Part shown: positions 1 to 64,000 of the stretch, in pieces | How positions within the stretch are numbered: the stretch's first letter is position 1 | How the letters are laid out: each line of letters opens with the position of its first letter | Assembly: GCA_963833125.1 (NCBI GenBank) | Contig: CAWHWX010000004.1 | Span: 96,001-160,000 of the forward strand | Reading direction: 5' to 3' | Length of the DNA: 64,000 nt | Origin: Candidatus Bathyarchaeota archaeon | GTDB taxonomy: Archaea > Thermoproteota > Bathyarchaeia > 40CM-2-53-6 | Made by a program: the position numbers and the translations under genes | Notes under the pieces: model-generated | The model's input: the letters and a program-made list of their open reading frames with translations, nothing else | Told to the model about the DNA's origin: nothing | Databases searched by the model: none

Positions 1-88
1 AGAGAGCTGAAAACCAGTCTTGCGGCTGCGGCCACAACTCTTTCACCAGAAGGAATGACGCAAACGTCGTGGTGTGTAGAAATAAAAA

Positions 89-793
89 CTAGGCTCCTGC
101 ATCGGCTAACCCGCTCTCTTGCAATTTCACCAAACACGTACTTCTGTGGGTATCAGAACCATCGATTCTCTCTAGAACAAATTCTCTGACGCTTGGTTTT
201 GGGGTGTTTCTGGCTCGGAGGATGGTTCGCGGAAAATGAAAGAGGGTTCGGCGTGCGACAGGTTCGATATCAGCCACCGGTGGTGTGAGGCGAGAGTGAA
301 CTTGGCTGGTGATTAGGCATGCAATGTTGTGGGATGAAGCAAGTTCACTCAGGTAAGCTAATTGTCCCCCCAGGGCTCGGTTTAAGCTGAAGATGCTTTC
401 AGCGTCCGAGAATGCGGCGCGGTACAGTGAGCTAACAGAATCAACTATCACCATTCCCAATGATGGGGTGACGTAATTCTCGAGTGATTCTACCAATGCT
501 CTCTGTTCTGAGAAGGTCTCAGGAAAGAAGAGTGAGATCAGTTCGCTGATGTCCTTGGTTTGATCGCCTGCAATTTGTCTAAACCTCTGTTGAGTGAACG
601 ATCGATCTGAATCAATGTAAATAGCTTTCAGACTCATCTTTGCAGATGAAGCAGCAGCTTGGATTACAGTCGTAGTTTTTCCTGTGGCGGCTTCACCATA
701 AATCAACGTCACCTCTCCCCTAGTGAAGCCTCCATGAATCATTCTGTCGAGGCTTGCACAACCTACAGGAATCTTCTCCCCAGCTACGGGCAA
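89..793 (-). CDS. radB: RadB-like RecA-family ATPase
   Basis: Walker A GEAATGKTT, Walker B VIVDS, ITSQV motif; no RadA N-terminal domain. Confidence 0.75.
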   Translation of the reverse strand: MPVAGEKIPVGCASLDRMIHGGFTRGEVTLIYGEAATGKTTTVIQAAASSAKMSLKAIYIDSDRSFTQQRFRQIAGDQTKDISELISLFFPETFSEQRALVESLENYVTPSLGMVIVDSVSSLYRAAFSDAESIFSLNRALGGQLAYLSELASSHNIACLITSQVHSRLTPPVADIEPVARRTLFHFPRTILRARNTPKPSVREFVLERIDGSDTHRSTCLVKLQESGLADAGA

Positions 794-889
794 CTATCAA
801 ACTACCCTTACATACCCGACGCAGATTCTTCCGGCCTTGTTGCCGTCTCTAACCTGGGGCCGGAATAAGTTTCCCTATTCCGCGCGGGC

Positions 890-1255
890 CTATTCTTGGC
901 TGGACATTAATTCCTTTACGATAGCCCGAGGTCTGGCGGCGTCGAGCAATCTGGTGAATTGCTTGATCCACAACGGGTATAGGTAGAGTTTTCCGTAAAA
1001 AAATTCTTCAAAAACCAAGTTATCGAGGAGACTGATCGCCCTGCGAACTCTCGAATAGCCGTACACCGTTGAAAGGCGGTCGACATTATCAAGCGAGGGA
1101 AGACTCAGAAATTCAGATGCGACGGTAGAGTACACGTCCCTCTGCTCTTGCCCTTCCTGCAGCTTCCTTTGCTGTAGCTTTCTTAGGGCCAGTCGCTTAA
1201 ACACCCGCGACTGTTTCAACCGTTCGTCGAGAGCGGAATTTGCGGTTAGGTCCAT
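890..1255 (-). CDS. Hypothetical protein
   Basis: 121-aa ATG ORF between radB and gcvH with TTTAAA box upstream; no family recognised. Confidence 0.55.
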   Translation of the reverse strand: MDLTANSALDERLKQSRVFKRLALRKLQQRKLQEGQEQRDVYSTVASEFLSLPSLDNVDRLSTVYGYSRVRRAISLLDNLVFEEFFYGKLYLYPLWIKQFTRLLDAARPRAIVKELMSSQE

Positions 1256-1344
1256 GCGGGGTTCAGTCCAGCTATTGCTTTCGAACCCATTTTTAAATTA
1301 ATGCATGATCGATGGAAGAACGTCGTCGCATTCAAGTGGAGTCT

Positions 1345-1758
1345 TCACTTCTTCTTGGTAACTTCCTTGAGGAAAGCTGCGTAACTTTCGGCAGTTAGGA
1401 GCGCTTTCATATCCTCCTGCAAGTGTGAAGGCTTAACTATGACAAGCCAGCCCGCCCCATACGGATCCTGATTCACTAACTCAGGCGACTGCACCAATTT
1501 CTCGTTACGCTCCGCGATATCACCCGCTACGGGAGAGTAAAGCTCTGAAACCGCCTTAACTGACTCCACTGTGCCAAATGACGCACTTCGCGACAAACTC
1601 TTACCCAACTGTGGCAGGTCGACGTAAACGACCTCGTGAAGCGACTTTTGAGCATAGTCTGTTACGCCAACCCGGCATAAACCGTTCTCTACCACCATCC
1701 ACTCATGTTCCTTGGTATAGTGACGTCCGTCGGGAACGTCATAATCGTCAACCTTCAT
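1345..1758 (-). CDS. gcvH: Glycine cleavage system H (lipoyl carrier) protein
   Basis: YTKEHEW, GVTDYAQ, lipoyl-lysine motif VESVKAV, NQDPYGAGW. Confidence 0.95.
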   Translation of the reverse strand: MKVDDYDVPDGRHYTKEHEWMVVENGLCRVGVTDYAQKSLHEVVYVDLPQLGKSLSRSASFGTVESVKAVSELYSPVAGDIAERNEKLVQSPELVNQDPYGAGWLVIVKPSHLQEDMKALLTAESYAAFLKEVTKKK

Positions 1759-1866
1759 CAGAGAACCAGCCCGGCAAGCGAATGAGAAGATCCGATACTG
1801 TATTTAGCAATATTCACTGGATTCTAGACCCGTAAACATTACACCAAGTTCGCACAATGATCCCTA

Positions 1867-2946
1867 ATGCTCCGTGAATTATTTCCCAAAAAGACCTTAC
1901 TTGTACGTGGACCAGCAAGCATCGTCCTTCTCGATGGACAAACCTCAATTTTGGGAGCAACCATTCAACCGCATCAACGAATAACCATCATGAACGAAAA
2001 ACAGATACCGATTGAAGCAACGCAACGTGCAAATTTAGAAATAGTTCTTGGAAAATCAGGTGGGATATTTGAGATTCAAGGCAGCACGATTCCGCCTTCA
2101 TGGGCCGTCGCAGCCCAATCGCTGAGAGAAATGAGCCAAGCAAAGGTCGCAGTGATAGGACCGACCGACGTGGGAAAGAGCACTCTGTGTGTCTATTTGG
2201 TTAACAGGCTGTTGGGACAGAAACTGTCCATCATTGATGCGGACGTAGGGCAGACGGACATGGGCCCACCAACTACGATAGCTAGAGCAGAGCCCAAGAA
2301 TTCGATCACATCCCTAACGGAATTAGATCCCGCCGCCCGAATTTTCATCGGGAACACAAGCCCGGGCCAGGTTAAAGGGAAACTGATTGAGGGCATTCAA
2401 AGACTATCTGCTGGGGCGCAAGACTCACTCACGATCATAAACACCGACGGCTGGATCGCGGATCCCGAAGCGATCCAGTATAAAATCGACCTCATCGATC
2501 AAACCAAACTCGACTTGGTGATTGGCCTAGGTTTAGGAAATGAACTTCAACCCATCCTGGTTGGAAGTGGGGCACAATCATTGACCGTCGAGCCGGCTAA
2601 GGAAGTGTTAGCACGTTCCAGGAGCGACAGACGGAAGATACGGATCGATGGCTACCGTAGATCCCTAGATGGGGGAAATGTGAGAACTTTCACTCTACAA
2701 GAGGTGCGATTTTCCATTCCCGAGAGCCTCTCTTTCCTGAACAAATCAAAACCCAGTGAATTTAGGAACATTATCGTTGGCCTTCTCGATGAAAACCAAT
2801 ACCTAGTACAGATCGGTGTCCTACTCACCTTCGAACTTGGGGAAGTAAGAGTCTACTGCAAACCCGCGGAGGGAATCCGTACGATAGAGCTCGGCTATCT
2901 GAGACTGGCGACCAACGGTAACGAACTCGGATTCGTGGACTGGTAG
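1867..2946 (+). CDS. Clp1/Grc3-family polynucleotide 5'-hydroxyl kinase
   Basis: GPTDVGKST P-loop, DADVGQ, INTDGW motifs. Confidence 0.9.
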   Translation: MLRELFPKKTLLVRGPASIVLLDGQTSILGATIQPHQRITIMNEKQIPIEATQRANLEIVLGKSGGIFEIQGSTIPPSWAVAAQSLREMSQAKVAVIGPTDVGKSTLCVYLVNRLLGQKLSIIDADVGQTDMGPPTTIARAEPKNSITSLTELDPAARIFIGNTSPGQVKGKLIEGIQRLSAGAQDSLTIINTDGWIADPEAIQYKIDLIDQTKLDLVIGLGLGNELQPILVGSGAQSLTVEPAKEVLARSRSDRRKIRIDGYRRSLDGGNVRTFTLQEVRFSIPESLSFLNKSKPSEFRNIIVGLLDENQYLVQIGVLLTFELGEVRVYCKPAEGIRTIELGYLRLATNGNELGFVDW

Positions 2947-2991
2947 ATCGTCCGATAACGGTTATCTTTAATCGAGCGTAGAATAGTTGCA

Positions 2992-4422
2992 GTGAACTCG
3001 TTTACGTTGGCGTCTGTGTTGAACACGCTCGAAGATTACCGGATGAAGATACGTGAAACTGACAAGCAAATCCTGTCCCTGATCAAGGAGCGCTTAGCGA
3101 TTGGGGGTCAGGTTGCCGACATCAAGCATGGTAAAGGTCTACCGACAATAGACCCCGATGCCGAAAAGGCCACGATGGAGAGCCTTGCACAATTTGGGGC
3201 AGAACTCGGCCTAGATCGATCCTTCGCAAGGCGCCTGGGTGAACTACTCATCGAGGAAACAGTTCGAGTGGAGGATCGGGTTCAACCGCAAGGTTCGAAA
3301 GACCAGTTGGCGAAAGAAATTTTCGAACTCACCCAGAAGCTCACATCCCAAGGCACCAAGGTCACAAGGTTCGAAATCGGGGAACCAAACTTCTCCGCCC
3401 CGCCCCAAGTAATACGCGGGTTGAGCTCGACATTCAAGAAGAAGCACATTATCGGATACGGACCGGCCGCAGGGTTACCTCAATTAAGAGAAGCACTTGC
3501 AGCCGAACTGAACCAGCGGCATGAAGCTAAGATTGACCCTGATCAAATCTTAATTACTCCTGGCGGCCGGTTCGGGATCTTCGCCGCGATCACCAGTTTC
3601 ATCTCATCCTTGGAACGCGTGGTGATTCCTCAACCAATCTGGCCTGCCTACGAAGAGTGCGTGAATTTCGTTAAGGGCCGGGTGATCCCGCTGAACTCAA
3701 GTTTTGAAAACCATTGGGACATGGACCTCTCGGGGCTTGAGTCAGAACTAAAGAAGGGCGCTAAAATGCTGATTCTCAATAGCCCATGCAACCCCACTGG
3801 AAGCGTCGTCGGCAAGGAGAAGTTCGAACAAATCGTAAATCTGGCTGCGAAATACAATACTATGATACTATCAGACGAGGTTTACGATCGATTTGTTCGC
3901 ACGCGGGCACCGAGCCTGCTAGACAGCGGCTATGACAATTTTGTTTACATTAACAGTTTCTCTAAACAATTTGGAATGACGGGCTGGAGAATAGCATACC
4001 TAGTTACAACAAAATCAAATGCCACGCGAATTCGACGAATACTGCAGACGGCCATAACTTGCGTGCCCGAATTCATTCAAAACGCCGCCCTCGTCGCGAT
4101 CAAACATGCGAAGGGCGAGGCTCAACGCAATGTAAAGGCGATCATGAAGAAAGTAGATCTCACTTGCCGAGAGCTTGACAAAATCGACGTTTCATTCCAC
4201 AGGCCAGAAGGAGCTTTCTACGTTTTCCCCAAAGCCAACAAACCAAACTTCGACTCAATCAAATTTGCGAAAAACCTCCTAGAGAATTATCACGTAAGCA
4301 TTACTCCTGGATCATCTTTCGGAGACTACCCGGAATTCTTCCGGCTTGCCGTATCATTACCAAGACAACAAATTCCAGGCGCGATCAAGTCTATTGGTAA
4401 GGCGATTGACACATGGCAGTAG
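2992..4422 (+). CDS. Chorismate mutase (AroQ) fused to class I/II PLP aminotransferase
   Basis: N-terminal R-x2-I-x3-D-x2-I...ER...K AroQ pattern; GEPNF, NSPCNPTG, SDEVY, SFSKQFGMTGWRI. Confidence 0.85.
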   Translation: MNSFTLASVLNTLEDYRMKIRETDKQILSLIKERLAIGGQVADIKHGKGLPTIDPDAEKATMESLAQFGAELGLDRSFARRLGELLIEETVRVEDRVQPQGSKDQLAKEIFELTQKLTSQGTKVTRFEIGEPNFSAPPQVIRGLSSTFKKKHIIGYGPAAGLPQLREALAAELNQRHEAKIDPDQILITPGGRFGIFAAITSFISSLERVVIPQPIWPAYEECVNFVKGRVIPLNSSFENHWDMDLSGLESELKKGAKMLILNSPCNPTGSVVGKEKFEQIVNLAAKYNTMILSDEVYDRFVRTRAPSLLDSGYDNFVYINSFSKQFGMTGWRIAYLVTTKSNATRIRRILQTAITCVPEFIQNAALVAIKHAKGEAQRNVKAIMKKVDLTCRELDKIDVSFHRPEGAFYVFPKANKPNFDSIKFAKNLLENYHVSITPGSSFGDYPEFFRLAVSLPRQQIPGAIKSIGKAIDTWQ

Positions 4423-5300
4423 CAACTATCGTTGGCGGCACGGGGCGTATGGGGACTTGGTTCGCGGATTTTCTCTCAGCAAATGGATACGAGATCATAA
4501 TATGTGACACAAAGAAACGCCTCACCCGAAGATCGGCCAAACGCAAAGGATTCAGATTCATGACGAACGAAATCACCGCTTCCCAACTCTCTCGGCTAGT
4601 CGTTCTAGCCACGCCTACACACACGACCGTATCAATCCTCAAACTTATCGCACCGCATATATCCCGACGGACTCTTATCGTAGAAATCTCCTCGGTAAAG
4701 GAACCTATCAAGAGAACAATTACAAGCCTAGCAAAGCGCGGCTTTCAGATTCTAAGCATTCATCCCATGTTTGGCCCCGGACCGGCCAAAAACTTAGCGG
4801 GTAAAGCAATTATCATCGCACTTCAGCCGCGTGGAAGTAAATCTGCAAAGAATTTCTTGTCACTCTTTAGGAGAAGAGGAGTCGCCATGATTCCAAGCGA
4901 CCTGGGGAACCACGACCGAATTGTTGCTGCAACATTGGCCTTGCCACATTTCATGAACTTTGCATTCATCAATACTCTGAAGGATACCGGTCTGAGCCCT
5001 AACCAAGCTCGAGCCTTTGCGGGCACAACATTCAAACTCCAGCTCCTTGTAGCGGAAGAACTCTACCACGAAACACTCGAGAACGAAGTCTCAATTCTTG
5101 CCGACAACAAGTACTCAGCACAACTCTTCAAGCAATTCGCGAAACATACTAACACTATTCGAAACACAATTCACAACAGACCGCGGAGAAATTTGACCCG
5201 TAGCTTAGAGCAGGGGGCAGCCTATGTTCGGAAGGACGCCCTGTTCGGTAGGGCATACGATCGGTTTACGGCTGCTGTTGAAGCATCGAACGCCCCTTGA
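4413..5300 (+). CDS. tyrA: Prephenate/arogenate dehydrogenase
   Basis: GGTGRMG Rossmann motif, EISSVK, HPMFGP, HD...LPH. Confidence 0.9.
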   Translation: MAVATIVGGTGRMGTWFADFLSANGYEIIICDTKKRLTRRSAKRKGFRFMTNEITASQLSRLVVLATPTHTTVSILKLIAPHISRRTLIVEISSVKEPIKRTITSLAKRGFQILSIHPMFGPGPAKNLAGKAIIIALQPRGSKSAKNFLSLFRRRGVAMIPSDLGNHDRIVAATLALPHFMNFAFINTLKDTGLSPNQARAFAGTTFKLQLLVAEELYHETLENEVSILADNKYSAQLFKQFAKHTNTIRNTIHNRPRRNLTRSLEQGAAYVRKDALFGRAYDRFTAAVEASNAP

Positions 5301-5304
5301 GTCC

Positions 5305-6415
5305 TTAGAGATTCTTCTTACCTAGGGTTCGCGGGATCACGCCAGATCGAAGGCAATGATCCGCCAAAACAATCGCGACTGAAGCCTCTACGACCGGTAC
5401 GGCCTTCGGAACTATGCACGGGTCGTGGCGACCAGTAACTTGAATCGTCGTGTCCTGCATATCCTTCAAGTTTACAGTCTTCTGTTCCTTCGGAATCGAC
5501 GAAGGTGGTTTAAACCCAACACGTACAACGATAGGCATTCCATTTGACAACCCCCCAAGAATTCCACCAGCATTGTTTGTCAAGGTAACCACCTTACCGT
5601 CCTTGACCGCGTAGGAATCGTTATTCACTGACCCCGTTACTGCGGAGGCCTGAAACCCTAATCCCACTTCAAAGCCCTTGACCGCTGGAATACTGAACGC
5701 GATCTTAGCAAGGTCCGCATCTAAGCTATCGAAGAAGGGTTCGCCAATTCCAGGCGGCACTCCGTCCGCTATGCATTCGACAACACCGCCCAGGCTATCG
5801 CCTTCATTTCGAGCCTTCAAAATTGCCTCCTGCATCTTCTGGGCAACATCTGGATCAGCGCAACGAACTGAGTTCGTGTACGCATCACGTTTTATTACGT
5901 CATGCTGCAGTTGTTTGTCCATTCTTATTGAATCGACCTGCACCGTGTGTGCAAAAACCTGCACGCCAATCGCAGTTCAGGAGTTTTTTCGCGATCGCCC
6001 CCGCCATGACTATTGGGGCCGTTAGTCTTCCGCTGGCACGTCCTCCACCCCGTAGGTCGTTGAACCCGCCGTATTTGATTCTCGCGGGATAATCCGCGTG
6101 GCCTGGCCTTGCGACGTTGGCTAGTTTGTCGTAATCTTGCGACCTAACATCCTTGTTTAGCGAAAGCACCGCTACCGGAGCACCCGTTGTATACCCATCG
6201 AATAACCCGGATAGAATCTGCACCTCATCTCGCTCGCGGCGTGCGGATGTAATGCTCGGGTCGGGCGGCATTCTCCTCGCGAGTTCCTCGTTCACCTCTT
6301 CAGCGCTAAGCTTGAGTCCTGCCGGACAACCATCAATGACAGCAGCCACCCCTGGGCCATGGCTCTCTCCGAATACTGTCACGCGGAATTGCTTGCCAAA
6401 CGAACTATCACTCAA
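5305..6415 (-). CDS. aroC: Chorismate synthase (one frameshift near 5975)
   Basis: FGESHG, RPGHAD, GGRASGR in ORF 5900-6415; GDSLGG, NNAGGILGG, GRHDPC in ORF 5305-5964. Confidence 0.93.
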
Positions 6416-7677
6416 TCACATTGACCCCCAAAGCTCGGATGTCGTTGAAGTATGTTGGGTAGGATTTATTCACACACTCTGCATTTCTGATCATGACCGG
6501 GCCGCTTGCGTTAAGGGCTGCTATGGAAAGTGCCATAGCGATTCGATGGTCGCCGTGGGAATCAACAGTTCCTTCGTGAAGAGAAGCCGGCCCTAAGATA
6601 ACTAACCCGTTGCCGCTCTCGCCAATCTCTGCCCCAAGTAATCTCATCTCGGACATGATCACGTATAGTCTGTCAGACTCTTTATAGCGCAACCTCCCGG
6701 CTCCGGTAATTCTTGTTTCTCCTTCGGCATGACAACCCAGTACTGCTATAACCGGCCCTAGATCGGGACAGTTAGTGATGTCCGTGTCCACTGCCTTAAG
6801 CGCTTGGCCTTCCACACGCAACGCAGCCGACGTGAAACGAGTCGTAACGCCCATGCGACCTAACACTTCCAAGAAAGCTGAATCCGGATCAGAGCGGTCG
6901 TGCGGGAGTCCTAGAATCGTAATTTTCGACCGAGTCACGGCTGCAGCAGCCATGAGGAATGCTGCGGATGAATAGTCGCCGGGAATCGTGTGTTCCGACG
7001 GCTTGTAGGTTTGACCCGGCGTGACTTCATAGCGTGACATATCATCGTTGATGTCTACACTGACGCCGTGACGTTTCATCGTCTCAACTGTCATTGATAC
7101 GTAGCCGCGCGATTCTAAGGGTGAAATGAGTTTCATTGTTAGCCCGGCTTCCATTAGCGGGCCGGCGAGAAGCAGGCCGGAAATGAATTGAGAACTCACA
7201 TTACCCGGCAACTCAACATTGCCTCCTTTAGCTGGTCCCGCCTTAACTTGAACTCGCGTTTCCCTCGAGGCTGATTTCTATGCCCAGCTGCCTCATGCTT
7301 TCAATTAGGGCTTGAATGGGTCTCCGCATTAGCGTTTCGCTGCCTTTCAACCAAACTTCCTTTCCCGCGAGCGACGCGATGGGGATTGTAAACCTGAGAG
7401 TCACTCCTGACTCTCCGCATTCAATCGTTCGTTGCGGTGCAATGGGTCGCCCTGTACTCAAAACGCGCCAGCTCTCTTGTCCTCTCTCGAATTTTGCTCC
7501 TAGAGATGCAACGGCAGCAGCTGTCGCCTCCGTATCGTCGCAGTAGAGAGGGTTGTGTATTATTGTCGAGCCGTTTGAAAGCAGCCCTCCGAAGAGTGCA
7601 CGGTGTGTTAGCGCCTTGGAGGGAGGTGCCTTTACCTCTCCCGAAAGCACGTGGGTCGGAGCAATTGTGATATTCAA
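6408..7677 (-). CDS. aroA: EPSP synthase (one frameshift near 7257)
   Basis: PPSKALTHR, GESGVTLRF, GNVSSQFISG, KESDR, DHRIAM, KSYP across two frames. Confidence 0.93.
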
Positions 7678-7679
7678 AC

Positions 7680-8561
7680 TTAGAGCCTCGTGGATTTTGC
7701 TTTCTGGAAATTGAGTGAAGTTTCAATGATCCGACCACCCAGTCTGCGCCAAACGGCGCGAACGTTCTCTTTGTCGGATTCTCGAACAATTGCAACAACT
7801 GCGGGTCCTTTTCCTGTCAAACCGGCTGCTACTGCGCCAGCGTTCAATGCGGTCATGGTGGATGTCGTGTTAAACCCAAATGCGGTTGAGTACGCCAGTC
7901 CGTTAAGTGTTAACGAGTTCCAGTAGTCACCTCGTAATGCTTCTCTGAAGGCGACTCGAATTATTGGTTTGATTTCTCTCAGTGGTGCAGGGTCGACATC
8001 ATGTGTGTATAACTTCTGCTTTGGGACGTGAACGAGAACTCGGAGTCTAGTCCCTGGCTTAAACCGCTTGAGAATTCTCCGCTTCAAATTGTCAGTTATC
8101 ACGACCCCCCCAAAATAGCATGCGCAAGCATCGTCAAAGGCTCCCGTGAGGGTGACCCCTGCACTCAGGCTTGCCTCAACCCCAAGTTTGACTACTTCGA
8201 TGTCCTCTGTTTTTCTTCCCAATGCCTTTACGCATGCAAGGGCAATAGCATTACTCGCAGCACTGCTGCTCTTGAGACCCGCAGCAATTGGTATGTTCGA
8301 TTGCGTTTCGACAATGGCTCCCAATCGTTTGCTGTAGCCAAACCGACGAAATACTCGCTTCACTGTTGCTTCAGCTAACCCGCCTTTCTCTTTGGGGTCG
8401 CTGAGGTTCCTTTCTGTGATTAACCCCGCTCGACTTGTTAGCGTCACCTTGGCTCGGGTCCACAGTTTTATGCCGACCGCTGCGCCCTTACCAGTTGCCA
8501 TGGCGTTCACTATGGTTACAGCTCCGTAACTCACTGCCTCAGCTCCTCGAGCCATGGTCAT
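7680..8561 (-). CDS. aroK: Archaeal GHMP-type shikimate kinase
   Basis: VNAMATGKGAA, GLKSSSA, TGAFDDA, GLTGKGP; ATGA overlap with aroE stop gives start 8561. Confidence 0.93.
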   Translation of the reverse strand: MTMARGAEAVSYGAVTIVNAMATGKGAAVGIKLWTRAKVTLTSRAGLITERNLSDPKEKGGLAEATVKRVFRRFGYSKRLGAIVETQSNIPIAAGLKSSSAASNAIALACVKALGRKTEDIEVVKLGVEASLSAGVTLTGAFDDACACYFGGVVITDNLKRRILKRFKPGTRLRVLVHVPKQKLYTHDVDPAPLREIKPIIRVAFREALRGDYWNSLTLNGLAYSTAFGFNTTSTMTALNAGAVAAGLTGKGPAVVAIVRESDKENVRAVWRRLGGRIIETSLNFQKAKSTRL

Positions 8562-9424
8562 TCGCCATTGACTCGAGCAATTGACCGGCGCATCTCGGAG
8601 ACCGGGGGTTTCTTTCCGGTCCAGATCGTGAATGAGCATGCGCCTTGACCCACTAGCATATCTAATCCGTCAATCGTCCGAGCCCCCGCTAAAATCGCAT
8701 TTCGAAGCAGCATGGTTCTCACGGGTCTGTAAACGATGTCGAAAACACATTGATCCGACCGCAGCCATTTCTTGGAGATGGGAACGTTCACATTCCCACT
8801 CATACCCATCGAGGATGCGTTCAAGATTATGTCCGCACTCTCTACATGTGTCCGCAACGATTGGCTCGAAAGAGACACACACTTGGTTTCGACACCGAAT
8901 TCCTTGCGCAAGAGTTTCGCTAACCTTTGAGCCCTTGAAATCCTACGATTCACAAAAGTGATCCGACATCGTTGTCCGGAAAGTGTGTGGGCAATAGCCC
9001 GTGCGGCACCGCCAGCGCCGAAGAGTAGAATTGATTTACCGCGAGTTGAGACCTTCGCTTCATTCAGGGCATATAACGCTCCAGCTCCGTCTGTGTTAAA
9101 TCCAGTCAAGGTGCCCGCATCAGCCTTCACAGTGTTTATCGATCGAATCTCAGCTGCCTTAGTTTCAACTTGGTCGATGTACCGAAGCATCGCAGCCTTG
9201 TGTGGAGTCGTGACATTGAACCCCCTTACCCCAAGGGATTTCAAACCTTGAATGGCGAACCTTAGCCCAGAACTCTCGACGCGAAACGGGACGTAGATCG
9301 CGTTCAGGCCCGTCGCTCGAAAGGCAGTGTTTTGGATTGTGGGGCTCATCGAGTGGTCAATTGGATCGCCGATGAGAGCGTACACCATACTGCTCCCTGA
9401 GACGTTTTGCTTATTGGATTCCAA
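8558..9424 (-). CDS. aroE: Shikimate dehydrogenase
   Basis: GDPIDHSMSP, GFNVTTPHK, NTDG, GAGGAA, DIVY. Confidence 0.95.
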   Translation of the reverse strand: MESNKQNVSGSSMVYALIGDPIDHSMSPTIQNTAFRATGLNAIYVPFRVESSGLRFAIQGLKSLGVRGFNVTTPHKAAMLRYIDQVETKAAEIRSINTVKADAGTLTGFNTDGAGALYALNEAKVSTRGKSILLFGAGGAARAIAHTLSGQRCRITFVNRRISRAQRLAKLLRKEFGVETKCVSLSSQSLRTHVESADIILNASSMGMSGNVNVPISKKWLRSDQCVFDIVYRPVRTMLLRNAILAGARTIDGLDMLVGQGACSFTIWTGKKPPVSEMRRSIARVNGE

Positions 9425-10073
9425 GGGTTTGCCAAACCATCCTAAGTGCGTCTATGCTCAATTGGCCATCGGCAGTTTTCGATTCCTCCGAGACTGATGC
9501 AAAAGTGAATTCCGCACCATACCAAGGCGATAGAATTCGCGATGGAATACCTTGTAACCCCATCGCGAACGAGACCAATCTCGTATTGGCTGATTCATCT
9601 TCCACGAAACCAAGAATTGTCAAGTTATCGCTCGGTTTGAGCGCAGTGGTTACAACTTTACAAACGTCACCTCCAACTTTCTTCTCCGCTTGCAAAACCT
9701 TCCTCAATTCTTCGGAAGAAGGCGTGCGAGAAAAATCGTGAAATGATACGATTACTTCACTCCCTCTGGACTTAACTTCTTTGACTATGGGATGGGATGA
9801 GGCTGCTGAAAGTTCGATGTCAACCAAATCGAAACCTGCAGCCGCAGCATGTGATAGAAGTTCTAATCTAGGGTTCGAGCCTCGACTCGATCTGTCTGTA
9901 GCGATAACAGGGCAGAACTTTGTTTTCGCGATCTCTTCGAGGATTTTAGGTTCACGTATTCTGTCGAGTCGAAATTCAACGAGGTCGGGTTTCTTGGATG
10001 AGATTTGCTCGATGAGTTTAGCAACATTCGCTTTGTCATCTACCATGACGGACAGGCATACTTTGCACTTCAG
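9411..10073 (-). CDS. aroD: Type I 3-dehydroquinate dehydratase (CTG start)
   Basis: EFRLD, VSFHDF, DVCKVV, AMG...SR, TADGQL; N-terminus KCKVCLSV needs a CTG start overlapping the aroB' TGA. Confidence 0.9.
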   Translation of the reverse strand: MKCKVCLSVMVDDKANVAKLIEQISSKKPDLVEFRLDRIREPKILEEIAKTKFCPVIATDRSSRGSNPRLELLSHAAAAGFDLVDIELSAASSHPIVKEVKSRGSEVIVSFHDFSRTPSSEELRKVLQAEKKVGGDVCKVVTTALKPSDNLTILGFVEDESANTRLVSFAMGLQGIPSRILSPWYGAEFTFASVSEESKTADGQLSIDALRMVWQTLGIQ

Positions 10074-11125
10074 CGCTCGATCACCATTTCGTCCGCTACC
10101 AAGGTGCCGAAATGACGGCCGCCTTCCTCGATCCTCAGCAGAACCTCATCGCCTGTCTTTAGCTCGGAGACGGGGGTCGAAGCAGCGTTCGATACTAGCC
10201 GAACTGTCTCCGCATTCTGAAGTATTATTGAGAAATTGTGATTGTTGGCTTCGGTTACAACGAGCACCATAGGCCTCCGTTCTATTTTCACGCGTCCAAC
10301 ATGCCCTGTTCTTGTCGCTCCAGCGCGGCTTACGATTAGTATTTCTTCTCCCGCCTTGAGTTCGGCAAGGTAACGAGTCTTCAATCCAGGCGCGAGGACG
10401 TAAGAGGAGACAGGTCCAGCATTTACGCGAAAAGGCCTAGGTTCAACATGTGGGTTTCTATGAACCTCCGCTTCGACCAAGAATAAGCCTGATGATTGTG
10501 ACCCAACGAGCATACCTTCCCCTGGTTCCAGCAGCTCGCATGTATCGATACAGACTCTAGCCCCGGGACCAATTTGCCTGACGTCAACGACCTTTCCCTC
10601 AATCAGGGGAACATTATTGCCTGGGATGTCAAATTGGTTCACCCCGTCGAGGTCAGTTGGCGAAGCGGCTGTAAGGACGACGCCATCCACCCCTAGTTCC
10701 AGTGTCTGTAAAGCGACTTGAGCTTCGCTCTTGTTCGCTACGTCGGCGAGTAAGCTGACCTTGTTCCTAGTCCTCGCGATGAGGTTCTCAAGCGGGATAA
10801 TTTTCCAGTTCGGACACTTCACGAGCACATACCGTACCCCAGATTCTGCTAGCTCTAGAACTCTCTCTTCGTCTGAATGATCCTTTACGACTATCTCCAT
10901 AGCAGCATTCTTAGGAACTGCGTCGCCAGTCCCAGTCCGCGTTGATAGAATTCTGATATCAGATCGTTCGTCTGTCGATGCCGTTTTCAGTTTCAGGCCA
11001 CTTGCGAGTGGTAGGTCTTCTGGAGAAAGCACGGCTACGTTGAAATTCGCTTCGGCTATTTTGAGCAGTTCCTTCTTCTTAGCCTGGGTTATCTTGGGGT
11101 CTAGTCGAAGCCAGAGTTCTTTCAC
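10070..11125 (-). CDS. aroB': 3-dehydroquinate synthase II (AroB')
   Basis: WKIIPLENLIA, RVCIDT, RPFRVNAG, LQNAETV, GRHFG. Confidence 0.95.
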   Translation of the reverse strand: MKELWLRLDPKITQAKKKELLKIAEANFNVAVLSPEDLPLASGLKLKTASTDERSDIRILSTRTGTGDAVPKNAAMEIVVKDHSDEERVLELAESGVRYVLVKCPNWKIIPLENLIARTRNKVSLLADVANKSEAQVALQTLELGVDGVVLTAASPTDLDGVNQFDIPGNNVPLIEGKVVDVRQIGPGARVCIDTCELLEPGEGMLVGSQSSGLFLVEAEVHRNPHVEPRPFRVNAGPVSSYVLAPGLKTRYLAELKAGEEILIVSRAGATRTGHVGRVKIERRPMVLVVTEANNHNFSIILQNAETVRLVSNAASTPVSELKTGDEVLLRIEEGGRHFGTLVADEMVIER

Positions 11126-11913
11126 TAAGACCCCTCGAGCAGTCTTGAAGCGTCCTTTGCGTTCGCATGCTCGTGAACAATCGCTGCTAGGGCTCTGCTC
11201 ATTGCTTCAGGGTTATCATGTTGGAAGACGTTCCTGCCAAATGAGAGCCCGGCTGCGCCGGCTTTCATCGAACTCTCACCTAGCTCAAGAATATCCATGT
11301 CAGTCTTCATTCTTGGCCCGCCAGCTACGACAACTGGGACTGGGCAACTTTGCACCACTCGTCGGAAACTGTTAGTGTCGCCTGTGTAAACGGTTTTGAC
11401 TACGTCTGCTCCAAGTTCTGCCCCGATTCTCGCCGCATGTGACACAACTTCGTACTCATTCTCGTTCTTTATGTTGGGGCCGCGTGGGTACATCATGGCG
11501 AGCAAGGGCATTCCGAAGGAATCGCACTGTTCTGAGAGGCCGCCGAGAAACTGAAGCATCTTGTCTTCATCTTCCGAACCTATGTTGATGTGCGCTGAAA
11601 CTGCGTCGGCCCCGAGTCTAACTGCTTCTTCGAGAGTGCACACGCCCACTTTCAAGTTGGGCTTGCCACCGAGTTTAGTGGAGGCGGAGACGTGAACTAT
11701 CAATCCTGAGCCTTGTGTGTCCACATGTTTCGCTATGCCCTTGTGCACCAAGACAGCGTCGGCTCCGCCGCTCACTACACGTTTTACGGTTTCTTGCATG
11801 TTTTCCAATCCTCTCACAGGGCCTAGCGTGACGCCATGGTCCATGGCAATTATGAAGCTCTTAGAATCAGCTCTCATAATTCTTCGTAACCTTCTGGTCT
11901 TGCCGGATTCCAT
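11125..11913 (-). CDS. aroA': 2-amino-3,7-dideoxy-D-threo-hept-6-ulosonate synthase (DhnA-type aldolase)
   Basis: [29 protein letters not shown]; adjacent to aroB'. Confidence 0.9.
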
Positions 11914-11926
11914 TATTCGATCACTT

Positions 11927-12958
11927 TCAGAGGTATCCTTGTGATTTCATCGACTCAGCTATTAGGAGAGCGCAACCTGCCGCTCCTCGGATTGTATTGT
12001 TCCCGAGGGCTACATACTTGATGCCCGAGAAGACAGGGTCACTGCGAACCCTCCCGACTACCACTGACATGCCATGCCCTTCATTTCTATCGAAACGTGG
12101 CTGGGGCCGATATTCATCGGACCTTACAACTACGGGTCGTTCTGGGGCTGTTGGGAGCTTCAATTTCTGCGGTTCCGCGGTGAACACTTTCATGCAGTGC
12201 TCCACTTGTTCAGGCGTCGCCGGTTTCTCTGTTTGAACGAAGACGGCTTCGGTATGTCCGTCAAGTACTGCCACACGATGGCAACTCGCGGACACAATGA
12301 ACTCAGCCGAACGTCCCGCTTGACCTAGAATCTTGGTTGTTTCTCGCTGAACTTTCTCTTCCTCTCCGTTAATGAATGGGATTACGTTGTCGATTATGTC
12401 CAACGAAGCTACCCCTGGGTATCCTGCCCCGGAGGTCGCCTGCATGGAGGACATCACTACATTTCTCAGCCCAAACGCGTCATAGATGGGTTTGAGGGAT
12501 AGGGTTAGTACTGCCGTCGTGCAGTTGGGGTTTGTTACGATCGATCCGTCCCATTTTCGTTTTCGTCTCTGTTCGTCGATTAGTGAGAGGTGAGTGAAGT
12601 TAGTTTCTGGATTCATCAGTGGAACATCTGGGTCCATTCTGTGGGAGGAGGCGTTGCTAACTACTGCGAAACCTTGCCTTGCGAAGTCTTCCTCGATTCC
12701 TTGCGCCTGTTCAGCTGGCAGGGCGGAAAAAACAATATCCGCGTCGACGGATCTGGGTTCCGAAGGTTGTACGGTAAGTTCCGCAATCTCTTTCTTCAGT
12801 GGTGTCTCCATTCTCCAGTTTACCGCTTCTCCGTATTCGACCCCCGAACTTCGTTCCGACCCAGTTAACGCGACGATTTCGAACCACTCGTGATCGTTCA
12901 ACAATTGTACGAAACGTTGCCCTACCAAACCAGTTGCCCCGAGTATTGCAGCTTTCAA
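11927..12958 (-). CDS. asd: Aspartate-semialdehyde dehydrogenase
   Basis: GATGLVGQ, NPNCTT, QATSGAG, GEEEK, RGAAG. Confidence 0.95.
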   Translation of the reverse strand: MKAAILGATGLVGQRFVQLLNDHEWFEIVALTGSERSSGVEYGEAVNWRMETPLKKEIAELTVQPSEPRSVDADIVFSALPAEQAQGIEEDFARQGFAVVSNASSHRMDPDVPLMNPETNFTHLSLIDEQRRKRKWDGSIVTNPNCTTAVLTLSLKPIYDAFGLRNVVMSSMQATSGAGYPGVASLDIIDNVIPFINGEEEKVQRETTKILGQAGRSAEFIVSASCHRVAVLDGHTEAVFVQTEKPATPEQVEHCMKVFTAEPQKLKLPTAPERPVVVRSDEYRPQPRFDRNEGHGMSVVVGRVRSDPVFSGIKYVALGNNTIRGAAGCALLIAESMKSQGYL

Positions 12959-14197
12959 GATAATTCCCCTTTGGCAATCTGCTTCATCAAGCGCAAGGCC
13001 AACTCCTTGTCATCCCACGCGACAAATACGAGAATACTGGAAGCAAGGGTAAGCATTCCGTAGATGTTGATTCGATTCTCAAGCAAATGGGACGAGATTC
13101 TACCAATTATACCGGGGGTATCTTCTAGGCCTACGCCTTTCACTTTGAGAAATGCTAAGTGGGGCTGAACAGCCATTGCCATCGTTTCTCCATGTCTCAT
13201 GATCACGTTGTGTACGGCGGCTAGAACAGAGTTCGATCCGGTCTCTGGGACGTAGAAGATTAGCGAGTTGAAGTTTTCGGAGAGGCCGTCTAGGGATGAG
13301 TGTTTATGTATTTCCCTGATTACGTCGCTGAGTATCTCTGGGTTTTCGGAAATTCCCTTACCGGCGATGGTTACAGCCATAACTTGGCGATTTTCTTCAA
13401 AGGTGACGTCAATCTCTGTCGAGATACCGCCAGTGATAATCGTTCCGTCCGCTTCAAGATCACTCTTCTCACGGTTTATGACTCTAACCGGAATATCTGG
13501 GTCCTTGTATCTGAGAGCCTTTCTGTGGATGAACTTCGTTCCAGAATCCGCCAATCCAATGAGAGTTCTAACATCAATCTTTTCCAGCCTTCGAGCGTCC
13601 GGGATGAGTTTCGGGTCTGCGGATAGGATTCCGTCTGCGTCGGTTACTAGAACTACTTCATCTGCACCAATCGCCTTCGCCATTATGAAAGCGGTCGTGT
13701 CGCTTCCCCCTCGGCCAATTGTGCTAACTTTGCCTGCTGTGGAGCGCCCCACGAACCCAGCGATCACTGGGACTGTACGCCAATCAAGGAGAGGGAGCAC
13801 ATGCTCGCGAACCCTCTGCAAACATAGTTCAAGAATCGGGTTCGCATCAGAGAAGTTATCGTCAGTTATGATGGGCCAATTAGGTTCCCCAGGATCGAAG
13901 TATTTTGCTTCAATGCCCAGAGCCTTTAGAGCATTTGCGAAGACCCTGACGCTTGTTCTCTCGCCCATCGCTAGAATGTCGTCTGAGTCAGTCTTGTCCA
14001 GGCTCAATACTGAATCTTGGCTGATCAAGTTTAGGAGCTGATCAGTCATCTTTCCCATGGCGGATACAACCACGACTAGCCGCGGTGCCCTTCGCGCTTT
14101 CTTTCGCGATCAAGCCGGCGGCCTTGCTCACTCGGTCTTTGTCTCGAAGGCTAGAGCCCCCAAACTTGACCACTAGGGTCTTCGAACTATGCTTCAA
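12955..14197 (-). CDS. lysC: Aspartate kinase with ACT domains (frameshift near 14082)
   Basis: VVKFGGSS in upstream frame; VVSAMG, GRGGSD, DGILSADP downstream; TTG start at 14197. Confidence 0.92.
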
Positions 14198-14252
14198 AGC
14201 GACAACTGCGCTAGGGTTGGTTTCGGGTTTCAGCGTCGCGCTAGAGGAAAAA

Positions 14253-14330
14253 CTAGTTCGGGGAGAGTCTAGTGTGGGGAAGCCAGTAGTGATCACCGTA
14301 AATGTGACCACCGAAGTTACAACCTCTCAA
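14253..14330 (-). CDS. Putative 25-aa leader peptide MRGCNFGGHIYGDHYWLPHTRLSPN
   Basis: TTG start 10 nt after GAGG; stop followed by TTTTT; lies between a TTTTAAG box (~14380) and lysC. Confidence 0.35.
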   Translation of the reverse strand: MRGCNFGGHIYGDHYWLPHTRLSPN

Positions 14331-14429
14331 TTATCTCATGCCTCGCCCGTTGTTAGTTTTGCGAAGGGTGCCTCAGTCTCTTAAAAGAATAGCTCAACAA
14401 ATCAGCATAACCCTACGTCGAGAAGACAT

Positions 14430-15122
14430 TTACACGCCCATGTACAGTCGTTCCGCTAGAAAACTAGGCAGACCACTGCTAAGGATTCGATCTGCTACCA
14501 GATCCACATTGTACTCAACTCTCCGAACCTCCAACTCAACATCTCCTTTAGAAATAGTGAGCAACGCGAAACTTGCTCGATGGTCGCCATCTCTAGGTTG
14601 GCCGACGCTCCCAGGGTTTGCCAGAACGTCATCCTCGAACCTGTAAAGCATGGGCATGTGTGTATGTCCAAGCAGCACAATATTTGCGGAGGCAGCCTTT
14701 ACCAAACTATGCCCTACAGTAGCAGGCACGCCAGGGAAGACGTACTCATTCAAAGGATCACGGGGGCTGCCGTGATAGAGCGCGAATGTGCGCCCCTCAC
14801 GCTGTATTCTTGCGGATGGCTTTAGTGTGGCAAGGTAGCTGCGACTTAGCTCGTTAACATTCCGTCTTGTCCATTCGACCGCTATCGCGGCGTTAGCCGA
14901 GAACCCTTGCACGTCACCGTTAACAACGGCGTAATCGTGGTTGCCGAGGAGGACAACTGACGGATGAAGTTCTTCGAGTCTTGCAATTACTTCGTTTGGC
15001 TGAGGCCCATAGCCAACAACATCTCCGAGGCAGAATAGCTCATCGTGCTTTGGCAGTTTAGCGATTACTGCTTCAAGAGCAGGTAAGTTGGAATGTATGT
15101 CAGAGATGACTGCGATTATCAT
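14430..15122 (-). CDS. Metallophosphoesterase (YfcE/MJ0936-like)
   Basis: SDIHSN, LGDVVGYG, GNHD, HGSP, GHTH, NPGSVGQPRD. Confidence 0.92.
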   Translation of the reverse strand: MIIAVISDIHSNLPALEAVIAKLPKHDELFCLGDVVGYGPQPNEVIARLEELHPSVVLLGNHDYAVVNGDVQGFSANAAIAVEWTRRNVNELSRSYLATLKPSARIQREGRTFALYHGSPRDPLNEYVFPGVPATVGHSLVKAASANIVLLGHTHMPMLYRFEDDVLANPGSVGQPRDGDHRASFALLTISKGDVELEVRRVEYNVDLVADRILSSGLPSFLAERLYMGV

Positions 15123-15174
15123 TAAGGGGTCTATGATGTGGGCTGTCTTCCTTGAGAAAGACTTGATGGTAAAA

Positions 15175-15777
15175 TTAGAAATCCTGGCTCATTTGCTGAA
15201 CGTATGAAAGGTCTTCCCCACAGTAGGGGCATGACTTAAATTTTGTATCAACTCTCTTCCCACATTCTGGGCACTCTACCTTGAGTGGATATCGACAGAA
15301 TGGACATAATGCGAAATCGTCCGCAACCTTGTGTCCACATTCCTTACACGTCTGTTCCCCACTCGCCTCTTCCTCCCGTTTCGACTGCAACGGGCTCTGA
15401 ATGATCACAGGAGGCGGTTGCATGACGCCTGATGGGGAACCCTTGACTATATTCTCCCTTAGAACTCTGTGAAGCTGGTAAGCGTCTGCTCTCGTGAGAC
15501 TCCCGATCCTTATGTTTTGAACGCCAGATCGCATGAGAATTTCGACGCTCGCTCTAACCACCCCACGGTCAAGTCTAATGTTGACCATGTTCGTGTATGG
15601 GTAATCTACGAAGCTCTTCTTGAGCCCTAAGCCCCCGGATTTGCGGATAATGATTCGCTGGTCGCTTACCACTACTGTCTCGCTGCCCTTGACAACCCAA
15701 ATGACTTTCTCATCGTAATTGATGAGATGCCTCATGTCATCTGGTACGGGGAGCGACGCCAAACCATGCGACCTCAA
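15175..15777 (-). CDS. PH-like domain + double zinc ribbon protein
   Basis: VVVSDQRIII beta-strand pattern; Pro linker; four CxxC (CKEC, CPFC, CPEC, CPYC). Confidence 0.75.
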   Translation of the reverse strand: MRSHGLASLPVPDDMRHLINYDEKVIWVVKGSETVVVSDQRIIIRKSGGLGLKKSFVDYPYTNMVNIRLDRGVVRASVEILMRSGVQNIRIGSLTRADAYQLHRVLRENIVKGSPSGVMQPPPVIIQSPLQSKREEEASGEQTCKECGHKVADDFALCPFCRYPLKVECPECGKRVDTKFKSCPYCGEDLSYVQQMSQDF

Positions 15778-15942
15778 GGCAACGCTAAGGTTCTGATTAG
15801 CTTTGATGATAAGATGTATTGCGTTGCAGCATCAAAAAAGCCCATGGGGCCTCTAGGGAAAAGGAGCCAGACATAGCAATTTCAGGTGTTTTTCGTCGCT
15901 CTAGTTAAGTAGCTTGTACTTGGAAATATATGATGATGTTCA

Positions 15943-16326
15943 ATGGAAATGACCGAAACAACACTGAAAGTCGGAACTAGAACTTTCAGAGTAAATTACA
16001 GTCAACTGGAGAATGCTATAGTTGCTTTCCTATTCGAGGATCGTATTCGTCTCGGAACGGTTGCGATCGCTATGCCTGGTCTGCGTGAAGTTGCTGTCGG
16101 GCGGTCTTCCGTATTGGTTGGCGGCAAGTATCTGATGACGAGTAGAGCCTTAGCGGAGAAACTTGCTGGAAAGAGCGGCCGGATCGCATTAGTTTCCTTA
16201 TCCACTGAACTCGATGAAGCTGAGGCTCTAAGAATTTACACTAAGTTGCTCGATCAGGTTCAATTGGCTCAGCCTTCCGACGAGAAGATTGGTCCGCTCA
16301 ATTCTTCAATACGACAACACGTTTGA
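15943..16326 (+). CDS. Proteasome assembly chaperone 4 (PAC4)-like protein
   Basis: LGTVAIAMP...SSVLVG...SRALAEKLAGKSGRIALVS resembles the PAC4 pattern (recalled, not searched). Confidence 0.6.
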   Translation: MEMTETTLKVGTRTFRVNYSQLENAIVAFLFEDRIRLGTVAIAMPGLREVAVGRSSVLVGGKYLMTSRALAEKLAGKSGRIALVSLSTELDEAEALRIYTKLLDQVQLAQPSDEKIGPLNSSIRQHV

Positions 16327-17581
16327 GAGAGGCGATTCACCGAGGACCTGTGCTGCGGCGTCGCTGACTTGCTCTCTATATTGATCATTTGTGTATACCC
16401 GTATTATGTTCATGAAAACTTGAAGATCATCCACGACTCTGGATAATTTCGCTATCTTCTCTGGGGTCTTCTCGCCAGAGCGGTTCCGCGAGAACATTGG
16501 TATGTCGATTGGGCCAATGTCCATGGCGTAGTGATAGGGCACGGATGGGAGTGAAGGTACGTCGATCCCGACGCTGGTTCTTGGAACTTTGGCTTTTGAG
16601 GCGATTTCTTCCTCAAGTTTGAGACGCACATTTTCGTTTGTAAACACGCTTGAAACGAGCTCATCTTTGGCGTAGAAGGTTCTCTCATATGCGCATTTCA
16701 GGAGCCTCCTCGAAGAGATATCCTTTACGATTTCGCGAGAGAGTTTGTTCTGGCTGAGTTTCGACCAAACCGTATAGTCATCCCATTCCAAGTATTCATC
16801 TGGAGTCTTCGCTTGCAAAATCGCCAGATCGTCTTTAGCTGCTTCCAATGCTTTGACGAGCATCATTTGGACGGCTCTACAAGCCCTATGAAAGTAAATC
16901 GTTTTGAAGGATTCAAGACGTGCAATGATTAGGCTTTCGAGAGTTGGAAGGGCAGTTATGTCAACTGCCAAGTTGCCATCGAGGACATCCATAGTGTAAA
17001 TGAGGCGGAAAACGTCAACCGACCCATAGCCGGCACCAGTATGATAAGAGTCGCGCACGACGAAATCCATCTTATCGACATCAAACGAGCTACTGATTAT
17101 CTGTCCGAGAAATGGCTTCTCAGTCTTTGATGGCTTCCCAACTGCCAGTCCGCTCAGCTCTTTCGTCAATACCTTGATCGTTAATCACATCACCAAGGGT
17201 TGAGTTTGCGATAATCCATCTCGACATGTCCTCGTGGTTTCGACCCATGTACTTCAACAGTAGTGGCTCGAAAAGATGAGAGAAAGGCGCGTGTCCGACG
17301 TCATGAAGCAGTGCGGCTAATCGTACCTTTTGTCTCTCCTCAATCGTCAGATGTACTGGCAGATTCTCGGACACAACGCCTGCGAGATACATAGTGCCCA
17401 AAACATGTTCGAACCTAGTGTGGTTTGCCGCGGGGTAGACGAACTCGGCTCCTGCAAGCTGTCGAATCCTTCGTAAACGTTGGACCGCTAGGGTGTCTAT
17501 GACATTCCGTTCGATTTCTGTAAGCCGTATGTATCCGTATAGGGGATCCTTGATGAACCCCCAAAAGGCCTGTTCATTCAA
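16306..17581 (-). CDS. HD-domain phosphohydrolase, SAMHD1/dNTPase-like (frameshift near 17166)
   Basis: DPLYG, QRLRRIRQL, HTRFEH, LLHDVGHAPFSH, DVDKMDFVVRD, IYFH. Confidence 0.9.
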
Positions 17582-17710
17582 GCTGAACTCACGATTGATC
17601 CTTGAATTTTAGCTGACACATAGCTGACACGCCTATACAAGCTGCGTGCAACTGCCCCAAATCGACAAACGCTAATAGGACGGTGGAATTTCGAGGTTCA
17701 GGGAATTGAA

Positions 17711-18652
17711 TTGAAGTTCGGTTTTCAGCACCCCAATTTTACCTACGACGGCCAAGGCCCCGCTGTCGTGGACTCTTTGAAAAGACTCGTGACAACGGGA
17801 GAGAGTTTAGGATTTGATTCGTTTTGGGTGATGGATCACTTTCATCAAATCCCCTACGTAGGGGAACCACCAGAACCTATGCTTGAAGGATGGACTACTC
17901 AAGCCGTAGTTGCTGGCTTTACTTCTAAGATCAAACTCGGAACACTGGTAACAGGGAACGTGTACCGGCACCCATCTGTTCTAGCCAAAATCGGCGCAAC
18001 ACTGGACGTACTAAGTAAAGGTAGGCTCTTCATGGGCATCGGCGCCGGCTGGAACGAAGATGAAGCTACAGCCTACGGAATACCGTTCCCTGGCCTAAGG
18101 GAACGCATGCGTCGGCTTGAAGAAGCTGTACAAGTCATTCGAGCAATGTGGACCGAAGATCGGGCAAACTTTGAAGGAAAATTCTACCAAATCAAGAACG
18201 CCTACTGCAACCCGAAACCAATCCAAAAGCCCCACCCACCAATAATGATCGGCGGAAGTGGTGAACGACAAACATTGAGGATTGTAGCCAAGTATGCTGA
18301 CGCCTGCAATATCTTCGGTTCAACCGAGACAGTGAAAATGAAACTGAAGGTCCTACGAGACCATTGTAATGCCGCTGGGCGAGATTACGACTCCGTTTTG
18401 AAGACAAAGCTAGGCCGCGTAATGATTGACAAGGATAAGGCCGCTCTCCAGGCGAGAGTCGCGAAGGCGATGAATAATGTGCCCGAAGAAAGGGTTAGAG
18501 AAATGCTGACCCTAGGGACTCCCGAGGAAGTTAAACGTCAAGTGGAGAGCTTCAGGGACGCGGGTATCGAATATCTCATTGTGAACCTCGAGCCGCAGCG
18601 TGAACTCGAAGCGCTAGAACTCTTTGGGAGAGAAGTAGTTCAGAAGCTCTGA
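17711..18652 (+). CDS. LLM-class F420-dependent oxidoreductase
   Basis: WVMDHF, LGTLVT, YRHP, GIGAGW, PPIMIGGSGE. Confidence 0.92.
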   Translation: MKFGFQHPNFTYDGQGPAVVDSLKRLVTTGESLGFDSFWVMDHFHQIPYVGEPPEPMLEGWTTQAVVAGFTSKIKLGTLVTGNVYRHPSVLAKIGATLDVLSKGRLFMGIGAGWNEDEATAYGIPFPGLRERMRRLEEAVQVIRAMWTEDRANFEGKFYQIKNAYCNPKPIQKPHPPIMIGGSGERQTLRIVAKYADACNIFGSTETVKMKLKVLRDHCNAAGRDYDSVLKTKLGRVMIDKDKAALQARVAKAMNNVPEERVREMLTLGTPEEVKRQVESFRDAGIEYLIVNLEPQRELEALELFGREVVQKL

Positions 18653-18669
18653 TCGTTCACATCTCAAAG

Positions 18670-19305
18670 CTACCGTAGGAATCGATAGACGATATCCCAA
18701 ACTAATCCTCGCACGGTTTCAGAATCAGAGTGCCCGTCAACGATCTTCCACCGATACTTCCGTGCTAATCGCAGATAGGCTCTTCTCACGCTCCTAAGGT
18801 AGGTAAGATTGCCCTCGTGAAGATCGCGTTTCCGCATCTTACGTTTGAAAGATGTTCGCGGTGATACATTCAACACGACCACTACATCAGGTTTCGGCAA
18901 ACCTTCCTCGAGTGAACTGAGCCAAGCCCTGGAGAGGCCGTGCGCGACCCCGTACGCCAAGTTTGAAGGGCTGTACCGGTTTACGATAACAACCCCACCA
19001 CGCCCGACTCTATTAGCCAGCTTATGCGCCAATTCCCATTTGTTCGCCGCGTAGAGCAGATGAACTGAATGCAAGTCGAGCTGAATTTTCCCCGCCAGGT
19101 AAGCCTTCAACTGCCTGCCTAACGGAGTTGTGTAATCGGGAAAACTCCACACGGATACAGGTAGACCAAGATTTCGAACTCTCTTGGCGAGTAGACTTGC
19201 CTGTGTTCTCTTCCCCGCTTGGTCGATTCCCTCAATTGCGATTAGCAAGCCGCGTTTCTTACGCAAAGGTCTCTGACGCTCATTCATTGTTTCATGCATT
19301 TCCAA
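18670..19305 (-). CDS. tmk: Thymidylate kinase
   Basis: IEGIDQAGKRTQ, SFPDY, NRYSPSNLAYG, GLPKPD. Confidence 0.9.
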   Translation of the reverse strand: MEMHETMNERQRPLRKKRGLLIAIEGIDQAGKRTQASLLAKRVRNLGLPVSVWSFPDYTTPLGRQLKAYLAGKIQLDLHSVHLLYAANKWELAHKLANRVGRGGVVIVNRYSPSNLAYGVAHGLSRAWLSSLEEGLPKPDVVVVLNVSPRTSFKRKMRKRDLHEGNLTYLRSVRRAYLRLARKYRWKIVDGHSDSETVRGLVWDIVYRFLR

Positions 19306-19444
19306 ATAAAGGTAAACGACCCAAACAACTCACGCACTGGACGAGGCTCTAAGTGCAAACGCTGAACTCATTGCCAAATGATTCGACAGATGTCATCACA
19401 ATGATTGATAAGTGACTTTCCATTTTCACTCCTTCGACAAGACA

Positions 19445-20728
19445 ATGCGCACTTCAAGCAAGATAACGAAAGTGATCGGAAGAGAGATTCTGGATTCTCG
19501 TGGAAACCCTACCGTCGAAGCAATCACTTCATCCCGCGGCGTAACTGCCACCGCGGCTGTGCCATCCGGGGCATCAACCGGTACACATGAAGCCCTGGAA
19601 CTACGGGATCGAAACTCTAAACGATACAACGGATTAGGGGTGTTAACGGCGGTCAAGAACATAGATGAAACAATTGGACCAAAGGTGAAGGGACTCGACC
19701 CACGCCAGCAGTCAAAGATAGACGCACTCATGATCAAACTTGACGGTACACCTAACAAATCCCACCTGGGAGCGAACGCGATACTGGCAGTATCCCTAGC
19801 CGTGGCGAAACTATCAGCTCAACTAGAAGAGGTTCCCCTCTTTAGTTATCTAAGTAAAGGCAGAGGGCGAACCCTCCCAGTTCCCGTAATGAACGTCATA
19901 AATGGAGGAAAACACGCCGGCACCGGCTTGAAGATGCAAGAGTTCATGGTCGTTCCCACCGGAGCGAAGAGCTTCAGTGAATCACTCAGAATTGGAACCG
20001 AAATCTACCATGCACTAAAGAAAGTGATTCTCGTAAGACATGGAAAGTCAGCAGTCAACGTAGGGGACGAAGGAGGCTTCGCCCCTCCACTCAACAAAAC
20101 CCGTGAAGCGCTAGAGCTCATTCTCCAAGCGATCTCTGAAGCAGGGTACGCAGCAGGCAAAGATGCGTTCGTGGGAGTCGATGCAGCTTCCTCCGAATTC
20201 TACGAGAACGGAGCATACCAACTCGACGGCGAAACCAAATCACCCGAAGAGCTAATGCAATTTTATCTTCAATTGACTCAAGAATTCCCCATCCTGTACC
20301 TCGAAGACCCGTTCGAGCAAGAAGACTTTGAACACACCACGCAACTGACTCAGAGGATAGGGAACAGAGTAGAAATTGTGGGGGATGATATCTTCGTAAC
20401 AAATGTCTCTAGACTAAAGAGAGGAATAAGTGTTGGAGCTGCTAATGCGCTCCTCATGAAAGTGAACCAAATAGGAACTCTTACGGAGGCAATCGACGCT
20501 GCAAAACTCGCATTGAAAAGCCATTACCACGTGGTAACCAGTCACAGATCCGGGGAGACTGAGGACGCTACTATAGCTGACCTAGCCGTAGCGTTGAACT
20601 GCGGACAGATCAAGACAGGAGCGTCATGCAGAGGCGAACGCACCGCCAAGTACAATCGGCTGCTCCGAATAGAGCAAGAACTGGGAACCAGTGGACGTTT
20701 TCCTGGGATTGCAGCATTTAGGTTTTAG
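19445..20728 (+). CDS. eno: Enolase
   Basis: DSRGNPTVE, VPSGASTG, GDEGGFAP, SHRSGETED, AKYNRLLRIE. Confidence 0.98.
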   Translation: MRTSSKITKVIGREILDSRGNPTVEAITSSRGVTATAAVPSGASTGTHEALELRDRNSKRYNGLGVLTAVKNIDETIGPKVKGLDPRQQSKIDALMIKLDGTPNKSHLGANAILAVSLAVAKLSAQLEEVPLFSYLSKGRGRTLPVPVMNVINGGKHAGTGLKMQEFMVVPTGAKSFSESLRIGTEIYHALKKVILVRHGKSAVNVGDEGGFAPPLNKTREALELILQAISEAGYAAGKDAFVGVDAASSEFYENGAYQLDGETKSPEELMQFYLQLTQEFPILYLEDPFEQEDFEHTTQLTQRIGNRVEIVGDDIFVTNVSRLKRGISVGAANALLMKVNQIGTLTEAIDAAKLALKSHYHVVTSHRSGETEDATIADLAVALNCGQIKTGASCRGERTAKYNRLLRIEQELGTSGRFPGIAAFRF

Positions 20729-20962
20729 CGCGAAATTAATGAGCTTCTGAATTCTTTTCAACATCACGCCCGAGTATTAGTTTTCCGAGCATGGCCGGAC
20801 GCTTCTCTGGGAAGACGGCGGTTGATCAAGACGACACGCTGTCCGCTGTGCATTTTGATAGTTTTTTCTGACTTGGGCGGAGAACGGGGCTTACATATTT
20901 GTTAGTGTTAACTGCGCTCCTAGCCCGTAAGAGCTTAATATGAAATCCAATGTGAAAGGCGC

Positions 20963-21916
20963 ATGGCCAATACGAGGATTTTCTTCACTTCGGACGTCCA
21001 TGGATCAGACGTTTGTTTTATGAAGTTCTTGAATGCAGCCAAATTCTACCAGGCAAACGTCCTCATATTGGGCGGCGACATTACTGGAAAAATGATTGTT
21101 CCGTTAGTGGAACAAGGAGATGGGAGTGCGGTTGCCGATTTTCTTGGAATACGTGAAGTCGTGAAGACCCCTGAAGAGCGGCAGGCTTTGGAGAAGAGGA
21201 TCAGGAACAGTGGTTACTATCCCTATTCGACGAGTTCTGGTGAATTCGAAAAGCTTCAAGCCGACAAGAGCCTAGTCGACGTGCTCTTTTCGAAAGTGAT
21301 GGCGGATGGGGTTAAGAGATGGGTCGATATCGCCGACCAACGCCTCAAGGGAACGGACGTCAAATGCTACATTAGCCCTGGAAATGATGATCGCTTCGAC
21401 ATCGACGACGTGCTCCGAGCCTCAACTGGAATAATCTACCCTGAAGACGAAGTTGTCTCGATCGATGACCACCACGAAATGATCACGAGCGGATGGGCGA
21501 GCACAACTCCTTGGAAAAGTCCTCGAGAGGTATCGGATGAGGAGTTGGTCAAGAAATTCCAACCAATGATAGATAAGGTTCAAAATATGGAAAGTTCAAT
21601 TTTCAATTTACATAATCCTCCATACGAGACTCCAATAGACCTGGCCCCGGAGCTCGATCCCAACCTGAAACCTGTGATAAAGGGCGGCGCGATGAGCATG
21701 ATTCACGTCGGGAGCAAGACCGTGAGACAACTGATAGAACAGTATAAACCGATGCTAGGCATCCACGGCCATATTCACGAATCTCGCGGCTTCGTAAAAA
21801 TCGGACGGACACTGTGTATTAACCCCGGAAGCGAGTATGGAGAAGGAATCCTTCGAGGCGCAATCATAAACCTCGACCAGAAAGGAGTCAAGAACTACAT
21901 GCTCACACAAGGCTAA
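20963..21916 (+). CDS. Icc-related metallophosphoesterase
   Basis: SDVHG, GGDITGK, PGNDD, HNPPY, HGHIHE, NPGSEY. Confidence 0.88.
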   Translation: MANTRIFFTSDVHGSDVCFMKFLNAAKFYQANVLILGGDITGKMIVPLVEQGDGSAVADFLGIREVVKTPEERQALEKRIRNSGYYPYSTSSGEFEKLQADKSLVDVLFSKVMADGVKRWVDIADQRLKGTDVKCYISPGNDDRFDIDDVLRASTGIIYPEDEVVSIDDHHEMITSGWASTTPWKSPREVSDEELVKKFQPMIDKVQNMESSIFNLHNPPYETPIDLAPELDPNLKPVIKGGAMSMIHVGSKTVRQLIEQYKPMLGIHGHIHESRGFVKIGRTLCINPGSEYGEGILRGAIINLDQKGVKNYMLTQG

Positions 21917-21997
21917 CTCAATTACACTGAGAAGAACCACGCCAATATCCACGAGCTTATTGTATTCGAGTAACTGGTTTACCCACAGGTTGCTTGA

Positions 21998-22516
21998 TTG
22001 GACGCGTATGACGCTGTTGTAACAAAACTCGATGTGGCCGAGTTCTCTTCGAAGAATGTGCCGCCCGATATCAAACTCAAAGTTTTGGAAGCCGCACGGC
22101 TCTCAGGAAGCGGCATGAATGTGCAACACTGGAGATTCATACTCGTTCAGGGCGAGGATCGCCTCAAAACCCTCGCTAATGACAGCACGACCGGAAAGTG
22201 GGTCGAAGGCGCTAACTTCTCAGTTATCGTTGTGACTAACCCGAAATATGGGTTTCATATGCTCGATGCAGGCCGAGCTTTGACGAGTATGCAGATAGCT
22301 GCGTGGAATTTCGGTGTAGCCTCCAGAATCTTCACAGGCATCAATCGAGAGGCGCTCGAAAAGGACTTCAGTATCCCAAAGGAGTTGAACCCTGGCGTTG
22401 TCGTAGGCTTCGGTTATCCAGCAAGGAAGATAGCTGGAAGGAAGAAACGGAGCCCACTCAGCGAAGTAGCTTTCCTTGACCGATTCGGCAAACCTTTGAC
22501 CAAAGAACAATTGTAG
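21998..22516 (+). CDS. Nitroreductase family protein
   Basis: LEAARLSGSGMNVQHWRFI, DAGRA, GFGYP. Confidence 0.88.
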   Translation: MDAYDAVVTKLDVAEFSSKNVPPDIKLKVLEAARLSGSGMNVQHWRFILVQGEDRLKTLANDSTTGKWVEGANFSVIVVTNPKYGFHMLDAGRALTSMQIAAWNFGVASRIFTGINREALEKDFSIPKELNPGVVVGFGYPARKIAGRKKRSPLSEVAFLDRFGKPLTKEQL

Positions 22517-22524
22517 AGATTATC

Positions 22525-22986
22525 ATGCCATTAACGAAGATCGAGCTGACTACTCTTCTAAGCGAACCCAGAATGGCCCACCTAGCCACATCGTCTTCAA
22601 AGGGAAAGCCTCGGGTGAGCCCAATCTGGTTTGTATACGATCAAGGCTGCTTCTACTTCACTTCACGACTAGGCCGAATAAAGAGCAGCCACATTCAACA
22701 AAACCCCAACATCGCGCTGAGCATCGCGACTGACGACCGCCCGTATCGAGCGGTGTGCGCGTTCGGAAAAGCTCAGCTGGTTCAAAAGGATCGGGAGAAG
22801 TGGTTGGAGCGAATCTCATTCCGGTACGGCGAGAAGGAAGGAAGAAGCTGGTTGAACGAGGTGGTGAAACAGGAGGGGAGAGTTGTTTTCAAGCTTAAGC
22901 CCGATCGAATTCTCTCTTGGCATTATGGACGTGATGATTCTGAGCGACAGGAAAAGGGTGAATCAATGGCTACCTCAACATCCTAG
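22525..22986 (+). CDS. PPOX/split-barrel flavin- or F420-binding protein
   Basis: LATSS..GKPRVSPIWF, K..HI..NPNIAL. Confidence 0.85.
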   Translation: MPLTKIELTTLLSEPRMAHLATSSSKGKPRVSPIWFVYDQGCFYFTSRLGRIKSSHIQQNPNIALSIATDDRPYRAVCAFGKAQLVQKDREKWLERISFRYGEKEGRSWLNEVVKQEGRVVFKLKPDRILSWHYGRDDSERQEKGESMATSTS

Positions 22987-24697
22987 CAAGTTTACGTCGC
23001 TCTTGGATTTTGAATTTCTGTTTTCTCATTTCGGTCAGTTTCTTTCGTGTATTTTTGAAGTAGCTTTCGTAGCTCTTGATTTTGCTTTCGAAGAAGTTGG
23101 ATGCCTCGCTGCAATTCGCTTCTTGAATTAGGGCGTTCTTTGCAAGAAATGGAATCAAGAGATCGTACGCCTTTTCCCTAAGAGCCGGTTCAGGCCGACC
23201 ACGCTTTGCGCTCTTATCAACTAACCTAGAAAGTGCCTCTTTCAACATCTCTAGGGTTTGAGTATCGTCGATTGAGACGTTGGGTTTCGTGGTCCCTCTT
23301 TTGAACCTGAAAATGAAATCGCCGACGAATGCTCCGATCTGCATTGCGTGAAAAGTGGTCATGTATGGTCTGATTGGAGGTTGATACTGTACGTCTTTGG
23401 GATCGAGAGTGAATCCGGCACTAGCAGCAGCGGTAATGAAGCTGCTTACGACCCGGAAGTCCTTACTGTTGAATGTTGAGACAAAGTTACCGTCGGGCTT
23501 TAGCACCCGATAGCATTCATCGAATACGCCTCTAAGAAGTCTTTCATAATCTTCAAGAGATTTCCCTTGCCATCTATTGATTATGGCTTCATCTTTCTTT
23601 TCGATTAACTTGCCAGCATCATTCATCCAAATGTACCAGAAGTCCGCTAGTTCGGCATAGTTGACGTTTCCTCCGTAAGGCGGGTCTGTAATCAACGCGT
23701 CTACCGAGTTGTCCGGGATCGGGAGATCGGCGCTGTTTTGGGTTAAGACGAGGCACGTTGCGTCTCGGTCCACGAGTTCGTGGAAATCGTGTGCGAGCCT
23801 CGCGAAGTTTCCAATGTGATCCATGCTGTAGTTTTTCCCTTTCTGAACTGCGACAAATCGACGGCTGAAAATGTTCCATACATTTAGTTCGAGACTCTTG
23901 GGGTAGATCCAGTATGCGTGCATCGCCCACCCCTCAACGATTGCGCCTCTGAGATGTGACTGGCGGCTGGCCCACTTTAGGGAACCACTGAACGTAAATG
24001 AGAGAAGATCCCTCGCGGTGGATCTAGAGAACTTTGAAATTTCTTTGCGAAGGATTGAGAGAGCCAGAAGGTTTCTTTTGGAAAAGAGCTGATTGAAGGT
24101 GACGAGCTTGTGTGCCAGAAGATAATCTGTTTTAACTCCTCTAGGAATGCGAGTTAACGGAAAGGATAAATCACGTTCTTTCACGGAGCGCTTGAAGCGT
24201 CGCTCAATCCCGGTTACGAGACTGTAGTCGCTTTTGGTGGGGGCTTTTTCAGATGGGCCGCAGGTTGGGCAGTCGTATTTGATGCGTATGATGTGCTTGG
24301 TTCTTTCATCCCACTCGAGCCAATCCGCGACCGTGACTGATCGGCATTTGTTACAGCGTGTCTGATAGAGTGAGGTAAGTTCGTTTCCAACTCGATCGGT
24401 TAGTTGTGTGAACAAGGAGCGGAACTCGGAGAGATCAGCGGGGACGCATTCCATTGACGTTACGTATGCAGCAACCGGGTTAACGTCGACACCGACGGCC
24501 TTCCTGCGCAGCTTCAGGGCTTCTACGACTGTAACTCCTCCTCCGCAAAAAGGGTCGAGCACGATGTCCCCCTGAGAAGAGTATTGGGACACAAGATCTG
24601 AGAAGACATTCCAGGGTCGTCTAGCAAAATACTTGTGCATCCTGTAGACCGCAGTGTGGGGCTTAGCTTCCAATGATTTCGAGTACACCGATGTCAA
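22970..24697 (-). CDS. Amino (N6A/N4C) DNA methyltransferase with Zn-finger insert
   Basis: MHKYFARRP, motif I DPFCGGG, CNKC/CPTC, motif IV TDPPY. Confidence 0.88.
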   Translation of the reverse strand: MTSVYSKSLEAKPHTAVYRMHKYFARRPWNVFSDLVSQYSSQGDIVLDPFCGGGVTVVEALKLRRKAVGVDVNPVAAYVTSMECVPADLSEFRSLFTQLTDRVGNELTSLYQTRCNKCRSVTVADWLEWDERTKHIIRIKYDCPTCGPSEKAPTKSDYSLVTGIERRFKRSVKERDLSFPLTRIPRGVKTDYLLAHKLVTFNQLFSKRNLLALSILRKEISKFSRSTARDLLSFTFSGSLKWASRQSHLRGAIVEGWAMHAYWIYPKSLELNVWNIFSRRFVAVQKGKNYSMDHIGNFARLAHDFHELVDRDATCLVLTQNSADLPIPDNSVDALITDPPYGGNVNYAELADFWYIWMNDAGKLIEKKDEAIINRWQGKSLEDYERLLRGVFDECYRVLKPDGNFVSTFNSKDFRVVSSFITAAASAGFTLDPKDVQYQPPIRPYMTTFHAMQIGAFVGDFIFRFKRGTTKPNVSIDDTQTLEMLKEALSRLVDKSAKRGRPEPALREKAYDLLIPFLAKNALIQEANCSEASNFFESKIKSYESYFKNTRKKLTEMRKQKFKIQERRKLARMLR

Positions 24698-24764
24698 TGG
24701 TGGTCAAGCCTTGCGAATCTTTTCCTTAATATCGACCTGAGACGTAAGCACGAGATCTTGATCA

Positions 24765-25268
24765 TTGATGATTAAGAAAGCTATGTTTAGAGAGGGTCAC
24801 GTGCCGAAAGGTGGGACTTGCATTTCCACCTTCCTGGTACTCTCAGGGGAGGATGGTATTCTTTTGGGAAAGATGACGAGACCGGAAGTATGGGTTGAGA
24901 TGTTCTTCGTTGGCGAGAACTTTGCTCCTCAATACGCTTCCTCTGGGAAATGGCTTCTTCCTGCCTCTCACCTGAAGTACGGCGAGAAACCCGACGACGC
25001 CGCGGAACGAGTCCTGACCGAACAGCTAGGGCTCAACGACGTGAAATTGTCATTCAGTCGGGTTCAATCGCACCTATCACAAGACCCCAGTGATCCAGAA
25101 ACTGCACACTGGGACATCTGCTTCGTTTACGAGGGAAGAGTGAAAGGAGAGGTGAAACGGCCTGAGTGGTTTTCTGAACTAAAATTTGTCAAAGCCAATG
25201 AGATTAGGGCGGACGATTTCACCCGTGGGCATGGGGATGTGCTTAAGGAACTCGGACTGATTCACTAG
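24765..25268 (+). CDS. NUDIX-fold protein with degenerate Nudix box
   Basis: GKWLLPASHLKYGEKPDDAAERVLTEQLG. Confidence 0.75.
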   Translation: MMIKKAMFREGHVPKGGTCISTFLVLSGEDGILLGKMTRPEVWVEMFFVGENFAPQYASSGKWLLPASHLKYGEKPDDAAERVLTEQLGLNDVKLSFSRVQSHLSQDPSDPETAHWDICFVYEGRVKGEVKRPEWFSELKFVKANEIRADDFTRGHGDVLKELGLIH

Positions 25269-25402
25269 CATTCCGCCTTCTCACAAGCATCCATCAAATG
25301 CTTAGCCTTGACGAAGTTCAGATATGCCCAGTCGCTAAATTCGACCTCGGTACTACAATGTCTGTCAAATGGCGATTATTGTAAGGGAGGTGTTGAGAGG
25401 AT

Positions 25403-25528
25403 ATGTGTGATGGTGGTCGTAGGTTTCTAACGAAGGAAGAGAAAGTTGAATGGCTTCAAGAATACAAGAGCAACTTAGAGAATGAACTCAAGGGCGTTAC
25501 CGAGAGAATCGAAGAGCTAAAGCATTGA
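25403..25528 (+). CDS. 41-aa coiled-coil microprotein (DUF5320-like)
   Basis: MCDGGRRFLTKEEKVEWLQEYKSNLENELKGVTERIEELKH; GGAGGTG SD upstream; below ORF-track cutoff. Confidence 0.8.
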   Translation: MCDGGRRFLTKEEKVEWLQEYKSNLENELKGVTERIEELKH

Positions 25529-25540
25529 TTCTATTGTAGA

Positions 25541-25560
25541 TTTTCTCCCTTCTTTTTTTT
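25541..25560 (+). terminator. Oligo-T archaeal intrinsic terminator
   Basis: TTTTCTCCCTTCTTTTTTTT just after the 25528 stop. Confidence 0.6.
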
Positions 25561-25621
25561 ATTCTAACTTCATATTAGGGGAATGTAATGCTGATTTAGT
25601 GAAGTTGACGAGGTTCGGTTC

Positions 25622-25993
25622 TTGATCTCCCTTCGACAGACGATTAATTTACTGATCTACCTGACCGTTGCATTAGGCATCGTCCTACTCCCACAACTTT
25701 TCCAGTTGGTTCCGACTTGGCTGTTTCTCTCAGTTCTCGTAGGATGGCTCGCATACCTTGCCGTAGCGGTCTTGGTTGCTGTTGGGCGCAGGATAGCATA
25801 TCCGATAGCTTTTGTGCTTTCGATCCTCACGCTCGGAGTTTCATTGCCGCAGCCAGAACATTACTCATATGTCGAAGCAGGACTTTCCCTTGCTTCCAGC
25901 ACGTTCATCGTTGGTTCGGCTCTGCAAGTGGCACTCCTAGTTCTCATCCCAATCTATCTTTACCGTGCACGGACAAGCGTGAAGCATACCTAG
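25622..25993 (+). CDS. Small membrane protein (~4 TM)
   Basis: Four hydrophobic segments. Confidence 0.7.
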   Translation: MISLRQTINLLIYLTVALGIVLLPQLFQLVPTWLFLSVLVGWLAYLAVAVLVAVGRRIAYPIAFVLSILTLGVSLPQPEHYSYVEAGLSLASSTFIVGSALQVALLVLIPIYLYRARTSVKHT

Positions 25994-26699
25994 GTTCTCG
26001 CGGTTAGGTCGACAAACTGGAAGCCATCTCGCATTACCCGTTCGCCTACCTGAACTGGGATGGGTTTCTTGAAGATCGGGCCATCATACACAAACGTGTG
26101 AAATTCCCCGTTCTCACCACACGGATCTACGTTTTCAGGCAAATCTCTAACCAGCGAGGAGTTGAATTCGCGTCCGGCAAACCGGGCATCAAGCTTCCTT
26201 GGGTCAACGCAGCAAATAATGGCGCGAAAACGGATCCCCAACATCTCTCTAGCCAAATTCGCAGTATCTTTTCCCCAAACTGGGAAAATAGGTGTCAAAT
26301 CAATCTGAGCAATTTTTTCCTCGCGATACTTGCGGATATCTTCTAGAAACAAATCCCCGAAGATCACATGTGTGACTCCCTTTCCCTTCCAAAACGAGAG
26401 CACTTCACGCATCTTCTCCTCATACACGACGTTGGGGCAGGGATACGGAATCAACACCTTCTGCAATTGAATGCCCAACGACCCCGCCTGCAACTCAAGA
26501 AGCTCCTCCCTAACCCCATGCATTGACACACGGTGGAACATGCGTCACTAACCGTAGTGAGCAAGCAGACGACTTCAAGCTGCTTGGCCACTAAGGTCCT
26601 GTAGAGCGCCAGAGCACTATCTTTGCCAGAAGACCACGAAAGAATAGCTTTCGGTCGGTTAACGGAGGTCGTACCGTTCGCCGCATGATGATTTTCCAT
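25990..26699 (-). CDS. PP-loop ATP pyrophosphatase, diphthine-ammonia ligase (Dph6)-like (frameshift near 26542)
   Basis: SWSSGKDS; RVSMHGV, FGDLFL, DPCGENGEFHT. Confidence 0.88.
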
Positions 26700-26780
26700 G
26701 AGTCAAAAAGCCTTGGTATGGTAAAATGTGGCAAACATTTTTAATCCATCGGGATAGTCGGTGTAGTTGAGGTTTCGAAG

Positions 26781-26978
26781 CTGCAGTCATTTCGGTTTGG
26801 ATATTGCGTCGTATGTGGAACGACTAGCCCAATGGGCCAAAGATTCTGTTCCCGGTGCGGAACCCCGCTCCCTCAACCCGTCCCAGGACCGACGGGAATA
26901 TGCCCCTTCTGCTCTCTCAGAAATTCACCCGCTGTACGATTCTGCGGAAGATGCGGATCACCTCTTTCTGGAATCTAA
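26781..26978 (+). CDS. 65-aa double zinc ribbon protein (CTG start)
   Basis: MQSFRFGYCVVCG...RFCSRCGTPL...CPFC...RFCGRCGSPLSGI; GAGGT 7 nt upstream of CTG. Confidence 0.8.
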   Translation: MQSFRFGYCVVCGTTSPMGQRFCSRCGTPLPQPVPGPTGICPFCSLRNSPAVRFCGRCGSPLSGI

Positions 26979-26996
26979 CCTGGACTTGGTCTATAC

Positions 26997-28376
26997 TTAG
27001 ATCGTGACCTTTGTTCCAGGGTTCATTATGTTGTTTGGGTCGAAGAACCGCTTTAGACTCTTCATCAATTCGATCTCTCCTTTGTTCAGAAATTGCTCGA
27101 CCTTCTTTGTTCTAGTTTTGCCTATCCCGTGTTCGCCCGTTATTACTCCTCCGAGAGCCATCGTGGCTTTGTAGATCCTGTCACTCAATTCGTCTATTTT
27201 CTGTAATTGTTCGCCCTGTTTTCGCATTATGTGAACGTGTAGATTCCCGTCGCCCGCGTGACCGTAGACCGGTAAGGGAACGCCGGTCTCCTTTGAGATG
27301 TCCTCGACGGTTTGTACGATCTGATCAATCTTAGAGATTGGCACTACAATGTCTAAGATATCTAGAACGTCAGGTTTGAGTACGGTGTAGAGATTGCTTC
27401 TGATCGATAGAATGTTTTCTTGATCCGCTGCTGATTCAGCTGCGAAGATTTCAAAAGCCGTATTCTCCTTGCATATCTCGGATATCCTCAAGCTCTTGGA
27501 GAGCACTTCATCCCTTGTATCCTCGCCGACGATAATCAGTAAGTAGTAATCGCCCGTCGTAACCGGCCAAGTTCTCCCAATGTGCTTGGCCGTTCGTTCC
27601 ATTAGATCTCTTTCAACATACTCAATCGCTAAAGGTGCTACACCTTGTCTGAGAATAAGTGGGACTGTGCCGATGGCTGCGTGGCGGTCGGCGAAGGGGA
27701 CAACCAACGTAATTGAGGCACCCTCTTTTCCGTAGAGCTGAATCGTCGCATTTGTAACGATTCCAAGAGTACCTTCACTTCCAATAATGAGTTGCATTAG
27801 GTCGTAGCTAACGTTGTCTTTGTGCACCTTTCCCCCCAGATGTAGTAGTTCGCCTGACGGGAGAATTACCTCTAAGGCTCTAACGTGGTTGCGCATAACC
27901 CCATGTCTGACTGCTCTGGACCCGCCCGCGTTTGTGGCCACAAGCCCCCCGACCTGAGCGTTTTCGTCCCCCGGGTGTGGGGGGAAGGAAAGACCCTCTC
28001 TACTCGACGCTTCATTTAACTTGCCAAGCGTGACTCCGGCGCCAACATCGGCCATCATATTTTCTCTGTCAATCTCGATATGGTTCAATCGTTCGAGGGA
28101 CAAGACTATGCCATTTCTTGTGGGCACCGCCCCGCCTACTAGGCCCGTACCTCCTCCGCGCGGGAATACTGGAATTCTATTTTGATTAGCGAGTTTAACT
28201 ACGGCTGCTACCTCGTTTGCGTTCTTGGGTTTCACGACGACAACGTCGCTCGCAGGCTTAGGTTCAACATCAGCGGGAGTCTCGTCTGAGAGATAGTTGA
28301 GCATACTTTCTCTCCTGGAAACCGTCTGATCACTTCCAACGATAGATTCAAGCTCCTTCAGCAAAACCGGATCCAT
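26997..28376 (-). CDS. FAD-linked oxidase, GlcD/D-lactate dehydrogenase family
   Basis: RGGGTGL, GSEGTLG, HAGDGNLH, GEHGIG, DPNNIMNPG. Confidence 0.92.
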   Translation of the reverse strand: MDPVLLKELESIVGSDQTVSRRESMLNYLSDETPADVEPKPASDVVVVKPKNANEVAAVVKLANQNRIPVFPRGGGTGLVGGAVPTRNGIVLSLERLNHIEIDRENMMADVGAGVTLGKLNEASSREGLSFPPHPGDENAQVGGLVATNAGGSRAVRHGVMRNHVRALEVILPSGELLHLGGKVHKDNVSYDLMQLIIGSEGTLGIVTNATIQLYGKEGASITLVVPFADRHAAIGTVPLILRQGVAPLAIEYVERDLMERTAKHIGRTWPVTTGDYYLLIIVGEDTRDEVLSKSLRISEICKENTAFEIFAAESAADQENILSIRSNLYTVLKPDVLDILDIVVPISKIDQIVQTVEDISKETGVPLPVYGHAGDGNLHVHIMRKQGEQLQKIDELSDRIYKATMALGGVITGEHGIGKTRTKKVEQFLNKGEIELMKSLKRFFDPNNIMNPGTKVTI

Positions 28377-28519
28377 CGGCGATCAAGCGTAGCCAGACTC
28401 GGGACAGAGATAACTTTGCGTATAGGTGGTTAAGCGTGGGTACCATAGGTGGGTCGCGGGTCAACATACTATTTAGCGACCATTTCGACGGTGGCGTTCT
28501 ATGGAGAGAATCGAAGAAA

Positions 28520-29473
28520 TTGGCTGAAGACGCCAGTAGGGAACCCCCCTCTATAGGGAGAGGTGGACTCCAGAACGTTGTATGCGATCATTTGACTAAG
28601 ATCTACGGAAAGAGTGATGCTAAAGCGCTCGACGCCTTGAGCTTCTCCTTGAGTTCCCGCGGGATATTCGTGCTTATCGGCAGGAACGGGTCTGGCAAAA
28701 CGACCCTCGTACGAATCCTGGCGACTGAACTTGAACCAACCTCTGGAAACGCTACGATAAATGGAATTGACGTCGTAAGGGACGCACGGAAACTCAGAGA
28801 GAAAATAGCGATCGTACCCCAAGAAGCCAGGCCAATACCATGGATGACGCCTCTACAAACGGTTCGGGCCTACCTTCTCTGGAGAGGGTTCGGTTATTCC
28901 GAAGCAAAACGAAGAGCTCTTTTAGCGCTGGAGAAGCTTGGTCTATCCAAGTCCTGCAATGACCTGAACCGAAAACTATCCGGCGGCATGAGGAGAAAGG
29001 TGATGGTTGCTACCGTTCTTTCCTCGGAAGCCGACGTAATCTTCTTGGACGAGCCAACTACAGGCCTCGACCCAATTTCGAGAAGAGAGTTCTGGGCGAC
29101 TCTCAGAGAGATCGGAAGAGAACGCTTCACGTTCCTCACCACTCACTACCTTGAGGAGGCTGAAGAGCTTGGTGATAGAATTGGAATCTTAGATCAAGGT
29201 AGACTAGTCCGTATGGGAACAATGAAGGAGCTACGGAATAGTGTTCCCTACAACTACAGCCTGAAGATCCTATCTCCGACGGCAGGGTTTCCGTCACCGC
29301 AAAGCGGTGAGACAATTACCGGACAGGACGGCAGTGTCATGATCCTCACAACGGAGGAGGAAGCCTACAGGGTTTCAAGAGACCTTGTCAAGCAAGGCCT
29401 CAAGTTTGCTGTTAATCCAATTTCCCTTGATGACATATTCTTCTATCTTGCAAGGCGAAAAGCAGATGAATGA
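28520..29473 (+). CDS. ABC exporter ATP-binding subunit
   Basis: GRNGSGKT, LSGGM, FLDEPT, TTHY. Confidence 0.93.
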   Translation: MAEDASREPPSIGRGGLQNVVCDHLTKIYGKSDAKALDALSFSLSSRGIFVLIGRNGSGKTTLVRILATELEPTSGNATINGIDVVRDARKLREKIAIVPQEARPIPWMTPLQTVRAYLLWRGFGYSEAKRRALLALEKLGLSKSCNDLNRKLSGGMRRKVMVATVLSSEADVIFLDEPTTGLDPISRREFWATLREIGRERFTFLTTHYLEEAEELGDRIGILDQGRLVRMGTMKELRNSVPYNYSLKILSPTAGFPSPQSGETITGQDGSVMILTTEEEAYRVSRDLVKQGLKFAVNPISLDDIFFYLARRKADE

Positions 29474-30242
29474 TTCAGTCAGAAGCAGCCAATCACTCCA
29501 GAAGAGGAGCATTTCCAGCCAAATTCTCGCCAGTATTCTAGTTAATTCGATTTATGAAATGCAGAACTTTCCGGTCGTTCTCATCAACACGGTTCTTTCC
29601 CCTCTCTCGTTTCTACTAGTGATCGTTTTCGTAAGTCACGGGTCGTTGCTTGGCGAGGCGATTCAGGGGGGGTTCATAATGAGCATGTTTTCTGCCGGTA
29701 TCGGACTTCAGGGAGACCTCTCCCACTTGAAGAATGATTTCAAACTTCAAGATATGGTTGTTAGCTCGCCGACCAGTTGGCAGGTTTACATGTTCGGGAT
29801 GGCGATCTCGGAACTAGTCTATTCTCTCCCGGCCCTCGTAGTTCTCGGAGTGCTTGCGTATTACTTCATGAGTTTGAGTGTTTTCGGCCTTTTGGCATTT
29901 GTTGGGGTGCTCATTCTTATGTTCCTAACTTCTATCGCAATCGGTTTCACTCTTTCAACATTCTCCACCGATATCGTGCAAAGCTTCGCCTTCTCGAGGC
30001 TAATTTCAACGCTCTTCTCGACGATTCCGCCGGTCTATTATCCGATTACGTACATTCCACTTCCTTACAGATACATAGCATATCTTTCTCCGACAACTTA
30101 TGCTGCGGAGCTTGCGCAGAATGCTGGTGGGTATCTTCCTCTATCGTTTACGTCAATCGTCTTAGCCTGGGCAATTTTGATTATCGTTACTGTATGTCTG
30201 TTTGTTCTTGCAGGAACCAAGGCTAGATGGAGAGAGATCTGA
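29466..30242 (+). CDS. ABC-2 type permease
   Basis: Multi-TM; PVYYP...LP...Y..YLSPTTYA ABC-2 signature; overlaps ATPase. Confidence 0.88.
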   Translation: MNDSVRSSQSLQKRSISSQILASILVNSIYEMQNFPVVLINTVLSPLSFLLVIVFVSHGSLLGEAIQGGFIMSMFSAGIGLQGDLSHLKNDFKLQDMVVSSPTSWQVYMFGMAISELVYSLPALVVLGVLAYYFMSLSVFGLLAFVGVLILMFLTSIAIGFTLSTFSTDIVQSFAFSRLISTLFSTIPPVYYPITYIPLPYRYIAYLSPTTYAAELAQNAGGYLPLSFTSIVLAWAILIIVTVCLFVLAGTKARWREI

Positions 30243-30316
30243 TTAAGGCTTGGGGCAGATCGGTGAAAGGGCGTTTTCGCGTATGTGATGTTCTTGAGAG
30301 ATTCGAACTCATTTGG

Positions 30317-31871
30317 TTATTCGGGTGGAAGTTCTTTGAAGACTAGGCTCAGATCCAGTCCTTTCTTTCCGTAGTACCATTTCCCTATCGGGTAGAGTAG
30401 TGCGCCAAGGATCCAGAAGAAGAGCATGATTGCCCATGACACTGGGTTGACTCCGTAGAATGGGAGGGCGAGCAGCTGGTAGGTTACGTATAGGAAGAAT
30501 GGTGCGACCAGTAAACCGGAGACTATGAGGGCGGGACCGGTACCTCCCAATTCCTTCTTCTTCCTCCATCCATAGATAATGGCCGTTATCCCGATGAAGG
30601 CGAAGAACACGCTGCCAAGTGCGGTGGTTGTGTAAAGTGATGTCCAGTTCGTTAAGTCGGCTATGAATACCATTGGAACTGCGACTATGAAGCTCAACAG
30701 CAGAGCCGCTGTTGGGGAATGAAACCGATCGCTGACGTGGGCGAGTTGGACCGGAATTAGCCGATCGAAACTCATTCCGAGGATATAGCGGGAGATCGAA
30801 AGAATGGTTTGTTGAAGCGAAGCTAGGTACCAGACGGCAAATGTTAGGTTCATCACCCACATCAAGGCGACATTATCGCGAATCGCAATCGTTGCGATAG
30901 TCAGCATGTTCGGGACTACGCCCATGCCATATAGCGCCCCGGGCCAGGAAATTGGTGCTTGCATTGCGAAGTTGAAACCCAAACCCCAATTGAACAATGC
31001 CACGAACCCGGCTAACAATACCCCACTGAAGACACCGGGGAGAATTGTGCCTATCCACGCTGACTTTTTTAAATTCTTGATTTCTCCCGGAGAACGCTGC
31101 AGCGTTGTTAACCCAAGGCAATGTGAAGAAGAGCCAAGGAAGGAGAAGTAGCACGCCAGAGAGCGACGCACCGGGGCCCGTGTACTGAGATGATATCTGG
31201 TTATATGAACTGCCGTTTTGTGTTAGGAAGTTTGAGACAGCACTCTGTATTCCCGTTGGGCCGAGGCCTAGAAAGACGCCCGCCATAATCAGCGTCCCTA
31301 TGAGAGGTATTATCGTTAGGATTGCAAGCAGGTGGAATCCCGATCGAGGTGATACTATGTCAACGGCTGTCACCGCAGCGATCAGGAACAATCCTAAGGC
31401 GATCAGCGCCGTTGGCGTTGTCATCATGGCTGAGAAGGAGGTTAAGCCAGTGTTTCCAGTTACGGCCGCAATTGTCGATAGGCTCGGCGCAAGTGAAAGT
31501 GTAACAAACCAGTTTGCTGACACGGCTAAGAAGGGTAGGCCAGTGAAGACGAAGCCGAGGACGAGTGCACCGCCCAATATGGGTCCAATGGTCCTGCTCA
31601 TCCACACGTAATCCCCTCCCGTTCTCCCTACTGAACGAACGATATGGTAGAAGATGAAGGCCTCGAAGATGACGAAGAACATTAACAACAGCGTGGCATC
31701 GACCGCGTTCCCACCGGGGTTCCCATCCGGAAAGAAGGAGTTCGCAATGTTAATTAGCAGCAGACCCGTGCCGAACCCTATTTCGCCAAGCATGGCAAAG
31801 AATAGTGTCCACGGGCTTACGCTCTTGACAAGACCCGTAGCTTCCCTAACGAAGACCTTTGGCTTCGACAT
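30317..31871 (-). CDS. APC-family amino acid permease (frameshift near 31088)
   Basis: FVREATGLV, RTGGDYVW, SGEIK, SRYILGMSFDR, FKELPPE. Confidence 0.88.
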
Positions 31872-31942
31872 GATCTAAGATGTCTGGGTCGATGCGGATT
31901 TAACATTTTTCAAGTATTACATACAATCGGAACTATCACCAT

Positions 31943-32617
31943 TTAACCCGGCATTTTTTCAAGAATGGAAAGGCTTGAGCTAGTTCCAATCCGACTCGCA
32001 CCCGCCTCCACCATCTCCAGCGCCTGTTCCATTGTTCTTATGCCGCCCGCGGCCTTCACACCCAGCCTTAAGCCAACAATCTCCCTCATCATACGAACGT
32101 CGTTAACAGTCGCTCCGGCCGAGCCGAATCCCGTGGAGGTCTTCACGAAATCAGCACCCCCCTCAACCGCCAATATACACCCCTTCTTCTTTTCAGCCTC
32201 ATTCAGGTAGCAGGTTTCAAGAATAACTTTCACAACCACTTTCTTCGCTTGAGCCTGTGCCAACTCTACGACGCTCTTTATCTCATCCAAAACATAGTTT
32301 TCGCGGTGTGAGCGGAGGGCGCTGAAGTTCATCACCATGTCGATTTCTTCAGCCCCTTGCGTTAGAACGCTTCTTGCTTCTTCGAATTTCACTTCCTTCG
32401 ATGAAAGCCCGAAGGGAAATGAAACAACGCTACATGTCCTCACACGTGAACCTTTGAGGGCAGCTGCTACTATTGGCACGTGTGTGGGGTTGACGACAAC
32501 AGCAGCCAATCCGAGGTCGACGGCCAATTTGCAACCATTCTTAACGTCCTCTTCCGTTGATTCAGGACGTAGCACTGAGTGATCTATCATGCCTGCCAGT
32601 TTCGTTCGAGATATCAA
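31943..32617 (-). CDS. deoC: Deoxyribose-phosphate aldolase
   Basis: IDHSVL, EIDMV, KVILET, FVKTSTGF, KAAGGIR, RIGTS. Confidence 0.96.
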   Translation of the reverse strand: MISRTKLAGMIDHSVLRPESTEEDVKNGCKLAVDLGLAAVVVNPTHVPIVAAALKGSRVRTCSVVSFPFGLSSKEVKFEEARSVLTQGAEEIDMVMNFSALRSHRENYVLDEIKSVVELAQAQAKKVVVKVILETCYLNEAEKKKGCILAVEGGADFVKTSTGFGSAGATVNDVRMMREIVGLRLGVKAAGGIRTMEQALEMVEAGASRIGTSSSLSILEKMPG

Positions 32618-34033
32618 GTTCCTTGCGATTCCCTTGCACTCTTAATTGCATGAAGTGCTAGTTTAGTTGCTCTCCCCAGGAGTTCGCGCGCCCGTTCGAT
32701 AGTTCCTCGCTTCAGCATTGCATCTGAGTAAGGGCTCAGTGCCAGAAGCTCTAACCAAGAACCATGATGAGTCGGGGTACTCCACCTTTAATCCATCAAT
32801 CGTTGACGTTCGTGACATACCCTTACTCTTCCAAGAGAGGTTAACAAATTCCATCGCTTTGTCTTTCAACTGATCTGGGCATTGCATTTGCGTCTTCATC
32901 TGGTGAAGCCTCGGGAGGCCGTTGCGAAGTTGCCCCAATGTCAATCCATAAGTTTTCATGATCTGAAGGAGTTTGCCCGAGCTTACCGCTGCGTCGCCGT
33001 ACAGTAATAGGTTGGGCCAAATATGTTTCCCAGACTCCTCGGTCGCGAAAATCGCATTCTCAGTGGATCGTAATGCTTCAGCAATTGCCGGAGGTCCAAC
33101 TTTAGTGACCTTAAGGCTCCCTCCATATTTCTGACATAGGGATTTCAAAATGCTCGATGTATTCACAGTGCTGACGACTATTCCGGCACGACTTTTCTGT
33201 AACTCTTCCTTCGCGAGAAGGGCGCCGGTTAGATCACCCCATAAGACGTTGCCCCGTTCCGTCACGAAGAGAGCACGATCGCCATCGCTATCAGTTCCGA
33301 CTCCCAAGTCCGCCTTGGTTTCCTTTACCATACTCGAGAGTTGGGTGAGAGTGGAAGGTTGAGGGTTTGGTGAGCGTGCGGGAAATCGACCGTCGGGGCG
33401 CCCGTTAATCGTTACAACCTTGCACCCGATTCCCTCTAATACACGGCCAAGAGTCGCGCAAGTTGCACCGTTACCCGGATCCACGACAACCTTGTAACCG
33501 CCAACATTTCCTATCTGTTTCTCGACCCATCGCACATAACTATCAAGAATCTCCAGCGATGTAACAGAGCCCTTTGTGCCACCTATCCTAGAACTTGTGG
33601 TTTCTGACCAGTATAATCTTTCGAATGTTCCTTCCTCATTAGGACCCATCTCACCCGTATCCGAGAGGAAGAACAAGACCCCACCAATCTCTGCTGGCGT
33701 ATGGCTGCCAGTTACCATTACGCCGGCTGAAGCTTTCGACTCCTTCAACGCACATAGTAAGGCGGGGGTGGGGACGAGCCCACAATCAACGACATTTACG
33801 CCCCCTCCCACTAGGCCAAGCATTAAGTCACTTTGGATCCTCTTAGAATGAAGCCTCACATCCCGGCCAACAAACACGGTCCCCTGATTTTCGAGAAATG
33901 CTGCAAATGTCCGCCCGAGTCTATTTACAAACTGAGGAGTCAGAACCGTGTCCGCTGATCCTCTGATGCCTGAAGTGCCGAAAAGTCTCCGAGAAGGGTT
34001 GTGCAGGGAGGTCCAGCTCTTTGTCGGCTGCAA
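32614..34033 (-). CDS. Alpha-D-phosphohexomutase superfamily, probable phosphopentomutase (frameshift near 32705)
   Basis: FGTSGIRG, TGSHTP, DSDGDR, RASGTEP; repaired C-terminus ends in TTGA overlap with deoC. Confidence 0.85.
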
Positions 34034-34133
34034 GTCCTCATCCCATTGATTGATCTATCGCAGAGAAGAGTGCATCATTACTAGTGATTGGACGCCCTTG
34101 ACTTTGCATTTTCTCAAATCTGATCGTATCATT

Positions 34134-35111
34134 CTACACGTAATCGCTTCTCTTTACAGTGCCTACGACAGGTTCATGATTTAGGAATCTTCTCACGTTC
34201 TCAGCAGCATACACCGCAGCCTTCTCAACCGAGTGTGGAACTAGGCCGGAGTTATGTGGGGACCCTAAGAAGTTGGGTAGTTCCACGAATGGGTAATTAG
34301 TACGAAACTTTCCATCGCGTAAAGGTTCGTTCCACCAGGCATCTACCGCTGCTGTGAAATTCGTATTCGCCTTCAACTTTTCGTACAGTGCGGCTTCGCT
34401 AATTATGTCTCCGCGAGCTACGTTCACGAGAATAGCATTATCCTTCATCCAATTCAGCTCCCGCCTACCTATGAGGCCCCGGGTTGAATTCGTTAACGGA
34501 AGCGCAACAACGACTACGTCAGCGAGCCGCAATACGTATTCGAGACTATCGAGAGTTCCAGCAAATTCAACCGATTCAACTGTTTTCCCACTAGTATTGA
34601 CCGCGTAGATTTTCACGCCAAAGCAGCGTAAGAGGTGAGCAGTGGCTTTCCCGACCCCTCCGAATCCCAAGATCGCACACGCGGACCCTTTCAACAAACG
34701 ATTCGCGTTGGTCTGGTCAAATATGCCATTCTTGAGCTTGTCGTGCCGATCCAGGAGGTTCTTGGTCACTGCCAAGGTCATTGCCAGTATGTGTTCTGCC
34801 ATCGATTCGGCGTAGGCTCCAGCATTACCAGCAATCGTGAGGGTGGAGGGTAGCTGAGAGAATGGAAGGTGATCTACTCCAGCGGACAGTAGTTGCATCA
34901 TCCCAACACTCGAGATCATTTCAAACTCTTCAGGATGCAGTTCGCGTGCAGGATGCCATGAAATCAACACGGTCGCTGCTGCTAATTCTCGCGAACGTTC
35001 TTCCGGTGAAACATCTGAAAGAAAAATTACTCTGCTCATTTGGCCTAGAACTTGGAGTAGAGCGTCCCTCAGCCCGTCGTCAGCAGAGAAAGTAACCACA
35101 ACCGTCGTCAT
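34134..35111 (-). CDS. D-2-hydroxyacid dehydrogenase
   Basis: GFGGVG, LPLT..T, VNVARG, DAWW, SPHNSG. Confidence 0.9.
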   Translation of the reverse strand: MTTVVVTFSADDGLRDALLQVLGQMSRVIFLSDVSPEERSRELAAATVLISWHPARELHPEEFEMISSVGMMQLLSAGVDHLPFSQLPSTLTIAGNAGAYAESMAEHILAMTLAVTKNLLDRHDKLKNGIFDQTNANRLLKGSACAILGFGGVGKATAHLLRCFGVKIYAVNTSGKTVESVEFAGTLDSLEYVLRLADVVVVALPLTNSTRGLIGRRELNWMKDNAILVNVARGDIISEAALYEKLKANTNFTAAVDAWWNEPLRDGKFRTNYPFVELPNFLGSPHNSGLVPHSVEKAAVYAAENVRRFLNHEPVVGTVKRSDYV

Positions 35112-35288
35112 GGATTCACTCGAACCCTTCACTAATTCAGAAGTAGGGACACTATTTGAAGTCTGCAATCAACAGCAAGCAGCCGCAGTTTCAACCCGCA
35201 AATGCTCGCACAATCGCCAACCGGATCCAGATATCAGCTTTATTTGACTGGGAAATTGAATGCGACATAGAAGCTGTGGCTGCTGCCT

Positions 35289-36479
35289 ATGTTTGACATA
35301 TCTGAGGCGAAAGCCGTTGAGAGGGAGATAATCCAGGTCAGGAGGACGATTCACATGCACCCGGAGTTGTCCTATCATGAGGTTGAAACGGCTAAACTGG
35401 TCGCCGGGAAACTGAGTGCTTTGGGCATCTCTGTACAGACAAAGGTTGGTGGTACGGGTGTTGTTGGACTGCTGAAGGGAGCTAAGGAAGGGAAAGTAGT
35501 TGCGCTGAGAGCCGACATGGACGCACTGCCGGTTAGTGAGAATGTGGACCTGCCATTCAAGTCGAAACGGGATGGAGTCATGCATGCCTGCGGTCATGAC
35601 ACACACGTCGCTATGTTGCTTGGAGCTGCAATGCTACTTTCAAAACATCGAAATGACCTGCATGGGCAGGTGAAGTTTCTCTTTCAACCTGCGGAGGAAG
35701 TGGGAGGGAGAGGAGGCGCTAAGCCGATGATAGATGATGGAGCGATGAATCGCCCAAAGGTCGATTATGTCTTTGGTTTACACATTAGCGGGACAGAGCC
35801 TTCGAATGTATTCGCCTTGCGGCCCGGTCCAATAATGGCTGCTCCCAACACTTTCAAAATTAGAATAATAGGTAAGGGAGGACACGGATCCTCACCCCAC
35901 AACGCCGTCGACCCAATATTCGTATCGGCACAAGTAATCACAGCCCTTCAGGGAATCACGAGCAGAATGATCGATCAGCGTGAGCCATTTGTTATCTCAG
36001 TCTGCAGCATCCATGCTGGGACCAAGGATAACATCATCCCGGACGAAGCTCTTCTCGAAGGAACGATTCGCACGTTCGATGAGAAAACTAGGGCTCGAGC
36101 GAAAAAGTACGTCACCTCTGTTGCTAAATCGGTTAGCCGGGCCTTCAAAGCTAAGGCTGTGGTTGACTTTAAGGAAAATGAATATCCCGTCACGGTCAAT
36201 GATCCTTTAGTGACGAACAAGGTCGTCCATCTACTGAAAACGATCCATGGAACTAGGACATTAGTCTGTAAGCCCGTCATGGGTGCAGAAGATTTCTCAA
36301 GGTTCCTCCAGAAAGCCCCAGGAACTTTTTACTTTCTGGGCACAATCAACGCGAAGAAAGGCTGCACGAACACAAACCATAGCTCAAAATTCAAAGTAGA
36401 TGAGGATGTTCTGAAATACGGTTCCCTTTCACTGGCTAAACTTGCCTATGAGTTTGGCAAGCCAAGTGCTCATGGGTAA
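35289..36479 (+). CDS. M20 amidohydrolase / carboxypeptidase (CpsA-like)
   Basis: HMHPELS, LRADMDALP, MHACGHD, FQPAEE, GAEDF. Confidence 0.93.
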   Translation: MFDISEAKAVEREIIQVRRTIHMHPELSYHEVETAKLVAGKLSALGISVQTKVGGTGVVGLLKGAKEGKVVALRADMDALPVSENVDLPFKSKRDGVMHACGHDTHVAMLLGAAMLLSKHRNDLHGQVKFLFQPAEEVGGRGGAKPMIDDGAMNRPKVDYVFGLHISGTEPSNVFALRPGPIMAAPNTFKIRIIGKGGHGSSPHNAVDPIFVSAQVITALQGITSRMIDQREPFVISVCSIHAGTKDNIIPDEALLEGTIRTFDEKTRARAKKYVTSVAKSVSRAFKAKAVVDFKENEYPVTVNDPLVTNKVVHLLKTIHGTRTLVCKPVMGAEDFSRFLQKAPGTFYFLGTINAKKGCTNTNHSSKFKVDEDVLKYGSLSLAKLAYEFGKPSAHG

Positions 36480-36560
36480 GACCAAGATGCGTTACTTCCC
36501 TTGGACTCTAGCATGCAAGCTTCATTAGTGATTCGTATACACAACTTGACGTGATTAGCC

Positions 36561-37544
36561 TTGGAATATCGTGAATTGGGACGCACAGGCATGCGCGTTT
36601 CGGTTGTAAGTTTTGGAGCTTGGCCGATCGGTAGCGACTGGGGCCATGTTGATGATAAGGAGTCGTACGCAGTTCTGAATCGCGCGATCGATCTGGGCAT
36701 TAATTTTATCGACACGGCGGACGTTTATGGTGACGGCCGCAGCGAGAAACTGATTGGGCGACTTTTGAAAGAGCGCAAGGAAGAAATTTTTGTGGCCACG
36801 AAGGCCGGGCAACGGCTTGACCCACATGTTTCGGAGGGTTACAATCTGAAGAACATCGAGGGCTTCGTCGACCGTAGCCTCGAGAACCTGGGCGTAGATT
36901 CAATTGACCTGCTGCAACTGCACTGCCCGCCTACTCCGGTCTATTCTCGGCCTGAGGTTTTCGAAGCTCTTGACCATTTGAAATCTAAGGGCAAGATCCG
37001 AAATTATGGTGTGAGTGTTGAGAAGGTAAGTGAGGGATTGAGATCTATCGAATACCCGGGCGTCCAAAGTGTCCAAATCATATTCAATATGTTCCGCCCG
37101 CGACCAGCGGAAGAGTTCTTTCCGAAGGCTAAGGAACGCAAAGTTGGGATATTGGCACGTGTCCCGCTCGCAAGCGGCCTACTTACCGGCAAAATAACTG
37201 CCGAAACTAAGTTTCCCCGCGATGATCACAGAAACTACAACCTCCATGGGGAATCTTTCGATAGAGGCGAAACCTTCTCTGGAGTTGACCTCGACAAGGG
37301 CTTAGAGGCGGTGAAAGAGTTGAAACAGTTAGTTCCTGGTGGGATGAATCTCACACAAATGGCTCTCAGATGGATTTTGATGTTCGATGCAGTGACTTGT
37401 GCAATCCCAGGAGCTAAACACGTTGAACAGATAGAAGACAATGCCCGCGCCGGCTCGCTGGCACCCTTAGACAGTAAAACCATGACCGACGTTCAGTCAG
37501 TTTACGAAAGATGGGTTAAACAGCAAATTCACCCAATTTACTAA
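36561..37544 (+). CDS. Aldo/keto reductase
   Basis: DTADVYG, ATK, DLLQLH, RVPLASGLL, IPGAK. Confidence 0.93.
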   Translation: MEYRELGRTGMRVSVVSFGAWPIGSDWGHVDDKESYAVLNRAIDLGINFIDTADVYGDGRSEKLIGRLLKERKEEIFVATKAGQRLDPHVSEGYNLKNIEGFVDRSLENLGVDSIDLLQLHCPPTPVYSRPEVFEALDHLKSKGKIRNYGVSVEKVSEGLRSIEYPGVQSVQIIFNMFRPRPAEEFFPKAKERKVGILARVPLASGLLTGKITAETKFPRDDHRNYNLHGESFDRGETFSGVDLDKGLEAVKELKQLVPGGMNLTQMALRWILMFDAVTCAIPGAKHVEQIEDNARAGSLAPLDSKTMTDVQSVYERWVKQQIHPIY

Positions 37545-38117
37545 CTAGATCCATGCGGGTGACGACCCATACATGGGGTCCTGTTCGCATCTATCCTTGA
37601 TGCAGCTTGTCTGATGGATTGATGTGATTTTGTGTGGCAAACAATCTCTGAAATGAGACTGAAACGTGTTTGTCAAATTTGGCTTGTATTTGCCAATCCC
37701 TGAGCATCCCCATGCAAACAATCCTATCTGCAATGCGAGATACTTTCGCTGAGTTTTGATTTGATTGTTTGCAAGCACTCTTGTTTACGACCGCGGCGAA
37801 GTTCAGGTAGATGCTTATGGCTACGGCGAGCAGATTTGGAAGATATCGGAGACACCTTCCACTTCTGATAGCAGTTGTTTTCTTCGCGACTGGGGATTAT
37901 ATGTCGTTAATTCGGCTACTTCGATTCGTCTTCTAACCACTTCTAATTTTCCCTAAACACGTCCTAAAACTAACACGATTACTATTTCATCCGAACCGGA
38001 TTCGTCGGTCGGCGTTTTGACTTGAACAGTTTATTCGTTTTTAGTCAACGTTAGGTGAAGTCCGTACGTAATCCTAAATACTCGCGGCAACAGGGCGCGG
38101 AGTGGAGAAGTTTTCCT

Positions 38118-39743
38118 ATGCCTTCTTCTAAGAAAGTCAAGAAGAACCCGACTAAGGCTTCATCGAAAGCCGGCAAGGTAGTTCGTATCACATACGCCAC
38201 ATTGAGAATCACGCCTGAAGATGACAGGGCATACGATCATGCCGTTGAACAGGTGCGTGCACAGCTCGGCGGCCATTTCGCCATGTACGTGAATGGCGAA
38301 AAATGGGTTGGAACGGGGGAGGAGATGTCACACCCAAGCCCAATCAACACTGGGATCATGGTGAGCCATTTCCCGAAGGGAACACGAGACGACGCGATAG
38401 CGGCAGTAGATGCAGCACAAGAAGCTTACACGAAGTGGAGCGAGACACCATACAAGGAACGTGTGAAACTTCTACGCAAAGCCGCCGACATCATCGTCGA
38501 GAGACGTTACGAATTATCGGCTTGGATGGCCTTTGAGGTAGGCAAGAACCGAGCAGAGTCATTGGCGGAGGTGAACGAGGCCGCTGAACTCATACGGTAT
38601 TATTGCGACCAGATGGACGTGAATAGAGGTTTCTTGAAGCAACTCGAATCCCCCGGCCCTGGACAGGAGACTGTTAGCGTTCTCAGGCCGTACGGTGTTT
38701 GGGCTGTGATCGCACCCTGGAACTTCCCACTAGCGCTATCCACTGGCATGACTGCTGGGGCAATGACTGCGGGGAATACCGTGGTCTTCAAACCCTCAAG
38801 CGAATCCCCTGTACTCGGCTACGAGTTGACCCGAGCCTACGCCAAAGCCGGAATCCCGCACGGCGTCTTCAACATGGTCACCGGCCCGGGAGGATCGGTG
38901 GGGACTGAGTTACAAGAGAACGAGGACGTGGACGGGATGATCTTCACCGGCTCCAAGGCTGTTGGAACCGGCCTATACCATCACTTCGCGAAAGACTATC
39001 CCAAACCCGTCATAACTGAAATGGGCGGAAAGAACCCTGCAATAGTGACCAGCAAAGCCGACATCGACCAAGCCGCGGAAGGCATAGTCCGAGCCGCGTT
39101 TGGTTTTGGAGGCCAAAAATGCAGCGCATGCTCACGCGTATATGTGGAGAAATCGGTCAAAGACAGGTTCACAGCGGCATTGAAGAATTACACGGAAAAA
39201 CTTGTGAAATTAGGCGACCCGATTAAGAAAGAGACATTCCTCGGCCCACTCATCAACAAAGGCGCAGTGGAAACCTACGTGCAGGCGGCATCCGAGTCGA
39301 GAAACGGCGGAGGAACGTTTCCGTACGGAGGAAACCAGGCAAAAGGTGACGGATTCGAGAATGGATACTTTGTAGAGCCAGCAATAGTCGACAACCTCCC
39401 TCTAGCTCACCGGCTCTTCAAGGATGAGTTGTTCGTTCCATTCCTTGTTGTCGGGACGGTGGGATCTCTCAACGAGGCGTTGGAGTTGTCTAATGATTCG
39501 GAATATGGGCTATGTGCGGGCATTTACAGCAAAGACAAAAAAGAGTTAGCGACATTCTTCGACTGCGTAGAAGCAGGAGTCACGTATGCGAATAGGCGGG
39601 CAGGAGCGACGACCGGAGCCTGGCCTGGGATTAACTCCTTCGGGGGCTGGAAGGGAAGTGGGTCAACAGGCAAAAGCGGGCTAGGCCCGTACTACGTGCC
39701 ACAATTCATGCGCGAACAATCACGTTGGACCGTAAACAAGTAG
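38118..39743 (+). CDS. Aldehyde dehydrogenase, P5C-dehydrogenase-like
   Basis: PWNFP, FTGS, EMGGKN, GQKCSA, FGGWKGSG. Confidence 0.9.
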   Translation: MPSSKKVKKNPTKASSKAGKVVRITYATLRITPEDDRAYDHAVEQVRAQLGGHFAMYVNGEKWVGTGEEMSHPSPINTGIMVSHFPKGTRDDAIAAVDAAQEAYTKWSETPYKERVKLLRKAADIIVERRYELSAWMAFEVGKNRAESLAEVNEAAELIRYYCDQMDVNRGFLKQLESPGPGQETVSVLRPYGVWAVIAPWNFPLALSTGMTAGAMTAGNTVVFKPSSESPVLGYELTRAYAKAGIPHGVFNMVTGPGGSVGTELQENEDVDGMIFTGSKAVGTGLYHHFAKDYPKPVITEMGGKNPAIVTSKADIDQAAEGIVRAAFGFGGQKCSACSRVYVEKSVKDRFTAALKNYTEKLVKLGDPIKKETFLGPLINKGAVETYVQAASESRNGGGTFPYGGNQAKGDGFENGYFVEPAIVDNLPLAHRLFKDELFVPFLVVGTVGSLNEALELSNDSEYGLCAGIYSKDKKELATFFDCVEAGVTYANRRAGATTGAWPGINSFGGWKGSGSTGKSGLGPYYVPQFMREQSRWTVNK

Positions 39744-39751
39744 GGATCGAT

Positions 39752-40190
39752 ATGGGGCAGGAAACGGAACAGAAGAAACGAATATTTCTGGTCAACATGA
39801 CGAGTGTTCCGGTAGAGGTTTTGGACAAGAAGGGTGCAGATAGAACCCAAGTTCAATACTTGGTTGATGATCGGCATGGGTCCGACCGATTCGCGCTGCG
39901 CCTCTACACGGTTCAAGAAAGGCGGTCACACACCGCTCGACCAGCACCCGTACGAACATCATGTATACGTCATGAGCGGTGAAGGGTTGCTGAGACAATC
40001 AAAACAACCGAACGCACCCTTGCGATCGCTGAAGGCAGGGGACACGCTCTTCATACCTTCAAACGCCGTCCACCAATTCAGTAACGACAGGGACAAACCA
40101 TTCACGTTCCTATGCGTCAAAGGCAACCCCAAACTCTACGCAAGCCCAGAGCAATCCGCTCCCGAGGATACAGAGCGAAATTACTGCTAA
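39752..40190 (+). CDS. Cupin-domain protein (frameshift near 39915)
   Basis: GGHTP..QHPYEH.VYV..G, GDTLFIP...HQF. Confidence 0.85.
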
Positions 40191-40290
40191 CTCAATAAAT
40201 CGACGCCCGTATAGCCTGTCAGATCGGATTCCGCCAACAAATCTCATGAAACTATGCCACAAACAAAAATTCATCGAGTATGGATAGGAA

Positions 40291-41430
40291 CTAGTTTGCT
40301 CTCGTGAGCATGTGATAAAGGACCTGGGTGAATTCCTCGAGACGTTTGATGTTGATGTATTCGTCGGCTATGTGCGCTACCTCCCCAGGCCCCATGATTA
40401 CCGTTTTGATACCAGCTTCGTTGAAGTAAGTTGAGTCGGTTCTGCCTGATTCAACCTTGAATTCTGGAGAATAACCGAGCACCTGCTGCGTAGAGTCCGT
40501 TGCGAGGGTGACGGCCGGGTGGTTTCGTGGTATGAGGTATGATTTTTGAGCATTCATGTATGAAACTCGGAATTCCACATCCTTCACCGTGTCCAGGGCG
40601 CCTTGCACCTGTTCCTTGACTGGGGCCCATTCCTCGTTTGGGAGTACGCGTCGTTCACAGGTTATCTCGCACTCACCTGGGACAATGTTGATCGCTATAC
40701 CGCCCTTGATCATGCTTACGTTGAGTTCAGTGTATGCTTCATGCCCGTCCAGTGTCATGCGTACGGGGGGAAGTTTTCGCAATGCTTCCACTACCTTGAC
40801 CATATCATAGATCGCGTTCCTTCCCTCACGAGGATCAGACGAGTGTGCCTCTTTCCCAAGGGTCGTGACCTTGAAACCTACCCTTCCACCGCATCCAAGT
40901 GAAACCATCAACCGACTCTTCTCGACGGTTCCCTCGACGTTGATTCCGAATTGAGATTCGAGATGGTGATGTTTTAGAAAGTAGGGTGTTCCAAGCCAAG
41001 TCTCACCTTCAAATACCGTGTTGTTATCCTCGTAGTTCGAAAACAAGACCTCAAGCTTCCGGAACCGACATGCCTTCAACCTGCCTAAGACATTCAGGAT
41101 TGAGGCCGCGGAGCCCTTATCGTCCGACGATCCAAGCCCATACAGCCTATCCCCTTCCACTGACGCATGTACCGGGTCCTTGGTCCATCGTGGTGTGGAT
41201 GGGACCGTGTCGAAATGGCAGTTGATGAGGAAAGCCCCCTCTCCGCCCTGGTAGATTTTTTCAGCGAAGACGTTGTTGAGTTTGTCAACTTCAACTCTAA
41301 ATCCCAACCTTTGTGTTTCAGTCGCTAAGAATTTCGCGCATTCCTGCATCCCGTTTTTTTCGTAGGTGGGGAATTCAATTAGCTTGCTCAGAATATCGAC
41401 TGAGTTTGAGTGGTTGGCTGTTGCTGACAT
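40291..41430 (-). CDS. M20 ArgE/DapE-like metallopeptidase/deacylase
   Basis: CHFDTV, GLGSSDDKG, GKEAHSS, NAI, GRTD, AHIADE. Confidence 0.9.
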   Translation of the reverse strand: MSATANHSNSVDILSKLIEFPTYEKNGMQECAKFLATETQRLGFRVEVDKLNNVFAEKIYQGGEGAFLINCHFDTVPSTPRWTKDPVHASVEGDRLYGLGSSDDKGSAASILNVLGRLKACRFRKLEVLFSNYEDNNTVFEGETWLGTPYFLKHHHLESQFGINVEGTVEKSRLMVSLGCGGRVGFKVTTLGKEAHSSDPREGRNAIYDMVKVVEALRKLPPVRMTLDGHEAYTELNVSMIKGGIAINIVPGECEITCERRVLPNEEWAPVKEQVQGALDTVKDVEFRVSYMNAQKSYLIPRNHPAVTLATDSTQQVLGYSPEFKVESGRTDSTYFNEAGIKTVIMGPGEVAHIADEYINIKRLEEFTQVLYHMLTRAN

Positions 41431-41546
41431 TTCCTAAACGTTCCGCAAATCGAAATCATTTGTCTTGGGGTATTTCCATTTCACAAAAAGGAGCATCTAA
41501 GTCCGAGTCGCTTCTGTTGGAGCAGGTCCACGCGAATTTCAAAGTC

Positions 41547-42265
41547 TTAAGAGTTTAAGTCGTCATCGCCGAGGGGGGAACGCTTCTGGTAATAGGTATC
41601 GCCGCTGGGGTCGGGCATCTTCTTCAACAGACCGACACCGGAGAGCTTGTCGCAGGCCGCTTGAACTTGATCTTGGTCGAGTTTGGAACCGAGTTGTTTT
41701 TCGACATCTTCCTTGATCTCGAAGATGCCTTTCCTCTGCATGTCGGCCAGAACGCGGTAAACCTTGCCGTCGGGCGTATCTGCTGCTGGTGGTTTCGGAA
41801 GTTGGATAAGTTTCTGATCACCCGTCTTCAACCGTTCTATTACACTTGCCCAATCATTTAGATTCTTTCGCCTACTCCGTCCGCTCAACCGCTCAATGAA
41901 CACTTTACCTTTCTCGCTCGCTCCTCCCTGCCATTTGACTTCGAGACTCGGCTTCGTCACATGCCCCGCGTGGCCTTTGACAGAGGAAATTGATGATATT
42001 TCAATGAACAAATTATCGTCACTGGCGGGGATAGATGACTAGGTCTCCCACATCCGAGTATACCATATGCATTTTCCCAATACCTGTAGGGAGATCATCT
42101 TCCTTCTCATTGGTACAAACGAATAACAAGCGGCGATTGGTCAACAAGAGCGTACCTTCCAATTCACCGCCCAATTGTCCTTCCAACTCCTTCGCCGTAC
42201 CTGCTTGGCGCATTACAACGCCTTGCTCTTGGGCCAAGCATGACTTCGTCAGTTTCATCTCGCAA
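41547..42265 (-). CDS. GLUE/PH-like + winged-helix protein, Vps36-like (two single-base insertions)
   Basis: Repaired 238-aa ORF MRDETDEVMLAQEQGV...GTLLLTNRRLLF...FIEISSISSV...LDQDQVQAACDKL; TTTAAT box ~33 nt upstream. Confidence 0.6.
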
Positions 42266-42468
42266 TTTTGGAACCCAAGCCAAGAACCGATTCTTGGCAT
42301 TAAAGGGTAACCGTTTGCGCCCAACAAAAACCTGAAGCGATCATGGTTGGACAAACTAACAGGAGCGAAATTGAGGTTCTAGGGCAGGACCGAGGACCAC
42401 GCTATCTTAAGCGAAGAGCCGAAATTTTCGTATCGGCTTACGGTCGGTAGTGAACCTTGGAACTGGTC

Positions 42469-43164
42469 TTAAGCGGTCTGAATGTAGGGTGGTATCGACC
42501 ACATTGGGATTCCCACGCAGAGGGTTTTCTGGAATGGGTATGGCGGGAATGGTTGGGTTTGCGGCCAGTTAGGGTAAACAAACCCGTACACTTGGACAGC
42601 TTGGTTCTGGTAGTTGGAAATTGTTGTCTGATTCAGGTTCCATACTACGTAGGTTAATCCCGTCGCAACGTACAGATCCACACAGGATGAATCGCTAGTC
42701 AAATATCCTGTAACGGTGACTGGGGGACCTTCGTTGCAGACGGTTGGGTTGAACGGGTAGCCGCAATACTGTTGATTAAACCAAGTAGGCGGTGGCCCTG
42801 AGGCTAACGTTGTGAATGACGCTACCGTATACGTGTAGGCTTGAGTGGTTGTGGTGATTGAAGTGAAACCGGCGCTAACGGTTGTAAACTGCATCTGAGT
42901 TACGTAATTCGTTGCGTAATTCGTTTGGGTTTGGGTCACAGTCCCAGCTGGGCCGCGAATAGCTAGCCCGGCTACTAGAAATCCCATTATAGCGAGCGCG
43001 ATAATGACGATGTAGAAAACCTCCTTCGACAATGTCAACGGCTGCTTAGATCCGTTTGGCGGCCTTGATTCAACCCGGTTGCATCTCGAGGCTCCACACT
43101 CGTGGCAGAATATCGCTTGATCGCTTAGTTCAGTTCCACAGTTTCGGCAATTCTTCAATTGCAA
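42469..43164 (-). CDS. Zinc-ribbon / TM / Thr-rich linker / Cys-containing extracellular module protein
   Basis: CRNCG...FCHECG, one TM helix, Thr-rich stalk, C-terminal GYL..C.L..Y..NL module. Confidence 0.75.
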   Translation of the reverse strand: MQLKNCRNCGTELSDQAIFCHECGASRCNRVESRPPNGSKQPLTLSKEVFYIVIIALAIMGFLVAGLAIRGPAGTVTQTQTNYATNYVTQMQFTTVSAGFTSITTTTQAYTYTVASFTTLASGPPPTWFNQQYCGYPFNPTVCNEGPPVTVTGYLTSDSSCVDLYVATGLTYVVWNLNQTTISNYQNQAVQVYGFVYPNWPQTQPFPPYPFQKTLCVGIPMWSIPPYIQTA

Positions 43165-43233
43165 TTCCCCGGTTCGGGTCCATTGTTACTTTTGAGGGAT
43201 GAGCTTGATGCGAAACTCCTCGACGTTGCCAGC

Positions 43234-43623
43234 TCAACTTATCTTATCAGGTTGAATTCTGATAATGACTCTTTTCTCTGTTGGCGAGGAGCGTTGATAC
43301 TTCTTCGCTCCGGTGTACTTGTTGGTGAGTTTGTCTATGTGCTCTTCTGCGCCGTCGAAACTCTGTGAGACCACGCGGCCCTGTATTACCACTCTGTCGT
43401 ACATGTTATTCTGGTCCGCGACGGAAATGGAAACTCGTGGATCCTTCGCCGTATTCTTTTGTTTGACACGACCCATCTCAGTGTTAACGAGAACCAAGTC
43501 TCCGTCATGGTCTACCCAAACTGGAGCAACGTGAGGTGTTCCGTCAGGTAGAAGGGTGGCAAGAAAGGCGAAATTCTTCGCCTCGATTAGTCTGACGGCT
43601 TTCTCGTTGAGTTTGGCGGGCAT
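43234..43623 (-). CDS. PPOX-class F420-dependent oxidoreductase
   Basis: ATLLPDGTPHVAPVW, GRVK.KN..KDPRV, KLTNKY. Confidence 0.9.
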   Translation of the reverse strand: MPAKLNEKAVRLIEAKNFAFLATLLPDGTPHVAPVWVDHDGDLVLVNTEMGRVKQKNTAKDPRVSISVADQNNMYDRVVIQGRVVSQSFDGAEEHIDKLTNKYTGAKKYQRSSPTEKRVIIRIQPDKIS

Positions 43624-43654
43624 TGCGCCACCAAAACTAGTGTGGGTTGTTGGT

Positions 43655-45319
43655 CTACATCATGCCCGGTGGCATTCCGCCCATGCCGCCCATGCCGCCT
43701 GGCATTCCTCCCGGCATTCCACCACCGGGTGGACCTTCCCTTCCTTTCGAGGAAACTACGTCGTCGATTCTGAGGAGCATGCTTGCCGCTTCTGTTGCTG
43801 ACTTAATGACTTGCTGCTTCACTCTAAGGGGTTCGATAATATTATCCGCGAACATGTCGGCTATCTTGCCGGTCTTGACTTGAACGCCGTACCACTTGTT
43901 TCCGGGTTCCGCATGTTTCGATCTTAACGCAACCATGATGTCGATGGGGTCCAAACCAGCGTTCTCGGCGATGGTTAATGGTATAGTTTCCAAGGCCTCA
44001 GCGTAGGCTTCAATCGCCAACTGCTCGCGGCCACCAACTTTCACGGCGTAGTCGCGCAGTTGTTTTGCGGTCTCAGCCTCTGGGGCACCGCCCCCAGCAA
44101 CTATTTTCTGATCTTCAACGGCGTTTCTGACCACGCAGAGTGCGTCGTGGAATGATCGTTCTGCTTCATCCACCACGTGATCCGACCCACCGCGAATGAC
44201 AACCGTGACAGCTCGCGGGTCTTTGCAGTCGCGAACGTAGACGAGCTTGTCATCCCCAATCTTCACTTCCTCCACGAGTTTCGCCTCTCCCAGGGAGTCC
44301 GCACTGATATCCTTGGTACTCGCTAGGATCGCTCCTCCTGTGGCTTTCGCTAACTTCTCCATGTCGCTGCTGCTGGCGTTCTTGATGGCCATGATGTTCT
44401 TCTTTGATAGAAAGTGTAGTGCAAGGTCGTCGATTCCTTTCTCGCAGAAAATCACATTGGCCCCACTCTTCACTACTTTGTCTGTCATCTCTCTAAGCAT
44501 CGATTCCTCTTCGTCGAGGAAGAGTTTCATTTGGTCTGGAGAGTTTATGTTGATTTTCGCGTCGAATTCAGTTTTTTCGATTTCAAGTTTGGCATTAAGC
44601 AGAGCGATTCTCGCGTTCTTGACCTGCTTCGGCATTTGAGGATGAGAAACCTCCTTGTCGACTACAATGCCTCTAACCAATTCGCTCTCATCCATGCTCT
44701 CTCCTTTCTTCTTGACAACCTTAATTCTGTCAATGTCAGCAGTAACTTTTCCTCCCCGCTCTTCAGAGATTTGGCTAACCGCCTCAGTTGCCAACGTGGC
44801 AAGATGGTCACTAGTACCCACCGTAGCCTTTGTTGCCATCGAGGTTATGGCAATGAGTTTGAGCATCTTCATGTCACCTGGTTGGATGGGGACTGAGAGG
44901 CTTTCTAGAATTTCCAGTGCCTTCTCAGAAGCTTTCTTGTATCCTTCAACTATGACGGTGGGATGAACCTCTTGGTCCAGGAGCTTCTCAGCCTTGGACA
45001 GTAATTCGCCGGTAAGAACAACGGCTGTGGTTGTGCCGTCGCCAACCTCGTTATCTTGGCTTTTAGCGACCTCAACCAACATCTTGGCTGCGGGGTGTTG
45101 AACGTCCAACTCCTTCATGATCGTAGCGCCATCGTTCGTAATCACCACATCACCCATGCCGGATACGAGCATCTTATCCATACCTTCAGGGCCGAGTGTG
45201 GTGCGAATGGTTTCGGTTACCACCTTTGCGGCCAGAATGTTGTTACGCTGTGCGTCTCGACCGCGGGTCCTGGTAGAACCTTCCTTCAGAATAAGGATAG
45301 GAATATTGCCTTCTGACAT
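43655..45319 (-). CDS. ths: Thermosome (group II chaperonin) subunit
   Basis: [32 protein letters not shown] tail. Confidence 0.98.
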
Positions 45320-45482
45320 TTCAGTAATCTCACGCGATTGCTAGCGAAGCGTAATAGATAAGCCCTTTCTCGCCCTGGGAGACACAGGTACAGTTCTTCA
45401 CAGAACCAATGCGCCGGAAAGACTTTAACTCTGAAAGAAGTCGTTGTCCAACGGATTTTCGAATCCATCAACGTGAACACCG

Positions 45483-45959
45483 ATGGCCAACTTAGAAGCG
45501 GGAAAGAGAAGGACCGTGAGCATGAAGACCATTCTAATCATGTTAATCGTTGTACTATCCGTGATAGCCTCAGGATACGCAATGGTAACAGTTAGCAGGA
45601 CCTTCGAAATTCGTCCTTCCGATTTCGTTACGATACCTGCAGAAAACGTCTCCAAGACTGGGCAAGTGGTAGTCCTTGACTCGGTAGCCACCGTTATGCA
45701 GGGAAGCGTCGCAATGGGAGTCAACGGGTACTTGGAGACCTCCTCCGGGCAGCCTGTAGCGGGAGCGAACGTATACGTGCAATATTATTTGGAAGGGTCA
45801 TACCGAACTCAGGTAGGAACCACCGACCAGAACGGTTACTTTGAGATACACTTCCCAATGAATTGGACCGGATGGCTTCCAGTGACGATGATCTACCTCG
45901 GCGACGCCCAACACCAAGGACTACGTCAGATTGTCAGCCTAACTGGAGAACCCCTCTAA
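45483..45959 (+). CDS. Membrane-anchored Ig-like fold protein
   Basis: N-terminal TM; GYL....G.PV.GA.V...TDQNGYF beta-sandwich pattern. Confidence 0.7.
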   Translation: MANLEAGKRRTVSMKTILIMLIVVLSVIASGYAMVTVSRTFEIRPSDFVTIPAENVSKTGQVVVLDSVATVMQGSVAMGVNGYLETSSGQPVAGANVYVQYYLEGSYRTQVGTTDQNGYFEIHFPMNWTGWLPVTMIYLGDAQHQGLRQIVSLTGEPL

Positions 45960-45973
45960 GTCTTCAATAGTGG

Positions 45974-46696
45974 TTGTATGAATTGCCTGCGCAGCAGGCC
46001 TCTTTCCGAACACTCTCAAGACTCAACAGGGAGGTGGTTAGCTGCGAACTCTGCCCAAGGCTTTCACGTTACCGTGATTCGGTCGCTAGGACAAAGCGAA
46101 GGCAGTACATGGATTGGACTTACTGGGGTAAGCCATTAACCGGGTTTGGGGATTCAAAAGGGAAACTGCTAATTCTCGGCCTTGCGCCGGCTGCACACGG
46201 CGGCAACAGAACTGGTAGAATGTTTACCGGTGACGGCTCGGCGCAATTCCTGATGCCTGCGCTATACGATTTCGGCTTCGCCAATCAGCCTACATCGGTC
46301 AGTAGGAACGATGGCTTGAAGCTAATAGACGCCTACATGACCGCGATCGTCAGGTGCCCACCCCCAAAGAACAAGCCCAGCTTGAAGGAGATTCAGACTT
46401 GCAAACACTACTGGACCGAGGAACTCCGCTTCCTCCCAAACATCCAAGTCGTTCTCGCACTCGGGAAAGTTGCATTCGAGACCTATGTTAAGTTCCTAAA
46501 GGAGAATGCCGTTGACACTAAGAACTTCAAGTTCTACCACGGAGCGTTTTACAAATCTCCGTCTCCACACCCAGCACTAGCCGTGTCCTATCACCCAAGT
46601 CGACAAAATACACAAACCGGCAAATTGACAAAACCGATGTTCGGCGCGGTTCTCAGAAAGATTCAGCAGTTAATTGAATCACAGAATCCGCATTGA
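45974..46696 (+). CDS. Uracil-DNA glycosylase family 5 (UdgB-like, Fe-S)
   Basis: CELCPRL, GLAPAAHGGNRTGRMFTGD, CPPP.NKP, YHPSRQN. Confidence 0.92.
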   Translation: MYELPAQQASFRTLSRLNREVVSCELCPRLSRYRDSVARTKRRQYMDWTYWGKPLTGFGDSKGKLLILGLAPAAHGGNRTGRMFTGDGSAQFLMPALYDFGFANQPTSVSRNDGLKLIDAYMTAIVRCPPPKNKPSLKEIQTCKHYWTEELRFLPNIQVVLALGKVAFETYVKFLKENAVDTKNFKFYHGAFYKSPSPHPALAVSYHPSRQNTQTGKLTKPMFGAVLRKIQQLIESQNPH

Positions 46697-46697
46697 C

Positions 46698-47519
46698 TTA
46701 TTTCGGCGCCGTCTTGGTCTCTTTCTTAAGCTCCTGAGCTAGACCCTTCAACTTCGAAGCTGCCCGAGGCATATTTCGAGCATTCGCTTCAATCAAGCTT
46801 ACAAAAGCGCTCCCCACTATCACTCCATCTGCTCCAGCCTCAACGAGCCTTTTGACATGGCTGGGCTTCGAGATTCCGAAACCCACAGCAAGCGGAATTG
46901 AACCGCCAATCATGGAACTGTATCTCCTAACTAGATCAACTGCGTCATCGGAGATATTGGCTCTGACACCAGTCACACCGTAAAGTGAGATTAGGTAGAG
47001 GTAGCCTGAAGTTTGATCCAGAATCCTCTTGAGCCTCGACGGATCAGTTGAAGGTGACGCGAGGAAGATAGTATCAACACCGGCTACTGAGCACTGCTTC
47101 TTGTAATCAGCTGACTCCTCCACGGGGAGGTCGGGCACTATTATCCCAGAGATTCCCGCATCCTTTGACTGGGCCAGAAATTTATCCACTCCGACCCTAA
47201 AGATTGGGTTGAAGTACGTCATTAGAACGAGCGGAGTATCACGGTGTTGTTTTCTTATCGCTTTAGCGACATCGAGCGCATCTAAGGGCTTGGCTCCACC
47301 CCTAAGCGAGCGTGTAACTGCCCCTTGTATCGTCGGCCCATCGGCGATCGGATCCGAGAACGGAATCCCAAGTTCAACTATGTCCGCGCCACCTTCGATT
47401 AGGGCCGCTGCGAGTTTTGGTGTGTGTTTTAGTTGTGGATCTCCGACGGTTAGATAAGCGATTAGAGCGGCTTCGTGTCTTTCCTTTAGTTCCACGAATG
47501 TTTCTGAGATGCTAGTCAT
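46698..47519 (-). CDS. trpA: Tryptophan synthase alpha
   Basis: [30 protein letters not shown]. Confidence 0.97.
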
Positions 47520-48716
47520 ATCTTCACGCCTAACTTCTGGGCGACAACGTTAACGTCCTTATCGCCTCGTCCCGAGAGATTAATCACCACAATCTGGTCC
47601 TTAGCCATTCTCGATGCTAAAGCGACTGCATAGTGGATAGCGTGCGCTGGTTCCAGGGCAGGGATGATGCCCTCCACTTTGCTCAACTCCATGAACGCTT
47701 CCAATGCTTGCTCGTCAGTTACCGACGTGTACGTCGCCCGGCCAGTGGCTTTCAGGTAGGCATGTTCAGGACCGACGCCTGGATAATCTAAACCGGCTGA
47801 GATGCTATGAGTTGGCTGAATTTGTCCGTCATGCGTCTTGAAGAACATAAGTCAACATCCCATGGAAGACTCCCTCTTCACCCGCGCATAGAGTTGCAGC
47901 ATGTTTCCCGGTTTCGAGTCCCATTCCACCTGCCTCAACACCAAAAAGCTTCACCTCTTTGTCATCGATGAAAGGGTAGAACGCTCCCATCGAGTTGCTT
48001 CCTCCTCCAACACATGCCACGACGGCGTCTGGCAGGCGTCCTTCAAGACGAAGCATTTGCTCCTTAATCTCGCGACCTATTATGCTCTGGAAGTCTCTGA
48101 CTATCGTTGGATAGGGGTGAGGGCCGACCACTGAGCCGAGGAGATAGTATGTATTTTCGACGTTTGCGACCCAGTCTCTGAAGGATTCGTTGATGGCATC
48201 TTTGAGGGTTTTCGAGCCCGAGCGAACTTGGTGTACTTTGGCGCCCAGTAAGTTCATTCGAAATACGTTCAGTTTCTGTCGTTCAACATCCTCTGAACCC
48301 ATGTAGACTTCGCATTTCAAACCGAGCGCTGCGCACGCGATGGCGCTCGCGACGCCATGCTGCCCGGCACCTGTTTCGGCGATTATTCTTTCCTTGCCCA
48401 TATTCTTGGCGAGGAGGGCTTGGCCTATGGTGTTGTTGATTTTGTGAGCTCCGCCGTGAGCTAGGTCTTCGCGTTTGATGTAGATTTTTGCCCCATTCGC
48501 CTTCCGAGTTAAGTTGGCTGCGTAATAGAGCGGTGTCGGTCGGCCAACGAACTCTCTCAGATAAAACCCGAGTTGAGCTTTGAAATCTGGATCGTCCTTT
48601 AATCGTGAGTATCCTCGCTCTAAATCGAGGAGCGCAGTCATCAACGTCTCAGGTACGTAGCGGCCACCATACTTCCCAAATTTTCCGTCGACAGGCTGCG
48701 AATATTGTTCGCTCAA
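47516..48716 (-). CDS. trpB: Tryptophan synthase beta, TrpB1 (frameshift near 47837)
   Basis: [38 protein letters not shown]. Confidence 0.95.
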
Positions 48717-49358
48717 GCTAACGTCTCCTTCGCGTTCATGATAAATTCCCTAATCTTGCCGTGATCTTTTATCCCGACCCTCTTTTCAACACCACTGGAA
48801 ACGTCTACCGCGAAAGGTCTCACAGTCTCGATGGCGGTTTTGACATTGTTTGGAGTTAAGCCTCCTGCTAAGATCAGCGGATGCGGATGGATTGCGTTCC
48901 TAATTCGGGCCGTGAGTCTCCAGTCGTGGGTTCTGCCCGTGCCTCCCAACCCTGTCGAGCTAGGAGAGTCCGCAAGAACGGCGTCCAGCGTAATTCGACA
49001 TACGTCTGGCTTGCCCCAGTGATAATATGTCCCGTACCCCAGTCGCTAAGATGAGGCCAGTAGCCGGTTGTTTCTTCCTAAGCATATGCACAAGTGCGGG
49101 TGTGTGATAATGAAGCTGTAGAATGTCGGGCTTCAGTTTAGAGCATATTACAGCGATTCTCTTCGGGTCGTGAGCGGACGTGACCGCCACTTTCGTCGAA
49201 AAAACTCGGACTGCCTTCATCAATTTTTGCGCTTTGGTTAACGGTAAGTTTCGCGGCGATGAAGGACTCTCAACCACGAAGCCCACTGCGTCCGCGCCCT
49301 CATTCAAGGCGGCGCTCACATCGCTGAGCCGCATCATTCCACAAATCTTAACCCGCAT
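48713..49358 (-). CDS. trpF: Phosphoribosylanthranilate isomerase (frameshift near 48987)
   Basis: VKICG, SPR, LQLH, GGTG..HDW, LAGGL, DVSSGVE. Confidence 0.93.
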
Positions 49359-49367
49359 GATTGTTCC

Positions 49368-50144
49368 CTAAGCGAGTACGAACTCGCGTACCTTTCGTTC
49401 CAAATCCTCCGAAAGCATTATCGACGATCCTATTAGAAACCCATCGACTCTCGCCGTCTTCACTTTACGTATGTCCTCGGCTGATTCGAAGCCGCTTTCG
49501 CTGATCAGAACCTTATCAGTATCCCGGTCTGTCGCAGTCATTAGCTGTGCAGTTGTATCAAGGTCGGTTTCAAGCGTCGAAAGGTTTCTGTTGTTAAAGC
49601 CCACTATGTCGGCATCACTGTTCAGCGCCTGCCGTAACTCCTTTGCGTCGTGAATTTCAAGGACCACTTCAAGTTGAAAATCATGTGCGCAGCGAATCAT
49701 TCGGTTCAACGAGGCGATGGGATAGTTGGAGAAAGCCGACTCGATGAGCAAGATACTATCTGCGCCGGCTTTCCTGCCAGCCTCAATCTGTTTTTCGTGA
49801 ATGACTATGTCCTTCATGAGAAGAGGCAATTGAACATGTTTTCGGACTTGGCGAAGATTTTCCAAGCTACCGCCGAAATTGTCTGGTTCCGTCAATACCG
49901 AAAGGGCTATTGCGCCACCGGCTTCGAGCTGTTTTGCTGCTCTAATGGGATCAATGTCGGGGCGCAATGGTCCGCACGCTGGCGAAACGGGTTTGATCTC
50001 AGCTATGATCGCGTTTCTCTGGGCGGATTTTACCGCGCGTTTGAGGCTGACCTGTTGATGGAAAATTGCTTCGTCGATATCGTAGTAGCCGTCCTGGACT
50101 CTCTTCTTGGCGTCCTGGATGAGTTTGGCTAAGAAGTCAGGCAT
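49368..50144 (-). CDS. trpC: Indole-3-glycerol phosphate synthase
   Basis: IAEIKPVSP, SVLTE, MKD, NNRNL, ISESG. Confidence 0.95.
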   Translation of the reverse strand: MPDFLAKLIQDAKKRVQDGYYDIDEAIFHQQVSLKRAVKSAQRNAIIAEIKPVSPACGPLRPDIDPIRAAKQLEAGGAIALSVLTEPDNFGGSLENLRQVRKHVQLPLLMKDIVIHEKQIEAGRKAGADSILLIESAFSNYPIASLNRMIRCAHDFQLEVVLEIHDAKELRQALNSDADIVGFNNRNLSTLETDLDTTAQLMTATDRDTDKVLISESGFESAEDIRKVKTARVDGFLIGSSIMLSEDLERKVREFVLA

Positions 50145-51204
50145 TTTGGGATTCAATCCTTTCTAGCTTGGATTCGTCGCCGCTGGTGAATTCAATCAGT
50201 CCCTTCAGCTTCTCATACGCGCGTCCACTGTTAATTGACTGGCGGGCCAATTCAATTCCTGTAGCCAGGTCTTTCGTTTTTCCGCCGACCAAGATCGCGG
50301 CTGCGGCGTTGGCAAGCACCATTTCAAGCCGACTCGAGTTCTTTTCTTCCCTGCCATTTAGGATCTTGATCATTAGCCTGGCGCTTTGATCAACGTCAAA
50401 TCCAGATATTTCATTAGGTTTTACCTGTCTCAAGTTCAGGTCTTGGGGCGTAATCTCCTTCGTCACTATCTCTCCATCCTTGACCCATGCGAGCTTTGTC
50501 TTTCCTATAGTTGAAATCTCATCAAGTCCATCCATCCCGTGAACGATTAACGCTTCTTCTGTCCCAAGTTTCTGCAATACCTTCGCAAGTGGCTCGATGA
50601 GATTTGGGTCATATACGCCTAGGACCTGAGCGTTAGCGTTAGCAGGGTTCGTCAAGGGTCCGAGGATGTTGAAGACGGTCCTTATGCCGATTTCTCGACG
50701 TGGGACGACTGCGTTCTTCATTGCTGGATGGAACACGGGAGCGAACATGAATCCGATTCCGACTTGCTCAATCGCACTCTGCACGACGGTGGGTGGCGCG
50801 TTCAAGTTGACCCCAACGGCTTCGAGAACATCTGCGCTGCCGCATTTGCTCGTTACTGAGCGGTTACCATGTTTCGCGATTGCGATCCCAGAACCGGCTG
50901 CCACCAGCGCCGATGTGGTGCTGACATTGAATGTCTTGATTTGATCGCCGCCTGTGCCGCAGGTATCTACCATTCTGCCATTGACATGAGGAGTTATTCT
51001 CACGGCGTTCTCGCGCATAACCAAAGCGAGCGCCGTTATCTCTTCAACAGTTTCTCCCTTCATCCGAAGAGAAGTTAGAAATGCACCGACTTGAGCGGGT
51101 GTTGCCTCTCCATCCATTATCTCTCGCATCGATTGCTGGGCTACTTCGAAGGATAGCTCTTTGCGGTCGACGAGGGTGTAGATGGCTTCCTTGATCATTC
51201 TCAC
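50137..51204 (-). CDS. trpD: Anthranilate phosphoribosyltransferase
   Basis: DTCGTGGD, KHGNRS, GSADVLE, FNILGPL. Confidence 0.97.
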   Translation of the reverse strand: MRMIKEAIYTLVDRKELSFEVAQQSMREIMDGEATPAQVGAFLTSLRMKGETVEEITALALVMRENAVRITPHVNGRMVDTCGTGGDQIKTFNVSTTSALVAAGSGIAIAKHGNRSVTSKCGSADVLEAVGVNLNAPPTVVQSAIEQVGIGFMFAPVFHPAMKNAVVPRREIGIRTVFNILGPLTNPANANAQVLGVYDPNLIEPLAKVLQKLGTEEALIVHGMDGLDEISTIGKTKLAWVKDGEIVTKEITPQDLNLRQVKPNEISGFDVDQSARLMIKILNGREEKNSSRLEMVLANAAAAILVGGKTKDLATGIELARQSINSGRAYEKLKGLIEFTSGDESKLERIESQNA

Positions 51205-51782
51205 GGACCGTCCAAGAAATTCTTCAATATCTTGATGCCCTCGGAGGTGAGTATGGATTCTGGGTGAAATTGGACTCCGTATATGGGATATTTCCGGTGA
51301 CGCAACGCCATGATTTCATTGTCGTCCATCGAAGTGGCTGTTTCCTCCAAGCATTCTGGGAAATCGCGTCTTCGACAGACTAACGAATGGTATCTTGTGG
51401 CGGTAAGCGGGTTCTCTACACCCTTGAATATGCCATCATTCTCATGCTGAATCAGGCTTGTCTTACCGTGCATTAAACGTCTAGCCGATTCGATCTTCCC
51501 TCCAAAGGCATAGGCGATACCTTGATGGCCAAGGCAGACACCCAAGGTTGGCGTATGTGGGCTAATTTTCCTAAGTACGTTTAGGCAAACGCCGAAATAT
51601 TTGCTGTCGTCTGGTCGACCAGGTCCAGGCGAGATGATGATGCGGTCTGGGTTCATGTCTCTGACTTCGCTGTTCGTGATTGCGTTGTTTCTACGCACCA
51701 CCGGTTCCGCTCCGAGTTGTCCCACATACTGAGCAAGATTGTAAACGAACGAGTCGAAATTGTCAATGATTAGAACTTTCAT
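51201..51782 (-). CDS. trpG: Anthranilate synthase component II
   Basis: DNFDSF, SPGPG, GVCLGHQ, RYHSL, QFHPES. Confidence 0.97.
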   Translation of the reverse strand: MKVLIIDNFDSFVYNLAQYVGQLGAEPVVRRNNAITNSEVRDMNPDRIIISPGPGRPDDSKYFGVCLNVLRKISPHTPTLGVCLGHQGIAYAFGGKIESARRLMHGKTSLIQHENDGIFKGVENPLTATRYHSLVCRRRDFPECLEETATSMDDNEIMALRHRKYPIYGVQFHPESILTSEGIKILKNFLDGP

Positions 51783-51783
51783 T

Positions 51784-53184
51784 TCAAGCCCCTCTAAGTT
51801 TCAGAGCACGCAAGAGCGCGTCGGCCTTATGTTCGGTTTCAAACCATTCGAGCGTTGGATCAGAATCAGCAACTATTCCCGCACCCGCCTGAATGTACGC
51901 CCGACGCCCATCCGCGACTAGTGTCCGAATCGTTATCGCAAAATCAGCATTGCCATTGTAAGAAAAGTATCCTACTGCGCCAGCATATGGTCCTCTTCGG
52001 CACGGTTCCAGTTCGTCAATAATTTCCATCGCCCTCTTCTTCGGTGCACCTGAGACCGTTCCAGCCGGAAATACGGCCTTGAAGAAATCGATTGCGTCGC
52101 AACTAGGTCTAAGTTGGCCTGATACCCTGGAAACGATGTGTTGCACGTGGCTGTATTTTTGGATGGTCATAAATTCTGGAACTGTAACGGTTCCGAATTC
52201 GCATACCTTTCCAAGATCGTTTCTGGCCAAATCAGTTAGCATGATGTGTTCTGCTCTCTCTTTGGGATCGTTAAGCAACTCGTCTGCCAATCGGTCATCT
52301 TCTTTAGCGTTCTTGCCTTTCGGGCGTGTTCCAGCAATTGGGAATGTGTCAGCACGTTTGCCTTCGAGTCTTCCAAGCATTTCAGGACTTGAACCCACTA
52401 TCGCCCTTCTTTTCATCTTGAGGAAATACATGTAAGGTGAGGGGTTGATGTCGCGCAACGCCTGATAGAAGTCGATTAGATCTCCTTTGAACGAGAACTC
52501 GAACCGTTTGGATAATACTGCTTGAAAGATATCTCCGGCTTTGATGTAGCGTTTCGCTTTTCGGACCATGCCTTCGAATTTTTCTTTGGTGATGTTTGTG
52601 CTTGGTTTCTTCGCGACTAACGTTTTTGCTTTAGGCTGTTGGCCCAGTAGGCGTTCTAACTGTCGAATTCTATTATCGGTGTACCAGTAATAGTAAGCTT
52701 GGCCGGTTAGATGATCAAAGACTATTCCATCGTCGTATACTCCGAACTCGAAGTCAGGGAACGCTAAATCGTCTTTGGCACGTTTGGGAAGCGATTCGAG
52801 GTAGCGTATCGCGTCATAAGAGAAGTAGCCTACGAGTCCACCTACAAAACGGATCCCGCGGTAGGTTGTGAAATTTTCCGCTAGAACTCTCCGAAGGGCC
52901 AGAAATGGATCAGGGGTTTCAAATGTTGAGGAGTTATTTCCAATGGAGGATGTTTCTCGGTATCTTCGGTTTTTTACTTCAACGATTCTTGAGGGCGAGA
53001 ACCCGATGAATGAGTACTGTGCAAGTTTCCTGGGGCCTTCGGCGGATTCCAAGAGGTAGCAATAATCGCTGTGGTTGCTAAGAACTCGAAATGTGTGTAG
53101 AGGATTTTCGGAATACCGGAACTTTTGGAGCTTCAGCCTATGATCTGCTTGAGTGATCGTTTGAGCGTTTCTTCCAAAGGCCAT
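51784..53184 (-). CDS. trpE: Anthranilate synthase component I
   Basis: LLES, NPSPYM, PIAGT, KERAEH, GTVSGAPK, AITIRT. Confidence 0.96.
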   Translation of the reverse strand: MAFGRNAQTITQADHRLKLQKFRYSENPLHTFRVLSNHSDYCYLLESAEGPRKLAQYSFIGFSPSRIVEVKNRRYRETSSIGNNSSTFETPDPFLALRRVLAENFTTYRGIRFVGGLVGYFSYDAIRYLESLPKRAKDDLAFPDFEFGVYDDGIVFDHLTGQAYYYWYTDNRIRQLERLLGQQPKAKTLVAKKPSTNITKEKFEGMVRKAKRYIKAGDIFQAVLSKRFEFSFKGDLIDFYQALRDINPSPYMYFLKMKRRAIVGSSPEMLGRLEGKRADTFPIAGTRPKGKNAKEDDRLADELLNDPKERAEHIMLTDLARNDLGKVCEFGTVTVPEFMTIQKYSHVQHIVSRVSGQLRPSCDAIDFFKAVFPAGTVSGAPKKRAMEIIDELEPCRRGPYAGAVGYFSYNGNADFAITIRTLVADGRRAYIQAGAGIVADSDPTLEWFETEHKADALLRALKLRGA

Positions 53185-53237
53185 ACCCCATTTTAGTCAC
53201 TGTTCCAGCGTATGCCGCATATGTGACGCTGATACGT

Positions 53238-53270
53238 TATTTAAAGCTACAGAGTACAGAAATGTACTCT
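53238..53270 (-). promoter_or_regulatory. trp promoter: TTTAAATA TATA box with adjacent palindrome AGAGTACA-N4-TGTACTCT
   Basis: TATA at 53238-53245; perfect 8-bp inverted repeat 53251-53270 whose half-sites resemble the TRP box TGTACA. Confidence 0.7.
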
Positions 53271-53329
53271 CGCCTTATCTGGCTCGAAAACCGATACTCA
53301 ATGGATCTCTTTGCGATGACACTTTTCCG

Positions 53330-53516
53330 GGTAACGTCAACTTGTCGGGGTTGCTGCTTCAAATCGCTTCGTGTGGGGGGATCGAGGCGTAAAATGGGGC
53401 GCGGGTTGCCTTCGTTTGGCACCGTTTGGCTCCACCCCTCGAGGGGTGGAGCCACCCTCCTAATTCCGCTCAGAAAACAAGAAGAATCTCTTAACAACCG
53501 TTAACTTGACGTTACC
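53330..53516. mobile_element. 187-bp non-autonomous MITE, IS6-like ends
   Basis: TIRs GGTAACGTCAACTT / GGTAACGTCAAGTT (13/14); 8-bp direct repeat CTTTTCCG at 53322-53329 and 53517-53524; no transposase. Confidence 0.85.
53427..53454. repeat. Perfect 28-bp GC-rich palindrome inside the MITE
   Basis: TGGCTCCACCCCTC|GAGGGGTGGAGCCA. Confidence 0.95.
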
Positions 53517-53802
53517 CTTTTCCGGCGCCACCATAATCTGCTAACAGGGCGAGTTAGTAAACTCTGACCTTGTACTGACGAAGTTGCTGACGCTCAGATT
53601 TTCACGTGAACTTTGCCAGGTTGCCGGGCCAGCCTGGCTCGGATAATGTATTCTTTCGTTAGGCTGGTAAGGTTCTGAACGTGGGCCGGTTTCACCCAAT
53701 GATTTGGTGATTTCACCCTGCAAATTTGGGTTCTATATCGAAGGCCTATCAAATGACCGCTTTTTGTCGTCAATATATGCGGGTTACGGGGTCTTTGTAC
53801 CT

Positions 53803-54158
53803 GTGGGTCTAACAAAGGGCGAGTTCGATGCCCTCAGGTCCTGGATAGCCGATCTGCCTGATGTTTCTAGTGGGTCGCATAGTTTGGCGGGATCGAATTC
53901 AAAGTTCATGGTTTGGAGTTCATGCACTTCCACTGCCAAACGCAACTCGACATTCGACTGTCGATTTCCGACCAAGCTCGTGTTTTAACGGAAGGAAAGG
54001 CCGAGAGACATCTCTACGCTCCCCAGGCGGGCTGGGTCACGTTCAGAATCAAATCAAACGAGGATGTCGATAAGGCGAAGGAGATCGTGCGGTTAGCTCA
54101 CAACCATGCGTTAACCGTGATGGAAGAACATCTAACGAAAAGAGAAACTGCGAAATAG
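53803..54158 (+). CDS. DUF5519/luciferase-like family protein (frameshift near 53882)
   Basis: LPDV...H(R)FGGIEF...EFMHFH....LDIRL...GKAERH...GWV. Confidence 0.7.
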
Positions 54159-54321
54159 GTTCGAACGTCTCAAACCATAAATTTCTTTCAATCACGATCG
54201 ATGGATAACCTCTCTTTCTGTATCCAAGCGACCAATCAAATCCAAAATACTGGAAAAAGCCATTGATCTCGTTGGAGATAGAGAATTAATAGTCGACGAA
54301 TTTCTTGTTACTTGTAGAGCC

Positions 54322-54847
54322 GTGCCTATGAACCTCCTTTTGCGTGTCACGCTGTTGAGCATGTACGTAGTGCTGTTGCTTCCCTACGCGCCTGCGCTGG
54401 GCGCAACAACCCTCCCACGTGCCTCCGACCCAGAACTCACATTGTCAGCTAATCCTTCAGCCGCAGTTATCAAAGTGGGAGATAATGCGACGATCAACCT
54501 AACCCTCACAAGTTTGAACATTTCGGGGTCGGCTTGTTTTGAGGAGCAGGGCTTTCCTAGTTCAGGGTTCACGCTTACCCTTCCTCCCGCAGTGCACACA
54601 GTTACGACCACCGACGACAATTACCCAGCTCATCGTTGTTGCTACGCCCGCTGCTGCGCCACAAAATTTCACGGCAACCATACTAGCAACGATTGGAAAT
54701 CTAACCGCTTCGACCCCATTGACTATAACGGTTATCCCAGCAATCCCCGCCTGGATTCCTTGGCTAGGAATCCTCCTATTCTTCCTGGTAATCGGATTGG
54801 CGTTGACGGTGAAGCCTCGGAAACTTAGGAAAGGGAAGGGTAAATGA
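54322..54847 (+). CDS. Secreted Ig-like protein with C-terminal membrane anchor (frameshift near 54578)
   Basis: Signal peptide, LTLSANPS...GDNATINLTL, C-terminal TM plus basic tail in second frame. Confidence 0.7.
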
Positions 54848-54854
54848 AAAATGG

Positions 54855-55124
54855 GTGAATGAATATCCGAATGGGGCTAGAAACGGAATGTTCCCCCACC
54901 TCAAACTACAAACTGCCGCAGGAACCGTACTGACTGTTGTTGGATTAGTGGGAATGCTCATCTCATTTCAAGTACAGAAATCGGATATCGATCCCACAGC
55001 CCTAATGATTGCCTTTGTATCCATCTCCGTCTCAATAATTGGCATCTCATTGATAATCGAAAACCCAGCCTCACCAAAGAACAGCGCCACGGAAAGCAAC
55101 AATAAATTGAACGAGCACCGGTAA
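54855..55124 (+). CDS. Small 2-TM membrane protein
   Basis: Two hydrophobic helices; follows upstream gene. Confidence 0.6.
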   Translation: MNEYPNGARNGMFPHLKLQTAAGTVLTVVGLVGMLISFQVQKSDIDPTALMIAFVSISVSIIGISLIIENPASPKNSATESNNKLNEHR

Positions 55125-55287
55125 GCCTACATCACTCCCTGTTCATTCTTAACCAGATCCAACTGGAGCATTTAGGCAGTTCAAGCAAAGGAAACAGCCT
55201 CTGTCTCAAAACGGGAAAACGAGAAGACATCACAACTGATGGCATACACTCTTCACCATCAATTAGAACTAGAGAAGGCAGCATGAA

Positions 55288-55602
55288 ATGAAATTTTGCG
55301 ATAAGTGCGGGGGCTACATGATGATGACTAAGGAAGGGTATGTTTGTTCAAAGTGCGGCAACCAAATGAAAACTGAGATAGTCGACGTCGTGAAAATTAA
55401 GGCAGCCGATAATCCAACTGAAATCCTAGACACCTCGAAACTGGAATACATGAAAGTAAATGAGCCATGCCCTCTCTGCGGCAACAACGAAGCGTTCCAC
55501 AGTTTAGGCTTCGTATCCGGCGAACACGCAGGCGTACGGCAGGAGAGAGCAATGGAACGATTCACATGCACCAAATGTGGTCATTCATGGAGCAAAGAGT
55601 AA
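55288..55602 (+). CDS. TFS/RpoM-family double zinc-ribbon protein lacking the acidic DE hairpin
   Basis: MKFCDKCG...CSKCG...CPLCGNNEA...CTKCGHSW; no QTRxxDE motif. Confidence 0.85.
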   Translation: MKFCDKCGGYMMMTKEGYVCSKCGNQMKTEIVDVVKIKAADNPTEILDTSKLEYMKVNEPCPLCGNNEAFHSLGFVSGEHAGVRQERAMERFTCTKCGHSWSKE

Positions 55603-55776
55603 AGCGGGGAAGAGTCCCCTGCTAAACTTTTCTTTCCCAGGACGATCGCAACTAGGTAGTCGAAAACGTCAGTTTCGAATGTTAATCAAATAGGCACCGC
55701 AAATTGAATTTTCGAATCTGGACCATGAATCGTGCAAAATCTCTTATAATACATGAACCAAGGGCGACTGGATACG

Positions 55777-55942
55777 ATGGAGACGATTAAGCCCCGACGT
55801 GAAGGAGCGTGACGTTCTGGTTCTAAGGGAGGGTAAAGGGCAGTCGATCTGTACGTGTGACGGCAGCCTCCCTCAGACTGATGGCAAGAATATCGTTCCC
55901 ACCTGCGCCAGATGCGGCGGACGTATTCTCCAACTGCGCTAA
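55777..55942 (+). CDS. Cys-rich microprotein (CxC...CxxC), probable single-base insertion near 55792
   Basis: METIKP(D)VKERDVLVLREGKGQSICTCDGSLPQTDGKNIVPTCARCGGRILQLR; TTATAAT ~30 nt upstream. Confidence 0.55.
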
Positions 55943-56066
55943 GCAACTCTACGAGATTTTCCTGCTGTTATTCAGTCGCTTTGGCTTAGTCCGCTGGCCG
56001 CGAATCTTCAAGCAGTTTGGAAATTGTGATTTCTGGGGTATAGATCAATCGGCGGCATGATTCAGA

Positions 56067-56180
56067 TTAACGTCTCCAAGTTTGCGCCCCAAGAAATGAA
56101 GTGCAGTTGAGGCAGACCGTATCCCCATTGGAGCCTGCAAGGAATACGCATCCGCACTCTGAACAATTGACGTGGTGCAA
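56067..56180 (-). CDS. 37-aa zinc-finger microprotein
   Basis: MHHVNCSECGCVFLAGSNGDTVCLNCTSFLGAQTWRR; TTATATA box ~45 nt upstream. Confidence 0.6.
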   Translation of the reverse strand: MHHVNCSECGCVFLAGSNGDTVCLNCTSFLGAQTWRR

Positions 56181-56300
56181 GGAATCGCCAGGGTTAGCTT
56201 ACGTAAGGTCGTTCACGGACGTATATAACTCACTTTACTCGCGATTGCCCGGTTCTTTGAAATAACTAAACAATCGGAGGTCTAGATTTGGTGAACCTAA

Positions 56301-56739
56301 TCAGTAGTGGTCCGGAACCGGACCATCGGGAGATTCTTCCGGATGATCATACAACTCGATAAAGTTCCCGTCAGGATCTTTGATGTAAGCAACGTGATGG
56401 CCGCTTGATGTAGTCCAAATGTCTTCAGTTGATGCAAGCTCCTTAGTGGACGGTTGGATCCCTAATTCCGAAAGTCGCTGCAAGGTCTCGGCGACATTAC
56501 CTACCCTGACGCCGATGTGATCGAGACCCTCACCTGGAAAGTAAGGGGTCGCGTCAGGGTGAGCTTTTGGCGTACCAATTCAATTCGAGCCTCTGCCCCG
56601 ATTGCCGATCCTTGAAAAGAACATACTTCGACTCCTTACCACTATAACCCGCTAACTCCACTAGATCGAAGAGCTTCATGTAGAAACGTTTGGAACGTTC
56701 AAAGTCAGTTACTCGAATTCCAAAATAACTTATCCACAT
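56301..56739 (-). CDS. VOC/glyoxalase family protein (frameshift near 56555)
   Basis: GIRVTDFERSKRFY, LELNWY, GLDHIG, YIKDPDGNFIEL. Confidence 0.88.
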
Positions 56740-56822
56740 GAGATCGCAGCACGACTGAGCGCGGTAATAAGGAAACTGATAACTCTCGTCCTCACTTTAC
56801 CACGTAATGAAAGCTGTTCCGT

Positions 56823-57309
56823 TTATTGTGACGTTATCATTTCTGACGCAGACTTCTTGCGTGCGAAATCTCTTTCGAGTGCTACCACGTATTTGTCCCA
56901 GACTTCGTGGGTGGTTTTCACGTCTTGTGCTTTGGTGGGCGCCCTGCTTATCTTGTAATGCTCCTTGAACTTCATATCAAGTCTAGTCTTTCGCGGTCCG
57001 AGTGAGGTAAGGGCATAATCCCCTACTTCATCGTCCTCATCACCGGTAAAGTCGAGGTGCCACGCCTTGGGAGGGTAGAGCGTAACGACATCCACTGCGC
57101 TTCTTGGCGTACCTCGACTTTTATAGTTCACAACGTAAACCACCCGATGCTTGTTCTTTAGCAGTATCTTGCGTTTTGACTTTGAACCAGTTAGCTTTGG
57201 ATCCGCTGTCCCTATAATCCGTACACCAATCATAGACAAATCGAAGAGGGGCTTTGATTGTCTTTGAAACATGCAGGGCGTGACTCTCCGTATACGTTCT
57301 CTTTGCCAA
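56823..57309 (-). CDS. SRPBCC-like protein (frameshift near 57204)
   Basis: VSKTIKAPLRFVYDWCTDY...DP start; C-terminal helix WDKYVVALE. Confidence 0.65.
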
Positions 57310-57459
57310 ATTGAACACGTTCGATCAGTGTTGACGCCTGGATGCTTAAGTTTCTTTCGTATGAGTCATTTTGATACCTGGTGGAATGCACGTTAGATTA
57401 GTGGACTTTTACCACTCAGAATTAAGAATCCCGCATAAACCTTCAGAGAGCGAGTTCCT

Positions 57460-58221
57460 TTGACAACACGTAGCGTTGGTATTGTGTTTCTAACTTTGCT
57501 CGTTGGGATCGCTGTTGGCGTTATTGCGAATACTATCCCTGTTGCAGCCAATCCGTGCACTGTTCAAACTGGATCATTGATCACGGGATCATACTATAGC
57601 AACCCGAATATCGCGGTAATAGTACCAATCTCTGCGCAATGTTCGTTCACCGGCGGTCAATTGACCGTAGTAGGGAACGCCTATGAGGCAACTACGGGTT
57701 CGAACCTAGGTTCATCGAACACAATTCTACTATCGGCAGACGGTAGTAGTATCTACAAGGGTCAACTTGTCTTCACCCTCTCAACAAGTGAAGAATGGCA
57801 CACAGTACGAATTTCGATCTCCATCTATAATGAACAGACCGGATCATCGATCTTAAGCACGACTGAAACAGCTGGGGTTGATCCGAATACTAAGTACGTC
57901 AATTTCGCTAGCTGTTACACCGGTATTGCTTGTGACACGATTTACGATTATTGCCAATCACCAAACGGCAATAGCACGATGCAATGTGTCGGTTACTTGT
58001 ACCGGAACCCGAACGGATGCTTAGAACTTGTCATTCCAGTATACAGCCCTTACGGGTTCTTGTCCTACCAGTATTACACCCTACAGAACCTACCATCGTC
58101 CACACCCCCAATCGGGACATGGGCGATCACGACTGGACAAATGCACATAGGCTACAATTCCGCCCCGAACGGAGCCGCCTGCCCAGGCAACTACATCACG
58201 GTAAACTCATTATCTCCATAG
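57460..58221 (+). CDS. Secreted Cys-containing protein
   Basis: Signal peptide; paired Cys; C-terminal GYL...GC.EL...YY.L.NL...C.G module. Confidence 0.7.
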   Translation: MTTRSVGIVFLTLLVGIAVGVIANTIPVAANPCTVQTGSLITGSYYSNPNIAVIVPISAQCSFTGGQLTVVGNAYEATTGSNLGSSNTILLSADGSSIYKGQLVFTLSTSEEWHTVRISISIYNEQTGSSILSTTETAGVDPNTKYVNFASCYTGIACDTIYDYCQSPNGNSTMQCVGYLYRNPNGCLELVIPVYSPYGFLSYQYYTLQNLPSSTPPIGTWAITTGQMHIGYNSAPNGAACPGNYITVNSLSP

Positions 58222-58315
58222 AAGCACGAGACAGACATCCACCTTGTTACGTCACAAATGAACCACTACGGGCTTTACGCCCCATGCTTAAGGCAATCCG
58301 TTCATCCTTAGTCCG

Positions 58316-59662
58316 CTAGTTCTTTCCCAAGGAACACAATGGATCCCAAAAAGACAAAACTACGGGCTCGGCATCGAGGATCTTCAGCAATTCTTGGGAC
58401 AGGTACTCTTTCCTGACAACAACTTCATAGAGATATTGATCAAACCACTCATCCATCATATACATGAATCCTTGATCCCCAATGGCGGCTCCCCAACTGT
58501 TTTCAACTCGCCACTTTCTCGGTTTGCCTTGCTCATCGAGGTCAACCCCAGTAAGCACCATGGCGTGGGTCATTTCACTATCTTCATAATCCAATCTGGC
58601 AGCTTTATCGAGTAGGAATTGCGTGCCGTAGACTGATTCGTAGTCGTATATGCTCAGATCCATTGCCCCCATGTCCGTCTGAAGCATCTTGGTCACGTCG
58701 CAACCGAACCATACCGCACGATTTCCTTTGATCATGTCTATGGTTGCCTTCTTCATGGTCTCCAAGTCGACGTTTAGATAGCGGGTATCTTGTCCGCCGA
58801 CCACATTACCGACATATTGGACAGTGTACATTTTGTTGAACGGTTTGTTGGGAGCATTGATCAGGGTCACGAAATCATCAAGCGCTATCCCGATGTACTC
58901 GTTGTAAAACTGAACTGGTGTGATGTTCCCCCTTCTGTGGAACAAGCCGTCTTTGTCACGCCACTCCCAGTCAAACGTCTCTTGAGGAACACCCAGGTTG
59001 ATGCACAGCATCTTGTAGAATTCATCCATGAACTCACCCTTCTTCTCCCTTAGCTCCGACTCGGAGGCTCCACTCTCATTCATTTCACGCAGTACCTTAG
59101 CGTATTCTCTTAGTTTCGAGGCGAGTAGAGCGTTCATGGGGTCGGAATTATTGCTGTTGGCCGTTTCTGGCATGAACGTCTTTGGTATGACGCCGTATTT
59201 CCTTATGAGATTCACAAACATATTCCACTCGCCACCGTCTGACGTTGGATCGGAAAGAAGCGAATTGACCAACCTGCCGTCCAGGGGCTCTTCCTTTGTT
59301 TCAATAATGGTTTCTAAGAAGTAGTTGGCTTTCTCTAGTTTGTCCCAAAACATTTGGTATATTTCAGAGAGCTCAAATGTCTTCAGGTTCAACTTTTTCA
59401 TGGCTTCAAGAGAGAGCACGCTCAGCCCCGAGAAAAGCCAGCATCTCCCCGATCTTTCTTGGTTGGCCGCATCTGGGGATTCGATAAGATTACTGAAGGT
59501 GAAGTTTTGCCTATCTACCTCCTTTCTACTCAAAGCTACTGCGGCTATTCCATTCTCTGTAACGGCGTTCAAGGCAAGTGTGTTTCTTGGGTTCCTGTCG
59601 AATGCTCGCGAGAAGCGTCTTATGTCATCAAAACTCAACCCTTTTTCCAAGAGCGTTTCCAA
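58316..59662 (-). CDS. pepC: Aminopeptidase C / bleomycin hydrolase (C1B)
   Basis: NQERSGRCWLF, DKLEKAN, DGGEW, WFGCD, THAM, VENSWG. Confidence 0.95.
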   Translation of the reverse strand: METLLEKGLSFDDIRRFSRAFDRNPRNTLALNAVTENGIAAVALSRKEVDRQNFTFSNLIESPDAANQERSGRCWLFSGLSVLSLEAMKKLNLKTFELSEIYQMFWDKLEKANYFLETIIETKEEPLDGRLVNSLLSDPTSDGGEWNMFVNLIRKYGVIPKTFMPETANSNNSDPMNALLASKLREYAKVLREMNESGASESELREKKGEFMDEFYKMLCINLGVPQETFDWEWRDKDGLFHRRGNITPVQFYNEYIGIALDDFVTLINAPNKPFNKMYTVQYVGNVVGGQDTRYLNVDLETMKKATIDMIKGNRAVWFGCDVTKMLQTDMGAMDLSIYDYESVYGTQFLLDKAARLDYEDSEMTHAMVLTGVDLDEQGKPRKWRVENSWGAAIGDQGFMYMMDEWFDQYLYEVVVRKEYLSQELLKILDAEPVVLSFWDPLCSLGKN

Positions 59663-59748
59663 CAGGGATGTGTATTTTCATGCATAGCTAAAACGTGTTG
59701 TGCCTCTGTTCCTGCTAGGGGTGCTAAGAAGAGAAGAGTTGTTTACTG

Positions 59749-60198
59749 TTACCATTCTTCGCTTATTGCGACGATACGCACGGGTTTTACTTTGATCAGA
59801 TACCGTTCAATGGCCAAAAGCTTTGACACAAGCTCAGCATTTCCTGATTCTTTCCCTAGATACCGGCGGTAGATGCTGATTGTTCTTGATTTGGATGGAT
59901 TAGTTTCCAGATCATGATCTTTGACTAGTTCTGCTTCTCCTTTGACCATGACCTGTTTTACATTGAATTTGCTGATGGGCTCCTTGTAGGTATCAATTAT
60001 CAAGCTGACCAGTTTATCTCGCCTAACGTGTTCGACTTTCACTGTCTTTGCCTGAGCTGGAATCCAGAAATCTTCTCCATCAAATTCAAACCAGACCGGC
60101 ACGACATGAGGCCAGCCCGCATCGCTAGTAGCCAGCCGCGCGAGCAGCGACTTATCCAGATATTGACGAATTTCATCGGACTTCATTTTGCGGCGCAT
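59749..60198 (-). CDS. PPOX/split-barrel protein
   Basis: LARLATSDAGWPHVVPVWF, KVEHVRRD..VSL. Confidence 0.85.
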   Translation of the reverse strand: MRRKMKSDEIRQYLDKSLLARLATSDAGWPHVVPVWFEFDGEDFWIPAQAKTVKVEHVRRDKLVSLIIDTYKEPISKFNVKQVMVKGEAELVKDHDLETNPSKSRTISIYRRYLGKESGNAELVSKLLAIERYLIKVKPVRIVAISEEW

Positions 60199-60331
60199 GA
60201 GAAGGGATGATGTCTCCGGTCACTTATGATTCTAGCTTCCTCGTTTACTTTTCTTTATGTAATAACTCGGATCCGCAGATCGTGAAGCTGCCCGACAGTT
60301 ATTTCCTCATGGTGGCAACGAAAGAGGAAGG

Positions 60332-60535
60332 TTATGTTTGGTTTGACGGTGTGTCTACAAGGTGAATCGTAAGTGGCTTCTGGATAGGGGATACTTGATC
60401 TGTATGAGCCTTGCGGCGGATGTTGCGACGCATTACATACCCGCGGAGGTTTAGGTACTCCATATAGTCATCCAGGACCTCTGATGCATCGCCGTTTCCT
60501 CTTTCATGAACGTATTCGACTACGAAACTTTTCAA
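60332..60535 (-). CDS. Small hypothetical protein
   Basis: 67-aa TTG ORF with protein-like composition. Confidence 0.45.
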   Translation of the reverse strand: MKSFVVEYVHERGNGDASEVLDDYMEYLNLRGYVMRRNIRRKAHTDQVSPIQKPLTIHLVDTPSNQT

Positions 60536-60787
60536 TTCTATCTCATTCCTTTACTATCTTGATAGATAACCATACATACAGATAACGATTCATCCATGAA
60601 CCGTGTCAATTTAGCCACTTCACGCATGAGCAAAGATCCCCTTAATCTATTTGCGCCAGGCTTCTAGGCCTAATTCAAATCGACAGGACGTCATACGCCC
60701 AAGTTTTGAACTTAATTACAGATTTCGACTGTGAATGCTACTTATCCCATGCAAAGTCAGAATGATGTGTATAACGTATGATATCTT

Positions 60788-60840
60788 GGGAAAAAGAAGA
60801 GACGGCTCTCTTAGGAAGGCGCGAAAGTACGCCTAGAGAG
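60788..60840 (-). terminator. Hairpin plus pyrimidine/T-rich terminator after the YQP gene
   Basis: CTCTCTAGG...CCTAAGAGAG stem followed by TCTCTTCTTTTTCCC on the minus strand. Confidence 0.55.
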
Positions 60841-60843
60841 GTG

Positions 60844-61041
60844 TCACTGGACCCTGTACGCTTGCGGTTGATAGGAGTAGTACTGGGCAGGTGGCTGATA
60901 TGAGTAATACTGCGTAGCTGGCTGATAGTAGGACTGCATGGGTGCTTGATAGTAGCACATCTCAGTGGGTGGTTGATAGTACTGGGCAGGAGGTTGATAG
61001 TAGTAGTATTGGGCTGCTGGCTGATAAAATGACATTGACAT
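60844..61041 (-). CDS. 65-aa Tyr/Gln/Pro tandem-repeat protein
   Basis: MSMSFYQPAAQYYYYQPPAQYYQPPTEMCYYQAPMQSYYQPATQYYSYQPPAQYYSYQPQAYRVQ; GGAGG SD at 61053-61057. Confidence 0.8.
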   Translation of the reverse strand: MSMSFYQPAAQYYYYQPPAQYYQPPTEMCYYQAPMQSYYQPATQYYSYQPPAQYYSYQPQAYRVQ

Positions 61042-61058
61042 TCTTGTTTTCGCCTCCT

Positions 61059-61379
61059 TCAATTTTCGTTAAGCGCTTGCGGCTTCGTGTTGGTTTCTTC
61101 ATGCTTGCCGTGCGAGAATATGCTCCGTAGTTTTGACGTAATTCTCTGCGAAACCGAACCACTTTGAAAACGTGTCTTCTCGTACTCCGTGACCTCGCCC
61201 GTCCCGGATACGGTGACGTTGGCGTATTGGGTTCCGTTCGTTTCTTTTGTCTGTGTTTCCATTACCCAGATGTCTTGCCGTTGTGCAGATTTGATTTCCG
61301 TTTGTGCGCCTAATTCCTTTGTTTTTACATATTCGAGAGCGATTCGCTTTGCTTCAGTTTCATCGATCATTTTTTCCAT
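61059..61379 (-). CDS. PepSY-like domain protein
   Basis: IDETEAKRIALEYV...WVME...VTVS.TGEV PepSY pattern; no signal peptide. Confidence 0.7.
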   Translation of the reverse strand: MEKMIDETEAKRIALEYVKTKELGAQTEIKSAQRQDIWVMETQTKETNGTQYANVTVSGTGEVTEYEKTRFQSGSVSQRITSKLRSIFSHGKHEETNTKPQALNEN

Positions 61380-61400
61380 GACTGTTTCCCCGTACCTAAC

Positions 61401-61520
61401 TTAGATGTTACGTATACGCTCCGTCAGTTTCTCGAATTTACTCTGCTTCTTAGTAGAGAAATGCGTTTTCAGTTTTTCAAATCTACTCTTTTCTGTACCG
61501 AAATACTTGCTTAGTTTCAT
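61401..61520 (-). CDS. 39-aa basic repeat peptide
   Basis: MKLSKYFGTEKSRFEKLKTHFSTKKQSKFEKLTERIRNI; TTTATAT box 34 nt upstream. Confidence 0.7.
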   Translation of the reverse strand: MKLSKYFGTEKSRFEKLKTHFSTKKQSKFEKLTERIRNI

Positions 61521-61725
61521 ATCGATCTACAATAGATCATAGTCGTTTTGCGGATATAAAGCTATGTATATATATTGTTAAATGTACACGACGCCAGTTA
61601 CGCCGGAATAGGGCAAACGCAGTGTGCTAAAATCTAGAGTTATCGAGTGTTGACGGTGCGACCGCCTTTCGAAGATTAGAGTGTCGACTCTGAAAACAGA
61701 GGCGAGAAACACAAAGGGAGGGAAC

Positions 61726-61893
61726 TCAGATCGCTTTCATGATCTCTTTGATATGCTGTTTAGCGCTGTCCTTGATTTCCTGGAATTCCTGGTTCTTGCC
61801 AAATTCTCCAAGACTTCGTTCAACCATCTCGAAGAGTTTGTCGATATCTTGCAGAAGCCCTGTGAGTTCTCCACGAATCTTTCCTGTGTCCAA
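61726..61893 (-). CDS. 55-aa helical-hairpin microprotein
   Basis: MDTGKIRGELTGLLQDIDKLFEMVERSLGEFGKNQEFQEIKDSAKQHIKEIMKAI; TTATTAAG box ~30 nt upstream; pyrimidine run downstream. Confidence 0.65.
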   Translation of the reverse strand: MDTGKIRGELTGLLQDIDKLFEMVERSLGEFGKNQEFQEIKDSAKQHIKEIMKAI

Positions 61894-62035
61894 TTTTGAT
61901 CTGGATTGAGGGTCGGTTTACGCTTAATAAGCGTTCGCGAAAGATGCGAAGGAAGGGCGTTAGGTTTTGCAAGGAGCAAGCGATGCTGATGTGCGTTGGG
62001 CTTAAGATTAGACGGTTGAATTTAGGGGAATTGTC

Positions 62036-63821
62036 ATGACCTACAAGCCTAGAGACTACGGGATTGAGCACTCATTACTGGAGTGGGTAGCTGCTGTTGC
62101 GAAGATAACTAGACCAGACAACATAGCGTGGTGTGATGGATCTGATGAAGAATTTCAATCTCTCATCAAACTGATGATCGTAGACGGGACACTGATCGAG
62201 CTTAACCAAGAAAAATATCCAAACTGCTATCTGCACAGGAGCAACCCGAACGATGTCGCCAGAACCGAAGAAGCGACCTTCATCTGCACAATGAACAGAG
62301 ATGATGTGGGTCCCACGAATAATTGGATGCCTTCTGATGAAGGTGAAGCAAAGTTACTGAGGCTTTTTGATAATTGCATGATAGGACGAACGATGTATGT
62401 TATCCCATACCTGCTTGGACCTGCAGGTTCGACTTATTCTCAGGTCGGAATTGAGCTGACTGATAGTCGCTATGTCGCTGTGAATATGGAAATCATGACG
62501 AAAGTCGGCAAGGTTGCGCTAGAGCACATGAAGGACGGCGAATTTGTGAAGGGCATCCATTCAACCGGCCAGTTGGACCCCAATAGAAGGTACATTTGCC
62601 ATTTCCCAGATAAGAAGCTCATAATGAGTTTGAACTCGAATTATGGAGGAAACGCCCTTCTCAGCAAGAAATGCCATGCCCTTAGGCTCGCGAGCGTATT
62701 GGCGAGAGATGGAGGATGGCTGGCCGAGCACATGCTGATTATAGGGGTAGAAGACCAAGAGGGCACTGTAACTTATGTGACCGGGGCGTTCCCCAGCGCC
62801 AGCGGTAAAACTAACCTTGCCATGCTCAGGCCGCCAGAATACATGAAGGACTGGAAAGTCTGGGCGGTCAGCGACGACATAGCTTGGATTCATCTAGACT
62901 CCCAAGGCAGATTCAGAGCAATCAACCCCGAGAGTGGATTGTTCGCGGTGGCTCCCAATACTAACATCAAGACCAACCCCGAAATAATGGAAACTGTCAG
63001 AAAGAACACTATATTCACGAATGTCGCCTTGGCAATGGATAGAACTCCTTGGTGGGAAGGCATGGGCGACCATCCCAGAAAACTTTGGGACTGGCAAGGA
63101 AAAGTTTGGACAGCCGGCAAGGGACCCGCTGCCCACCCAAATTCAAGGTTCACAACTTCAATCAATCAATACCGATTCCTATCCCCCGAGTACACTAATC
63201 CGAATGGTGTTCCAATCTCGGCCATAATTTTCGGAGGAAGAAGATCTGACCTTGTTCCGTTAGTTTACGAATCATTCAGCTGGGAACACGGCGTTTTGAT
63301 GGGCGCAATGCTTAGAGTGGAAACTACGGCCGCCGGCTGCAGGGGAGGTTGGAGTTCTAAGATACGATCCCATGGCGATGAAACCATTCTGCGGATATCA
63401 CATTGCCGATTACTTCAGACACTGGCTCTCATTCCGATCAAGAAGCGAAAACCTCCCGAGAATATTCCAGATAAATGCATTCAGAATGGGAAAAGATGGA
63501 AGATTCCTCTGGCCCGGTTACGGTCACAACCTCGTCGTTCTCAAATGGATTATTGACAGATGTAAAGGCAGGGCTGATGCAATAGAAACCCCCATAGGCT
63601 ACGTTCCGACGCCTGAGTCACTCAACTTGACCGGGGTGAATCTACCGGGATGCACAATCGAAGATTTGCTTCGAGTCGATAAAACAGCGTGGATGGACGA
63701 AATCGAATCCTCTTGGTTATTCTTCAAAACCCTCGGAGAACAATTTCCTGAAACATTGTACCAGGAGCTTTCGAAACTGAGAGATAGACTACAAAATCCG
63801 AGCTCCTCACCACACCAATAA
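62036..63821 (+). CDS. pckG: GTP-dependent phosphoenolpyruvate carboxykinase (frameshift near 63335)
   Basis: DVARTE, YGGNALLSKKC, WLAEHM, FPSASGKTNLAM, DDIAW, HPNSRF, DPMAMKPFCGY. Confidence 0.95.
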
Positions 63822-63834
63822 GGGATTGATTCTG

Positions 63835-63999
63835 TTACGTCCGCCCATCGGATTTTCGCGTGCGTGGTACCTCGCTGGTCGCTTCTTCCAGTATTGTGTA
63901 GGCTCGTAGGCCATCAGACTCCTCGAGTATCAAAATAATATCTTCGTATCCTAGGAATGCGTCTATGATGTTTATTCCGTTGCGGTAGAGCAAGTCGGT
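63835..63999 (-). CDS. C-terminal part of an ACT-like domain protein (truncated by window edge)
   Basis: ...TDLLYRNGINIIDAFLGYEDIILILEE...GLRAYTILE. Confidence 0.6.
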   Translation of the reverse strand, partial: TDLLYRNGINIIDAFLGYEDIILILEESDGLRAYTILEEATSEVPRTRKSDGRT

Positions 64000-64000
64000 T

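Follow-up and report, generated by a model that had tools for sequence, protein, structure and literature searches.

The lysC-aro operon of this Candidatus Bathyarchaeota archaeon is preceded by a 25-codon ORF (14330-14253) which, judged by comparison with related loci, is a genuine leader under selection, and the same comparison supports a role for it in sensing aromatic amino acids ahead of the operon. We consider it rather probable, though far from assured, that LysC would be made by a +1 frameshift of the kind known from bacterial prfB, taken at an aromatic codon of the leader that has been left hungry. A parallel arrangement is found at the 5' end of trpE in the same window, by which we mean the whole stretch of 64,000 nt that was analyzed.

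The source genome is a 3.07-Mb metagenome-assembled genome (MAG) of 39 contigs that is 88% complete, and the LysC relatives that bear names are, among the matches listed, MAGs of Bathyarchaeota or Bathyarchaeia. On the minus strand of the window, the operon and its upstream neighbor are arranged as follows:

End at 14430, minus strand: metallophosphoesterase gene, the upstream neighbor, followed by a gap of 230 nt and then by the nine-gene operon.
12955..14197, minus strand: body of lysC, with Pfam matches to an amino-acid kinase domain and an ACT domain.
5305..12958, minus strand: remainder of the operon after lysC, namely asd, ADH synthase, DHQ synthase II, aroD, aroE, a GHMP-type shikimate kinase, aroA and aroC.

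The nine genes have the order lysC-asd-ADH synthase-DHQ synthase II-aroDEKAC, in which we read a DeoC-family aldolase as the ADH synthase; by gene content, the product of the pathway is chorismate. The start of asd overlaps the stop of lysC (12958 and 12955). The order lysC-(asd)-ADH synthase-DHQ synthase II recurs in 48 of 49 related loci, the exception being a truncated locus. The archaeal route to dehydroquinate proceeds through the aldolase and DHQ synthase II, and since this route starts from aspartate semialdehyde, LysC and Asd represent the first two steps of the operon's own pathway. LysC of the operon is a dedicated aspartokinase that supplies the archaeal aromatic pathway with aspartate semialdehyde. 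Among the 40 related genomes from which lysC loci were collected, most carry a second, distant aspartokinase elsewhere. In the genome of the window, this second gene (C36:8581-9562; L002 and L003) is apparently interrupted, with two matching pieces and one internal TAA.

The lysC frame of the window is broken at 14083 by one extra base, which is either an assembly error or a strain mutation. Relatives possess intact lysC frames of 450 to 463 aa, and the extra base is absent from a contig of another sample that is about 95% identical (run X2); runs of the identical strain gave no coverage at this position, and over the leader the coverage by DNA contigs of the runs was patchy. Two further genes of the operon are split: aroA (EPSP synthase, 7677-6408, minus strand) into ORFs of 144 and 267 aa, and aroC (chorismate synthase, 6415-5305, minus strand) into ORFs of 171 and 219 aa. 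These three frame breaks within one 9-kb operon call for caution over single bases of the window assembly.

Ahead of lysC, the following elements were located:

14386-14380, minus strand: TTTTAAG, the TATA-like promoter box of the lysC-aro operon; all 18 genus loci share TTTTAA unchanged.
14339-14331, minus strand: mini-ORF ATG AGA TAA; relatives have ATG AGR CAA instead and read on in frame into the leader.
14330-14253, minus strand: leader ORF (frame A) of 25 codons plus TAG, with a TTG start (MRGCNFGGHIYGDHYWLPHTRLSPN); conserved in its start, SD-like box, aromatic codons and stop column.
14315-14313 (Phe), 14300-14298 and 14288-14286 (Tyr) and 14285-14283 (Trp), minus strand: aromatic codons of the leader.
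14198..14311, minus strand: open frame in +1 (frame B), which overlaps the leader and then runs through a Ser/Thr/Pro/Gln-rich linker into LysC.

The elements on which the original prediction was built (TTTTAAG, ATG AGA TAA, the 25-codon ORF, TAG-T5, a Val/Thr-rich frame and a stem) were all present on the minus strand where it had placed them. To judge frame conservation, we aligned 18 lysC loci of the genus out of the lysC loci of the 40 related genomes; the loci compared are kin and do not represent independent samples. In these 18 loci, TTTTAA sits about 50 to 55 nt upstream of the leader start, and an SD-like box is kept 5 to 10 nt upstream of it; in the window, GAGG at 14344-14341 precedes the leader TTG 14330 on the minus strand. 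Within the genus alignment, TAA replaces CAA in the mini-ORF of the window and of L006. By this comparison ATG AGA TAA is the ancestral leader start, its CAA mutated to TAA, with the next TTG lying in the same frame.

Frame A is built of G-[GD]-x-[IVL]-[FY] units. The aromatic codons expected to stand out in an alignment of leaders did so: all 18 genus loci retain the Tyr codon (TAC in 10, TAT in 8), 16 retain Phe and 15 retain Trp. The leader stop falls in a single alignment column in 17 of the 18 loci, as TAG in five, TAA in seven and TGA in five. It is the first stop of the leader in 14 loci; earlier stops occur at the Trp column in L012 and four codons sooner in L018, L020 and L021. A stop that is held in place while all three stop codons are exchanged argues for selection on the translation of frame A.

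The aromatic content of the ORF is by itself not beyond chance, and it is conservation that makes the leader real. Of the 12,487 small ORFs that precede gene-like ORFs in this genome, 635 reach four F, Y or W residues in a stretch of 12. Such an ordinary count would suit the view that lysC simply starts at TTG 14197 and that the ORFs upstream are meaningless, but this view is contradicted by conservation over 49 loci and by the frame statistics given below, and we regard it as almost certainly wrong. A search of the window's genome for small ORFs rich in a single amino acid was too noisy to be informative, a search of the same genome for a second copy of the repeated peptide unit gave a single unrelated match inside a 147-codon ORF, and no comparable leader was found in the regions upstream of pheA and tyrA.

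Frame B is the Val/Thr-rich frame that had been described as lying in phase with lysC, and this description proved correct: from GTG 14311 onward it is in frame with the VVKFGG motif of lysC. Because the Val/Thr-rich frame is the +1 frame leading into LysC, it is not a threonine leader, and threonine sensing, which the original prediction had offered beside aromatic sensing, was dropped. Its Thr codons belong to the lysC frame itself.

We examined the relation of the two frames in 26 loci in which the leader is fused to lysC, comprising those of the genus, three sister-genus genomes and five of family f2. In 25 of them, the lysC frame is shifted by +1 against that of the leader. In these 25, it contains no stop from the NTT_T site to KFGG, a stretch of 114 to 174 nt, over which the other two frames hold 82 and 56 stops. 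The exception, L020, differs by one base from its near-twin L021, leaving no start. Frame B is accordingly open and constrained in length down to VVKFGG. The TTG at 14197-14195, previously taken as the lysC start, is not conserved across relatives and is missing in several genomes; six loci (L008, L011, L013 and L014 of the genus, besides L023 and L028) have no in-frame ATG, GTG or TTG besides the GTG codons of the leader motif. On this comparative evidence, entry into LysC runs through the overlapping +1 frame, and TTG 14197 is not supported as the start of lysC.

The place at which ribosomes might change from frame A to frame B is marked by three elements:

14303-14298, minus strand: proposed +1 shift site ATT_TAC; NTT followed by TAY stands at this column in 18 of 18 loci.
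14304..14312, minus strand: G-rich element GGTGGTCAC, before the shift site; it could also form the 5' arm of a hairpin.
14289..14297, minus strand: second copy GGTGATCAC, before TAC TGG; the 3' arm of the possible hairpin.

The P codon at the shift column of the genus is ATT in 12 loci, GTT in four and CTT in two, and TTT in the lysC frame is invariant across all 18. Most genus loci contain a second site, NUU_UUC, 15 nt upstream of the shift site. In the window and its three closest relatives this upstream unit reads AAC TTC or GAC TTC; as the window has AAC TTC and not NUU_UUC, it is left with a single canonical shift site. Its Trp codon is preceded by TAC, which is incapable of +1 re-pairing. 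At 48 lysC sites, the P codon is preceded at a distance of 4 nt by a GGTG(G/A)T consensus, and 26 trpE sites have a related element, RGGNAT, upstream; NTT followed by T is read at all 48 of the former and all 26 of the latter. The G-rich element may be a Shine-Dalgarno-like stimulator of the shift; a 16S rRNA 3' end with which it could pair was not found in the assembly.

The geometry of the lysC ATT_TAC site matches that of a NUU_UGG site at trpE, which lies in the same window (53184-51784, minus strand) and begins with the following leader:

53191..53174, minus strand: trpE leader ATG GGG TAT GGC CTT TGG, with TrpE in the +1 frame.

This 5' end, consisting of an SD, ATG, four codons and TGG, is shared by 26 loci belonging to eight families. 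TGG is preceded by NTT in every case (CTT in 14, GTT in six, TTT in four and ATT in two), the small ORF stops 4 to 45 codons past the Trp codon, and TrpE lies in the +1 frame of the small ORF in 26 of 26 loci. In 16 of the 26, neither ATG nor GTG nor TTG occurs in the TrpE frame between the upstream stop and the site. For 11 of these 16, the nearest in-frame start further on lies 78 to 531 nt downstream, and its use would remove conserved N-terminal sequence. The aligned first codon of TrpE is mostly ATA or ATC; ATG occurs there only in L150 and in the window, whose trpE has gained an in-frame ATG. From these alignments, synthesis of TrpE seems to require a +1 shift at NUU_UGG; the alternative would be a start at AUA or AUC.

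A degenerate pattern of the Trp module gave 47 matches in 41 of 201 genomes of the class, concentrated in the order of the window, and the reversed control pattern gave eight. TrpE is in the +1 frame at 21 of the 30 further pattern loci listed, 17 of these 21 being devoid of an upstream in-frame start. Within the genome of the window, the five-codon module has 20 matches, among which only trpE is credible; the two next best lie inside or at ordinary genes. Five genomes (G034, G043, G049, G055 and G095) contain two or three matches to the Trp-module pattern each, and the extra copies may head other genes. At L191, L193 and L200 the Trp module (M-G-Y-R-L-W and similar) is followed by +1-frame ORFs of only 59 to 70 codons, which do not encode TrpE and may serve as spacers in a coupled variant. 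We also observed an inverted repeat, GTACA-N4-TGTAC (53254-53267, minus strand), which abuts the trp TATA box at 53245-53238. Slightly altered versions of this repeat are present in most of the related trpE upstream regions, which makes it a likely operator for a transcription regulator.

The leaders of the two genes resemble each other codon by codon. In distant families the trpE leader reads ATG AGG GAT CGC GTT TGG, compared with GTG AGG GAT AGC GTT TAC for the lysC leader of L022; the lysC leaders of family f2 and of the sister genus read ATG GGT GAC CGT CTT TTC and ATG GGT GGT CAT CTT TAC. Read this way, the unit-type lysC leaders (class I, described below) are the trpE module with its sensing codon changed, UAY or UUC replacing UGG. 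The sensing codon fits the pathway: the tryptophan branch is preceded by a Trp codon, and the common pathway by Phe and Tyr codons, with a Trp codon following downstream.

A different account of frame B is that LysC has a real N-terminal extension with its own GTG (or ATG) start inside the motif, that GGTGGTC is the Shine-Dalgarno sequence of this start, and that the leader only modulates initiation by occlusion or unfolding, or competes with it. A GTG lies in the lysC frame inside the motif at every fused-type lysC locus, and own initiation is consequently possible for lysC, unlike for most trpE loci. GTG is invariant at two lysC-frame columns in 18 of 18 genus loci, with ATG there as well in eight, and the G-rich box lies 6 to 9 nt upstream of these GTG and ATG codons. 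Moreover, a change from GGT to TGT in L020 and L021 keeps the GTG while turning a Gly of the leader into Cys. However, a ribosome stalled on the aromatic codons would cover such a start and lower LysC in starvation, which is the wrong direction for a biosynthetic operon. An own start also leaves the Phe, Tyr and Trp codons and the conserved leader stop without a reason, the twin module at trpE does without such a start in 16 of 26 loci, and in the sister genus a single SD box precedes both the leader ATG and the GTG, at a distance of 4 nt from each other. We therefore judge this account unlikely. The +1 frameshift faces an objection of its own, namely that the slip would leave the Ile and Val tRNAs mispaired at the first position of the codon.

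The original prediction had interpreted the region as an attenuator. What stands of it is a conserved, translated leader with aromatic codons; the threonine part and the mechanism by terminator or stem do not. In classical ribosome-mediated transcription attenuation, the leader would control a terminator (the T5 run at 14252-14248 and/or the stem at 14239-14199), and lysC would be translated from TTG 14197. The window does have TTTTT directly 3' of the leader TAG 14255-14253 on the minus strand, and a 9-bp stem (14239-14231 with 14208-14199, minus strand) that ends one base before TTG 14197-14195; in addition, families with free-standing Phe/Tyr leaders possess a stable hairpin 1 to 7 nt past the leader stop. 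Against this, the T5 run occurs in only 4 of 18 genus loci, and the consensus fold of the genus alignment contains neither the stem, which is not conserved, nor any conserved helix downstream of the motif, nor mutually exclusive terminator and antiterminator helices overlapping the leader. In 25 of 26 loci, the lysC frame runs open through the supposed spacer, and TTG is missing in several genomes. A scan for bacterial-type terminators and promoters returned no site on the minus strand in 14198-14390, and an Rfam search of 13000-16000 with E up to 10 returned two weak, unrelated matches, both outside the leader. We consider attenuation of this type highly unlikely; as far as can be read from the alignments, control is more likely exerted on translation, through a +1 frameshift, than by transcription attenuation.

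Covarying stems, which had also been anticipated, did not emerge from the alignment fold. Its sole consensus helix is an 8-bp hairpin, GUGGUCAC/GUGAUCAC, inside the leader, which is pairable in 95% of cases across the alignment, is broken in L011 to L013 and shows zero covariation. This hairpin bears on a further possibility, in which the core is a nucleic-acid signal, either a DNA operator (near-palindromes GTGGTCAC and GTGATCAC) or an RNA hairpin to which a regulator binds, and both reading frames are by-products. The two pairable 8-mers, the standing of the hairpin as the only consensus structure and the invariance of several third codon positions are in its favor, but no compensatory change was found in the alignment, 245 of 500 shuffles score as well, and the loci with broken pairing remain to be accommodated. 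Nor does it explain the stop column occupied by three codons, the open +1 frame, or the aromatic mini-ORFs of families that lack the sequence. We hold it to be very improbable.

Across families, two classes of leader precede the LysC of the aro type. Class I consists of G-[GD]-x-[IVL]-[FY] units and is either fused to lysC, as in the window, or free-standing (L022, L025, L032, L042 and L043). In three of the free-standing loci, the +1 frame stays open past the leader stop for 136 nt (L025), 124 nt (L022) and 121 nt (L032) and ends 2 nt before the lysC start; only 40, 101 and 55 of 5,000 shuffles, respectively, stay open that far (0.8 to 2%). In L042 and L043 the stop of the leader's +1 frame overlaps the lysC start, with the openness of that frame not significant by itself in these two loci. 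The +1 peptides of L022 and L032 are unrelated in sequence despite belonging to one genus. That the openness and the end point are kept, and not the sequence, fits a translated spacer that delivers ribosomes to lysC.

Class II leaders end in C-terminal Phe/Tyr runs such as YYFYYY and lie in any frame relative to lysC, which has its own SD and ATG; a stable hairpin begins 1 to 7 nt after the leader stop. They were found at L024, L026-L031, L034-L038 and L177-L189, in other families of the order and in named Bathyarchaeia MAGs. The sequence of the strong hairpins, noted within the last of these ranges at L177, L178, L182, L184 and L187-L189, varies between families, and L034-L038 carry a 5' segment able to pair with the leader coding region. 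The class II leaders share with the leader of the window the position, the operon, the aromatic codons and the small SD-led ORF; the latter differs in its single, spaced aromatic codons and in a +1 frame tied to lysC. Overall, a unit or a Phe/Tyr-rich small ORF lies upstream of lysC in 49 of 49 aro-type loci and in 1 of 17 control loci of the aspartokinase paralogue (a single unit), a comparison in which the motif was defined after the data had been seen and many of the paralogue upstream regions are coding. The presence of unrelated Phe/Tyr-rich mini-ORFs at the same place in other families, and their absence before the paralogue, strengthen the claim of an aromatic leader. A search of the genome contigs for aspartokinases contributed L034-L038, L042 and L043, that is, 7 of at least 79 loci listed; the rest are mostly distant bacterial ones.

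Based on these observations, we propose the following course of events. Ribosomes would start at TTG 14330 behind GAGG 14344-14341, and the leader would read the charging of aromatic tRNAs. With charged Tyr-tRNA plentiful, ATT TAC (14303-14298) would be read in frame, translation would proceed past TAC TGG to the stop TAG 14255-14253, and no LysC would be made; in most relatives, Phe-tRNA would be read likewise at the upstream NUU_UUC. If the A site with the aromatic codon remains unoccupied, the peptidyl-tRNA paired with AUU could re-pair in +1 on UUU (14302-14300), after which ACG GTG ATC ACT ACT GGC would be read, then the linker, and translation would enter LysC. Asd is probably translated next, since the overlap of its start with the lysC stop would permit coupling. 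At trpE, the peptidyl-tRNA would re-pair on the UUU of NUU_UGG while the Trp codon waits. The conserved frames, the shared geometry of the sites, the aromatic codons and the content of the operon are observations; from them we infer that the shift takes place at the lysC site, depends on starvation and perhaps involves the G-rich element.

Extending the proposal beyond the window, we lean slightly toward an order-wide family of prfB-like hungry-codon leaders. Its members would be five-codon, SD-led modules in which NUU is followed by Trp (trpE) or by Phe or Tyr (aro LysC), and the enzyme would be made only after a +1 slip caused by an uncharged tRNA. Free-standing leaders would slip into a spacer ORF that reaches the lysC start. 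Such a family would operate with no terminator, riboswitch or regulatory protein.

Ribosome-based sensing of amino acids is a textbook feature of bacteria, and the programmed +1 frameshift of bacterial prfB (release factor 2) takes place at CUU_UGA_C. As in prfB, a short SD-led ORF comes first, the main product lies in the +1 frame, a G-rich element is found a few bases upstream, the NUU in the P site is able to re-pair on UUU, and a slowly decoded A-site codon would be the sensor. The predicted output would again be a trans-frame protein. Unlike in prfB, the sensor is a sense codon (Tyr or Phe, and Trp at trpE) read by an aminoacyl-tRNA and not by a release factor, the genes controlled are those of enzymes of amino-acid biosynthesis, the organism is an archaeon, and the spacing of the G-rich element is different (4 nt here).

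The enterobacterial transcription attenuators pheL (PMC3082878), trpL and hisL share with the lysC leader a short translated ORF with codons for the end product before the operon, and a signal given by the speed of the ribosome on these codons. The lysC leader, in contrast, has no terminator or antiterminator helices and no conserved U-run, overlaps the frame of the structural gene, and carries single aromatic codons spaced in G-[GD]-x-[IVL]-[FY] units; its output is most likely translational. The leaderless polycysteine short ORFs of mycobacteria, in the portion of the report consulted (bioRxiv 10.1101/834739), likewise represent upstream ORFs devoted to one amino acid that tune a downstream operon. 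They concern another amino acid and another domain of life, and a frameshift into the structural gene is not reported in that portion.

In the full-text literature, with subscription journals and supplements lying outside the search, we found no description of amino-acid sensing by leader peptides in archaea. The full-text literature likewise yielded no sense-codon +1 frameshift that lies before trpE or lysC or that gates a biosynthetic enzyme. The terms tryptophan and anthranilate are absent from the accessible text of a 2021 review of archaeal recoding (PMC8211752) and from that of a 2013 survey of frame transitions (PMC3711429), and in the accessible text of PMC6393860 the mentions of leaders are limited to bacteriocin leaders. 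The device most likely combines leader-peptide sensing with recoding of the prfB type, a combination unreported in the literature searched.

If the proposal is true, it would add one more regulated recoding signal to the few that are known, such as those of prfB and antizyme, and would explain why trpE and lysC genes appear "startless" or N-terminally odd to gene callers. It would also represent a new way for a cell to gauge its supply of amino acids, and would show how the synthesis of aromatic amino acids is controlled in an uncultured, globally abundant class of archaea.

Follow-up and report, generated by a model that had tools for sequence, protein, structure and literature searches.

The question raised by this locus is whether three small minus-strand genes, encoding a repeat peptide, a PepSY-like protein and a tyrosine-rich repeat protein, form one functional unit, and what such a unit might do. 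The host is a Bathyarchaeia metagenome-assembled genome of a peat-soil archaeon, and the window, i.e., the whole stretch of DNA analysed, comprises 64,000 nucleotides. According to the ORF calls, pep39 (61401-61520), p106 (61059-61379) and YQP (60844-61041, counted from its ATG) encode 39, 106 and 65 residues, respectively, and are separated by gaps of 21 and 17 nt. The original prediction had recognised these frames, their spacing and their purine-rich Shine-Dalgarno sequences correctly, and it had named no described system with this layout; none was found in Pfam, NCBIfam, PADLOC or PHROGs. A literature search on tyrosine-rich archaeal small proteins and Bathyarchaeia peat metatranscriptomes, with supplements outside its scope, returned nothing on this operon.

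The operon is preceded by a promoter/leader block of about 62 nt (61521-61583, minus strand), which extends from TTAACAATATATATACATA via the TATA-like box TTTATAT (61554-61560, minus strand) to the ATG of pep39. The box is present as originally predicted and occurs only once in the 64-kb window, counting both strands, compared with 5.0 +/- 2.1 copies in shuffled sequences. From the usual archaeal distance between TATA box and start site, transcription is predicted to begin about 10 nt before the pep39 ATG, and the leader of pep39, given this start, is short and carries no Shine-Dalgarno site. The two inner genes have ribosome-binding sites of their own on the minus strand: GGGG (61388-61391) for p106, and GGAGG (61053-61057), located 11 nt before the YQP ATG, for YQP. 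The context of the latter, GAAGGAGGCGAAA(A)CAAGAATG, is kept across the YQP loci and in genome G013. The 16S 3' end of the host genome carries CCTCC, and GGAGG is found within 20 nt upstream of just 81 of its 2253 long ORFs. After the YQP stop follows the predicted terminator, a hairpin and then a T-run (60788-60845, minus strand), whose fold has a minimum free energy of -19.4 kcal/mol (z = -4.19), equalled by 0 of 200 shuffles. The terminator is kept in 8/8 YQP loci and accompanies YQP even in G013; among the 8 sequences, 11 pairs are conserved with 0 compensatory changes. A bacterial promoter/terminator scan is not applicable to archaea, and the scans for Rfam families and tRNAs gave 0 matches each. 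The locus thus shows the features of an archaeal operon, namely a promoter block, internal Shine-Dalgarno sites, a terminator and a spanning RNA contig of a relative, which supports the view of the three genes as a compact and self-contained unit.

RNA contigs 90-96% alike to the operon were found in four peat metatranscriptome runs of one study. One contig of 564 nt (60896-61458) includes a portion of each of the three genes, and further contigs reach 61493 over pep39, extend over 60896-61041 in YQP and cover 61720-61884 over p55, a neighbouring small gene. All of these contigs stem from relatives and from a single study; contigs are no proof of one continuous molecule, and DNA carry-over may contribute. 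They leave 61539-61715, the region below 60896, p67 and the PEPCK start uncovered, and contigs cannot show absence. Judged from substitution patterns, all three frames are real genes under purifying selection, with pN/pS of 0.11-0.49 for pep39, 0.20-0.39 for p106 and 0.24 for YQP in frame, versus 1.5 and 1.9 when YQP is read in the alternative frames. The original prediction had made itself dependent on co-occurrence in relatives, transcription and conserved frames; co-occurrence, RNA contigs and purifying selection were found. Apparent TAG stops inside matches turned out to be alignments overrunning the natural stop, with the ORFs intact, and stop-codon recoding was therefore rejected.

The promoter/leader block has sharp boundaries, is near-invariant among 18 aligned loci, and was retrieved by nhmmer at two cassettes of genome G000 with E-values of 1e-15 to 3e-18. 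The palindrome GATCTA-N3-TAGATC (61524-61538, without strand), to which the original prediction had drawn attention, is present but not conserved: its left arm is absent in the 17 other aligned loci, which have GATGCC or other letters instead, and 6-N3-6 palindromes occur in the window at chance level (19 observed versus 15.6 expected). Related copies of the promoter/leader precede a BON-domain gene, the gene of an 84-aa membrane protein and the gene of a DUF5670 51-aa membrane peptide, and this recurrence before BON-domain and small membrane-protein genes suggests a stress-type cohort. Neighbours among the loci include Hsp20, CsbD, BON and ice-binding-like proteins, AhpC/TSA, an M48 peptidase and the thermosome. 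CsbD, BON/OsmY and small membrane proteins are of the bacterial general-stress regulon type. The operon belongs to a cohort of small-protein genes sharing a promoter/leader module, which is most likely a stress-type regulon, a label taken solely from neighbours and promoter likeness, and its function is probably stress-related. The archaeal cohort resembles bacterial general-stress small proteins in that small hydrophilic and membrane proteins share one promoter type, and CsbD, Hsp20 and peroxiredoxin also neighbour the archaeal loci. Unlike the bacterial regulon, it has a TATA-type promoter, and its stress induction is putative. RHH-like genes also lie nearby and provide, at most, a lead to a regulator.

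Comparison of the loci of relatives separates the three genes into a core and an attachment. The peptide lies directly upstream of p106 in 23/23 assessable subfamily-A loci, with the spacing fixed at 12-29 nt, and in 0/11 loci of subfamily B, a group with 100/99 support. YQP directly follows p106 in only 9 of 19 assessable subfamily-A loci, and in G013 (100% completeness) a zinc-ribbon ORF precedes a 118-aa YQP orthologue, while neither p106 nor the peptide was found in that genome. YQP is therefore a separable module. As far as gene order and sequence tell, the conserved core is the peptide plus p106 and not the trio, so that the three-gene unit of the original prediction holds for its first two members whereas the third is not obligate. 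Tyrosine-rich ORFs of at least four unrelated kinds accompany 14/24 subfamily-A loci versus 1/12 subfamily-B loci, and the genome contains only 8 such ORFs in 3.07 Mb; within 3 kb of L034 and L036 there is none. Since the loci share ancestry and many are near-copies of one another, all these counts overstate independence.

The reading that we favour, tentatively, is that of a genus-restricted Bathyarchaeia small-protein operon within a stress-type cohort, in which the pair of pep39 and p106 would bind a common target and YQP would self-associate. It is nearly as probable that the three products and p55 are independent stress protectants, hydrophilin-like or membrane-protecting, which make no physical contact and whose adjacency would merely follow from common regulation within a variable island of small genes specific to the lineage. 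Several observations are in line with this alternative: YQP is found without the pair, the peptide occurs alone in genome G004, p106 of subfamily B stands alone in 11 loci, flanking genes differ among loci, unrelated small genes are under the same promoter module, and the neighbours are of the stress type. However, the 23/23 linkage between the peptide and A-type p106 at 12-29 nt is tighter than co-regulation requires, and a motif found in both the peptide and the p106 tail speaks for a partner shared by the two.

This motif is most apparent in pep39, a Lys/Arg-rich peptide of 39 aa (12 K+R, 4 E) built from units of 13-14 residues (KLxxxFxxxKSRFE), in which the hydrophobic positions recur with a heptad-like period. 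The amphipathicity of pep39 and of the p106 tail is argued solely from residue positions. In the peptide alignment (A2), 17 peptides (22-40 aa, 1-3 repeat units each) share 7 invariant and 10 near-invariant columns out of 40. KLxxxF[SG] occurs 3 times in the 145 residues of pep39 and p106, about 600-fold above the background of 27 occurrences in 796,045 long-ORF residues, where the narrower KL[KR]xxF[SG] is found once, and it occupies conserved positions in both alignments. The KL-x3-F[SG] motif noticed originally in the peptide and the PepSY tail is, accordingly, real and conserved. When the profiles of the peptide and the p106 tail were compared by hhalign, the match was not significant (E 0.047, probability 1%), and the shared motif may therefore be a convergence.

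Could pep39 merely be a regulatory upstream frame, whose translation controls the expression of p106 (and YQP) while the peptide itself is functionless? Its place as the first cistron behind a short leader, 21 nt before p106, the variation of its repeat number from 1 to 3 and the lack of the peptide in subfamily B would agree with such a role. We consider it quite improbable, because the frame is under purifying selection (pN/pS 0.11-0.49) with the invariant and near-invariant columns described above, the motif recurs in the p106 tail, and the orphan peptide gene of G004 has kept its promoter and frame.

The favoured reading also depends on the nature of p106, which the original prediction had called PepSY-like. 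The protein consists of a PepSY-like domain (residues 1-72), a conserved basic C-terminal helix with KLRSIFS (residues ~76-92) and 14 disordered residues at its end. The AlphaFold2 model (pLDDT 71.6; H7-21, E27-34, E37-46, E49-58, E63-70, H83-90) predicts one helix against a four-stranded antiparallel sheet, as in the PepSY fold. Among natural chains, the VIA Z-scores were 7.6 for 4exr, 7.3 for YpeB (5boi; rmsd 1.8, 63 residues), 6.3 for YpmB (2gu3) and 6.2 for the PepSY-domain peptidase propeptides 3nqz and 4k90. PepSY structures thus rank with the top natural matches (Z 5.5-7.6). These Z-scores are only middling, however, and are equalled by those of VirB8/NTF2-like chains. A Foldseek search with the model gave nothing at E <= 0.001.

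At the sequence level, p106 scores 14.1 bits against YPEB_PepSY1-2, below the cut-off of 31.7, and among 34 members of the family the matches to DUF4901 (17), YPEB_PepSY1-2 (16) and PepSY (3) are all below cut-off. PF03413 has no match in G000 at E <= 0.001, and PDB profile searches with the p106 family returned no PepSY match. A link is suggested by hhalign of 19 diverse members (A5) with the same-genus protein L048:1492-1743, which itself reaches 26 bits against the PF03413 cut-off of 24 (81.7%, E 1.1e-5, 44 columns; 52.8% with the narrower A1 alignment). The family counts 70 clusters and 9 representatives and is almost confined to one genus; an Atlas query with the homologue P0002 retrieved its own cluster only, with scores <= 0.82. 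Weak class-wide matches in six genomes belong to a different family of 75-90 aa with no Pfam match. The N-terminus of p106, MEKMIDETEAKR, is hydrophilic, and the protein has no signal peptide and no hydrophobic segment, so that it is presumably cytosolic. Hence, the PepSY-like designation is borne out by the nearest folds, whereas p106 passes no PepSY model cut-off and carries no export signal.

PepSY proteins are typically extracytoplasmic with a peptidase or membrane partner, although this is not a formal criterion. Like PF03413 proteins, YpeB and YpmB of Bacillus and the M4/M36 propeptides, p106 combines a helix with four strands in its modelled fold. It differs from them in falling below every Pfam PepSY-type cut-off, in lacking a signal peptide or anchor and a peptidase partner, in its additional conserved basic amphipathic tail, and in its obligate pairing with a repeat peptide. 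In the distant relative P0076, a four-segment hydrophobic C-terminus is located where the tail would be. A split type IV pilin (Geopilin PilA-N/PilA-C) was also considered and rejected: the match to Geopilin domain 2, the only one in the PDB profile searches, had an E-value of 0.13 and was lost with a broader profile, and pep39 is highly charged, not hydrophobic.

The likeness to PepSY domains had originally led to a model in which the PepSY-like protein acts as inhibitor or maturation factor of a peptidase, for instance pepC, with YQP as a processed precursor. The gene of pepC (58316-59662, minus strand) does lie 1181 nt downstream, close to the predicted ~1.2 kb and on the same strand, and the p106 fold is nearest to PepSY domains, including the peptidase propeptides 3nqz and 4k90 (Z 6.2). 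However, pepC is a cytoplasmic C1-family aminopeptidase outside the M4/M36 class, the class tied to PepSY propeptides, of which no member was found among the scanned neighbours. Two other genes separate pepC from the operon, and it is near the operon only in the window, L014 and L025, being absent from 1.5 kb downstream of L007, 3 kb downstream of L022 and 4 kb on each side of L018. Together with the missing signal peptide, the failure of p106 to pass any PepSY model and the lack of a conserved modifying enzyme beside YQP, this makes the model very improbable; nothing supports control of proteolysis, and we infer that protease regulation is no part of the operon's function. A toxin-antitoxin-like or mobile selfish module is scarcely credible, since, despite a small gene pair in variable genomic context with RHH-like genes nearby and the JGI name Txe/YoeB for P0039, YoeB_toxin touches just 2/34 members (E >= 0.013), PADLOC (five proteins) and PHROGs give no match, the p106 model is a helix plus four-strand roll best matched among natural chains by PepSY domains, and scans of 7 loci and of 14 kb of the window revealed neither an integrase nor a tRNA gene.

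As for the third gene, YQP contains 18 Y, 14 Q, 10 P and 0 N among its 65 residues (hand count), arranged in repeat units of 8-9 residues with DNA repeat periods of 27 and 24 nt. The orthologues vary from 65 to 118 aa in length and in repeat number, and their ends are conserved (N-terminal MxMSYYQP, C-terminal YSYQPQAYRVQ). A protein homologue search with YQP gave 3 candidates, none at E <= 0.01, which is probably a low-complexity effect and no proof of absence. YQP has the low-complexity, Q(/N)-rich composition with aromatics of the self-associating type, as would be expected if it self-assembles; its other suggested role, that of a precursor, finds no counterpart in a conserved modifying enzyme among the neighbours scanned. 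The oligopeptide repeats of yeast Sup35 are likewise tandem, short and rich in Gln, Pro and Tyr. By description, YQP also resembles CotC/CotU of Bacillus subtilis, small Tyr-rich spore-coat proteins with ~30% Tyr and short repeats that are thought to assemble and cross-link, but these are Lys/Asp-rich, bacterial and sporulation-specific. Closer to the host, a report on candidate archaeal prion domains describes amyloid-forming prion-like domains with P-Q near Tyr or Phe and higher Tyr content (Zajkowski et al., bioRxiv 10.1101/2020.07.20.212902), with which YQP shares short Gln/Pro/Tyr-rich repeats and P-Q with adjacent Tyr. Tyr-Arg contacts are named as condensate drivers in another report (PMC10888811). 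In contrast to prion-like Q/Y/P domains, YQP stands free at 65-118 aa and is not joined to a functional domain. It lacks Asn, contains 28% Tyr, and its gene lies in an operon and has a Shine-Dalgarno site and a terminator of its own; its assembly is predicted.

In our favoured reading of a stress-type operon with a target-binding pair, the near-consensus TATA promoter would direct a short-leader mRNA that encodes pep39, p106 and YQP and ends at the hairpin and T-run. The peptide and the p106 tail would form helices that pair mutually or dock on one common target, with both proteins acting together as an obligate pair. The tyrosines of YQP would drive its self-association into an assembly of the condensate or amyloid-like type, which the Lys/Arg-rich pair may modulate or localise. 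Candidates for the common target are the inner membrane face, because a hydrophobic C-terminus replaces the tail in P0076, and Tyr-rich partners, because Tyr-rich ORFs are found in 14/24 subfamily-A versus 1/12 subfamily-B loci. A bolder version, which we regard as rather unlikely, would be a dedicated archaeal system for controlled self-assembly, in which the coiled peptide and the PepSY-like protein serve as nucleator, chaperone or membrane anchor for YQP and the other adjacent families of Tyr-rich proteins, giving a protective condensate or amyloid-like layer upon stress.

Hardly any work exists on the small and low-complexity proteins of uncultured archaea, and this operon offers a concrete, testable case: a conserved, free-standing prion-like protein, under selection and present in RNA libraries, accompanied by two conserved partner genes and tied to other small-protein genes by a recognisable promoter module. 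If the partners control assembly, the operon could become a simple prokaryotic model of regulated condensate or amyloid formation. If they do not, p106 would still define a new cytosolic branch of PepSY-like proteins, and the promoter signature would remain useful for finding the stress-type gene cohort in peat Bathyarchaeia.

The setting of the operon varies, as flanking genes differ between loci, and one neighbour recurs. This gene, p55 (61726-61893, minus strand), encodes a conserved, helical-looking small protein of 55 aa and has its own transcript outside the operon. In L007, L014 and L021 it is located upstream in the same orientation, whereas in L034 and L036 it is convergent and downstream. 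Its 33 clusters are all from Bathyarchaeia or unnamed, and its pN/pS is 0.05-0.20.

The three minus-strand genes of the cassette encode a small peptide (pep39, 61401-61520), a PepSY-like protein (p106, 61059-61379) and the YQP protein (60844-61041, 65 residues counted from its ATG), and their ORF coordinates confirm the predicted intergenic gaps of 21 and 17 nt. A GGGG stands 8 nt upstream of the p106 ATG. The GGAGG located 11 nt upstream of the YQP ATG (61053-61057, minus strand) matches the CCTCC at the 3' end of the genome's 16S; the complete motif is scarce in this genome, occurring upstream of 81 of 2253 long ORFs. Folding revealed a hairpin with a T-run downstream of the YQP stop (-19.4 kcal/mol, z -4.19). 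The pN/pS ratios were 0.11-0.49 for the peptide, 0.20-0.39 for p106, 0.05-0.20 for the neighbouring small-protein gene p55, and 0.24 for YQP in frame compared with 1.5 and 1.9 in its other two frames. The peptide, p106 and YQP are real genes. The operon is also represented in RNA libraries: matching contigs were found in four peat metatranscriptome runs, all from one study, and, being 90-96% alike, they derive from relatives. One contig of 564 nt covers 60896-61458, comprising parts of all three genes, although such contigs do not prove that the genes share one transcript, and carried-over DNA could account for them. Contigs from two runs terminate cleanly at 61492 and 61493, and one contig covers p55.

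The p106 family is small and narrowly distributed. A search of 5.8 billion proteins returned 70 clusters, each with at least 65% identity, which are unnamed or "hypothetical" except for one labelled "Txe/YoeB" by JGI; only nine representatives exist among 1.84 billion 50%-identity clusters. For one close homologue, the organism is given as Candidatus Bathyarchaeia. p106 is present in six of 41 related genomes (MAGs from peat and soil), all six in one genus, to which strong matches are confined among 301 genomes of the class. In six further class genomes, the matches were weak (E 4e-5 to 7e-4) and belonged to another family, of 75-90 residues.

To reveal which genes travel together, we collected 36 loci, consisting of two copies in the MAG holding the window, six from species genomes and 28 from metagenomes. 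Many are near-copies, leaving approximately 16 different loci of type A and 7 of type B, A and B being the two p106 subfamilies. An SW(A/P) insert marks subfamily B, which forms a 100/99-supported group in a tree of 20 of the 36 loci, excluding near-copies and truncated or frameshifted rows; L045 and L043, which contain a frameshift and an internal stop, were placed in B. The peptide gene lies directly upstream of p106, with a gap of 12-29 nt, in all 23 assessable A loci but in none of the 11 assessable B loci. It encodes 22-40 residues, composed of MKL, one to three units of 13-14 residues (KLxxxFxxxKSRFE) and RIRDI. YQP, of 65-99 residues depending on repeat number, follows immediately in nine of the 19 A loci with at least 250 nt of downstream sequence. 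A 118-residue YQP orthologue also occurs in G013, a 100% complete related genome in which we looked for p106 and the peptide and found neither; it keeps the Shine-Dalgarno context and terminator but follows a 72-residue zinc-ribbon ORF. In several genera, a broader "MSYYYVPRPP...YQPP...AVRV" family adjoins a different conserved gene. Another relative, G004, has an orphan peptide gene retaining its own promoter. The core is therefore the peptide and p106, an obligate pair, and the prion-like YQP gene is separable; of the originally predicted three-gene unit, only the pair is tightly linked. No described system of this layout was found in profile libraries or the literature, and the original prediction likewise recognised none. 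In one subfamily-B locus (L031:1596-2630), the ORF of a KaiC-type ATPase (187.6 bits in Pfam) reads in frame without a stop into p106, which could be either a fusion or a mere adjacent in-frame pair.

p106 exceeds no Pfam cut-off and lies outside the PepSY family by this curated test, even though its predicted structure has a PepSY-like fold; the proposed PepSY-like character holds for the fold, and p106 is probably a distant PepSY relative. Weak Pfam matches among 34 members were to DUF6294 (25), DUF4901 (17), YPEB_PepSY1-2 (16) and PepSY (3). A same-genus protein of 84 residues passes PF03413 (26 bits, cut-off 24) and aligns with p106 end to end; hhalign gives 81.7%, E 1.1e-5. The AlphaFold2 model, using 34 of the 70 homologues (pLDDT 71.6), contains a helix followed by four strands; the tail forms a helix of its own at residues 83-90. 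Foldseek gave no match at E <= 0.001; with VIA-align, the top match was a designed cystatin fold (Z 10.0), followed by 4exr (7.6), a VirB8-like domain (7.6), YpeB (7.3), YpmB (6.3), two peptidase propeptides (6.2) and UipA (5.5). p106 lacks a signal peptide. The conserved p106 tail, SKLRSIFSR, replaced by a hydrophobic multi-segment region in the relative P0076, contains the motif of the peptide: KLxxxF[SG] occurs three times in the 145 residues of both proteins, against a background of 3.4e-5 per residue in long ORFs. A profile comparison of the peptide with the p106 tail was not significant.

The 62 nt upstream of the peptide ATG are near-invariant among loci differing by 5-51% at synonymous sites (pS 0.045-0.51). 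The layout reads TTAAC, an AT-rich stretch, AACCTTATA[AT], CAACTATG, GAATTGAT and ATG. A profile of this block found only five sites in the MAG: two are the cassettes, and the others precede genes for an 84-residue membrane protein, a 51-residue DUF5670 membrane peptide and, weakly, a 22-residue hydrophobic ORF. In other loci, this layout is found ahead of a BON-domain gene. The peptide cassette and other small-protein genes have this promoter module in common. TTTATAT (61554-61560) occurs once in both strands of the window (128 kb; 5.0 +/- 2.1 expected), in which TA-rich heptamers are strongly depleted, so that a TATA box close to consensus may be the hallmark of a limited group of strong promoters in the genome. 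The GATCTA-N3-TAGATC palindrome predicted at the transcription start exists but can be ascribed to chance, since the window contains 19 such palindromes (15.6 expected) and the left arm is missing in all 17 other aligned loci. Subfamily-B p106 genes (L016, L017, L029, L032, L033) have their own conserved upstream block ending CTTGTAGAGGCAAC-ATG. CTTGTAGA is common to this block and the A-type leader, a pattern resembling insertion or loss of the peptide gene at the junction of leader and p106. Just past the window end, a small-gene island (C4:166000-175000) carries the promoter module three times, together with a Tyr/Gly-rich ORF, small membrane protein genes and two RHH-like genes, whose products are candidate regulators of the module.

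The cassette neighbours include genes for Hsp20, CsbD, BON, ice-binding-like proteins, AhpC/TSA, M48 peptidase, thermosome and RHH-like small proteins, and the cassette would belong to a stress-type cohort. Tyr-rich ORFs of at least four unrelated kinds accompany 14 of 24 A loci versus one of 12 B loci, with only eight genome-wide. The peptide and p106-tail helices may bind one another or share a binding target, either a membrane or Tyr-rich proteins. YQP, with 18 Tyr, 14 Gln and 10 Pro in 65 residues (hand count), might self-associate: amyloid-forming archaeal prion-like domains show the same P-Q-plus-aromatic composition (Zajkowski et al., bioRxiv 10.1101/2020.07.20.212902). The suggestion that p106 controls proteolysis is unsupported, pepC being nearby only in the window, L014 and L025.

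Further small Tyr-rich ORF families (20-42% Tyr) include one with the conserved C-terminus RGExxVGNCLMICQ and a Tyr/Gly-rich one ending in YGYPYYW, often divergent and upstream of the cassette. Such ORFs lie at C1:305521-305844, C4:168652-168834, C17:8117-8230 and C34:78277-78390 in the MAG, and at L018:5457-5726, L015:3317-3586 and L022:2014-2223. A lineage-specific, apparently secreted family (VPVS..C.F.GGQL) without a Pfam match recurs near cassettes (window 57460-58221, plus strand; L022:135-947; L034:1678-2592 and 4702-5682; C4:167222-168100; C34:27245-27953), and one copy runs on into a very Tyr-rich C-terminal stretch.

The window corresponds to C4:96001-160000 of a 3.07-Mb MAG with 87.8% completeness and 7.0% contamination, which has a second cassette on contig C10. 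The MAG is probably a mixture of two related strains because of this contamination, a size above that of relatives, and duplicated regions of about 85-95% identity (C4/C10, C12/C17, C17/C34), encompassing the cassette, a YYQPP gene adjoining a TiaS-like gene, and the MRTIKVPVVEYP... ORF. Hence, the second cassette could stem from a related strain binned into the same MAG and may not be a paralogue. In the window, a GTP-type PEPCK gene (62036-63821, plus strand) is broken into ORFs of 506 and 149 residues by a one-base frameshift near 63330-63340, around GCCGCCGGCTGC, which could be an assembly error or mark a pseudogene.

Follow-up and report, generated by a model that had tools for sequence, protein, structure and literature searches.

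The DNA analysed here is a stretch of 64,000 nucleotides from a Candidatus Bathyarchaeota archaeon, referred to below as the window. Its minus strand carries, at positions 60844..61041 (stop codon included), an open reading frame (ORF) for a protein made largely of tyrosine, glutamine and proline. Starting from an ATG, the ORF specifies 65 amino acids with the layout MSMSF-(YQPxxQYYx)7-AYRVQ, which we call the window type (or type C); initiation at an alternative TTG codon, 21 nt further upstream, would extend the product to 72 aa. Tyr (18 residues), Gln (14) and Pro (10) together account for 65% of the protein, and its only charged residues are one Glu and one Arg. Asn is absent (Q+N is 14 of 65 residues) and glycines are few. 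Seven YQ[P/A] units are found, at residues 6, 15, 22, 31, 39, 48 and 57. These figures were obtained by an independent count and are identical to those in the earlier, sequence-based description of the ORF (the original prediction), which gave the length, the Tyr, Gln and Pro content, the two charged residues and the seven units. In the DNA, Tandem Repeats Finder detects only inexact repeats, with periods of 27 and 24 nt and 78-81% matches, and the codons are mixed (TAT 8 and TAC 10; CAG 8 and CAA 6; four Pro codons). No hydrophobic stretch can be read in the sequence; hence the protein should have neither a signal peptide nor a membrane segment, in agreement with the original prediction on the former point.

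The same prediction described the protein as "stand-alone". This does not hold: the gene has many relatives, and it is the third gene of a three-gene cassette of approximately 800 bp that is duplicated in the genome. Alignment of the window locus with a second copy in the same genome (contig C10) and with a copy in a congeneric genome, G019, delineates a sharply bounded conserved cassette, beyond whose borders identity collapses. All its elements lie on the minus strand. Conservation among the three copies begins abruptly at an AT-rich, promoter-like block (61551..61584), about 37 nt before the ATG of the first ORF. The block includes a TTTATAT element which, by analogy with archaeal promoters, we take to be a TATA box. 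The first ORF (61401..61520) putatively encodes a basic protein of 39 aa (MKLSKYFGTEKSRFEKLK...), remains uninterrupted and almost unchanged across the three copies, and received no assignment in a family search. It is followed by a gene for a 106-aa protein (61059..61379), then by a GGAGG Shine-Dalgarno-like site (61053..61057), 11 nt before the repeat gene's ATG. This putative ribosome binding site does not vary among the three cassette copies and is also present at the copy of the repeat gene in genome G013. Directly past the repeat gene's stop codon, a stable hairpin with a U-rich tract (60790..60840) marks the downstream border of the cassette, where conservation stops. The 71-nt segment from 60780 to 60850 folds with a free energy of -20.5 kcal/mol (z = -3.98), and none of 200 shuffled sequences was as stable. 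A scan of the minus strand for bacterial-type promoters and terminators returned nothing relevant and did not list the hairpin; the scan has no models of archaeal signals. The genes that flank the cassette, an aminopeptidase C-like peptidase, a PNPOx-like protein and a split GTP-type PEP carboxykinase, are mutually unrelated.

The 106-aa product is a hypothetical protein confined to Bathyarchaeota, with weak resemblance to PepSY domains. All of its Pfam matches fall under the cut-off (DUF6294, E 6e-4; YPEB_PepSY1-2, E 0.05); it has no NCBIfam match, and a PDB sequence search gave no matches at E ≤ 1. The nearest ESM Atlas cluster (score 0.93) is an archaeal hypothetical protein. Within the taxonomic family, six of 59 genomes contain homologues, and these six belong to genus g1.

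The ORF is a real small protein gene. Comparison with its same-length orthologue in G019 showed 12 differences, eight synonymous and four non-synonymous, giving an omega of 0.10 in the annotated frame, an estimate that rests on this small number of changes; in the five other frames omega ranges from 0.33 to 3.4 or is undefined. This frame-specific constraint bears out the suggestion, made in the original prediction, that selection acts at the protein level. Six orthologues of the 75-aa core form of the family (described below) show the same pattern, with a pS of 0.755 (saturated) against a pN of 0.228 in the annotated frame. Among their other frames, a low ratio is found only in the antisense frame that shares the wobble position, and this frame contains 19 stops in the window gene. 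The C10 paralogue differs from the window gene by a single 27-nt unit, in frame.

One may still ask whether the ORF arose by chance on a DNA-level tandem repeat or belongs to a non-coding RNA element. What speaks for this is the shortness and low complexity of the gene, together with several other open frames over the repeat (ORFs of 41-66 aa, on both strands). Furthermore, the protein, used as a single query in a word-indexed homologue search, found no match at E ≤ 10; its relatives surfaced only through six-frame genome searches and profile searches. Against this stand the frame-specific, mostly synonymous nature of the substitutions, the in-frame unit gain, and the conservation of start position and Shine-Dalgarno-like site among relatives in which the majority of synonymous sites have changed. 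To these can be added order-wide profile matches with E values down to 5e-33 and a shuffle control that rules out composition alone. The non-coding explanation is thus largely refuted, and we consider it highly improbable.

Peat RNA libraries contain sequences matching the cassette. Five RNA runs were listed with part of the stretch; the four libraries examined, from one study, all yielded matching contigs, at 90-99% identity. Within the 1001-nt stretch used for comparison these contigs cover positions 60823-61493 and nothing outside. One contig of 270 nt includes the entire ORF, and another of 564 nt joins the ORF to the 106-aa gene. The contigs derive from close relatives rather than from the exact strain, their variants agreeing with the G019 allele; they may include DNA, carry no information on strand or level and are no proof of transcription. 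As for the protein, tryptic proteomics would miss it, because it has no Lys and a single Arg.

By sequence comparison, the window gene is a divergent paralogue of an unnamed family with the plan MSYYYVPRPP-(YxYQPPPxx)n-RVQ. ORFs of the family were read in 36 fetched loci and starts were tabulated for 34. The typical (core) member opens with M/L/V-S-Y-Y-x-V-P-(R/K)-P-P, continues with five to twelve units of about nine residues, consensus Y-x-Y-Q-P-P-P-x-x, and closes the repeat with (A/P)(V/Y)RVQ or RVY. Some members carry a tail in addition, which can be Gly/Tyr-rich (GGYGGY...FW), of the RVYDPRELPIKR-type / ...IRVYDPRELPIKR, or a zinc ribbon. The start codon falls at the same MSY/MAY-type position in all 34 tabulated ORFs (26 ATG, 6 TTG, 1 GTG and 1 CTG). 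Core genes usually have a GGTGA-like site 5-9 nt ahead of this start, and a TTTATT/CTTATT element approximately 35-45 nt upstream. Members are conserved from first to last residue, the repeats beginning at residue 2-5. The core form is also present in the window's own genome, where contigs C12 and C17 carry copies of 75 aa that are identical to each other. In genus g1, core genes have conserved neighbours which we take to be TiaS-like, NAD(P)HX epimerase/dehydratase-like, Lrp-like and Tsr3-like genes; we read this conservation as vertical synteny within one genus and not as functional linkage.

The window type (MSMSF/Y-YQPAAQYYYY...YQPQAYRVQ) keeps the family's start, unit and end. It does not have the VP(R/K)PP motif and the Cys segment of core members, and the third Pro of the unit is replaced by Thr or Ala. 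At the start, MSMSF of the window protein and MSMSY of its two closest copies align with the MSY of core members; at the end, QAYRVQ corresponds to PAVRVQ, PAYRVQ or PAYRVY. Numbering residues from the Gln of the unit, the 24 units in three window-type sequences have Tyr at -1 in every case, Pro at +1 in 92% and Pro or Ala at +2. A spacing of exactly nine residues predominates, being seen in 79 of 170 intervals in the core genes (207 units) and in 11 of 21 in the window type. Tyr is conserved at both -3 and -1, with a variable residue between the two, in other words in an i/i+2 pattern. A hidden Markov model (HMM) was built from 37 core-family sequences, leaving the window type out to avoid circularity. 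This core-only HMM scored the window protein at 29.1 bits, against 0.5 for the best of 1000 shuffled versions and 5.5 for the reversed sequence. The pattern in the window protein is therefore more than a matter of composition.

The family is previously undescribed and restricted to a single order of Bathyarchaeia, archaea of soil and peat. Of 301 Bathyarchaeia genomes, 48 gave a match to its profile (best E value 5e-33, as noted above), all in the families f1-f10 that make up the window's order: 47 of the 86 genomes sampled in these families, plus the window's own. In the 214 genomes of other sampled Bathyarchaeia families there was no match. Run against 1.84 billion representative proteins, the profile retrieved 29 at E ≤ 1e-3; on reading their sequences, 25 are family members and four are unrelated, eukaryote-like repeats. 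In the word-indexed collection, 58 clusters match the family. None has a Pfam domain, and those that are named are all called "hypothetical protein". None of 26 aligned members has a Pfam or NCBIfam match above cut-off. Relaxing the threshold to E ≤ 1 brings in three models from Pfam and one from NCBIfam, each in one or two of the 26; the sole NCBIfam match is a sub-threshold one to HxsA4 (E 0.06, two members). The profile matched no PDB chain at E ≤ 1, and the best ESM Atlas matches of the core paralogue are unnamed clusters with scores of 0.78-0.82, which is chance level. A literature search found no description of such a family, and the strings YYQPPP, YQPPPQ, YQPPAQ and YVPRPP led to unrelated papers only.

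Traces of a core locus are found next to the window gene. Its 3' flank contains the string CTCTAGGCGTACTT and a TTTTCCCA, both common to the 3' flanks of core genes in genus g5, and encodes a decayed C-terminus like that of the convergent UroD/MtaA-like gene of g5. These remnants suggest that the window type may have arisen via segmental duplication of a core locus.

The g5 loci are also the ones that bear on the possibility of a modified peptide. Cyclophane-forming maturases cross-link repeated aromatic-x-x motifs, and the original prediction had considered that the protein might be a multi-core RiPP precursor. The repeat protein could, in principle, be the substrate of a radical SAM/SPASM maturase (TIGR04084, AF0577 family) that would act on its repeated aromatic motifs. 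In g5, the family gene is immediately preceded, on the same strand, by a TIGR04084 gene (E 1e-96 to 1e-99, above cut-off). This adjacency was mapped in three loci (L031, L034 and L040) and, judging from coordinates, holds in all four enzyme-carrying g5 genomes. The next-best NCBIfam models of the g5 enzyme include the peptide maturases PapB, YhhB, FxsB and DynA, and the g5-type flank remnant beside the window gene suggests that the arrangement may be ancestral. However, no TIGR04084 protein scores above cut-off in the window genome (87.8% complete), the best reaching 29.9 bits versus the 225 required. Elsewhere the enzyme is single-copy and distant from the family gene (75 kb in G014, 1.5 Mb in G018), and none of ten further radical SAM neighbourhoods contains an adjoining Tyr/Gln/Pro-rich ORF. 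The enzyme also occurs where the family was not found: it is present in two of three genomes of genus g12, none of which gave a family match, and in a Sulfolobus control. Finally, the family genes are conserved from first to last codon, with no split into leader and core. The original prediction's statement that no modifying enzyme is adjacent is correct within the window. The 21 family neighbourhoods mapped showed no conserved modifying-enzyme neighbour, and a radical SAM adjacency in g5 only. The precursor hypothesis, reduced to this one weak lead in a single genus, strikes us as very unlikely.

A different role would involve the cassette neighbours. The seven to twelve evenly spaced, Tyr-flanked PP(P) motifs could make the protein a multivalent ligand or adaptor, whose QPP(P) motifs, in polyproline-II conformation, would dock on a proline-recognition domain, for example in the 106-aa PepSY-like protein or in the 39-aa basic protein. 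The linkage to the 106-aa gene is tight, the gap being 17 nt in the window and 17-26 nt across all three cassette copies, and one RNA-library contig extends over both genes, as mentioned. Yet a 106-aa homologue and a window-type gene occur together in three of eight loci, the five others having no repeat gene alongside, and in G013 the window-type gene, whose product has grown to 118 aa, lacks the 106-aa partner. It follows that the pairing is not obligatory. Moreover, the neighbours of core family genes are different and variable, no proline-recognition domain was identified in the analysis, and the i/i+2 pattern of the tyrosines is more in keeping with beta strands than with polyproline-II, whose period is three residues. 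We therefore regard the ligand model as unlikely.

Structure prediction points to beta strands. Given the family alignment, AlphaFold2 modelled the window protein with a mean pLDDT of 75.8, a pTM of 0.34 and six strands (residues 20-22, 27-31, 36-39, 45-48, 53-57 and 62-64). For the 75-aa core paralogue, mean pLDDT rose to 86.1 and pTM to 0.45, with all five models at or above 79; here eight strands are predicted at a spacing of about nine residues. These values should be read in light of the alignments, which are shallow (26 and 40 rows) and repetitive, since repeats can inflate confidence, and of the low pTM. An i/i+2 alternation of Tyr is as expected of beta strands, and the sequence thus agrees with the predicted strands. 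The connections between strands are only about four residues long, which would favour an antiparallel hairpin ribbon. Pro-Pro-Pro is an unusual hairpin turn. A complex of two copies of the window protein predicted with ESMFold2, run without controls, scored 0.00 against a mark of 0.42, which counts neither for nor against self-association; chain pLDDT was below 50 in at least one run. Foldseek, run on each of the two models, found no match in the PDB at E ≤ 1e-3; highest ranked were the hairpin stems of pore-forming toxins, with E > 1. A wide VIA-align search reached a Z of 2.4 at best, far short of the 7-8 that this tool calls typical even of models without a match, and no similar solved structure was found. 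For these models, the absence of a structural match is compatible with a new fold but also with an incorrect model, and is no proof of the former.

On this basis we propose, with a probability of roughly 40%, that the window gene, a recent paralogue of the family, encodes a self-associating beta-hairpin repeat protein with tyrosine ladders that would form a cross-beta-like assembly in the cytoplasm. The Y-x-Y-Q stretches would form short beta strands and the P-P-(P) stretches the turns, folding the chain into a flat beta-hairpin ribbon whose faces bear tyrosine and glutamine ladders. Because such a ribbon would have no hydrophobic core to bury, it would probably pair or stack with its own copies or with those of paralogues. 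Stacked ribbons, in turn, may build a cross-beta-like assembly with a structural or scaffolding function in the cytoplasm. Such a model stays close to the amyloid scaffold of the original prediction, with an ordered repeat in place of a disordered prion-like domain. The strand-and-turn pattern is a prediction of the models; hairpin topology, self-association and cellular role are what we infer. A bolder version would see in the family a new single-chain cross-beta fold, in which strands of four to five residues, Pro-Pro(-Pro) turns and Tyr/Gln ladders generate a self-assembling, amyloid-like and possibly self-templating cytoplasmic structure, with evolution restricted to one order, several paralogues per genome and tails that would tune assembly. 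In this extended form the proposal is rather unlikely.

The order implied by hairpin ribbons has to be weighed against a disordered state. The protein could be a prion-like, low-complexity chain in which Tyr "stickers" and Gln/Pro spacers drive the formation of condensates, or of amyloid that is ordered in the assembly only, the AlphaFold2 strands being an artefact of the repetitive alignments. A composition of 65% Tyr, Gln and Pro with two charged residues would suit this model. So would the tails of the GGYGGY type on some family members, tails of this type being typical of phase-separating domains. The ESMFold2 pLDDT below 50, the low AlphaFold2 pTM and the failure to match any solved fold are in line with it too. 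On the other hand, the five models of the core paralogue agree at high pLDDT (86.1), the unit length is strict, and Tyr at i/i+2 and both exact termini are conserved throughout the order. Compositional low-complexity regions usually drift more than these repeats do. The absence of Asn and the paucity of Gly in the window protein argue in the same direction. Overall, we find a disordered chain doubtful, although it retains a substantial share of probability. The original designation of the protein as prion-like is apt for its composition, in a loose sense; the disordered chain that the term evokes is not what AlphaFold2 returns, namely ordered short strands, though ESMFold2 is unsure.

The N-domain of yeast Sup35 contains Q/Y-rich oligopeptide repeats characteristic of prion domains. 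Like Sup35-type and archaeal prion domains, the window protein is nearly uncharged, rich in Gln and Tyr and built of short, Pro-containing tandem units. It differs from them in having no Asn, little Gly, and Pro doublets or triplets every nine residues or so. Unlike a prion domain, the repeat is the whole protein, with no functional body attached, and it is predicted to adopt an ordered strand-and-turn arrangement. The preprint of Zajkowski et al. (10.1101/2020.07.20.212902) reports that archaeal candidate prion domains positive in amyloid and yeast assays contain P-Q pairs with Tyr or Phe nearby, a feature that also speaks for the disordered alternative.

The hairpin ribbon that we favour has counterparts among flat-sheet proteins. 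The central sheet of OspA and the cross-beta silk of lacewings are examples of flat, single-layer or cross-beta repeat proteins. As in these proteins, and as in SasG E-G5 and telethonin, the modelled ribbon consists of short strands and tight turns without a conventional hydrophobic core. The resemblance does not extend to a significant structural match (telethonin 2f8v_Y, Z 2.4; SasG 5dbl_A, Z 2.0) and, unlike the known examples of flat-sheet proteins that are extracellular, the window protein has no export signal. With the multi-core precursors of radical SAM/SPASM enzymes (YhhB/FxsB types and His-Xaa-Ser repeat peptides) the family shares tandem short aromatic motifs and, in one genus, an upstream TIGR04084 gene; unlike those precursors, it has no leader peptide, and the enzyme is not co-distributed and is usually distant. 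Repeats rich in Tyr and Pro are also known from plant extensins, proline-rich wall proteins, high-Gly/Tyr keratin-associated proteins, HMW glutenin and the Pfam family XYPPX. These eukaryotic proteins are either secreted and enzymatically cross-linked or serve as storage proteins. The family resembles them in composition, in its short Pro-Tyr units and in the Gly/Tyr-rich tails of some members. It differs in its archaeal host and in having no signal peptide, and no Pfam repeat family was matched by the 26 members at E ≤ 1.

Sediments, soils and peat harbour abundant but uncultured Bathyarchaeia, about whose cell biology, to our knowledge, next to nothing has been established. The family defined here adds to their repertoire a lineage-restricted, multi-copy group of very small and apparently expressed proteins with an extreme aromatic repeat, for which an all-beta repeat architecture without structural match is predicted. 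It also illustrates how such genes escape annotation, the copies in databases being labelled "hypothetical protein" and their start codons often mis-called. At 65-75 aa, the proteins are short enough to be easily synthesised and tested. If the predicted fold is real, the family would show that tyrosine-ladder repeats of the single-sheet or cross-beta kind exist in nature, and would be relevant to protein folding and design, to functional amyloids and to prion-like elements in archaea.

The gene for the 65-aa Tyr/Gln/Pro repeat protein (window 60844-61041, minus strand) lies within an approximately 800 bp, three-gene cassette (window 60790-61584, minus strand) whose borders are marked by a sharp change in conservation among three loci. 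The cassette comprises a promoter-like block, a 39-aa basic ORF, a 106-aa ORF and, as last gene, the repeat gene, followed by a hairpin. Two copies are present in the window genome, one in the window itself and one on a separate contig (G000:C10, locus L056), and a third is found in a congener (G019:C31, locus L055). A 55-aa ORF (window 61726-61893, minus strand) is positioned upstream from the cassette in all three loci. Another genome of the same genus, G002, carries close to its homologue of the 106-aa gene a Tyr/Gln/Ser/Asn-rich open frame of 95 aa with YSQYQYYPYN repeats (L018 2938-3223, contig C61, minus strand), which is distinct from the repeat gene.

A gene for a GTP-type PEP carboxykinase (window 62036-63821, plus strand) is divided between two ORFs that overlap. 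One, of 506 aa, spans PEPCK_N and, in the profile of the C-terminal domain, positions 1-207; the other, of 149 aa, spans positions 219-357 of that profile. The arrangement suggests that a frameshift or assembly error is present around 63340-63375.

The window genome also harbors the 75-aa core family gene, of which the window type is a divergent paralogue, in two identical copies on two contigs (G000:C12:32372-32599, L049; G000:C17:35578-35805, L048). Several downstream ORFs are common to both loci, and the contamination estimate for the assembly is 7%; the copies may represent a true duplication or redundant contigs. Two decayed copies of the family occur in other genomes. One, a 66-aa open frame with no conserved start (L022 4631-4829, G014:C1, plus strand), adjoins an intact family gene; another is a 33-aa remnant of the window-type C-terminus with a TGA within the match (L054 4003-4102, G008:C8, plus strand).

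In genus g5, a TIGR04084 (AF0577-family) radical SAM/SPASM gene lies immediately 5′ of the family gene at three loci (L031 2640-3761, L034 2604-3803 and L040 4403-5602), with an Asp/Glu racemase-like and a UroD/MtaA-like gene as flanking genes. The radical SAM/SPASM enzyme family is represented by one copy each in 36 of 61 related genomes. In g5, a UroD/MtaA-like gene is convergent to the core family gene, and its product ends in YDLEPGVKWENVLAFIEAVRKYG. A 33-aa ORF beside the repeat gene (window 60735-60836, plus strand) has a similar C-terminal end, YDILGKRRDGSLRKARKYA. The 33-aa ORF is probably a remnant, suggesting that the window-type gene originated by segmental duplication of a core locus.
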